Source: a virus
Taxonomy: Duplodnaviria; Caudoviricetes
DNA length: 25,153 nucleotides
Reading direction: 5' to 3' (one strand)
Virus record (IMG/VR): IMGVR_UViG_3300032269_000370
Coordinates: 1-25,153 of that record
Positions 1 to 25,153 of the stretch are shown here, piece after piece (position 1 is the first letter of the stretch; each line of letters begins with the position of its first letter). The notes beneath the pieces were generated by a model. The model was given only the letters and a program-made list of their open reading frames with translations, was not told the origin of the DNA and made no database searches. Made by a program: the position numbers and the translations under genes.

Positions 1-420
1 CCATTGTGTTTTACGATGGCTACTAATACGATCTGCTAAAAAGTTTTGTAGTCCATATTCTCTTACTGCTGTGGCCTCATCAAAGGTGTCTTGTAATGTA
101 GTAATAACAGTGGCAAGATCGCCTAATAATACTAAAAACATTTCTTGAGGATCTGTAATCATCGCATCACTGGGTGTGTCAGCAATTTGGCTGTCAGCAA
201 TAATGTCCTTTAAATCGCCTTTGGGGAATACTCCCAAACGACGCAGTTCCTCAGCATAGTCATCAATTGATTCTTGTGCGTCAGTATAGATGTCCTCTAA
301 CAGTGTGTGATATTGTAGGAAGTCATCGCCCATTACTGCCCAATGAAATTGATGTGATTTTAGATAAAACGCAAAGTTGTTGGCAAATGCCATTAGTAGG
401 CTGGCAATTAGTTTGTCCAT
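1..420 (-). CDS. dps: Dps (ferritin-like DNA-protection protein), 3' end runs off the window
   Basis: Not in the ORF track. Hand translation from ATG at 420: MDKLIASLLMAFANNFAFYLKSHQFHWAVMGDDFLQYHTLLEDIYTDAQESIDDYAEELRRLG...NFLADRISSHRKTQW. It has the Dps signature HWxVxGxxFxxxH, the DxxAE ferroxidase ligands and the C-terminal HxKxxW. Open for 140 codons. Confidence 0.9.
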   Translation of the reverse strand, partial: MDKLIASLLMAFANNFAFYLKSHQFHWAVMGDDFLQYHTLLEDIYTDAQESIDDYAEELRRLGVFPKGDLKDIIADSQIADTPSDAMITDPQEMFLVLLGDLATVITTLQDTFDEATAVREYGLQNFLADRISSHRKTQW

Positions 421-421
421 A

Positions 422-1894
422 TTATTCTAATCCTGTGGTTGTTGTTGAAAAATATCTACGCGGACGCAGACTGGGATTACTGGAGTTATCTGCTGACATA
501 GGATTAACAGGACCAGTTTTAATGGGCCCTGTTGCTGGTAATCCTTGTGCCAATAAATGACTGGCTTGTTCTTCTGGTAAGTTGGGATCGTCTAGCAATT
601 CACGCACTCTATAGTCTATGACTGCTATGGCTTCAGGACTGGTCGCTGCCGTCTTAGCCAAATTGAGTTCGCGATATTCACGCTCCACATCTCTAATAGC
701 AAAACTGTCTGGATACTTTACTGAACCAGTCCATTCAATACCTTGGAATAATCCAAACAATTCCCATAACTGTTCTTCACACAGTTCTAAGTTATCAGCC
801 TTTTCTGCTAATCTGGCATTGAGCAATTGGAACTCTGTTTCCAATGCCACACCACTACTGGTTCTAGTTGCTGTGGCACGAACAGCACCAGTATTGGCCA
901 GTTGATTAATTTGTTCTTCTAAATCTTTGATCACATTGCGAATATTATCCACATTGCTGCCATTGTGTTCCAAATAATATGGATTAAGACCGCTGTCTGT
1001 GCCTTCTTGTAGAACGATTAACGCACCGGCACCTGAACCTAATTGTGCTGTTGGTGGTACGACCAAACTGGGGTGTCCGTCCAAGCGAATTGATTGCTCG
1101 CACTCCGATGTCATATTGTAAATCATACGCTGAATATCTGCGATGTCATTGATATCACTGATTCCAACACCTTTTACAACACTTTGCTCATTGTATAACA
1201 ACACAACAGGCACACGGCCTAACTCATTAACTTCGCGACTTTTAATATGGGCTTCTTTGTTTTCATCATCTAACACCCAAGTCAATATCTCTGTGGGAGT
1301 TATTTCTTTAAGGATAGACATTTGATCCATCACTTCTTCAATGTATTTGAAATAGACCAATTCATATTCGCCCGATACTTTACGCTCCCAACGCCAATCA
1401 TTGGCAACAAGTGGGCTTATTAAACTGACATAGGGCCTAATGCCCATTTCCTGTTCTTGTGCTAATGTGGTAGCACCCACATTGGGTTTTGACATTACTA
1501 TCCAAGTGTGCCCGAAAACACTAGCCCAACATTCGGCTTCTTTCATAAAAGCGTTAATGTCGCGACCTTCATAGTCAGCGTCTTTGAGGAAACTGTCTAA
1601 ATCTTCTCGCCCTTCCCACGATTCAAAATTGCGTTCAATGTCATTGCGGAATAAAAAACTCATATACACTGCTATGATGGCAGCGCAGTGATTTACCAAT
1701 GGTGTGTTCAATAATCTAGCATTGTATTCGCCCGGCTGTTCCAGCACATAGCGAGTAAGATATGATCCTAATCTATAATCCTGTCCCCCCACGTAAGAAT
1801 CGTAAAGGAACGTCCAGCGCAGTCTATTGCGGCCATATTCACGATTGGTGACTGACAGCCTGGCATAGTCGTTCGTTAGTGTTTGATTCGCCAT
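422..1894 (-). CDS. Portal protein (SPP1 gp6-like)
   Basis: 490 aa, directly downstream of terL. Portal-like motifs NELGRVPVV, GISDINDIADIQRMIYN and SGVALETEFQLLNARL. Confidence 0.88.
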   Translation of the reverse strand: MANQTLTNDYARLSVTNREYGRNRLRWTFLYDSYVGGQDYRLGSYLTRYVLEQPGEYNARLLNTPLVNHCAAIIAVYMSFLFRNDIERNFESWEGREDLDSFLKDADYEGRDINAFMKEAECWASVFGHTWIVMSKPNVGATTLAQEQEMGIRPYVSLISPLVANDWRWERKVSGEYELVYFKYIEEVMDQMSILKEITPTEILTWVLDDENKEAHIKSREVNELGRVPVVLLYNEQSVVKGVGISDINDIADIQRMIYNMTSECEQSIRLDGHPSLVVPPTAQLGSGAGALIVLQEGTDSGLNPYYLEHNGSNVDNIRNVIKDLEEQINQLANTGAVRATATRTSSGVALETEFQLLNARLAEKADNLELCEEQLWELFGLFQGIEWTGSVKYPDSFAIRDVEREYRELNLAKTAATSPEAIAVIDYRVRELLDDPNLPEEQASHLLAQGLPATGPIKTGPVNPMSADNSSNPSLRPRRYFSTTTTGLE

Positions 1895-3130
1895 TTATCT
1901 TGTTCCTATTTGATGAGACCACATACGGATCTCTGGGTTATTCACTGGTTGTCTAATTGGAAATAGATAATCAACCATATATCGCAGTGCGTCATTCATA
2001 TGATCGTATCCCGAAGTCTTATCGGGCAAACTGGTTCCCGATTTGTAAGTCTGCTTTTCCAAACACTCTATTGCGTATTTACATTTAGGATCAATGAATA
2101 GGCGGGTTATGCCACTAGAACTGCGCAATAGTGTATTGACCGCATTAATTCCGTCGCGCACTGCGTTATGACTGCTGGGTGCTAAGACTCGAAATCCGGC
2201 TGTTCTAAGTATTGTATGATCTGTTCTACCCGCTGCCGCCGTCTTTCTAGCCGCTCCTGCTGGATCAGGATAGCAGATAACGTTCCGCGTAGGATATCTA
2301 GTTTTAATCTCTTGAACCAATTCATCTGTGTTGCTCCCATATATTCTTATTTCATCAATTGCGTGTAGCGTATTGCCGCGTCTAACAGCCACCACTGCGC
2401 TGATAGGATCAATATTGAAATCACAACCGATGTGAAGATCTGTTGGTAATTGATCTGTGTAAGGCAGGACATTTTGTCGGCGTTCAAATGCGTAGAATAC
2501 ACGACCGCTGAAGTTTTCAAAAGTGGCTTCGTATTCTTGTTTAAATGTTCGCTCATCCAGTGTTCGGCGTGCTGCTTCTATTTCTTCAGCGGCAACATTT
2601 CCGCCTTGTAATGTGGTATATTGAAAACTGGCCCATTCATCAGGATATTGTTCAGCATTTGTGTAAAGATCGTGCGCCCAATTAAGTCCCTTGGGTGTGC
2701 CAATGAATAATGCGTGTCCTTGTTTATCGCTAAGTGTAGGGCGGAGAGTTTCGTACCAGGCCTCTGGGTGGATATCGGCAAATTCGTCGATAACCAAGTA
2801 GTCCAGTCCAACCCCTCTGAGGCTGTCGTAATTGTCTGCTCCTTTGAGACTGATTGTTGATCCATTTTTTAACTCCAAACTTAAATCACTTTCATTGGCT
2901 TTGCGAACCCATCGCAAATCCATTAATTGATTGCGTAGTTTTTTCCAAGCAATCATCCTGGCCTGCCTGTAAGTTGGTGCTACATACCATACAGTTTGAT
3001 CAGGTAGTCTAGCATACCAAGCCAATTGTCTAATACTTAAATGAGTCTTGCCAAATCTGCGCCCAGCCACGATACATTTAAATCGCTGTGGAGCATCAAC
3101 TATGCTCTGCTGGGGAACAGTCAATGGCAA
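1895..3130 (-). CDS. terL: Terminase large subunit
   Basis: Walker A AGRRFGKT, YVAPTYRQA, Walker B LVIDE, GTPKG coupling motif, and RNase H-like nuclease residues (GCDFN, YDHMNDALRY). Confidence 0.96.
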   Translation of the reverse strand: MPLTVPQQSIVDAPQRFKCIVAGRRFGKTHLSIRQLAWYARLPDQTVWYVAPTYRQARMIAWKKLRNQLMDLRWVRKANESDLSLELKNGSTISLKGADNYDSLRGVGLDYLVIDEFADIHPEAWYETLRPTLSDKQGHALFIGTPKGLNWAHDLYTNAEQYPDEWASFQYTTLQGGNVAAEEIEAARRTLDERTFKQEYEATFENFSGRVFYAFERRQNVLPYTDQLPTDLHIGCDFNIDPISAVVAVRRGNTLHAIDEIRIYGSNTDELVQEIKTRYPTRNVICYPDPAGAARKTAAAGRTDHTILRTAGFRVLAPSSHNAVRDGINAVNTLLRSSSGITRLFIDPKCKYAIECLEKQTYKSGTSLPDKTSGYDHMNDALRYMVDYLFPIRQPVNNPEIRMWSHQIGTR

Positions 3131-3502
3131 TTATTCGCTCCAAGGCAGCGGCTCATTGGCATCACTGTTGATTGGATTATCTGATTGACCCAGTATGTTT
3201 TTACCTAACCAAATCAACATAACAGCATTGCCCTGTAGAGCCAAACGCAATTGTGCTTGTCTTAGGCTTTGTTTTAAATTATTGCGTCCGCGATCCAGTT
3301 CTGGTCTAAAGTTATAAGTCAGCGTGTTTTCATCGATGTCAAACCATTCGCATATCTCGTGGTTCTTACAGCCAATCTGCGCTAATTTATAAACTTCTTC
3401 AGGTGGCACTACCACATTCTTTCTGCTGACAATGCGGCCTTCTACAATTTTTGAACCATATCTAGTTCGCTTTACTTTTTCTTTAGGTTGTTCATCACTC
3501 AA
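3131..3502 (-). CDS. terS: Terminase small subunit (HTH-type)
   Basis: Immediately upstream of terL. HTH-like VYKLAQIGCKNHEICEWFDIDENTL and C-terminal GNAVMLIWLGKNILGQSD. Start moved to TTG at 3502, which has a GGAG SD and overlaps the upstream stop. Confidence 0.8.
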   Translation of the reverse strand: MSDEQPKEKVKRTRYGSKIVEGRIVSRKNVVVPPEEVYKLAQIGCKNHEICEWFDIDENTLTYNFRPELDRGRNNLKQSLRQAQLRLALQGNAVMLIWLGKNILGQSDNPINSDANEPLPWSE

Positions 3503-5327
3503 CGGTTTTCTCCAAATTAAATGCCGCAGCAAGATTAGTATCAACAACCACTTGATCAATGCGGCTCTGCGGATTCGCGAGTTCTATAATAGTAGCGTCT
3601 TGAGTGTGCGTAAATTTATAGGCACTGTTGTTTCTTAACTTAATTATGTAAAATATCTCATCTAGCACGGTATTTGGCCTGGAATTGAAGAATTCTTTAA
3701 CAGTTGTGCTGCCTTTTTGCTGAATATATTTTGTCAGTGCGTTATTGACTTCGGCAGTGTGAGATTCTTGTTCTGTAAAACTCAAGCCTATAAAATCACT
3801 GTATAACTGAGCATCGCGTAATGCTGCTCGTGATTCTGCTGTGGGTGCTTGACCATAATGCTCATCAACCACGCGGTGTATGGCTGACTCTGCTACTCTA
3901 ATACACCATTTGTCGTGTGCTGTGGTCCAATCTCTATCCCAGGGTATAATGGTACGACAAACGTGAGCCGCTTCAAAGGCAGTATAACAGAAAGTTTCTT
4001 CAACACTGGGTATAATGGCCAACGCTGCTGAACGCATAGCATCAACTTTACTGGCACCGGTTAATGCCACGTGAATTGTGTGTTCTATGCCTTCTTCTAA
4101 AAAGCGTCGTTTAAACTTGTCAGCAGACTTTTGACTGGGTGTAATCAATATGGCAGGATGACCACTGCTCTTACAAGCGCGAATAAACACTTCGGGATTT
4201 TTGCGTGGCTCATATGGACCAATATACAATATACCACTGCGATTGCTGAAATCTGTGTCGTCTAAACACTCTAGCAATTCAGGTTGTCCCAGCGGTGGGG
4301 TCATTACTGTGATGCGATTCTCAGTGACCTGTGTGTGTTGTAAAAATTCACCCCGTGTGTATTCACTTTGGCAAATAATTCGTATTGGGCTGGTTTCTAA
4401 TAGGCTGCGTGTTAAGTCAGTTAAAAAGTTATCTGGTCCGCGTCCTATGTCCATTTCACTGTGAGTGACATAATACATATTGTCGTGTTGCCGATCTAGG
4501 CCAATACTGATCGCAGCCAACAGTGTGTCCAAACTGTTGATGATCAATACATCATAACTGTATGTGGATAACGCTCGCATTAATCCTGCTCGCAAATCCA
4601 CAGCGTCTTTTAATCGCACAATGGGACTGCGCATAGCAATGTCCGCATCTAGATTGCTTTTTACAATGTCTGAATCGGGACTGATCCAATTGGCAATGTC
4701 ATTGTATCTGTCAAACTGTGTATTGGCGACATCACTGTCATTGCTGATAATATCAACTTGAACACCACTGCGTAATCCCCATTCTAACCAGCCATTGATA
4801 TAAGTGGTGACCCCACGATTAACATAACTGTGCTTGAGAACTACCAAACCTACACGCCTAGTTATAGGCTCATCGCCTCGCGCTTTTGCCAATTCTTCTG
4901 CTGAGGTAGCATAGTTTTTACCATTTAATAATCTGTCAATTTCCAATTCGCTGAATGCGGTCATTGAGGCGGTGAGACTGAGATCATCATTCAATCTGCT
5001 CAATAACTCTCGCAATTCTGTGGTCAATAGTGGATCATCCCAAGCAGCATATTCATTGGTTTTATTATCAGCCAATCTATAGGCCTGTGCTTGCTCCTCA
5101 GTTAATTCATTGGCAACAATAACTGGGATCTTAACCAGTTTAAGTCGTTTAGCCGCTTTGTATCTAGTATGTCCAACAATGATAACACGATTGCTATCAA
5201 CCACAATAGGCTGTTGAAAACCATATTGGCGAATAGATTCTACTACAACATCAACAGCCCGGTCATTGCGGCGTGGATTAGCAGGATAGGGCTTAATACT
5301 GGCAGTGTCGGCCATTTCGATAATCAT
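3495..5327 (-). CDS. ParB/Srx N-terminal domain fused to a GT-B (GT4-like) glycosyltransferase
   Basis: N-terminus PYPANPRRND..SIRQYGFQQPIVVD..IIVGHTRYKAA..ADNK is a phage ParB-like domain. The C-terminal half has YIGPYEPRKNPEVFIRA and IPSVEETFCYTAFEAA (the GT4 E-x7-E motif). Confidence 0.82.
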   Translation of the reverse strand: MIIEMADTASIKPYPANPRRNDRAVDVVVESIRQYGFQQPIVVDSNRVIIVGHTRYKAAKRLKLVKIPVIVANELTEEQAQAYRLADNKTNEYAAWDDPLLTTELRELLSRLNDDLSLTASMTAFSELEIDRLLNGKNYATSAEELAKARGDEPITRRVGLVVLKHSYVNRGVTTYINGWLEWGLRSGVQVDIISNDSDVANTQFDRYNDIANWISPDSDIVKSNLDADIAMRSPIVRLKDAVDLRAGLMRALSTYSYDVLIINSLDTLLAAISIGLDRQHDNMYYVTHSEMDIGRGPDNFLTDLTRSLLETSPIRIICQSEYTRGEFLQHTQVTENRITVMTPPLGQPELLECLDDTDFSNRSGILYIGPYEPRKNPEVFIRACKSSGHPAILITPSQKSADKFKRRFLEEGIEHTIHVALTGASKVDAMRSAALAIIPSVEETFCYTAFEAAHVCRTIIPWDRDWTTAHDKWCIRVAESAIHRVVDEHYGQAPTAESRAALRDAQLYSDFIGLSFTEQESHTAEVNNALTKYIQQKGSTTVKEFFNSRPNTVLDEIFYIIKLRNNSAYKFTHTQDATIIELANPQSRIDQVVVDTNLAAAFNLEKTVE

Positions 5328-5333
5328 AAATTC

Positions 5334-5365
5334 TCCTTGGACTACTATTTAAAGTAATCCAAGGA
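5334..5365 (-). promoter_or_regulatory. SD-sequestering hairpin with TAAATA in the loop
   Basis: Minus strand TCCTTGGATTACT-TTAAAT-AGTAGTCCAAGGA forms a 13-bp stem with one G-U pair. The 3' arm contains AAGGA of the SD for 3495..5327. Confidence 0.7.
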
Positions 5366-5378
5366 TTTTTATAATTTT

Positions 5379-6053
5379 TTAACAGCCTAAACCTTGTAAA
5401 GCATTAGCCAGATTTTGATAATGCCGCACTACGCTGGCCATACGCGTTTTAGCAGCATCTACTACTCGTGGATGTAGGAACTGTCCGCCAAAGCGCTCTA
5501 ACTGAACATAACCTAATGCGTGATTAGTGCCACGCTGGCCTTCAATAACTCGAAAATGTGTAAAACCCAACGCTGCCCAATATGCTGCCTTGGACCTAAT
5601 GCGACCTAATTCTAAACTAATGGCCACGCACTCTAAATGTTGCCGGGCAAAAGTATAAGCATAAGTGGCTATGCCTGCGGACCTATGCGCAGGATCAATC
5701 CAAATAAGTTCTAATGTTCTGTAATCAGTCGCGTCAGTGGGTAAAAAAGTAGAAATAAAACCTATATCTACTGTGTCCAGCGTAATAGCATAAGCCCGAC
5801 GCTGTCGATCATTGGTCAAATAATCTTCTTCATAATGATTGCGTGTCGCTGCGCCACCTGCTGCTTCATATTCATCTGCCCAACGATCTACTAATGCGGG
5901 CATCTGTAGCATACCAATGGGCCTAAACTGAACACGATCGCGTAATTGCCCAATTTGATTACAAATTGTATTTTGATGCTGTGTAATATCTGCGTAATAA
6001 CGGTTGGTCCTAGCACGCCATAATTGCTCGTCTCGTTTGCTTGCCTTGCTCAT
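5379..6053 (-). CDS. GNAT-family acetyltransferase-like protein
   Basis: GNAT motif A LELIWIDPAHRSAGIAT and downstream AAYWAALGF. AGGAG SD supplied by repeat module 1. Confidence 0.7.
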   Translation of the reverse strand: MSKASKRDEQLWRARTNRYYADITQHQNTICNQIGQLRDRVQFRPIGMLQMPALVDRWADEYEAAGGAATRNHYEEDYLTNDRQRRAYAITLDTVDIGFISTFLPTDATDYRTLELIWIDPAHRSAGIATYAYTFARQHLECVAISLELGRIRSKAAYWAALGFTHFRVIEGQRGTNHALGYVQLERFGGQFLHPRVVDAAKTRMASVVRHYQNLANALQGLGC

Positions 6054-6155
6054 CGCACACTCCTAAAATTGCGTAGCAGTATCGCTACATCAACAATTAT
6101 ACACAGGTCGCTCCTGAAGAGCAAGAACGACCCTGTGTGTTGCTTTTACGCTACA
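6054..6155 (-). repeat. Regulatory repeat module 1 (palindromic box, hairpin, sigma70 promoter, leader hairpin, SD)
   Basis: Core CTACATCAACAATTATACACAG at 6085-6106; -10 TATAAT 6096-6101; -35 TTGCTC 6119-6124 (17-nt spacer); box 6138-6155. Confidence 0.92.
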
Positions 6156-6793
6156 GTCTGCTCAGTGTCGAAGCAGTCCCAGGTGTTATCTGGATCTGGC
6201 TCACTAACATCGACACATTTTACATTCTCGCCACGCAGGAGTCGCATTAGGAAATGCTGTCCTACTACCTTAGGGTCAAGATATTCTTGAAATAAATCCA
6301 TTACATCACGCTGATACGCACAGTAGCCAGTCTTTAATACCAAATCTAAATAGCGAGTCATAACCGATTCAGCATCGTCATCTTCGACCCAGTCTTCAAG
6401 GCTTTGTTCTATGTCGTACCAGGCCATAAAGTCGGCCATAAATTCTGTGGATAAAATGCTATCGTGAATGTCTTGATAACAAGCCTCTAATTCTTCATCA
6501 TCTAGTTCCCAAATCTCTAAATCAAACCACAAGCGGAAACTACCATAACCATCGTCGTCCATCTTGTAAAAATGATTCCACCACAGTGCTCGTGTCTTGT
6601 ATGCTGCCTTGTAGGCCTTTTTTCGACGGTTTGCTATTAGCCTATCGTTGTCTTGGTTTAACTGCTCTCCAAGCATTTTGATTTGATCAAAATGAATAGA
6701 CTGATCCACTCCAAAAAAGCAGTAAATTTTTGGTTCGTCCCAGGAATTCTTGGGTTGAACAAATCTAAAACCAGCCCTAGTCTCATATGACAT
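6146..6793 (-). CDS. Hypothetical acidic protein (215 aa)
   Basis: Long ORF with a GGAG SD, bounded exactly by repeat modules 2 and 1. No recognisable family. Confidence 0.8.
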   Translation of the reverse strand: MSYETRAGFRFVQPKNSWDEPKIYCFFGVDQSIHFDQIKMLGEQLNQDNDRLIANRRKKAYKAAYKTRALWWNHFYKMDDDGYGSFRLWFDLEIWELDDEELEACYQDIHDSILSTEFMADFMAWYDIEQSLEDWVEDDDAESVMTRYLDLVLKTGYCAYQRDVMDLFQEYLDPKVVGQHFLMRLLRGENVKCVDVSEPDPDNTWDCFDTEQTVA

Positions 6794-6905
6794 AATATAC
6801 TCCAGTGTGTGTTAAAAATATCAGTAGCAACTCGCTACATCAACAATTATACACAGGTCGCCCCTGTAGAGCAAGAACGACCTCCTGTGTTGTTTTTACG
6901 CAACA
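6794..6905 (-). repeat. Regulatory repeat module 2
   Basis: Core 6835-6856; -10 6846-6851; -35 TTGCTC 6869-6874; box TGTTG-N8-CAACA 6888-6905. Confidence 0.92.
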
Positions 6906-7072
6906 ATGCGGCAAGTGCGTTGAACTGTGCTGCCCGGGCAAGTGTGATCACTACACTGAATGACTGACCTAACCCCAGTCTCGTAATCCACAGTATTGGT
7001 TGTGGTGGTTGTGACATTACAACCATCATCGGCGCAGCCTGCCAATAGGCATAGAATAAACAGGATTCTCAC
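6896..7072 (-). CDS. Small Cys-rich lipoprotein (58 aa)
   Basis: Not in the ORF track. MRILFILCLLAGCADDGCNVTTTTTNTVDYETGVRSVIQCSDHTCPGSTVQRTCRIVA*. LAGC lipobox, GTGA overlap with the upstream stop, AGGA SD, and the stop falls in the module-2 box as for the other cassette genes. Confidence 0.8.
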   Translation of the reverse strand: MRILFILCLLAGCADDGCNVTTTTTNTVDYETGVRSVIQCSDHTCPGSTVQRTCRIVA

Positions 7073-7299
7073 GCTGTGTCCTTTGAGATAAAATAGAATT
7101 CATTGGGCTTGCGATAGCGATTTACATAAAAGTGTCGTTGGCTAAATCCAGTGGATGCTGTATATTCGGGCACTGAATTATAAGGACCTTGTGGTGTCAT
7201 AATGGCCTGTGCTACTCTACCCCCAGTGCGTAGTTCGCCCTTTTTAAGTCGGCTCATTAATGCCCGGGACTCGGCAGTGTGCTTCGTACCGGGCCGCAT
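7069..7299 (-). CDS. Stand-alone NUMOD3-type DNA-binding protein
   Basis: GTKHTAESRALMSRLKKG matches the NUMOD3 pattern, followed by a TPxGxYxSxxE HTH-like segment. No nuclease domain. Confidence 0.65.
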   Translation of the reverse strand: MRPGTKHTAESRALMSRLKKGELRTGGRVAQAIMTPQGPYNSVPEYTASTGFSQRHFYVNRYRKPNEFYFISKDTA

Positions 7300-7547
7300 T
7301 ATGCTGTCACCTCTTCAATAGTGTATTCAACTTCATCCATACCACCATCACTGTCATCGTCGTCCGACTGCCAATCCCAATCAATGTCAGTGTCTTGATC
7401 GCAAACCCATTCAGCAAGCCCATCATATTCTGAATGCTGTCCTGATTCGATTTGTTGATACAGTTCTGGATCAATGTCAATTGTGGCCTCAAATACACTT
7501 CTGCGATAGATAGTGTAATAACCATTTTTAATAACTGTAATTTTCAT
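7299..7547 (-). CDS. Hypothetical acidic protein (82 aa)
   Basis: Start moved to ATG at 7547 (GGAGG SD, ATGA overlap). TAATG coupling to the next gene. Confidence 0.75.
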   Translation of the reverse strand: MKITVIKNGYYTIYRRSVFEATIDIDPELYQQIESGQHSEYDGLAEWVCDQDTDIDWDWQSDDDDSDGGMDEVEYTIEEVTA

Positions 7548-7675
7548 TCTGCGGCCTCCAACCATTGCTGTTCTTCGTTGGTTAAACTGCGAGTTTGTTC
7601 TGCTTCACGCAACTCAGCAATTAGATCTTCAGTTTGTTCTTGTGTCCAGGAACCTGTATGCCAATTGGGTTTCAT
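7544..7675 (-). CDS. Hypothetical micro-protein (43 aa)
   Basis: Not in the track. MKPNWHTGSWTQEQTEDLIAELREAEQTRSLTNEEQQWLEAAE*. GGAGG SD and ATGA overlaps at both ends. Confidence 0.75.
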   Translation of the reverse strand: MKPNWHTGSWTQEQTEDLIAELREAEQTRSLTNEEQQWLEAAE

Positions 7676-7839
7676 TCTGCGGCCTCCTGTAGTAGTTCAG
7701 TAAAAGCGGTTTCGATATGTGTTCGAACTGTATCGTATTCTGGATATCTGCGTAAGAGTCGAGCACACTCACGCAAATACTTTTGAACCTTTGACAGTTC
7801 TGCTGTCTTTAACAGCATACGATGTTCTTCGTTTGTCAT
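7672..7839 (-). CDS. Hypothetical micro-protein (55 aa)
   Basis: Not in the track. MTNEEHRMLLKTAELSKVQKYLRECARLLRRYPEYDTVRTHIETAFTELLQEAAE*. AGGAG SD and ATGA overlaps at both ends. Confidence 0.75.
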   Translation of the reverse strand: MTNEEHRMLLKTAELSKVQKYLRECARLLRRYPEYDTVRTHIETAFTELLQEAAE

Positions 7840-8027
7840 TCTGCGCACTCCTGTTTCTGTTGTGAATCGGGCCTATCTATACTGTGTCGATCAAGCGTCA
7901 ATTGTCTAGCCAAAAACCTAACTGGCATATTTGACCAAATTGACTGTTGCTGTGCTGTTGGCTCAATGCCACGCAGTCGTAAAAACTCACAATGAGCCTG
8001 TATTATGTTATGTCTGCTGTATCTCAT
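7836..8027 (-). CDS. Hypothetical protein (63 aa)
   Basis: First gene after module 3, with a TAAGGAG SD. Confidence 0.75.
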   Translation of the reverse strand: MRYSRHNIIQAHCEFLRLRGIEPTAQQQSIWSNMPVRFLARQLTLDRHSIDRPDSQQKQECAE

Positions 8028-8134
8028 AGCACTCTCCTTAGTTAAAAATGTGTAGCAGTATCGCTACATCAACAATTATACACAGGCCGCTCTCAAAAAG
8101 CAAGAACAGCCTGCTGTGTTGTTAATCTACAACA
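8028..8134 (-). repeat. Regulatory repeat module 3
   Basis: Core 8064-8085; -10 8075-8080; -35 TTGCTT 8098-8103; box 8117-8134. Confidence 0.92.
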
Positions 8135-8307
8135 ACATCGTTTAGACTCAAAAACGCTTTGAGATCGCACAGTTCGTCCTCGTCAATACTCCACAGGTCG
8201 TCTGTGTCGTAAGCGAACCTACAGGCCTGATCCAGCGACCACTCACGATCATAGCCTACCCTGCGCAAACGGTCAAACTCTCGACGCGCCAAATCTTCGA
8301 TATCCAT
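8122..8307 (-). CDS. Hypothetical protein (61 aa)
   Basis: Start moved to ATG at 8307 (MDIEDLARR), after the TAAGGAG SD. The track start lies inside the repeat. Confidence 0.75.
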   Translation of the reverse strand: MDIEDLARREFDRLRRVGYDREWSLDQACRFAYDTDDLWSIDEDELCDLKAFLSLNDVVVD

Positions 8308-8413
8308 CGCACTCTCCTTAGTTAAAAATCTGTAGCAATTCACTACATCAACAATTATACACAGGTCTGCTGCCTAGAGCAAGCAGAACTGTGTGTGTTG
8401 TTTTTATGCTACT
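8308..8413 (-). repeat. Regulatory repeat module 4
   Basis: Core 8343-8364; -10 8354-8359; -35 TTGCTC 8377-8382; box 8396-8413. Confidence 0.92.
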
Positions 8414-8609
8414 GTAGCGTAATGACCTTACACGCAGCCTCAATTACTGCTACGCGAGCCGCAAAAACATCTTCAGGCAAATCAGTAAAAATGAAATTGT
8501 CTGGATCGTTGGGATCTTGATACATAAGACCCTGTTCGACAAAGGCCGCTAGCATACGATCGCAGGCCTCTTGTATTTCCCGCTTCTGCTGTTTTTTAGA
8601 TTTACGCAC
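8409..8609 (-). CDS. Hypothetical protein (66 aa)
   Basis: Start moved to GTG at 8609 (MRKSKKQQK), after the TAAGGAG SD. Confidence 0.72.
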   Translation of the reverse strand: MRKSKKQQKREIQEACDRMLAAFVEQGLMYQDPNDPDNFIFTDLPEDVFAARVAVIEAACKVITLQ

Positions 8610-8715
8610 AACACTCTCCTTAGTTAAAAATCTGTAGCAATTCACTACATCAACAATTATACACAGTTCAAGTCGTTTGAGCAACCTGAACTGTGTGTGT
8701 TGCTTTTACGCTACA
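8610..8715 (-). repeat. Regulatory repeat module 5
   Basis: Core 8645-8666; -10 8656-8661; -35 TTGCTC 8679-8684; box 8698-8715. Confidence 0.92.
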
Positions 8716-9005
8716 ACGCTGAACTTGTGTGCTGTGGCCAACAAGCAATCGCGAATGGCCTCATCATCGCCAGCAAAATCGATGTCCAGCAAATAACGAG
8801 CAGCCTCATAGCGTGTCATCGCTCGAGGCAAGCCGATAATGTCGATCTTTGCGTTGCCCCACTTGGCCAAATGCGCAGTGCGACCTGTGCTGTTGCTAAC
8901 ACGAAATCTCCAACGATACTGTGGAATAGGCAGTGTGCCCACCTGAGTCTCGCCAACGAACTGCTGGCTCACCCCAGCGTAAATGTAAGTGTCTTCTCGA
9001 CGCAT
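8706..9005 (-). CDS. Hypothetical phage protein (99 aa)
   Basis: AGGAG SD and bounded by modules 6 and 5. Confidence 0.78.
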   Translation of the reverse strand: MRREDTYIYAGVSQQFVGETQVGTLPIPQYRWRFRVSNSTGRTAHLAKWGNAKIDIIGLPRAMTRYEAARYLLDIDFAGDDEAIRDCLLATAHKFSVVA

Positions 9006-9117
9006 TTCAAACTCCTATAGTTAAAAAATGTAGTGCTCTCTATTCACTACATCAACAATTATACACAGTTCAGGCTGTTTGAGCAACCTGAACTGTGTGT
9101 GTTGTTTTTACGCAACA
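9006..9117 (-). repeat. Regulatory repeat module 6
   Basis: Core 9047-9068; -10 9058-9063; -35 TTGCTC 9081-9086; perfect 12-bp stem ACACAGTTCAGG/CCTGAACTGTGT; box 9100-9117. Confidence 0.92.
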
Positions 9118-9320
9118 GTGGCAAATTTATACATTAAACTGCTAATGGCCATAACAGTGGCCTCTGCCTTGTGCTGTTCTGGAAAATTATAAGTTGTATA
9201 AAGACTGTTTATAAAATGTTCAGTGTGGTCATCGCTGACATATCCCAATGTCTCGAACCACCACGCTGCTGAATCGTAAAGTTGATCAGCAATACTATCT
9301 ACTGTTAAATCTGCGCTCAT
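9108..9320 (-). CDS. Hypothetical protein (70 aa)
   Basis: AGGAG SD and bounded by modules 7 and 6. Confidence 0.75.
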   Translation of the reverse strand: MSADLTVDSIADQLYDSAAWWFETLGYVSDDHTEHFINSLYTTYNFPEQHKAEATVMAISSLMYKFATVA

Positions 9321-9434
9321 CTCAATAACTCCTATAGTTAAAAAATGTAGTGCTCTCTATTCACTACATCAACAATTATACACAGGAGTCAGGATCAACG
9401 CAACCACTATTTTGTGTGTTGTATTTGAGCAACA
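9321..9434 (-). repeat. Regulatory repeat module 7 (first in transcription order, weak hairpin)
   Basis: Core 9364-9385; -10 9375-9380; -35 TTGCGT 9398-9403; box 9417-9434. Confidence 0.9.
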
Positions 9435-9450
9435 GTTGGGAGTGTGGGGT

Positions 9451-9474
9451 CGGTGTTGTATTGGCGCAACACCG
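9451..9474. promoter_or_regulatory. Extra (eighth) palindromic box upstream of the array
   Basis: CGGTGTTG-TATTGGCG-CAACACCG: the same TGTTG-N8-CAACA box with perfect 8-bp arms, 37 bp from the module-7 box. Confidence 0.7.
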
Positions 9475-9520
9475 GTGGTTATTAATGTTAAAACGGTCTT
9501 TTGTTTTTGAACGCTATTGG

Positions 9521-9718
9521 CTACGCCATTAATGCTGTATTTTTAATTGGATTTAATACAATGGTTTTAATTGCTTGGCCACCCAAATTCATCGTGGCCC
9601 CAAGTTGATAGTAATGTGTTTCAGCCATTGCCCTATCGCTGTAATAAAAGTCTGCTGTGCGATTGCCAGTCAGTGTAATTGCCAAGTGATATTGGTCGGT
9701 ATTATTGTTTTTTCGCAT
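9521..9718 (-). CDS. Hypothetical protein (65 aa)
   Basis: Start moved to ATG at 9718 (MRKNNNTDQ), which has a GGAG SD and avoids a long overlap with the upstream gene. Confidence 0.65.
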   Translation of the reverse strand: MRKNNNTDQYHLAITLTGNRTADFYYSDRAMAETHYYQLGATMNLGGQAIKTIVLNPIKNTALMA

Positions 9719-10163
9719 TGATCTTTCTCCAAGAATTAAAACGTTGATCAGGTGGTAGTGTAATGGCCAATTTAATAGGCCAGCCTCTGTGTATGCGCCC
9801 CAGCACTGTAGCATAGGATATGCCCGAAGCCTCACTCCATTCTGTTATCATTTTGGTTCGCTTTTGGTATGTCTTTTTAATTGTGCTATCAAAAGTTCTA
9901 GCCAATTCTCTGTGTGTGCGCCATTCCAAATTGTCTGCTATCCAACCTTCGCTTCGATCTCGCCTACATAACATATGTCGCAGTGTTGGTGGTGTTCCAC
10001 AATTGGCCAGCACATAAGTTTCAAAACTTCTATATGTGGGCCATTCCAGTGGTAATTGATGTGCCCAGGCATAATCTCTGTGACCGGGTCGTTGCCTTAT
10101 ATCGCGTATGGTGCGATAAGCATTCCAGATTTTTTTAATATTAGGATTGGCTAGATTTGGCAT
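9702..10163 (-). CDS. HNH-endonuclease-like protein, probably catalytically degenerate, with a C-terminal HTH
   Basis: WPTYRSF..CGTPP..LCRRDRSEGWIADNLEWRT follows the phage HNH pattern (dRidn.gY.p.NcrWat). The C-terminus is ITEWSEASGISYATVLGRIHRGW. Start at 10163 is uncertain. Confidence 0.65.
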   Translation of the reverse strand: MPNLANPNIKKIWNAYRTIRDIRQRPGHRDYAWAHQLPLEWPTYRSFETYVLANCGTPPTLRHMLCRRDRSEGWIADNLEWRTHRELARTFDSTIKKTYQKRTKMITEWSEASGISYATVLGRIHRGWPIKLAITLPPDQRFNSWRKINAKKQ

Positions 10164-10371
10164 CTGGGTAATATCCTGAACGAGCCATTCGAGCATATAA
10201 TTGCTGTTTGAAACTGGGTTGTTCTCCGCCCTCACTGACATTACGTCGAGCCATATCCACAATAGCGTGTTGTCCTGAATCTAAACTCATCATTGTGATT
10301 AGATCCTGTTGTGTGGTACGATGCTCGCGTATTCTACGACCTAAATTTAATAATTCCACTGGGTTAAACAT
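10141..10371 (-). CDS. Hypothetical protein (76 aa)
   Basis: ATG with an AGGAG SD, and ATAAATA at 10392-10398 just upstream. Confidence 0.7.
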   Translation of the reverse strand: MFNPVELLNLGRRIREHRTTQQDLITMMSLDSGQHAIVDMARRNVSEGGEQPSFKQQLYARMARSGYYPDAKSSQS

Positions 10372-10399
10372 ATTTTTTACTCCTACGCATTTATTTATG

Positions 10400-10626
10400 T
10401 GATTTACTACAAGTGCTTAAATTTTAGTTGTGTGTATGTGTGTATAAAACTGCTGTATGTATAGCGAATTTCTACTAGCACTATATTTTTACTTTTACTA
10501 TATATTATATAATATTAATATTATTATTAATAATAAACATAATATACATAATATATATTGTAGTAGCATTAAACGCACATTTTGATGTGTATGACCATTT
10601 TTTTAGTCATACACATCACATACACT
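10400..10626. other. Putative replication origin
   Basis: Non-coding region next to the helicase stop. A 39-bp A/T-only tract at 10499-10537, GTGTATG repeats in both orientations, and a perfect 13-bp inverted repeat at 10583-10595/10606-10618. Confidence 0.6.
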
Positions 10627-12153
10627 TTACTCAGTTTCCTCAGTGCGAATATCTCGACTGTAAGTGATTCTATACTCAAAGCCTGCCATATCGCGTCGTT
10701 TAGTCAATTCCAATCCAGGAATGTTAGCAGCAATGTCTTTGATGTCTCGTCCAAACTTCTGAACATTCATATCACATCGCTGATTGCCACTTGTGCTTTT
10801 TTCATACTCCACATACTCTTCAAACAGTGCTTGAGCACGAACACGCTCTTCTCTAAACAATTCATATGGCCTTGATCGCAGCCAAGCCTCCATTGTGGTT
10901 ATTTGCCGCTTTATGGCCTGTGTGCGTTTAATGTCAGCCAACACAGCACGATTCAATTGTAGTGGGCTAGGTTGTCGTTCATTTACACTGCGCCATAATC
11001 CAATAAAATTAACACGATCAAACACAGCCCAGTCCATAACCGGCTTACAGTCAATTTGATAAAAGCGTCGCATACCTGTATCGTCAAATATCAACCTGCT
11101 TACATCCTTGTTGGTCGTACCAACAAAAGTAGCGCGATTTACAATTTGCGTATCCACATTCTTGCTGAGTATTCTGCTGTTGAAAGTGTCTTCTGTAATG
11201 CGTCGTTTAATGTCCTCAATATTGCTGGTTGCGCTACGCCCCATCTCATCAAAAAACAGCACATAGTTTCTCCAAATATCGTGATTTTTGCCCTCAGTTA
11301 TGTCCTGAAAGTTAGTATTAGCAAAAAAGTCAGCAACTACCCCACAGATATATTTTTTAACCAGTGTGCTTTTGCCAGCGCCTTGTGGGCCATAAAATAT
11401 TGGCATCATATGATCTTCTACAGTATAGCCAAACATCTTGCGTTTAATTTGCCAAACAAAATGTTTCAGCACTGTGACGGTTTCCGGCACACGCACCTCA
11501 GTTATACTATTAGCCAATGCCAGCCATTGTTCTTCCATCATTTCAGTTAGCACAGGGCTTTCCCAAGCCACGCTGGTCATTAAATCGCTGGCTATGTCAT
11601 CTTTAACGCGATTCATCCAAACACTAATCGCATTTTCTATTTGCCGTTCTGTAAATGGCAGTTTAAATCGCCTATTACACATAATCAACTTCATCAACAT
11701 TTCTTTTAGGGCAAATGTTTTAGGATCGCTGTAAATTACCTTAATGCGATCACGCTCGCTCAGTGTTTCCAATTGGCTTTTATTCACTACAAATCCGGCA
11801 CCCAAATCATATGGTGTGTCTATGGTAAACATTCCTTGAAAAGTCATTCGTGTCTGCCATTGCTTTAACAGTGCGTCCACGAAATCGTATTCTGTTTCTG
11901 GTACGGTGCCCAATTGACTGCGCAGTGTTTCATTGCTGACAAATTTGCGACTTATGCTGAGTATGTCCTTAGCATCCATATCATATAGGATTGCTATTTC
12001 GCGTCGATCCGCTAGTGTTAAACTGTTGTGATCCAATACAGTTAAAAATTCACCAAAGTCAATTGGTGTTCCTGATCTATAGCGTTCTTTTGCTAGATCA
12101 ATTGCTTCTTGATTTTGCCTGCTGCTGACAGCAGTCGTCACTGTTAGTGCCAT
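10627..12153 (-). CDS. VirE/VapE-family P-loop helicase (replication protein)
   Basis: Walker A GPQGAGKS, Walker B VLFFDEM, FVGTTN and DDTGMRRF are characteristic of VirE/VapE-like helicases. No recognisable primase domain in the N-terminus. Confidence 0.85.
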   Translation of the reverse strand: MALTVTTAVSSRQNQEAIDLAKERYRSGTPIDFGEFLTVLDHNSLTLADRREIAILYDMDAKDILSISRKFVSNETLRSQLGTVPETEYDFVDALLKQWQTRMTFQGMFTIDTPYDLGAGFVVNKSQLETLSERDRIKVIYSDPKTFALKEMLMKLIMCNRRFKLPFTERQIENAISVWMNRVKDDIASDLMTSVAWESPVLTEMMEEQWLALANSITEVRVPETVTVLKHFVWQIKRKMFGYTVEDHMMPIFYGPQGAGKSTLVKKYICGVVADFFANTNFQDITEGKNHDIWRNYVLFFDEMGRSATSNIEDIKRRITEDTFNSRILSKNVDTQIVNRATFVGTTNKDVSRLIFDDTGMRRFYQIDCKPVMDWAVFDRVNFIGLWRSVNERQPSPLQLNRAVLADIKRTQAIKRQITTMEAWLRSRPYELFREERVRAQALFEEYVEYEKSTSGNQRCDMNVQKFGRDIKDIAANIPGLELTKRRDMAGFEYRITYSRDIRTEETE

Positions 12154-12375
12154 ATTTTCTCCAGTAGGTTATCATCATAATCCGCCTCGCTGATTAATGT
12201 TATATTAGCCCAGGGTGCTTATTCACCTTGACTTATCGCAGGGCCACCAGACTTGCTCTGGGCGGCAGTATAATTTCTCACATTATACTCACCCGAAAAG
12301 CCCAATTAAGGGCTTCGTGGGTGAGAGTTTTGCGATAAGTCTAACTACAGGAGTGTGCTAACTTGCGTCAGCACA
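12154..12375 (-). ncRNA. Structured 5' leader (candidate cis-regulatory RNA) of the helicase gene
   Basis: A 9-bp GCAA-tetraloop hairpin, a perfect 11-bp stem closing three hairpins, and a long-range anti-SD pairing (see findings). Confidence 0.65.
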
Positions 12376-12381
12376 GTATTT

Positions 12382-12410
12382 ATTATAAACACACTCAATC
12401 TGTTTGTAAA
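12382..12410 (-). promoter_or_regulatory. Sigma70-type promoter
   Basis: TTTACA (12410-12405), 17 nt, TATAAT (12387-12382), with an A/T-rich upstream tract. The predicted start near 12375 coincides with the first hairpin of the leader. Confidence 0.7.
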
Positions 12411-12428
12411 GAGATTTTTTTAAAAAAT

Positions 12429-12686
12429 TTACTCATTGCTGGGCAATTCCCACCTGCTACGCTTATTGGGTGAGCCCTGCGGTCTACCTGGAGGACGAGG
12501 ATTACCAAAAGAACCAATTTCCACTATGCGGCCATCTCGTACCATTAGATTTTGTTTTACTCTGCCACGTGGATGCCATCTGGGTTCATCATTACTATCA
12601 TATTGCTCACTGTAGCGTGTTCTACCATTGCGATATATTCTATCACAGGTCCGTTTAATAAATTCATCCAGTTTGCGCTGTTCCAA
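12429..12686 (-). CDS. Hypothetical basic protein with a GRP (AT-hook-like) motif
   Basis: 85 aa, Arg-rich, RPPGRPQGSPNKR near the C-terminus. Start uncertain. Confidence 0.6.
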   Translation of the reverse strand: MEQRKLDEFIKRTCDRIYRNGRTRYSEQYDSNDEPRWHPRGRVKQNLMVRDGRIVEIGSFGNPRPPGRPQGSPNKRSRWELPSNE

Positions 12687-12694
12687 TTCACACC

Positions 12695-12919
12695 TTAAAA
12701 TTTCATTAAAATGGTTATAATTAGACTGATTAGACTGCCGCTAATACCCAAGGCACTGGCGATAATTGTCTTGGCTAAATCGCCTTTATTTTTAACGATT
12801 TCCGCTGATAATTCGTCTAATTTTGCCTCTATTTTGTCGAATCTTGCTGAAATTTCAGCATATCTTTCAGCACAGAGATCAACGTGGGCTGCTAGATTTT
12901 CCTTTTCTATATCAATCAT
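12695..12919 (-). CDS. Coiled-coil protein with a C-terminal transmembrane helix (holin-like)
   Basis: HVDLCAERY followed by a coiled coil and a hydrophobic C-terminus (IIASALGISGSLISLIITILMKF). Located after the tail genes. Start moved to ATG at 12919 (GGAG SD, TAATG overlap). Confidence 0.6.
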   Translation of the reverse strand: MIDIEKENLAAHVDLCAERYAEISARFDKIEAKLDELSAEIVKNKGDLAKTIIASALGISGSLISLIITILMKF

Positions 12920-13299
12920 TATTGACTCCAAGGTAGTGGTTGGTATTCAGCCGCAGTTTCAAATATGTCTATTTGACTTTGTATATTGGCCACTGCTTGA
13001 TTTTCATATTGAACAATGGCATCTGAACCCAATTGTGTTTGAACCCACGTGACTATTTCAGATTCAGTTAGATTGTTAAAATTAATATATGTGTTGGGAT
13101 CGGTGGGAGCGGGAACTATTTGATTGCCTGCCACAACTCCTTCTAATCCAACTGGCTGATCATTCCATATATAACCACGATTAGCAGTCAGCATCCACAT
13201 AACATTATTCACTGCTTGTGGGTATTGTGGATTGTTATTAACGGTAGTGAGACCTGTTATTGCCCACACATAAGTTATGGTTGTTGATGTTGTTGTCAT
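12919..13299 (-). CDS. Small tail-fibre-associated protein
   Basis: 126 aa. The ITYVWAI..VNNVMW..YINFNNLTESEIVTWV pattern is typical of small phage proteins that follow fibre genes. Confidence 0.6.
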   Translation of the reverse strand: MTTTSTTITYVWAITGLTTVNNNPQYPQAVNNVMWMLTANRGYIWNDQPVGLEGVVAGNQIVPAPTDPNTYINFNNLTESEIVTWVQTQLGSDAIVQYENQAVANIQSQIDIFETAAEYQPLPWSQ

Positions 13300-13302
13300 T
13301 GT

Positions 13303-14346
13303 TTAATATCTCCCTGGAAAAATTCCCACTTGTTGTGGATAACTGGTGTTATTGACAGGTGAATTTAATAAAGTATAGGTGGCAGTTCCCGTGAATCTAT
13401 AATAGATACTAGGATTCAAATACACTCCATATACTACTAAATCACCAGTTCCACTGATTTTTAACCCAGTGACATTATTGGCTGGTTGTTGAGCAGGAGT
13501 GGCAATTTTGGTAAATGTGTTTCCTGAACGATTATAAGCATAAAATCTTGGAACTACACTGGTTCCAATTAGCAATCTTCCTCCATCTGGACTCCAATCA
13601 ATATTAAAAACGGCCCCAGTAGGCAGCGTAGCAGGATTAGACAATTTGGTAAATGTATCACCTGATCTATTGTAAATGGTTATGTATGGACTGGTTGGTC
13701 CACCGTGTGCTATACTGCTGCCATCTTGATTCCAGGCCAGCGTATAACCTCCTCCAGTAGGCAATCCACCAACGAAACTGCTGGTGCTGATCAAACTGAA
13801 TGTATCAGTTCCAGTCCTATTGAATACCACAAGGTTAATACCACCTGCTTGTCTTATGGCAAATGCCACACTTTTACCATCTGGACTCCACGCAGGAACT
13901 GGTTCGCTGCTGACAGTAAAAACACCACTGCTGGTCCAAGGAGTGCTGGTTGTTAGAGTAAAAGTATCGCCTGAACGATTTAATAAAAATACATAAGGGG
14001 CAGCAATGCTGCCTACCATAAGACTATTACCATCTGGACTCCAATCCATTCTGCCCACAGAAGGAATAACTGGAGTTCCTAAAATCCGTGTAAAATTGGT
14101 TCCAGTTCTATTATAGATATAAACACCTGGACTTAAACTTCCAGGCACAGCCATACTATTTCCGCTATTATTCCAAAGCCCGCTACTAACACTACCACTG
14201 GCCTGAACCGTAGTAGTGTTAATAAATTTAATATAATCGCCTTGAACCTCATACCAGCGAACTATATTGGTTGGTGATGTGCTGCCACCCAATGTTATGC
14301 TATAAACAGGTGGAGGTGTCGCAATAGCGTGGCTAATAAATGGCAT
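13303..14346 (-). CDS. WD40/TolB-like beta-propeller protein (possible receptor-binding protein)
   Basis: Repeated blades WSPDG/WNQDG ... YNRSGDTFTKL at ~45-50 aa spacing. Translationally coupled to the collagen gene. Confidence 0.8.
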   Translation of the reverse strand: MPFISHAIATPPPVYSITLGGSTSPTNIVRWYEVQGDYIKFINTTTVQASGSVSSGLWNNSGNSMAVPGSLSPGVYIYNRTGTNFTRILGTPVIPSVGRMDWSPDGNSLMVGSIAAPYVFLLNRSGDTFTLTTSTPWTSSGVFTVSSEPVPAWSPDGKSVAFAIRQAGGINLVVFNRTGTDTFSLISTSSFVGGLPTGGGYTLAWNQDGSSIAHGGPTSPYITIYNRSGDTFTKLSNPATLPTGAVFNIDWSPDGGRLLIGTSVVPRFYAYNRSGNTFTKIATPAQQPANNVTGLKISGTGDLVVYGVYLNPSIYYRFTGTATYTLLNSPVNNTSYPQQVGIFPGRY

Positions 14347-15338
14347 TAGGCAAATCCTCTGTTGAGACTGGCATAGTAAGTAGTGCCATCATAAAATACC
14401 TGAACCAAATCTATACTGGCTGTGGTTGTGCTTAATAGTTTATTACTGCCAGCAAACTTCATAGTAGAAGATAATAGTCTGGTTCCTGTTGAATCCTGTG
14501 TCATAATCATTGTGATATTGCTGCCAGTTGTGGCATTGGCAAATGAGTTGATTGTGACATTGCCAGTCAGTGTCATTTTATGAACGGTGCCACTTGAAAC
14601 ATCTGGAGTATAAGTGCCAGCAGCCATATTACCCCAATTATAAACCGTTTCATTAAGTCCTGCGATTGTAATAGTGCCAGTGAATATACCACCAGCAAAA
14701 GCATTTCCACCTGGGCCACTTGGGCCACTTGGTCCTTGTGCCCCAGTATTACCAGCAACACCTTGAGGTCCTTGTGGTCCTTGAGAACCACTTGGTCCTT
14801 GTGGTCCCGTTTCTCCACTTGGTCCTTGTGGTCCTTGGGGACCGGTCGTGCCTTGTGCTCCACTTGGCCCTTGAGGTCCCGTTGCTCCACTTGGCCCTTG
14901 TGGTCCTTGTGCTCCACTTGGCCCTTGAGGTCCCGTTGCTCCACTTGGCCCTTGAGGTCCCGTTGCTCCACTTGGCCCACTTGGTCCTTGTGGCCCAGTT
15001 ATGCCTTGTGGTCCTTGTGCTCCACTTGGCCCTTGAGGTCCTTGGGGACCGGTCGTGCCTTGTGGTCCTTGTGCTCCAACAACACCTTGTGGTCCTTGAG
15101 GTCCTTGGGGACCGGTCGTGCCTTGTGGGCCTTGTGCTCCAACAACACCTTGTGGTCCTTGTGGTCCCCTTACGCCCTGCGGCCCCTGTGGTCCATTATT
15201 CTCAACAATGAATCCACCCGGTGTAATACCATCACCAATATATAACTTTTTTGTATCTAATGCTACAACAGGTTCTCCCACCGCAAATGTGGTTGTGGTA
15301 ATGAAACTGCTGGTTGTTCTGCGAAATTGTAGTGCCAT
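14346..15338 (-). CDS. Collagen-like tail fibre with an Mtd-N-like anchoring domain
   Basis: N-terminal [22 protein letters not shown], about 54 Gly-X-Y triplets, and a beta-rich C-terminal domain. Confidence 0.85.
14709..15194 (-). repeat. Collagen (GPQ/GPS/GAT) coding repeat
   Basis: 9-nt periodicity with near-exact 27-nt and 63-nt tandem blocks. Confidence 0.9.
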
Positions 15339-15350
15339 TATATTAGTCCT

Positions 15351-17333
15351 TTAACCTTGTGGATCAGTTGATATACCAAAATCCAAATTTCTTATTGTGG
15401 CAGTTGTGGCTGTGACCGCCGCAAATGTCACCGAACTGGTGGTGAATAATGCTTGATTAAATGGATTTGGGTCTTTAAATCCCAATGTGCCCGCACCACT
15501 GGTATACATAACTTGGCCTGCCGTACCATCCGTCCCGGGTAAAATATAAGCATCATTTATTTGAACACCGCTACCGTTTACAACCAATCGCTCAATGCCA
15601 TCTGCCAAACTAAATGCTAAAATACTACCAACATTGGTTCCAGTGAAATCCACTGTGGCAAATGCCTGAATCTTGGCACTTAATGGCCTACCACCTGTAT
15701 CAGTTTGCCCAACAAAATAAATGCCACCTATTTCATCATATTGTAATGTATTCTGGTATCGAGTTAATGTAATTGGGTTGGTAAATGTTGCTGTTGTGGC
15801 TGCCAATGTGGCCACGGTGGCTATGTTGGTTATGGTCAGTGTGGCAAATGTTCCAGTGGTGGCAGAAACACTGGCAAATACCACACTGCTGGTGGTGAAT
15901 AACTTTTGATTGGTTATGGTGCTGACGTCAAAGGTAGCAGGAGTTGTCCAAGCATATCCACTTCCAGTCCAACTTAAATAAGTGCTGGCAGTGGTAGATG
16001 ATGAGATATAATTAGTTGTGGCTGTGCCAAATGACACTCTTTGATATGGTATGGCATAGTCACTACCATCACGAAGATTATTAGCATTGGCCGCATTACC
16101 TACATAGATACTGGCAGTGTTGGTAAATGCGGGACGATTGCCTGATCCACCACTGACCAATAACCAACCAGCCGATCCTTGACCCATAAATCCTGTGGTA
16201 TTGGGACCGTCTTGAACCAATAATGCTCCATTGCCAGATCCAAGCCCTAATATATTGGCAGCATATCCAACCTGTGTAGTTGAAGTATTGCTGTAAGTTA
16301 TTTCTTTAGTTGAAGTATTATAAAATAATATTTGTGTGCTGGCATTATTAGTAATAGGATCGACAAATAATCCACTATTTGGTGTAGTTAATGTGCTATT
16401 ACTGGCATTGAGAATGATGCTATTTGCGGCTATAGTAGCAGTAAAAGCATTCTTTCCAAGGATGATTCTATCTGTGCCAATTCTTAAACGCTGATTATCA
16501 ACTCCATCTGGGCCTGCCGCAATTAACAGTGTATTGGTCATTGATATCGAACTTTGGCCTGTGACATTATCAGTAATAATGTTACCAATAATGGTATTGT
16601 TATTTTGACTATTATTTGCGAGACCCTTGCCGGCACGATATCCAATGGCTATGCTGTCAGATACATTTCTTGCTTGTAATCCTTGATTACCTAATATTGT
16701 GGTATTGTCGCCATTGCCTGTATAATTGCCAATGTTAATGCCATTGTAATTAGTGCCACCTCCATATCCCGGGAAGTTGGTCATTGATATACCCTGTGTT
16801 AGGGTATTATAGATCATTATTAATCTGGATACTACGGCGGTTGAATCACCCAACTCAATTTGATTTTTGACTTTGACTATGTTAAATGTGCCACTGGTTG
16901 CTGATAATCCAGATGGGAAGTTTGTGCCGGTATTATTACTATATTGATTAGTATAACCAATAATAGTATCTACTGCCAATGTCTTGTATATTTGAACTCC
17001 ATATGGCCCAATAAAACTTACCCCACCGGAATTAACTGAATTAATAGCCAATGTTCCGGTAGATTGTATTCTTGATACTGGGCCATCCTGAAACAATGAT
17101 ATACCGGCAATGGTGGCTATATTAGTAATGGTGAGATTGGCAAATGTCACACTGGAGGTGGTGAATAACGCTTGATCAGTAACCGTGTTGATATTGAAAC
17201 CAGCCGGCACCGTTGCCCAGGTATTATCACCACGCAGATATGTGCTGCTGCTGGCCGCCCCAGTGGCACTGAAATTTTCTAATAATACCGATGCTGCTGA
17301 CAGCATCCCGGGTTGTATTCGCGTTAGTGCCAT
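15351..17333 (-). CDS. Tail fibre protein
   Basis: 660 aa, rich in Thr/Gly/Asn. [10 protein letters not shown] and [22 protein letters not shown] fibre motifs, and three copies of a [12 protein letters not shown]-like segment. Confidence 0.8.
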
Positions 17334-17334
17334 A

Positions 17335-19338
17335 TTATGTCCAATATATTATTTCGCCAGTAGTGGGATTATAAGCCATATTATAAAATCCACTGGGTAA
17401 ACTGCCATTTACAACCTGTCTAACGGGTTTAACATAGAAACTGCTGGCGCTGGCAGAATTCAATTCAGCATTGGTGGCATTTAATACTATGGTATTGGCA
17501 AACCCATTAGTAGTTGAGGTGCTATTAGCATTGGCCTTATAACCGATTGCTATACTATAGTCCCCTTGCCCATAATCAGTAAATGCTCCAACACCTTGTG
17601 TGCCACTGCCGGCTGCTATTCTATTTCCTTGACCGGCAAAATTTCCAATGGCCACACTATTGGTGCCTTGTTTATGTTGGCCTGCTTGATTACCTATTGC
17701 TATAGAACCATTGCCCTGTAATGACACGGCTGCTTGATTGCCTACTGCTACAGAAAGATTACCTTGTAGATAGTTGCCACTGCTGGCTCCCACTGCTACT
17801 GAATTTGTCCCTTGCTGAATACTAGCGGCCCCTGCTCCAATTGCCACCCTGGCAAAGTCTTGACGCATATAATTATAAGACGCATCACTAGGAATACTTC
17901 CAACTGGGCCAAATATCATTATAATGTCTTCATTGGTATTTTCAAATCTGCTGCTTAATTGAAATGTTTGATTATCTTCTAAACATTCCCAATCTACAGC
18001 CGGATCTAATACCTGACCATTTAAAAGTAATACCCAGTCTCTAACAGGAAGTTGGGGATTACTCCTTGTGACATGATACGGGCTAATATTATATCTGCGG
18101 CCCTCTAATCCAGCGTATATAATTAAATTTGCGCCTGAGTTCCAAATTGACCAAGCACCAGCACGATTGCCTCTAACTACTGGACTCCTCGAATAACTAT
18201 CCACTATACCGGTTAAATCATAATAAAAATCAACACCATTGGCTCCACTTGGGCCCTGCGGACCTTGTGGACCTCGTGGCCCTTGTGGGCCGCCTGCCGG
18301 TCCTTGTGGGCCAACTGGACCAGTATTGCCGGTTGCTCCTTGCGGACCTTGTGGGCCTATGCCACCACCTTGTATTGCCGCAACACTAAATCGCGGCCCT
18401 ATAATACTACCGATTGATGTGCTGGTAGTAAACGAACTATTGGCAATCTTTTGTGTCACCGCATAGAATTCAAAATAATCTGTGCCATTGGCATATACTA
18501 TTTCACTTAATACTGGACTATTTGTAGCATTTGTTGAACCACTCGATGAGTAATCTTGTAATAATATTGTTTTGTATTCACTGCCATTTTTGTATAAACT
18601 TATACCATAATTGGTTCTTCCAACAGCAAGGGTATTGGTCCAATAATAACTGGAATTGATTTGATAATAACCAGCGGTAGGCACTAATCTCTGTGTAGAT
18701 GTTGAATAGAAATTATCAGTATCAAATATTTCAGTATCAATTGCCAATTTGGTGTATAGCGTTCCTGTGTTGCTAAAATACAATGTAGTAGCAGTTGATC
18801 CATACGCACTCACAGCAATAGCAGCACCAGGAACTCCAGTAGGACCTTGTGGCCCTTGTGGGCCAATGACTCCTTGTGGTCCCTGTGGCCCAGTTGGTCC
18901 AGTATCGCCCTTAATATTTTGTCCAACCAGCACATCATAATATATGGCCATAATGTTATTAGTGCCAGTAAATGGTGCTTGACTGAATACCACAGTTGAA
19001 GTAGTGGCAGTATAACTGTAATAAGGAGTTTGAGTCACACCACCCACAATAACTTCTAAAAAGTCTGGGCCCAATGGTGTGGCGCTTAATACGAAATTAG
19101 TTTGTGTGCCATTACCGCTGAACACATCCACGGTGGCTGTGCTGGCTGCTCGCACCGCAACAATACCATTGGGAATAATTTCAACAGTATTGGTTGTTTG
19201 AGTAGCAGTGACAATGGCATTGGTTTCATTAACTGTGACCGTTGTATCAGTGCTGGATACTGTGATTTGTGGGGTGCTTTGAGTAGCCGTTAGAACATAT
19301 ACGGTTTGTTCAACGGTAATTGCTGGTGCGGTAGCCAT
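17335..19338 (-). CDS. Tail fibre / adhesin-like protein
   Basis: 667 aa. Two short collagen segments flank a C1q-like domain ([11 protein letters not shown]). 16-aa QGxNSVAIG repeats resemble a YadA head. Confidence 0.8.
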
Positions 19339-19339
19339 A

Positions 19340-19834
19340 TTATACTACCGAGAAATAACCTGTGGCCTGTGTGGGATCACCCACTGGCACACCACTTTCC
19401 CAACTTTGTATAAATGCCCAACGATGTGTATTGACCTGTGGATAAGGTGTTCCAGCATCAGTCCAAGTCACTCCCACTACGGTAATGGGCACATTCTTGC
19501 GACTGTCTGGATATATTGGGCCAGTATATAATCCACCTGGAATAGTGACATTTACTCGGCCACTGGTTGTATTGAATACTGAAATATAACTGCTGGTTAT
19601 GCTAGTGCTGGTGAATACTCCAATAACAGTGCTGGCTGAAAAATTGGGATCACCTGTTCTGTCATAGGTTAATGTATCGACTACAATGGTTTGTTGATCT
19701 GCGGCAAATGTCCATCCTGCGACATTTACACCGAAATTGTATTGTAATAGTCTCTGTGTTGAAGGGAAAATACTTTCCACTTTCACTGAGTCCGGACCGC
19801 CTAAGAATTGTCCTAGTGTTAAAACCCCTGCCAT
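19340..19834 (-). CDS. Putative virion protein (fibre-attachment/baseplate region)
   Basis: 164 aa, beta-rich, AGGAG SD, lies between the tail-tip gene and the fibre genes. Confidence 0.6.
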   Translation of the reverse strand: MAGVLTLGQFLGGPDSVKVESIFPSTQRLLQYNFGVNVAGWTFAADQQTIVVDTLTYDRTGDPNFSASTVIGVFTSTSITSSYISVFNTTSGRVNVTIPGGLYTGPIYPDSRKNVPITVVGVTWTDAGTPYPQVNTHRWAFIQSWESGVPVGDPTQATGYFSVV

Positions 19835-19915
19835 TGTAGTCTCCTATGAGTAGTGAAATAACAGCACTGAGGCACTGTCAAGTTATCAGTATTTATTGAA
19901 ACGATAAAAAATTGG

Positions 19916-21892
19916 TTATATAGGGCCCTGATTGAAATCAATATTTTGACTAGGAAAAATGGGATCCCAAGTAAATGGAGCACTATGTGGTCCTGGCCGA
20001 CTATCTTGTCCTCCACGCTCGGCAATGGCTAAAAAGTAATAGGTTCCTGCTTGTAAGCCGCCAATTCCCGCTGTGGCATAACTACCGCTGGATCCGGGAT
20101 TCCAATTGGGACTATTCATATTGGTTAAAAAATCAAATACACTGTCATTGGTGCTAATATATAATTTCATCCCGGTGTAGGCATATTGATTACCGGGTAT
20201 ATTGACTCTTACTGTAAAACTTGGAATAAAATAAGGAGGATCGCCTTCTCGATTTTCAGAAAACACATAAGGTTGTCCCGGTGTTGCTGGTGTATTGTCA
20301 TTGGGAATGCCGCTGGTTGGCTGTTGAGCACTGAGATATAAACTGTAATCTACATAAACGGCAGGATCATATTCTATACCAGTGATCTCTGCTGCTAATC
20401 CGCCATCATCTGCTTCAGTTTCACGCACACGACTAACACGGAATAGTTTATTGACAAATCCATATATGCTATTGGTTAGACTAATTACATCGCCTACTTC
20501 AACTTGTAGCGCACTGTAATCTGCTGTGAGTGTGACTACTTTGTCCGCACGACTTTGATACAGTTCCATTAATCCTACACGACCGGCGTGAATGTTGTTA
20601 TTACATAAGTCAGTTCGCATTGTGAGTTGATTGGGGAATTCACCTGGGTTTTGATCTACTTCTGCTATGTTGTCTCTATAATAATCTATTTGATCGCGCA
20701 ATAGATTATTAGGAAATGCCACTTCTAATTGATTATATAGATCTTCTAAATTGGTCCCAGTCACACTGATGTCACCAATAATGTTGTCATCACTAAAGGC
20801 AAATATAATATCGGTGCTGGTTGTAGCACGATTTGGTACGACACGCCATTCACCTAATTTGTGATCATATGTGGTCCACGACGCTGATGCCATATTGATC
20901 TTTTGTAAATTGGTTAAGACAGTTTCGCCTGTGTTGATTACGCCATTGATTTCATAACGATATTGAAAAATAGGTTGCCCGGCAGCATTGAATTGATTGG
21001 CGGGATTTTGATTACTGATAGTTTTTAGACTGGTAGGACTATCACTGATACTGGTTGTGGTATTCACAGAAGTAGCAGTAAATCCTGCTCCATAACGGGC
21101 ATTGGTCATATAATCATACCAAACTAGACCGGGATTGCTTAGTGTGTTATAGATATCATAAGTTATGGTTTGTAATTGTGCTACAGTATGATTGGTATCA
21201 TCGGTCAATTGAATAATACCAAATGCCAAATCATTCATTTGCCAAGACGCAGTGCTGGTCACATTACATATATCAAACAATTTATAAGCATCAACACGAT
21301 GCGGATCAACGAATGCGTGATTGAGTTCTGGGAATATCTGTGTGCTGCTGCTGCCAATGCCACCACCTCTGGCATAAGTGAAACATTTTATAAGTCCATT
21401 ATATTTGGTTTCAATAACAGTGGTGCTGGTTGTGACGCCATCAACACTGATGGTTTGTATTTTTTCTGTAGCAGTCACAGTATAACCGTCTGGACCAAAC
21501 AACATTCTTTCATCATTCCAATAGATGTCATTTAATCTAAATGTGCCAGTTGAAGTTGCCTCGCTCAGTGTCAGCACATAGGTCATTGTGTTGTTTGAGT
21601 CGGCACTAATGCGAGCATCAGTTAATATGCCCTGTTGAAAAGCACGACCATAAATCACAGGCACTTTATTATAAGTGGCAGGAGGTAATTGAATACGAAC
21701 ACCTTGATCAGTATTGCCGCCTGATCTACCACTGCTGGATCCGGCAATGATACGACTGGTAGCATAGGCCAATCCAAATGCCACTACTGAAGTAATGGCT
21801 GCCAATCCCGAGGCTGTAATGCCCAATGCCACAATGGTTTCTACACCAATTACACTGCTGACTAAGAAACTTGCTACTGCTTGAAATGCCAT
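19916..21892 (-). CDS. Tail tip / central hub protein (lambda gpJ-like)
   Basis: Hydrophobic N-terminus, KVPVIYG, SNPGLVWYDYMTNARYGAG, RYEINGVI, VEVGDVISLT and an FN3-like C-terminus. Start moved to ATG at 21892 (TAAGGAG SD). Confidence 0.82.
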   Translation of the reverse strand: MAFQAVASFLVSSVIGVETIVALGITASGLAAITSVVAFGLAYATSRIIAGSSSGRSGGNTDQGVRIQLPPATYNKVPVIYGRAFQQGILTDARISADSNNTMTYVLTLSEATSTGTFRLNDIYWNDERMLFGPDGYTVTATEKIQTISVDGVTTSTTVIETKYNGLIKCFTYARGGGIGSSSTQIFPELNHAFVDPHRVDAYKLFDICNVTSTASWQMNDLAFGIIQLTDDTNHTVAQLQTITYDIYNTLSNPGLVWYDYMTNARYGAGFTATSVNTTTSISDSPTSLKTISNQNPANQFNAAGQPIFQYRYEINGVINTGETVLTNLQKINMASASWTTYDHKLGEWRVVPNRATTSTDIIFAFSDDNIIGDISVTGTNLEDLYNQLEVAFPNNLLRDQIDYYRDNIAEVDQNPGEFPNQLTMRTDLCNNNIHAGRVGLMELYQSRADKVVTLTADYSALQVEVGDVISLTNSIYGFVNKLFRVSRVRETEADDGGLAAEITGIEYDPAVYVDYSLYLSAQQPTSGIPNDNTPATPGQPYVFSENREGDPPYFIPSFTVRVNIPGNQYAYTGMKLYISTNDSVFDFLTNMNSPNWNPGSSGSYATAGIGGLQAGTYYFLAIAERGGQDSRPGPHSAPFTWDPIFPSQNIDFNQGPI

Positions 21893-21893
21893 T

Positions 21894-22358
21894 TTATGTC
21901 TCCTTACGCAGGGCACGGCCCATTATTATATCTTCTTCCACATAGCCCAAGCGTGTCAGCAACACTCTAAAATCTCTACTGGTTTTGATATGCCAGGTTA
22001 TTTTGGCTACGCCCAACGCTTGTAAATGTTGCTCACTGCGACGGATCAATTCAATGCCCAATCTTCCAACACGAAATTCAGGTGCTAAAAACAACACATC
22101 ATTATTGGCTATGATCGCATCACGATAATGTATGTGATTACGCAGAAAGAACACGCTGTAGCCAACAAGTCGATCATAATAATACGCTCCCAAAGCAAAT
22201 AACTTGCCCTCATCATATAATTGTTGATACTGTGCCCAATCCGGGTCAAGGCGTATAACATCTTTGTCCAGTGTAAGTTCGGCATAGTGTTGCTCTAGTA
22301 ATGGGTCAATTTGTGATCTAATAGCAGCGATATCGGTGATTATCTTAAAATCAAACAT
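21894..22358 (-). CDS. GNAT-family acetyltransferase in the tail-tip module
   Basis: Motif A DVLFLAPEFRVGRLGIELI and LLTRLGY. Confidence 0.8.
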   Translation of the reverse strand: MFDFKIITDIAAIRSQIDPLLEQHYAELTLDKDVIRLDPDWAQYQQLYDEGKLFALGAYYYDRLVGYSVFFLRNHIHYRDAIIANNDVLFLAPEFRVGRLGIELIRRSEQHLQALGVAKITWHIKTSRDFRVLLTRLGYVEEDIIMGRALRKET

Positions 22359-23026
22359 TAACCTCCACTCCCTGGATCAAAGGTATAACCACCACCATCA
22401 ACGGGAGGACTAGTTCCACCAGTTCCACCGCCTTTGTAAGGTTTACCAAAATCAAATGATGTATTGCTGATAGCACTAACACGACCCATACTGACATCGC
22501 CCGGATATAATCTTATTTGATCTGTGTTATTGGTACGACGCCCTGCCAATCGTCGCTCCAATATGCTATGAACACTGCTACACATCACAGTGATGCTGCG
22601 AGTATTGGCCATATTTTGTAAATCACTGGTATCTGCTATTACATAATTGCTGATATAACCACTAAATCGCAAACTGGTTTGGTCAGCGAGAAATTCTCGG
22701 TTGTCCTTAAACAGTGCTCGCCATATATCCACACGACTGCCTTTGATGGGTTGATTTAACATCAGTGCGATATAGGCTGCGGGTTGTTCTGCTCCAACTG
22801 GTATACCACTCAGTGTGAGTTGTAATTGATTATTGGTGCTGCGTAAATCATCTTGTATTTCACTGGTGCCCAGCAAATGTCCCAGTGCTGTATAGGTATT
22901 GCCCTGCCAAGTAATGGGACTGTAAGTATTGGCAATATAATAGACTTGTCCGACACCCACAGTGATGCGAATCAACATACCGTGGCTGATGCGAGTTGAA
23001 TTAAGTGCTGGAATGACTAGCGGCAT
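22358..23026 (-). CDS. Minor tail / tail-tip protein (gpL-like position)
   Basis: ITWQGNTYTALG, LQLTLSGI and LRFSGYI motifs, and its position in the tail module. Confidence 0.7.
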   Translation of the reverse strand: MPLVIPALNSTRISHGMLIRITVGVGQVYYIANTYSPITWQGNTYTALGHLLGTSEIQDDLRSTNNQLQLTLSGIPVGAEQPAAYIALMLNQPIKGSRVDIWRALFKDNREFLADQTSLRFSGYISNYVIADTSDLQNMANTRSITVMCSSVHSILERRLAGRRTNNTDQIRLYPGDVSMGRVSAISNTSFDFGKPYKGGGTGGTSPPVDGGGYTFDPGSGG

Positions 23027-23027
23027 T

Positions 23028-23687
23028 TTACACTACTCGCTCGGCTACACGAAAATCACCACTAAACTGAACCAGCCCACCTGGTACGATATTATAACTG
23101 GGCAAATCAACTACCAACAATCGCATAGTAGTATCTGTGCCAATTACAAGCGTTTGATTGGTAATTGTGGTATTTTCACTGGTAATAATTGCGCGATTTA
23201 GTGGCAGTGTCACCACAGATCCTGACCCGCGCTGAACATCACCAGTGACAGTATAAGGATAACGACTATTTGCTGGCTGGACAAAATCACCTGCCCTAAA
23301 AATATAAGTTGCTGTGGTAATATTACCACCTATAGCGGGTAATAAATCTATTGTAATGCTGGCTGTTGAAGTGGCAGTGGTTCTTAATGCTGCCAATTGA
23401 CCGCTGCTTAAATCGCCGCGATATTGTGTAATGTAGGCCAATCTGGGATTATTGGCCAATCGCACAGTGTATTCTGTCACTCGCTCATTGAGATACAGCA
23501 CTTCCAACACACCACGATTGTCGCTATACCTAAAAGCACCTGCTGGAGTGATCTTAAATGTCCAAGGTTGTGCGGTCAATCGTTCTGCTGTTTTAATTCG
23601 TTGGCTACGACTGATTGAGGTGGCCACAATGCGACGGCGATCAAATTCAATACTCGTGGCTGAATCAATGATTACTTGTAGGCTCAT
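23028..23687 (-). CDS. Distal tail-like protein
   Basis: First gene after the tape measure (ATGA overlap), with an FRAGDFVQ motif. Confidence 0.65.
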   Translation of the reverse strand: MSLQVIIDSATSIEFDRRRIVATSISRSQRIKTAERLTAQPWTFKITPAGAFRYSDNRGVLEVLYLNERVTEYTVRLANNPRLAYITQYRGDLSSGQLAALRTTATSTASITIDLLPAIGGNITTATYIFRAGDFVQPANSRYPYTVTGDVQRGSGSVVTLPLNRAIITSENTTITNQTLVIGTDTTMRLLVVDLPSYNIVPGGLVQFSGDFRVAERVV

Positions 23688-25153
23688 CCTATGCTCCTTT
23701 GTGGTGTGCTGCGACGACCAACTTCAGTTATGTTGAAAATGAATTGTGGATCTCGTGCCACTAAACTGCGGAAACTGCTGGCATCCACAGCATTGATATT
23801 GTAGGTCACTGCGGTGTTGTTGCTGTTGCTTTCACTGCCCTTTAATTGATTATTGGGAATGATTGATCCAGCAACACCGGGCATAAACAATTCTGGCCCG
23901 CGTTCTCCTACCATAATGGGCGATTTACCTGATATTGGCCCTCCTGCGGCAAATCCCATAGCAAAGATACTGGATCCAGTGGCATTAGCAACCGCTGGAC
24001 TAAATCCACCACTGCCACCACCAAAAAAGTTATCTAAAAATCCTGATCCCATTCCGCCTTTATTACCAGTTAGCAATCCCATTAAGCCTGTTCCGGCAGT
24101 GATACCGGTTGAGGATCCGCCAATGCCATTCAATGCTCCGGCGGTCACACTGCTACCGGGTGTGCCTAATATAGATGCCAATAAGTTTCTGGCTTGAATA
24201 CGCAGGAACTCTTCAATGAGACTGGCACCTAGATCTTTAATGGCTCGTTTGACTCCAGGGAATCCTTTGGTCATACTGGTGAAAATGTTTTCAAAGCCAT
24301 TGGCGAATATATTAAAATATCGTTTGGCTTTTTCTGCTTGGTTGGCTGCTTCTTCAATGAATGTCTTAAATGCTTCTTTAATACCTACTTCCAATTCCAT
24401 ACTGGCCGACAGTGTGTCTTTTTGTGCGTCAGCAATGTCTTCGTAGGCATTAGCAATGGCCAACAGTCCTTTTTCTAATTCTTTAGCCCGTTCTGGTGTA
24501 AGTCCATCACCGCCTTCTTCAAATGCTGCCGCAAATGCTCGTCCTGCTGCCAGTGCCGATTTACGAGCATCTTCATTGATCTGTGCCATTTGTTTTTGTA
24601 GCGGACTTTTGCCCTGTAGGCTGCGAGCAAATTCATCAGTTTGTTGTGCTTCTCTAATGCCCAACTGTGCTTCTTTAAGTGCTGTGGCCTGCGCAATTTG
24701 TCGATCCGTTGCTGCTATTATGCGATCTAAATTGGCCAGTCTATCACGCTCTAGTATTTGAGCACCTTGTAGTGCGTTTGTTTCCTGTTTAAATCGTTTG
24801 GCTTGTTCTGCTGTCAATGCCTTAACACGAGCAATTTCTCGATCAATAATACCAACACTGCCCTGCTGTTCTGTCGTACCACTAGCCCATTGCCGTCTAG
24901 TATCTAACAGGCCTTTGATTGTGTCATTTTGTTTATTATAAATCTCAGCAAGGCCTTGTGCCATTTGTATTTCATCTTCACTCTTACCAACTAAACTGGT
25001 TTGTAGAGCAATGGCTTTTAATTGTTGTTCATTTTGATATTTGTATTCATCACCAACCCGGCGTATTTCTGCTGCCAATTTGGCTTGTCGTTCAGCAAAT
25101 TCTTTGGCTTTGGCTGCTGCTTCTTCTTGTTGTTTCTTTCGTGCTTCAATGGC
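23684..25153 (-). CDS. Tail tape measure protein, C-terminal part (5' end outside the window)
   Basis: The frame stays open to the window edge. Ala/Glu/Gln helical region followed by FAAGGP..MVGERGPELFMP..GSIIPN. Confidence 0.9.
   Translation of the reverse strand, partial: AIEARKKQQEEAAAKAKEFAERQAKLAAEIRRVGDEYKYQNEQQLKAIALQTSLVGKSEDEIQMAQGLAEIYNKQNDTIKGLLDTRRQWASGTTEQQGSVGIIDREIARVKALTAEQAKRFKQETNALQGAQILERDRLANLDRIIAATDRQIAQATALKEAQLGIREAQQTDEFARSLQGKSPLQKQMAQINEDARKSALAAGRAFAAAFEEGGDGLTPERAKELEKGLLAIANAYEDIADAQKDTLSASMELEVGIKEAFKTFIEEAANQAEKAKRYFNIFANGFENIFTSMTKGFPGVKRAIKDLGASLIEEFLRIQARNLLASILGTPGSSVTAGALNGIGGSSTGITAGTGLMGLLTGNKGGMGSGFLDNFFGGGSGGFSPAVANATGSSIFAMGFAAGGPISGKSPIMVGERGPELFMPGVAGSIIPNNQLKGSESNSNNTAVTYNINAVDASSFRSLVARDPQFIFNITEVGRRSTPQRSIG

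Follow-up and report, generated by a model that had tools for sequence, protein, structure and literature searches.

We found that a 25,153-nt stretch of viral DNA (the window) carries seven composite repeats that probably represent promoter/stem-loop modules like the PeSLs, outside the T4 group, and that likely serve as short islands of homology where host recombination inserts, deletes or replaces genes. The modules share a common anatomy, are mosaic relative to one another, and coincide with breakpoints between related phages. The array appears to sit in the variable, accessory part of a tailed phage of ~30 kb. To judge from its genes for a tape measure, a Dit-like protein and a hub, and from relatives of 27-33 kb, this is not a T4-type myovirus; the best cultured TerL matches reach ~50% (DSL-LC06, HTVC202P). 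CheckV completeness of the window genome is 93%, the gap corresponding to the capsid and neck genes in relative G007.

As can be seen from Table 1, the modules are 102-114 nt long (about 105 nt, n=7), all on the minus strand, between unrelated small genes. The first-pass annotation had described an invariant 22-nt core, and we recovered exactly seven perfect copies over the whole window (6085, 6835, 8064, 8343, 8645, 9047 and 9364), with no further copy at up to three mismatches and no match in 100 shuffles. The order in all seven modules is an 18-bp dyad, 13 nt, TTGC(TC/TT/GT), 17 nt, TATAAT, a leader hairpin, a Shine-Dalgarno sequence (SD) and a start codon. This agrees with the layout proposed earlier, except that the -35 element lies inside the preceding hairpin, not after it, and that module 7 has no such hairpin. 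The palindrome had also been said to hold the stop of the upstream gene in modules 1-6, and it does so at offsets 7, 7, 10, 2, 7 and 7; module 2 provides the last codons and stop of a lipoprotein-like gene. For module 7 the upstream stop is 89 nt upstream, outside the dyad. This module leaves part of its 200-nt gap unfilled, and the gap also holds a lone dyad; the statement that modules fill the intergenic spaces entirely does not apply there.

Table 1. Features of the array and its flanks (positions in the window; promoter elements are predicted)
Feature	Position	Strand	Details
Small terminase-position gene	3131..3484	-	downstream edge of the relatives' variable interval
ParB-N + glycosyltransferase fusion	3495..5327	-	between array and TerS
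Cargo past module 1, 224 aa	5379..6053	-	GNAT acetyltransferase-like; PF00583, E 1e-5, small margin to cut-off
Module 1	6054..6155	-	upstream stop in dyad 6138-6155; -35 6119-6124, within hairpin; -10 6096-6101; predicted +1 ~6089, where the leader hairpin starts; SD
Cargo, 215 aa	6146..6793	-	no family or Atlas match; TVA-stop end within dyad 1
Module 2	6794..6905	-	dyad 6888-6905; -35 6869-6874; -10 6846-6851
Six coupled cargo genes	6896..8027	-	63, 55, 43, 82, 76, 58 aa
Coupling junction	7544..7559	-	GGAGGCCGCAGAATGA; SD + stop overlapping the start; EAAE at end of upstream ORF; run X3 has a loose end at 7541
Coupling junction	7672..7687	-	same 16 nt
Coupling junction variant	7836..7851	-	flanked by loose ends of X2 (7832) and X1 (7855)
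Module 3	8028..8134	-	dyad 8117-8134; -35 8098-8103; -10 8075-8080
Cargo, 61 aa	8122..8307	-	acidic; no family match
Module 4	8308..8413	-	dyad 8396-8413; -35 8377-8382; -10 8354-8359
Cargo, 66 aa	8409..8609	-	no family match
Module 5	8610..8715	-	dyad 8698-8715 (= module 1 dyad); -35 8679-8684; -10 8656-8661
Cargo, 99 aa	8706..9005	-	large unnamed phage family; VVA-stop end within dyad 5
Module 6	9006..9117	-	dyad 9100-9117 (= module 2 dyad); -35 9081-9086; -10 9058-9063
Cargo, 70 aa	9108..9320	-	no family match; TVA-stop end within dyad 6
Module 7 (first transcribed)	9321..9434	-	dyad 9417-9434; -35 9398-9403; -10 9375-9380; hairpin over -35 and stop in dyad both lacking
Eighth, lone dyad	9454-9471	.	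within hairpin 9449-9476, upstream of module 7
Conserved 66-aa gene	9521..9721	-	upstream edge of the relatives' variable interval

The seven modules are predicted to be promoters. The sigma-70-like arrangement TTGCNN-17-TATAAT is read from the sequence of all seven, and the orthologous modules in relatives L009 and L108 have better -35 boxes (TTGACA/TTGACG), also at 17-nt spacing; none of the seven exceeded the threshold of a program scan. The hairpins over the -35 element of modules 1-6 have folding energies of -17.8 to -24.4 kcal/mol (only -3.9 for module 7), and all six are more stable when folded as the coding strand, G-U accounting for 13 of 85 pairs. They have no clean U-run, and the scan rated only modules 2, 5 and 6 as terminator-like there. 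Such a hairpin is also absent from L098 and from module A of L108. With the predicted promoter in 7/7 and the -35 hairpin in 6/7 modules, the likening to PeSLs made in the first-pass annotation is supported. The leader hairpin begins at the predicted +1 in every module. Among clade promoters, a leader stem of 4-12 bp starts 6-8 nt past the -10 element in 25/25 cases (z<-1.5 in 18/25), these 25 having been picked by a pattern that includes GTAG, the first arm of the stem. A promoter-plus-leader match was present in only 11 of the 92 TerS relatives with >600 nt upstream. Rfam gave no match above the gathering threshold. Host RNA polymerase would start about 7 nt past TATAAT, the leader would fold at the 5' end of the mRNA into a stabilising hairpin, and the hairpin over the -35 element may terminate or attenuate the transcript of the upstream cassette. 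The dyad would bind a dimeric protein, while its GTT-GCR-TAA reading would supply the upstream gene's last codons and stop.

The cargo genes are as dissimilar as had been described, since no pair in the window is similar at E<=1e-3. Pfam (E<=0.01) gave no match for 10 of the 12, and PHROG and PADLOC gave none for any of them, which leaves the proposed host-takeover or anti-defence roles unsupported. The picture of gene cassettes needs correction between modules 3 and 2, where the unit is a coupled operon of six genes rather than a single gene. Its 76-aa gene has a weak NUMOD3 match, and its last gene, lipoprotein-like with five invariant Cys, is found in seven relatives; the lipoprotein family had no useful match in PHROG or PDB. 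The family of the cargo at 8706-9005 comprises 1230 clusters at E<=0.001 (585 at 1e-10); the window protein lacks the K/A/P-rich tail present in aligned homologs, and the search for a solved fold returned only uncultured-phage models. The ParB-N/glycosyltransferase fusion had no tblastn match in the loci of the seven closest relatives, and a full-length homolog (54%) lies ahead of TerS in a more distant phage.

We compared the orthologous site upstream of TerS in the eight-member TerL clade (support 96/98). Module counts range from seven in the window through three in L111, two in L108 and L119, and one in L009 and L103, to none in L001 and L106, and the cargo is almost wholly different. The pair L103/L111 has 89% identity across 1813 nt of TerS-TerL; ahead of these genes the only DNA that the two have in common is the modules (77-90%) and a second promoter (60 nt, 95%). 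The pattern in L009 is the one expected of a single chimeric module: its similarity to L108 runs through to where dyad A ends and resumes at the -10/leader of module B (85%). Between L119 and L106, homology ends at the lipoprotein stop and restarts just before TerS. Thus cargo content does change at the modules, as had been anticipated for exchange at these sites, and the modules are likely gene-swap points. The pattern that had been named as speaking against exchange, an unchanged cargo order with breakpoints away from modules, was not what the relatives showed. The 16-nt SD/stop-start junction is a second class of swap mark: L108 and L109 (92-95%) differ in the lipoprotein gene at a coupling junction. 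The exact core had no match in viral_contigs, a CAACAC-gap-core pattern gave 15 matches, none a module, and a 19-mer gave seven matches in metagenomes, one a real module (L098) and six unrelated. Repeats in L027, L028 and L034 proved to be coding repeats, and no primase relatives were found.

It is also conceivable, if unlikely, that the repeats are merely co-regulated promoters, that genes are gained by illegitimate recombination, and that joints survive at modules because elsewhere they destroy genes. Most of the compared relatives have 70-90% identity, at which level selection for viable joints could explain breakpoints that fall at gene ends. The dyad-promoter with a V-A-stop overlap also occurs in unrelated phages (modal stop at dyad offset +7, 11/71 contexts), hence compaction alone can yield the overlap. 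However, in the L103/L111 interval the modules are the only homology, and the segment-wise mosaicism of the seven modules, like the apparently chimeric L009 module, needs exchange between copies. The closest pairs vary by segment: dyads 1 and 5, and 2 and 6, are identical, hairpin 1 resembles 2 and 5 resembles 6, and in the right part 4 resembles 5, 6 resembles 7 and 1 resembles 3. Distances in the hairpin and the right part were uncorrelated (Mantel r=-0.11, p=0.68); within the hairpin segment they were correlated (r=0.48, p=0.015), with a weak control within the right part (r=0.19, p=0.19). Two further results fit simple promoters: a 'cassette shell' test did not reach significance (r=0.13, p=0.30; 6-7 modules), and neither excision circles nor core-to-core deletions of the window genome appeared among the listed assembled contigs, which drop rare variants.

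The read sets bear on whether the array of seven copies was in part assembled chimerically from co-occurring strains with fewer modules each, which we regard as very improbable. Logan contigs of run X1 do end at modules 1 and 3-7, parts of modules recur in related genomes at depth 6-16, and depth is somewhat higher in cassette contigs (26-31) than in the flanks (20-24), a difference that we did not accept as evidence for circles. In favour of exchange at the modules, X1 contigs (depth 6 and 10) join the 9521-9721 gene region to dyad-type sequence, and loose contig ends lie at 7541, 7832, 7855, 8115 and 9117. None of the Logan contigs listed bridges the cassette order at modules 3-7. Against a chimera, X1, possibly the source sample, has all cassettes without differences and at backbone-like depth. 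A single contig of X1 covers module 2 (6078-8081) and a single contig of X3 covers core 1 (6045-6283), and X2 and X4 independently hold cassette pieces.

In integrons, attC cassettes form arrays of small genes, each cassette ending in a dyad that contains the stop codon. The array resembles them in both respects, and its long imperfect hairpins in DNA folding also recall attC sites, raising the question of an integron-like site-specific system in which a recombinase acting in trans recognises single-stranded hairpins or the dyad. We give this little credence. As the first-pass annotation had stated, no recombinase is visible in the window, and we found no integrase, resolvase or annealing protein, nor an array-linked IntI tyrosine recombinase, in the window genome or among the 57 non-structural ORFs of four relatives that are 96-100% complete. 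In addition, mosaic boundaries fall at more than one module position, the hairpin is missing from some modules, and hairpins favour the mRNA strand. Unlike integron cassettes, each unit has its own promoter, and the GTTRRRY/RYYYAAC core arrangement is not seen. Since the dyad-promoter part is common to many unrelated phages and no recombinase was found, the proposal of an independent cassette system is likewise unsupported. In recombination at PeSL-like modules, co-infecting phages would cross over within exactly identical stretches of 22-59 nt through host pathways (RecA-type or slippage), and a moved cassette would bring its own promoter, SD and stop. The 16-nt junction may play the same role inside operons.

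PeSLs are described in the T4-type phages RB49/phi1, PST/T4 and nt-1/KVP40, where promoter, terminator and mini-circle activities were demonstrated (PMC2839356; PMC4122927). As these sources present them, they share with our modules an intergenic unit of ~100 nt running from upstream stop to SD/start (here modules 1-6), a sigma-70 promoter, a stem-loop that may overlap the -35 element, clustering ahead of ORFans in a variable region, and indels or replacements at units, including a chimeric single unit following an apparent deletion. The differences are the ~30-kb siphovirus-like phage with no recombination genes found, the fixed 18-bp dyad carrying the stop, the conserved 5' leader hairpin and the second junction class; PeSL activities have been shown experimentally, whereas our modules are known from sequence. 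The SAS/ESAS of cluster K mycobacteriophages are also repeated SD-containing motifs before small non-structural genes of a siphovirus, about half with an upstream inverted repeat (PMC3203893). By that account, ESAS (13-bp SAS, 17-bp arms, 4-13-bp variable spacer) differ from our modules, in which arms and spacer are each 6 bp, the spacer being fixed, and which include a consensus promoter as well as two hairpins; no sequence likeness was seen.

The dyad, TGTTGY-N6-RCAACA, is by estimate found ahead of consensus promoters in ~2,400 viral stretches (reversed control, 2); it occurs 14 times in Burkholderia phage BCSR5 and also in cultured Burkholderiales phages. TGTTG-Nk-CAACA peaks solely at k=8 (equivalent to TTGY-N6-RCAA), with 59 matches versus 0-6 at other k. 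When two more dyad queries were compared with cultured phages by BLAST, most of the matches were at chance level. A hairpin was rejected, as pairing outside the 18 bp (30-39/130) and at positions 6/13 (66/130) is about chance, and the dyad likely behaves as a protein site, making it a candidate operator.

None of the regulators considered fits its motif. The Ogr site of phage P2 lies near -55. The dyad, centred near -57, fits the TGT-N12-ACA pattern of the Ogr-activated late promoters (PMC3931495), but unlike a phased activator site it lies 3-30 nt from a perfect -35 across phages, and no Pfam match to the Ogr/Delta zinc finger (PF04606) was found in the window. The Pseudomonas HexR operator, as reported, has TTGT/ACAA arms but a spacer of 7-8 rather than 6; RccR shares TGTAGT/ACTACA arms with the leaders of modules 6 and 7, but its reported sites span 15 or 28 bp (PMC5489143). 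The leader arms here span 23 bp and vary in the manner of a stem in RNA. PhaR (PMC12542648) was rejected as well, and so was the 8706-9005 family as a universal dyad binder, since it was not found in 5/5 dyad-bearing records (one only 28% complete). A global host regulon was also rejected on the replicons scanned: the strict dyad has no match in a 1.7-Mb Caballeronia replicon, one mismatch allowed a single, intragenic match in five Burkholderiales secondary replicons (8.7 Mb), and two rRNA promoters had no full dyad. Matches occurred in 3/41 genomes of one phylum and in 8/41 of a Bacteroidota order; in the latter, controls reached similar numbers once the phage-like contig of G004 was set aside. 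Tentatively, the dyad might be the operator of one protein, probably encoded by the host (Burkholderiales-type), which thousands of unrelated lytic phages have recruited; dyad and promoter would then form a shared cassette grammar that moves accessory genes between families, from 30-kb siphoviruses to 150-230-kb phages, pre-wired to the same host signal.

Our reading would carry PeSL-type gene shuffling beyond the large T4-like phages, to a minimal phage of ~30 kb in which we found no recombination genes. It also provides natural pairs in which promoter modules are the sole homology around swapped genes. The dyad is the larger lead, as an operator-like site ahead of consensus promoters in so many viral stretches and in cultured Burkholderiales phages, and its motif could aid host assignment of uncultured aquatic phages.

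The seven-module array is real. The 22-nt core, described by the first-pass annotation as invariant, is exact at all seven positions and never occurred in 100 shuffles. Each module, 102–114 nt long, runs from an 18-bp dyad through 13 nt, TTGC(TC/TT/GT), 17 nt, TATAAT, a leader hairpin and a T-rich stretch to the SD and start codon, and all genes lie on the minus strand. As proposed, the stop of the upstream gene falls inside the dyad in modules 1–6. A hairpin was indeed found in modules 1–6, but rather than preceding the -35 element it contains it, in a stem of 12–15 bp, and module 7, which has an extra dyad upstream, is without one. In all six hairpins the mRNA strand folds better, with 13 G-U among 85 pairs. 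Since the -35 elements of the window modules match the consensus at only 3–4 of 6 positions, their promoters were missed by an automatic scan. A separate strong match (TTTACA-17-TATAAT, 11/12) lies at 12382–12410 (-), upstream of the helicase/primase gene; the leader behind it, 230 nt long, contains several inverted repeats, and there is no dyad.

The window spans an entire viral record, at 93% completeness by CheckV, and encodes tail genes, a VapE-like helicase/primase, an HNH gene, the array, a ParB-glycosyltransferase, terminase and portal; near-complete relatives measure 27–33 kb, and the closest cultured TerL is about 50% identical. That no recombinase gene is visible was borne out, as the window yielded neither integrase, resolvase nor annealing protein, and the 57 non-structural ORFs examined in four relatives likewise gave none. 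An endonuclease VII domain is encoded by one of the four. The ParB-N-glycosyltransferase fusion (3495–5327, before TerS) is shared, at 54% identity (L324:10255-12090), with a phage that reaches only 50% identity to the window in TerL; the closer relatives L001 and L009 carry an FkbM methyltransferase in this interval. These two also share a Ferritin/Dps-like gene found at 1–420 (-), adjoining and downstream of the portal gene. For the helicase/primase (10627–12153), a pattern search of viral_contigs gave no relative, and unrelated genes of 350–390 aa occupy its position in relatives G007 and G009.

We compared the orthologous interval upstream of TerS, collected via TerL and TerS searches plus one metagenome match. 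Module counts across the 8-member TerL clade are 7, 3, 2, 2, 1, 1, 0 and 0; outside it modules are rare, with a promoter-plus-leader match in 11 of 92 TerS loci (7 kb upstream scanned). Window cargo clearly common to relatives is limited to a lipoprotein-like gene, retained in the variable interval of seven relatives, plus one weak match. Upstream of TerS, L103 and L111 have only modules and one other promoter in common; L119 and L106 diverge at the stop codon of the lipoprotein gene; what separates L108 and L109 is the lipoprotein gene itself, at a coupling junction. The sole module of L009 has a dyad resembling the first dyad of L108 and a leader resembling its second. Module-bounded cargo exchange among relatives is well supported by sequence comparison, and the mechanism that we infer for it is probable. 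Within the window, exact identity between module copies spans 22–59 nt and the closest module pairs change from segment to segment; hairpin and right part do not correlate (r=-0.11, p=0.68), at a low power at which neither the right-part control (p=0.19) nor the cassette-shell test (p=0.30) was significant.

Read evidence consists of assembled contigs (Logan). In run X1, possibly the source sample, the region is covered without differences; contigs break at modules 1 and 3–7, and therefore the order of cassettes 3–7 rests on the original assembly. Related genomes are also present in X1: in two contigs dyad sequence is joined to the region of the conserved upstream gene, and in one contig a better -35 is enclosed by a different hairpin. 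Among diverging contig ends inspected by eye, a homologue of the gene at 7672–7839 has a different neighbour on its upstream side, at the coupling junction, and its own end lies instead in a dyad arm; in X2 and X3 the same coupling-junction ATG opens other reading frames. Among the assembled contigs listed, neither a circle nor a deletion of the window genome appears. Mean depth of X1 cassette contigs (8057–9356) is 26–31 versus 20–24 in the flanks, a difference for which noise, shared cassettes and extra copies are all possible reasons.

Twelve cargo genes lie behind the seven modules. Module 3 precedes six of these, coupled into a single operon by a second repeat, GGAGGCCGCAGAATGA, which combines an SD with an overlapping stop and start. 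Pfam matches comprise one GNAT and one weak NUMOD3, and PHROGs and PADLOC gave none. Beyond GNAT, a possible function is that of the lipoprotein-like protein, a putative candidate for superinfection exclusion. A large, as yet unnamed family of phage proteins (585 clusters at E<=1e-10) includes the 99-aa protein encoded at 8706–9005. The predicted fold of this protein is confident (pLDDT 80), with no counterpart among solved structures, and aligned homologues have a K/A/P-rich tail. In 6 of 9 loci, all themselves retrieved via the dyad, its homologues follow a dyad. Unrelated upstream genes share junction-encoded ends, xVA-stop at dyads and EAAE-stop at coupling junctions; the window's lipoprotein and 99-aa genes have such ends, and their aligned homologues end otherwise.

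Coupling junctions and lipoprotein-like protein of the window, and cultured phages carrying the dyad
Feature	Position or phage	Detail
Coupling junction GGAGGCCGCAGAATGA	7544 and 7672	exact
Coupling junction variant	7836	
Lipoprotein-like protein	6896-7072	58 aa, LAGC lipobox-like motif, five invariant Cys
Cultured dyad carrier	Burkholderia phage BCSR5	14 dyads
Cultured dyad carrier	Achromobacter phage Motura	4 dyads
Cultured dyad carrier	Ralstonia phage phiRSP	1 dyad
Cultured dyad carrier	Synechococcus phage BUCT-ZZ01	2 dyads
Cultured dyad carrier	Ruegeria phage RpAliso	1 dyad

Hairpins at the 5' terminus stabilise RNA by limiting RppH/RNase E access. In 25 clade promoters selected by pattern, the leader stem begins 6–8 nt past the -10 element and is 4 to 12 bp long, with 16 G-U among 172 pairs. 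This agrees better with a stabilising hairpin at the 5' terminus than with a protein site. Of 110 dyad-plus-consensus promoters of viral contigs, only 5 are followed by the GTAG leader, which is therefore clade-specific.

As far as the portions consulted of PMC2839356 and PMC4122927 describe PeSLs, the promoter/stem-loop elements of T4-type phages, the window modules have their sequence and comparative features, but lie outside the T4-type group; judged from sequence, they would work like PeSLs and are not classed among them. The HexR and RccR (PMC5489143), PhaR (PMC12542648) and Ogr (PMC3931495) operators do not fit, nor do ESAS repeats (PMC3203893), by the excerpts of these papers; that of PMC5343134 contains no HexR motif text. 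The literature searched, mostly open-access and without supplements or motif-logo figures, yielded no description of the dyad or of siphovirus PeSLs.

The dyad occurs well beyond the clade. A dyad, a 12–15-nt gap and perfect TTGACA/TATAAT gave 126 stretches in 28 of 64 parts of the viral contigs; in the 110 distinct ones, pattern-free positions (T in 99, Y in 108, R in 108) define TGTTGY-N6-RCAACA. With a 0–30-nt gap we estimate about 2,400 viral stretches, versus 2 when the reversed control was run on the whole collection; prokaryote genomes (11–20 gap) gave 15 matches, several on small phage-like contigs. The spacer is strict (59 at k=8, 0–6 at other k), the arms show no covariation and the gap to the -35 varies from 3 to 30 nt (peaks 6, 9–10, 14–16), which argues for a predicted protein site of flexible position. 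The searches made found no binder, and the motif is absent from the Burkholderiales secondary replicons scanned. Three further cultured phage records examined had no dyad; because cultured records were chosen by motif match or TerL similarity, Burkholderiales as host is only a lead. BUCT-ZZ01 (ON615601.1, L461:1150-1250) matches the window core over 21 identical nt at a promoter-like site between genes, upstream of which lies a degenerate dyad. Three dyads stand head to tail without a gap at L300:1060-1113 (G004:C18), on a phage-like contig in a Bacteroidota MAG. At L222, L253, L254 and L255, dyad-promoters are followed by boxA-like GTTCTTT(T)AAAA, and in some tRNA-like sequence comes next, an arrangement similar to that of rRNA operon leaders. 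Dyad and leader modules form divergent promoter pairs at L133:13240-13460 and L324-L325 (G002:C1 ~15500-16500), the latter between TerL and portal. A parallel array exists in G001, a larger and unrelated phage: at L328 (G001:C1:37124-41159) small ORFs are preceded by six modules of dyad plus consensus promoter, with xVA-stop within the dyad in two of six. It is this widespread dyad that is the main source of interest.

Follow-up and report, generated by a model that had tools for sequence, protein, structure and literature searches.

Block-wise shuffling of promoter-like stem-loop modules in a small tailed phage, with the strongest switch at a predicted -10/+1 region

Seven modules scattered among the small genes of a tailed phage carry the same 22-nt core, and several of them look like another module on one side of this core and like a different one on the other. 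This raises the question of whether the core is a dedicated crossover site that moves cassettes as units, a strong form of what an earlier note had suggested, or a conserved part of something else. The window, the whole stretch of DNA analysed here, is a tailed-phage record of 25,153 nt and 93% completeness (CheckV). It encodes portal, terminase, tape measure, a VapE-like helicase, tail genes and a ParB/glycosyltransferase fusion, all on the minus strand. The modules lie in a block of small family-less genes between an HNH-like gene (9702–10241) and a GNAT gene (5379–6053). Save for the GNAT gene and a weak NUMOD3 match, no Pfam or PHROG family was found among the cassette genes, and the cassette proteins showed no mutual similarity at E ≤ 0.1. 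The modules and genes, in transcription order, are:

9321–9434, minus strand: module 7, first in transcription order; box 9417–9434, -35 TTGCGT 9398–9403, core 9364–9385
9108–9320, minus strand: cassette gene a, 70 aa, no family; C-terminus (TVA-stop) inside box 6
9006–9117, minus strand: module 6; box 9100–9117 (same as box 2), core 9047–9068, leader as module 7, hairpin type as module 5
8706–9005, minus strand: cassette gene b, 99 aa, no family; C-terminus (VVA-stop) inside box 5
8610–8715, minus strand: module 5; box 8698–8715 (same as box 1), core 8645–8666, leader as module 4, hairpin type as module 6
8409–8609, minus strand: cassette gene c, 66 aa, starting with GTG, no family; stop codon bordering box 4
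8308–8413, minus strand: module 4; box 8396–8413 (same as the box of module P1 in the related fragment L244), -35 8377–8382, -10 8354–8359, core 8343–8364, leader as module 5
8122–8307, minus strand: cassette gene d, 61 aa; 79% aa ortholog (d') in the related fragment L250
8028–8134, minus strand: module 3; box 8117–8134, core 8064–8085, leader hairpin as module 1
6896–8027, minus strand: six small coupled ORFs behind module 3, joined by stop/start overlaps; the last is a small Cys-containing lipoprotein-like ORF
6794–6905, minus strand: module 2; box 6888–6905, core 6835–6856, leader hairpin as module P1 of L244
6146–6793, minus strand: cassette gene e, 215 aa, no family; C-terminus (TVA-stop) inside box 1
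6054–6155, minus strand: module 1; box 6138–6155, core 6085–6106, leader and SD of the GNAT-family gene (5379–6053)

Read in gene direction, each module opens with an 18-nt dyad box (TGTTGY-N6-RCAACA), followed by 13 nt, a TTG hexamer in the -35 position, 17 nt and TATAAT. Six nucleotides further on come a short hairpin starting with TGTAG, a T tract, GGAG and a start codon, the last two present in all seven modules. Both spacings are fixed in 7/7 modules. All seven contain TTGC(T/G)N-17-TATAAT, the -35 matching the consensus at three of six letters only, and the nine modules found in related fragments invariably have the 17-nt spacer and a -35 of the form TTGAC[ACG]. On this reading of their letters the modules are predicted sigma70 early-promoter and stem-loop cassettes. 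Because a module reads as box, -35, 17 nt, TATAAT, leader hairpin, SD and start, the core is the -10/+1 region of the predicted promoter: it begins 5 nt ahead of the -10 hexamer, within the spacer, and extends through this hexamer and the discriminator into the leader stem.

A long hairpin of 13–16 bp, with the -35 TTG inside it and closed by the same last five spacer nucleotides, folds in six of the seven modules at -19 to -24 kcal/mol. In module 7, which has a leader and SD, it is weak (-5.6 kcal/mol). Each module as a whole is an imperfect inverted repeat. The three stem differences between modules 5 and 6 all keep pairing via G-U on the transcribed strand, and such structure-keeping changes suggest selection on RNA. 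The hairpin may attenuate transcripts arriving from upstream; since no clean U tract follows it, we only infer termination. The upstream gene stops in or at the edge of the box in six of seven modules, and four of these genes end in V-A-stop. Three sub-threshold Rfam matches to Entero_CRE were taken as chance hairpin matches.

The core is present in seven exact copies (at 6085, 6835, 8064, 8343, 8645, 9047 and 9364), and no further copy with up to four mismatches was found on either strand of the whole window. The identities listed in the earlier note were reproduced. Modules 4 and 5 are identical over 55 nt from the SD through the core (8310–8364 = 8612–8666), as are modules 6 and 7 over 59 nt (9010–9068 = 9327–9385), and both runs end where the core meets the hairpin side. 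Between modules 5 and 6, three of 31 hairpin positions differ and, a detail left uncounted before, two of 18 box positions; modules 1 and 2 have a common hairpin type (0.84) and separate leaders. The proposal that module 5 joins the leader of module 4 to the hairpin of module 6 fits, but is not unique, as a module 6 composed of the hairpin of 5 and the leader of 7 fits equally. Specifically, module 5 agrees with module 4 at 33/33 positions on one side and with module 6 at 28/31 on the other, and modules 4 and 6 differ on both sides. A crossover of the latter two would fall within the following interval:

8640–8666, no strand assigned: candidate crossover interval (module 4 with module 6, giving module 5); 27 nt, core plus 5 nt of leader

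The exact runs shared by modules 4 and 6 and by modules 5 and 7 are both 27 nt long. As any homologous crossover of modules 4 and 6 would map to their 27-nt identical run, a position there does not demonstrate site specificity. Simple duplication was rejected as an explanation: it fits modules 7-6-5 (leader 6 = 7, hairpin 5 ~ 6) but fails for 5-4-3, and genes a and b are not paralogs.

Half-modules were compared by exhaustive parsimony over all 945 seven-taxon trees, with the cut position scanned. The hairpin half groups modules 5 and 6, and the leader half groups 4 with 5 and 6 with 7. With gaps coded as a fifth state, the core was the best single cut, at 7 extra steps and P 0.0005; with gaps treated as missing, cuts at or just after the core required 7–10 extra steps in three leader alignments (scan-corrected P 0.001–0.003), and removal of one hairpin arm gave P 0.003–0.011, all of these P values being optimistic because stem and indel sites are not independent. 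The check suggested earlier, incongruent half-module trees with a breakpoint at the core, thus turned out positive for this window. In the window alone, a second cut between box and hairpin (P 0.07–0.085) and a third within the leader (P 0.19–0.38) were not significant. The window modules are recombinant patchworks of one another, and the data support the core as the place of the strongest switch.

Four relatives were available for comparison (L250, L242, L244 and L239), all fragments and with nine modules in total; they came from a leader-hairpin pattern search that returned 22 mostly unrelated stretches. L250 is a close one (terminase 91%, portal 92%). At the same slot, L250 reads N2-d'-N3 versus m7-a-m6-b-m5-c-m4-d-m3 in the window, and three window cassettes are missing from it there. 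Genes a and c were not found in any of the four relatives; gene b has a 35% homolog at a different slot in L250. In L244 and L242 the slot holds other genes behind modules of like anatomy. As the slot content differs between the window, L250, L244 and L242, module-bounded genes were gained, lost or replaced. Furthermore, the window gene at 7672–7839 runs straight into the next gene; its L250 ortholog (81%) has its end inside the box of an additional, complete module.

Gene d and its ortholog d' (146/190 nt identical) allow the blocks to be followed singly. Downstream of both, the box (18/18) and the next leader hairpin (13/14) are conserved, but the hairpin (18/38, against a shuffled baseline of 0.43 ± 0.05) and the core (14/22) are not, and the leaders upstream of d and d' are of differing types. 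The best explanation is that a gene carries along only the box that encodes its last codons. When all 16 modules were compared, nearest neighbours changed block by block. The boxes of modules 1 and 5, 2 and 6, 4 and P1, and 3 and N3 are the same; the leader hairpins pair 1 with 3, 2 with P1 and N2 with N3, and the -10 region of N4 resembles that of P1. Among the 120 module pairs, which are not independent events, sharp contrasts were counted at the box/hairpin border (10) and at the leader hairpin/SD border (8).

These comparisons bear on the mobile unit of the earlier note, a fixed core-leader-gene-box-hairpin cassette, which was not supported. The identical leaders of modules 4/5 and 6/7 head unrelated genes, so joining also occurs at the SD/start; the SD region of module 3 is 0.95 like that of modules 4 and 5. 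Between d and d' the box stays as hairpin, core and leader change, and within the window the boxes sort as 1 = 5 and 2 = 6, the hairpins as 1 ~ 2 and 5 ~ 6 (P 0.07–0.085 on its own). Switches also lie at the box/hairpin border, inside the leader and at the SD/start. The claim of crossovers in or next to the core stands for the position of the strongest window switch, but not for a special status of the core: the 22-mer occurs in 0/9 modules of the four relatives, which differ from it at 3–9 of 22 positions, the nearest (3 mismatches) being the module in front of d'. The core was likely homogenised in the lineage of the window and behaves as cargo. The simplest reading is that one -10/+1 variant spread to all seven window copies, the direction of change being presumed.

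In viral contigs, neither the exact 22-mer nor a CAACACA-gap-core pattern had a match. None of 25 matches to a 17-mer had module anatomy. A 19-mer gave seven matches in metagenome contigs. One of them, L003, is a related promoter: core and leader are present, as is a gene homologous to the lipoprotein-like one, but box and hairpin are absent. Helicase-based locus searches returned none and then three distant loci, with no arrays, and helicase matches in annotated phages reached 25–29% only. At least 80 loci were obtained by a terminase search of 10/64 collection parts, with two box-promoters in one of them (L037). In other phages with the same promoter type, 6/64 within-locus pairs shared an identical run of ≥18 nt; of these runs, five begin 0–6 nt ahead of the -10 and the sixth at the -35. 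They fit a real bias for the -10 region and, like the two non-significant window cuts, weigh against the multi-site reading proposed below. Such a bias would follow from the -10 being the anchor that is conserved best. It may also reflect fast spacer divergence, since in two between-genome pairs the flanks are alike (0.82–0.97) but the 17-nt spacer they enclose is not (0.29). Between genomes, a like leader with an unlike upstream part was found in eight pairs and the reverse in none.

Taken as predicted sigma70 early-promoter/stem-loop cassettes, the modules probably became mosaic through homologous recombination and gene conversion between the repeats. The patchwork would likely stem from ordinary homologous recombination at several shared stretches, not from one dedicated site. 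Exchange would be resolved wherever two copies have a conserved block in common, at least five blocks being exchangeable (box; hairpin with -35 and spacer; -10/+1; leader hairpin; SD). No phage integrase, resolvase, ERF, RecT or Rad52 was found in the window record (93% complete) or the four related fragments (PF00589, PF00239, PF04404, PF03837 and PF04098); the PF00589 profile matched 0/5 of these records, four of them fragments, and 14/14 positive controls. As no recombinase was recognisable, the enzyme may be a host RecA-type activity or an unrecognised annealing activity. A -10/+1 variant of the type in front of gene d would have swept through all seven copies, leaving the core as the longest common stretch and the likeliest crossover zone today.

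Alternatively, no exchange took place across the core, and hairpin and spacer mutated fast under a pairing constraint beside locally duplicated, selected leaders. Spacer-only divergence between alike flanks (L193/L143 and L124/L182), stem changes that preserve structure and positive Mantel correlations of the hairpin with leader or SD blocks (r 0.30–0.44) would be accounted for in this way. We nevertheless consider it unlikely, since one tree cannot yield a module 5 that agrees with module 4 on its leader side and with module 6 on its hairpin side, identical leaders occur with unrelated genes, and relatives differ by whole cassettes; a contig of sequencing run X2 with four module-1 letters in the hairpin of module 2 (depth about 4) points weakly in the same direction. 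Site-specific recombination, with the core as dedicated crossover site of an integron-like core-leader-gene-box-hairpin cassette, is very unlikely. Integron attC arrays are tandem single-gene units with imperfect inverted repeats between them, and their core sites follow the consensus RYYYAAC ... GTTRRRY. The window is likewise a tandem array of single-gene units separated by imperfect inverted repeats, its core is invariant in 7/7 copies, and both long identity runs end at the core edge, where the best cut lies. Against this, the attC consensus was found in 0/7 modules on both strands, integrases and resolvases had no match in the records named above (a cognate recombinase could be a host enzyme or have an unrecognised fold), and each window unit has its own predicted promoter. 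Moreover, the 22-mer is missing from the relatives' modules, the block replaced between the orthologous modules m3 and N3 includes the core, and the letters of the core can all be assigned to the hairpin base, the -10, the discriminator or the beginning of the leader stem.

An assembly chimera, with co-occurring strains wrongly connected at repeats exceeding the k-mer length, seems highly improbable. In run X1, which also contains a related phage, contigs do end at the 55- and 59-nt repeats, and no listed piece spans the array. However, the 22-nt core alone is shorter than a 31-mer, and X1 pieces at 8335–8641 and 9356–9608 run from the hairpin through the core and 8 nt into the leader of modules 4 and 7 without a differing letter. 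Additionally, a contig of run X2 from the same study (8839–9088) spans gene b, leader 6 and the core and includes 20 nt of hairpin 6. Possibly X1 is the source run of the window, and it is then not independent; the listed pieces of the two runs cover the junctions of modules 4, 6 and 7, not 5. Most contig joints proved to be the window's own contigs matched to paralogous modules and were discarded, and two variant hairpins in X1 with the same letters as N2 and N3 of L250 were counted once. Contig depth was 26–37 over the cassettes and 20–24 over the flanks, which is no measure of copy number. The module 2 variant of the low-depth X2 contig (6862–6885) is possibly an ancestral or converted state.

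Homologous exchange between promoter-bearing repeats has a precedent in the PeSL (promoter-early stem-loop) cassettes of T4-type phages (PMC2839356, PMC4122927), which appear to be the closest known system. PeSL crossovers were mapped experimentally to several positions, namely from SD to -10, in the loop, and from the stem-loop to an AT-rich region (PMC2839356), and promoter, terminator and mini-circle activities have been demonstrated (PMC2839356, PMC4122927). PeSLs begin at the stop codon of the upstream gene and end at the SD and start of the next, with a sigma70-like -35/N17/-10 and a stem-loop, possibly overlapping the -35, in between. They cluster before small orphan genes, mark indels between close relatives, and are chimeric with crossovers at more than one position. 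The window modules correspondingly show the -35/17 nt/-10 arrangement, a stem-loop at the promoter, the stop-to-start span and gene turnover at the elements. In contrast, the window phage is not a T4-like myovirus; it is small (25-kb record, 93% complete) and encodes a tape measure, terminase, portal and VapE-like helicase. Its modules additionally have a dyad box encoding the last codons of the upstream gene, a second hairpin where the transcript is predicted to begin, and a -10/+1 region homogenised over 22 nt. The dyad occupies the place of the PeSL AT-rich region, only the centre of the box being AT-rich. Promoter and terminator roles of the window modules are predictions from their letters. 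As they lie in a small non-T4 phage and add the box and a leader hairpin, we call them PeSL-like rather than file them as PeSLs.

Two further systems resemble the modules in part. Phage mosaicism has been ascribed to general recombination between conserved sequences of about 50 bp that mark gene borders, leading to insertions and deletions (PMC3029335). The window likewise has a shared stretch at gene borders, which differs from such short boundary sequences in being a multi-part regulatory unit with shuffled blocks. The SAS/ESAS elements of Cluster K mycobacteriophages precede non-structural genes and combine a start-associated repeat with an inverted one; in ESAS the inverted repeats measure 17 bp, their spacer varies, and they stay with a gene family across genomes (PMC3203893). 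The general arrangement is common to both. In contrast to ESAS, the window dyad is 6-6-6 and the window leader does not stay with the gene. The patchwork promoter-like units thus resemble a known phage way of shuffling accessory genes, and PeSL-type shuffling would extend to a small non-T4 phage lineage. They also form an unusually clear natural data set, in which promoter-cassette blocks can be traced singly across relatives, and they expose a trap: an invariant core at an apparent switch point can reflect recent concerted evolution of a -10 region and not a recombination site.

The dyad box is the least explained part of the module and is widespread upstream of phage promoters. A search for the box with TTG-N20-TATAAT fetched 120 stretches, with an estimated 620 in the viral collection (13/64 parts scanned, run with the forward pattern only). 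Among 116 distinct viral matches, TTGAC occurred in 105 and a Y at position 6 and an R at position 13 in all 116, none of which the pattern required; of 82 cellular matches, obtained with a pattern that resembles this one without being the same, 53 had Y6 and 45 had R13. The 83 box-promoter matches in cellular genomes were scattered across many taxa, did not show the Y/R signature and point to no single host. Positions 6 and 13 do not covary (complementary in 72/116, about 74 expected if independent), and in two phages (L123 and L222) a single box lies between two divergent promoters; both observations favour a DNA operator over an RNA stem. In other phages the distance from box to -35 is most often 16 nt, within a range of 11–31 nt. 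Genes end in the box in 18/86 elements and in the 18 nt before it in 23/86. With so few genes ending in the box elsewhere, the stop-codon overlap is a trait of the lineage and not of the motif.

We lean towards the box being an undescribed operator common to hundreds of environmental phages, small and large, and as such a testable lead to a regulator of phage early genes. A literature search, covering mainly openly available article text, showed no description of the box. A likeness of the box to HexR sites was not confirmed by that search; it may also resemble TGT-N12-ACA activator sites. In a more far-reaching and unlikely reading, the operator's binding protein would both control early promoters and pair copies for exchange. 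Genes would then be captured at the box, which encodes their last codons (often V-A-stop), and traded between phages of one host without a recombinase. The operator part alone is likelier than this full reading, given the invariance of Y6 and R13, their lack of covariation and the divergent promoters.

Several minor observations concern the genes. Weak homologs of gene b (34–40%, E 1e-4 to 1e-6) occur near box-promoters in L139, L142, L149, L160, L163, L187, L207 and L217, directly behind the box-promoter in L149, L139, L207 and L217. The Cys-containing lipoprotein-like ORF (6896–7072) closes the early operon in several related phages, with counterparts at L003:861–1034, L039:2934–3104 and L250:3503–3676. 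A second type of joint, without a promoter, connects small genes: GGAGGCCGCAGAATGA, an SD with overlapping stop and start at genes ending in EAAE, was found at 7544–7559 and 7672–7687 in the window and at L242:2833, L244:4129 and L003:432. A 43-aa gene, 93% identical between L250 and L244, lies behind such a stop/start joint in differing contexts.

Elsewhere in the record, TAAATA stands a short distance upstream of gene starts at 5351, 10397, 12382 and 19895 (minus strand). We take this motif to recall T4-type late promoters; it was counted five times on the minus strand and twice on the plus strand, and no late sigma factor is annotated. The 610-aa fusion of ParB-N and a glycosyltransferase-like part (3495–5327) lies immediately before the small terminase and is absent at the corresponding place in L250, L242 and L244. 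The tail-fibre genes at 14346–15338 and 17335–19338 contain collagen-like repeats and are ordinary. The helicase gene is closely followed by an AT-rich tract flanked by inverted repeats (10430–10600). This tract, also present in two distant relatives (L008:4350–4560 and L009:9050–9250), is possibly a replication origin.

Follow-up and report, generated by a model that had tools for sequence, protein, structure and literature searches.

The question raised by this locus is whether the region between a promoter and the start codon of a phage replication helicase gene acts as a regulatory leader and, if so, what it responds to. The window, by which we mean the whole 25,153-base stretch analysed, is the record of a tailed phage estimated to be 93% complete, with portal, terminase and tail genes present. 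The gene behind the leader encodes a 508-residue VapE-like helicase (10627–12153, minus strand; Pfam PF05272, E 4.8e-17) in which a protein family search gave no match to a primase domain. About 49 relatives cover most of its length at 31–89% identity, and its predicted model (pLDDT 84) has the SaPI Rep–DNA structure 7PDS as best structural match (E 1.3e-9, TM 0.52); tblastn against annotated phages gave just partial matches, at 25–29%. Elsewhere in the window a ParB-like domain is fused to a glycosyltransferase (3495–5327), and a Dps/ferritin-like protein, called by eye, is encoded beside the portal gene (1–420).

Structure of the leader in the window

The initial annotation of this DNA had placed a sigma70 promoter ahead of the helicase gene, followed by a multi-stem leader RNA that hides the Shine–Dalgarno (SD) sequence. 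As a sigma70-like site the promoter is borne out, being the best of 33 such sites in 5000–13500 (11/12 matches; shuffle mean 22 sites). The leader folds at −90.7 kcal/mol compared with −60.4 ± 4.3 kcal/mol for shuffled sequences (z −7.12), none of 200 shuffles being as stable; its structure is real and far beyond chance. The features are as follows.

12382–12410, minus: sigma70-like promoter, TTTACA, 17 nt, TATAAT (11/12 matches)
12377–12382, minus: TAAATA box, a T4-late-type promoter candidate, overlapping the −10 element
12354–12375, minus: P0, 5′-terminal hairpin with GCAA loop; 6/8 pairs changed on both sides
12342–12353, minus: anti-SD strand in the P0–P1 linker (fold prediction and letter check)
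12331–12341, minus: P1 5′ strand, closing the four-way junction; perfect 11 bp, 4/10 pairs changed on both sides
12321–12326, minus: PK1 5′ strand TCTCAC, in the window also able to pair as the outer part of P2
12288–12325, minus: P2, long hairpin with a C/G-run stem; loop starts UUNR in most members
12267–12289, minus: P3 hairpin; 5/5 stem pairs changed on both sides
12281–12276, minus: PK1 3′ strand GTGAGA, the P3 loop (cognate-pairing tests)
12246–12263, minus: P4 hairpin with a bulged C and five-base loop; 98.6% of cells paired, 4/6 pairs changed on both sides
12241–12246, minus: PK2 5′ strand, directly preceding the P1 3′ strand
12230–12240, minus: P1 3′ strand (letter check)
12214–12227, minus: P5 hairpin; 3′ side complementary to the SD/AUG region in most relatives, not in the window
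12206–12211, minus: PK2 3′ strand; 91.7% of cells paired, 3/5 pairs changed on both sides (also RNAalifold)
12178–12196, minus: variable spacer hairpin ahead of the ribosome-binding site (RBS)
12151–12171, minus: 3′ side of the anti-SD helix, SD GGAG (12162–12159) and start codon
10430–10626, no strand given: likely replication origin, short opposed repeats flanking an AT-rich core

The 9-bp hairpin with a GCAA loop is present at 12375–12354 (−12.6 kcal/mol, one G–U pair), and a letter-by-letter check found the perfect 11-bp stem and its three hairpins exactly where they had been placed. The pairing said to hide the SD also exists and contains the GGAG at 12162–12159, but its predicted core is just 4 + 4 bp around a U–U mismatch (−9.9 kcal/mol). 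Contigs matched to this region spanned it in fragments, a possible source run aside. An alternative pairing of GCCCAG in the third hairpin (12263–12258) with CTGGGC (12213–12208) fared differently: the segments are complementary, but not one pair is compensatory, and each of the 500 shuffles scores at least as high. We rejected this register for want of covariation, the same downstream strand covarying with a segment 17 nt further 3′ (PK2). The earlier description had neither pseudoknot PK1 nor the covarying register PK2, and it lacked hairpin P5 and the TAAATA box that overlaps the −10 element. None of the window's 11 terminator-like sites lies within 12154–12410, so that the intrinsic terminator of a transcription attenuator is not found in the window leader; terminators in other members were looked for by eye only.

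Conservation and covariation in related phages

A locus search with the single helicase protein returned no relatives and alignments were required; a helicase-alignment search followed by nhmmer gave six distinct relatives of the leader, a DNA-pattern search eight further members, and a primase search three more among ten new loci. The collection of regions upstream of homologous helicases, suggested earlier as a check, thus found the leader structure conserved in relatives. The family comprises 18 distinct phage sequences including the window, 40–97% identical where aligned (mean 57% among 15 aligned members; window versus others 51–65%), with an element of about 175 nt, ranging over 160–200 nt. 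That it belongs to no named family was upheld by a cmscan-type check against Rfam 15, which gave four matches at E ≤ 5 in the window, none in 12154–12410; over 12 family loci there were three sub-threshold matches, none on the element. The element was absent from L001 and L016 (57–58% helicase identity) even with filters off, from all nine new Prim-Pol loci and from 150 other genomes of the prophage host's family, and the family model gave no full-length match in 100 pattern-matched loci. BLASTN with one member each against phages and against 72,556 plasmids found nothing meaningful. Two loose DNA patterns were discarded: the first held two real members among the 120 matches listed, the rest being mostly chance, and the second none among 120 listed.

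All 18 members lie upstream of primase or helicase genes. The eight found by DNA pattern alone provide an unbiased test of this context because they were found without reference to genes, and all eight precede such genes. The downstream proteins belong to the Prim-Pol, PriCT_2, VapE, DUF5906 and DUF3987 families, and a P-loop helicase gene is present in the operon of every member with enough downstream DNA. The core ends 17–55 nt ahead of the start codon in 18/18, and each of five longer records (86–100% complete) holds one copy. The idea that the RNA replaces a missing primase was dropped because the element also heads primase genes. One member sits inside a ∼37-kb integrase-bearing prophage in a Sapientia aquatica record. 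In this prophage (G001:C58, L304–L306) a scan of 29 proteins gave no repressor or sigma match and one weak activator match (E 0.008).

We then have covariation with which to judge the fold. Across 12 sequences, both sides have changed in 33 of the 57 pairs, compared with 21.0 in shuffles (0/500), and 80.3% of cells are paired in the named structure, a value reached by none of 500 shuffles. Slid controls fell to 37–47%, a comparison that leans in the structure's favour because the structure was derived from the same sequences. Many G–U pairs are retained across members. In PK1 the strand that follows P1 pairs with the P3 loop, and the sequence varies between phages while complementarity is kept; the cognate strands pair at −8.3 kcal/mol as against −4.8 for non-cognate ones (p=1.5e-5). 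PK2 links the strand preceding the P1 3′ side with one that follows P5, giving −9.2 for cognate as against −6.4 kcal/mol for non-cognate strands (p=0.0015). Both tests used 12 members; for PK1 three near-duplicates had been dropped and two windows shifted by hand. In each of the three later members, found by the primase search with a model holding no pseudoknot, cognate PK1 beat all 24 non-cognate pairings. PK1 scored just 54% paired on MAFFT columns because its strand is misaligned, and per-sequence tests were relied on instead. RNAalifold recovered PK2 unprompted from 15 sequences; it is poor in L295 and carries one mismatch in L318. Bases that are invariant or nearly so are concentrated at the junction and PK2, and few unpaired bases are invariant. 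At the level of covarying complementarity, then, both pseudoknots are shown, and covariation supports a four-way junction with two pseudoknots. PK1 and the outer P2 pairs compete in the window, and PK1 may therefore be an alternative state.

Promoters and the replication module

The box ahead of the RNA reads TAAATA in 14 of the 17 members with upstream DNA and TAAGTA in the other three, and the 5′-terminal hairpin starts 1–6 nt after it in 17/17, the box having been excluded from pairing by design. A sigma70-like site overlaps the box in just 3/17 members. The TAAATA box likely sets the 5′ end of the RNA. Ranked among its 15 permutations upstream of genes, TAAATA comes 1st in five of seven phage genomes, 2nd in one and 3rd in the window; in host flanks it ranks 11th. 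Most genes led by TAAATA have a leader shorter than 60 nt. The box resembles the T4-family late promoter consensus as given in passages of PMC2984593, and a TATAAATA/NATAAATA-like box is indeed found ahead of genes, as in T4-type late promoters. TAAATA precedes many genes in 30–38-kb phages, with 10–18 upstream sites each; sites were noted in G002–G006, in G001:C58 at about 107–144 kb, and in the window at 19895, 12382, 10397 and 5351.

The late sigma factor that such promoters would need was looked for in the phages themselves. A gp55 profile (phrog_234, which matches T4 gp55 at E 2.9e-69) found nothing in seven genomes, and neither sigma factor nor DNA polymerase appeared among the 80 proteins of two complete genomes, 38 of which had no family. 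One speculative and rather unlikely account holds that these small phages, which have T4-late-type promoters but neither a late sigma nor a DNA polymerase, parasitise T4-like phages, the double-pseudoknot RNA being a phage-only sensor of a helper-made protein or nucleotide signal that licenses replication only in co-infection. If TAAATA boxes need the helper's sigma, these would be fully tailed phages dependent on T4-like phages. Full helper dependence is doubtful because the window has seven host-type promoter repeats. These dispersed ∼80–100-nt repeats on the minus strand stand ahead of small genes (6064–6142, 6814–6892, 8043–8121, 8322–8400, 8624–8702, 9026–9104 and 9343–9421), and in every copy a TG-TATAAT −10 lies within an inverted repeat and is followed by a short hairpin, a run of T and an SD; they are probably operator-bearing host-type early promoters.

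Directly 3′ of the helicase stop codon lies the origin-like region, with a GC content of 0.13 in 10470–10570. In SaPIs, iterons in opposite directions flank an AT-rich core right after the gene, according to passages of PMC9371898, and the window is like them both in this arrangement and in its helicase fold (PDB 7PDS); these phages differ in encoding their own terminase, portal and tail genes, and the same passages of PMC9371898 describe no comparable leader for SaPIs. Repeated 8-mers occur in 16 of 17 post-helicase regions, two of the 17 being from the same phage and one having AT repeats only, and their sequence differs per phage. By analogy, the window's replication origin is likely downstream of the helicase, apart from the leader element: opposed iterons around an AT-rich core are absent from the leader and present downstream of the helicase, and none of four origin repeat motifs has a copy in the leader. 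In L025 a 331-residue open reading frame follows the helicase (1987–2979) with no repeat-rich origin between; other loci differ. That the leader element is itself a DNA origin or single-strand initiation signal is extremely improbable. It adjoins an initiator-type helicase and its folding has a weak strand asymmetry (sense more stable than antisense in just 10/15 members), but its G–U pairs are kept, it is tied to promoter box and start codon, and the SaPI-like layout and repeated 8-mers lie elsewhere.

Predicted burial of the ribosome-binding site and its possible relief

In all 15 members folded, nested folding predicts that the SD/AUG region is paired, so the proposal of SD sequestration holds as a prediction for the family. 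The linker helix originally held responsible does not, however, serve as the anti-SD across the family (p=0.63 for linker–SD pairing, cognate against non-cognate): it occurs in 2/18 members and, within the family, is strong only in the window and L020. When the window's anti-SD strand is deleted in silico, the predicted openness of the SD rises from 0.20 to 0.81. In 13/15 members the SD partner is mainly the P5–PK2 tail (weak or mixed in four of these 13), and the helix by which this tail buries the SD cannot coexist with P5 and PK2. Tail–RBS pairing was not significant with the first fixed window (p=0.28); with AUG and PK2 strand included the tail prefers its own RBS (p=0.026, 15 members), 10/15 members lying at a shuffle fraction of 0.1 or less, and with the window and L020 dropped post hoc p=0.007 (13 members). 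The cost of opening the RBS exceeds that with shuffled tails by a mean z of 1.0, being positive in 12/15 and −0.2 in the window; opening costs of other window genes were left out, two values being implausibly high. Modelling thus gives a modest indication that in most members the tail acts as an anti-SD competing with PK2. The window's anti-SD helix can form alongside PK2 and therefore no exclusive switch is evident there; its switching logic may differ from that of most members.

We favour, with a probability of roughly 0.45, the reading that this is a doubly pseudoknotted 5′ leader gating translation of replication genes, probably via a protein from outside the operon; that it is a translational switch of some form is probable. 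Of the switch first proposed, a conserved, non-Rfam structured leader ahead of replication genes stands, and the antisense-responsive version finds no conserved antisense promoter. Transcription is predicted to start just after TAAATA, and the default fold would bury the SD (OFF). In most members PK2 and P5 would capture the anti-SD strand and so release the SD (ON). The anti-SD helix of the window and of L020 would be an outer extension of P1, needing melting or cutting. The trigger may be a protein of the host or of a co-infecting T4-like helper. Three results favour a protein from outside the operon: the RNA is kept while downstream primase and helicase families swap, it was not found in host chromosomes (0/150 family genomes), and there is no conserved antisense promoter.

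The swapping of downstream families bears equally on autogenous control, in which the operon's own helicase or primase would bind the leader and repress its own translation. There is precedent in a phage replication gene, T4 gp32 acting on its pseudoknot (passages of PMC3014915), and every operon with enough downstream DNA has a P-loop helicase gene; yet the RNA is kept across differing protein families, the leader has none of the window's origin repeats, and the RBS of the gene 32 operator is unstructured, unlike that here. We regard such control as unlikely. Still less probable is a metabolite riboswitch in which a nucleotide-type ligand (a dNTP or an infection signal, for example) would occupy a pocket made by the junction and PK2, stabilising PK2 and freeing the SD: the clustering of conserved bases at junction and PK2 and an aptamer-plus-platform layout fit, whereas the scarcity of invariant unpaired bases, the 150 family genomes lacking the element and the lack of Rfam resemblance do not. 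We give a similarly low weight to a static fold that merely lowers translation and protects the mRNA. A hairpin 1–6 nt behind the box in 17/17 (with the design caveat above), the modest anti-SD signal and the coexistence of both structures in the window would suit it, but two conserved pseudoknots exceed the needs of damping, and the leaders of most TAAATA-led genes stay below 60 nt.

Very unlikely, in our judgement, is an RNA acting free of its message, whether as a ribozyme, as a scaffold or primer for replication, or as a pRNA-like multimer joined by kissing loops. Hypervariable PK1 sequences could pair between molecules, and the order PK2 5′, P1 3′, P5, PK2 3′ mirrors, by eye, the helix order P7/P3/P8 of the group I intron core; against this, there is no Rfam ribozyme or intron match, the element is intergenic and interrupts no gene, its inner domain is another one, the window leader has no terminator, operons with their own primase also carry the RNA, and linkage to the start codon is tight. 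More remote again is antisense control of the IncI-α repZ/Inc type. The P2 loop begins UUNR in 13/15 aligned members and a weak plus-strand promoter match lies at 12147–12175, but a consensus scan of 17 members, made because a plus-strand antisense RNA had been suggested, revealed no positionally conserved antisense promoter (antisense TAAATA 0/17; antisense sigma70 matches 6/17, at scattered positions), and six genomes held no consistent trans-encoded complement of at least 11 nt.

The preferred reading, a leader gating translation, has relatives in function. In satellite phage P4 the alpha operon, encoding primase–helicase functions, is controlled at the RNA level and has a host-type and a helper-activated promoter, its CI being a processed trans-acting RNA that causes premature termination; our leader is alike in RNA-level control of a primase–helicase operon, but no terminator or CI-like RNA was found here. 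The IncI-α plasmid ColIb-P9 repZ leader, in which a pseudoknot situated upstream of the RBS is required for translation and a cis-encoded antisense RNA (Inc) acts against the leader (passages of PMC8383071), works alike as a predicted translational gate; in our family PK2 covaries, overlapping the predicted anti-SD in most members. The present element differs in belonging to phages, in its four-way junction and two pseudoknots, in having no conserved antisense promoter, and in the lack of a sequence match for one member in 72,556 plasmids. With the T4 gene 32 operator, which according to passages of PMC3014915 joins a two-helix pseudoknot to an unstructured A+U-rich RBS ahead of the single-stranded DNA-binding protein gene, it has in common a pseudoknot in a phage replication-gene leader; here, though, a far larger RNA precedes primase or helicase genes, with the RBS predicted as paired (15/15). 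In T4 gene e and I-TevI, the same passages of PMC3014915 relate, RBS-burying hairpins are removed by a late start inside the structure; an SD-burying helix near a late promoter is shared, but here the box is upstream of the whole structure.

We conclude that this is a new RNA family whose proposed regulation is like that of the IncI repZ leader or the T4 gene 32 operator, yet a member of neither group. To our knowledge, phage RNA regulators with tertiary structure are few; the present family is compact, has two covarying pseudoknots and is fixed at the head of otherwise swappable replication modules. The leader offers a target for structure determination and ligand hunting and a handle on replication timing in polymerase-less phages, and the member in a prophage of a cultured bacterium (the Sapientia aquatica record) makes direct testing possible. 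A literature search at listing level found no description of this RNA. Neither 'primase' nor 'helicase' appears in the main text of PMC10690425, and the part of its supplement searched held none of four motifs or two dataset identifiers; since the supplement was covered in part, the family may be among the 10,000 unnamed candidates of that study. None of five terms is present in bioRxiv 10.64898/2026.09.15.751765, supplements aside.

The linker anti-SD recurs elsewhere. A second, smaller kissing-loop leader type of 120–145 nt was seen by eye at the same position in seven other loci (L324:2031–2170, L326:1602–1734, L335:2008–2157, L336:2206–2337, L340:2124–2266, L343:2203–2331 and L025:290–436). 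It consists of P0, an anti-SD linker, P1 and a pair of hairpins with complementary loops in 7/7, and it folds with z of −3.9 to −6.6 in six loci and −1.5 in L025. The anti-SD placement first proposed for the window is thus missing from most family members but recurs at the same position in these seven loci. Linker–RBS pairing favours the cognate partner (p=5e-5) in a set chosen post hoc, the seven loci with the window and L020, and linker removal opens the SD in five of these nine. The shared layout and P2 stem suggest that the two leader types may be homologous. In L004 and L005 a third design is seen about 145–170 nt upstream of the helicase-like gene, where a 5′ segment behind TAAATA is complementary to the loop of a hairpin that resembles a terminator and has a run of T ahead of the SD.
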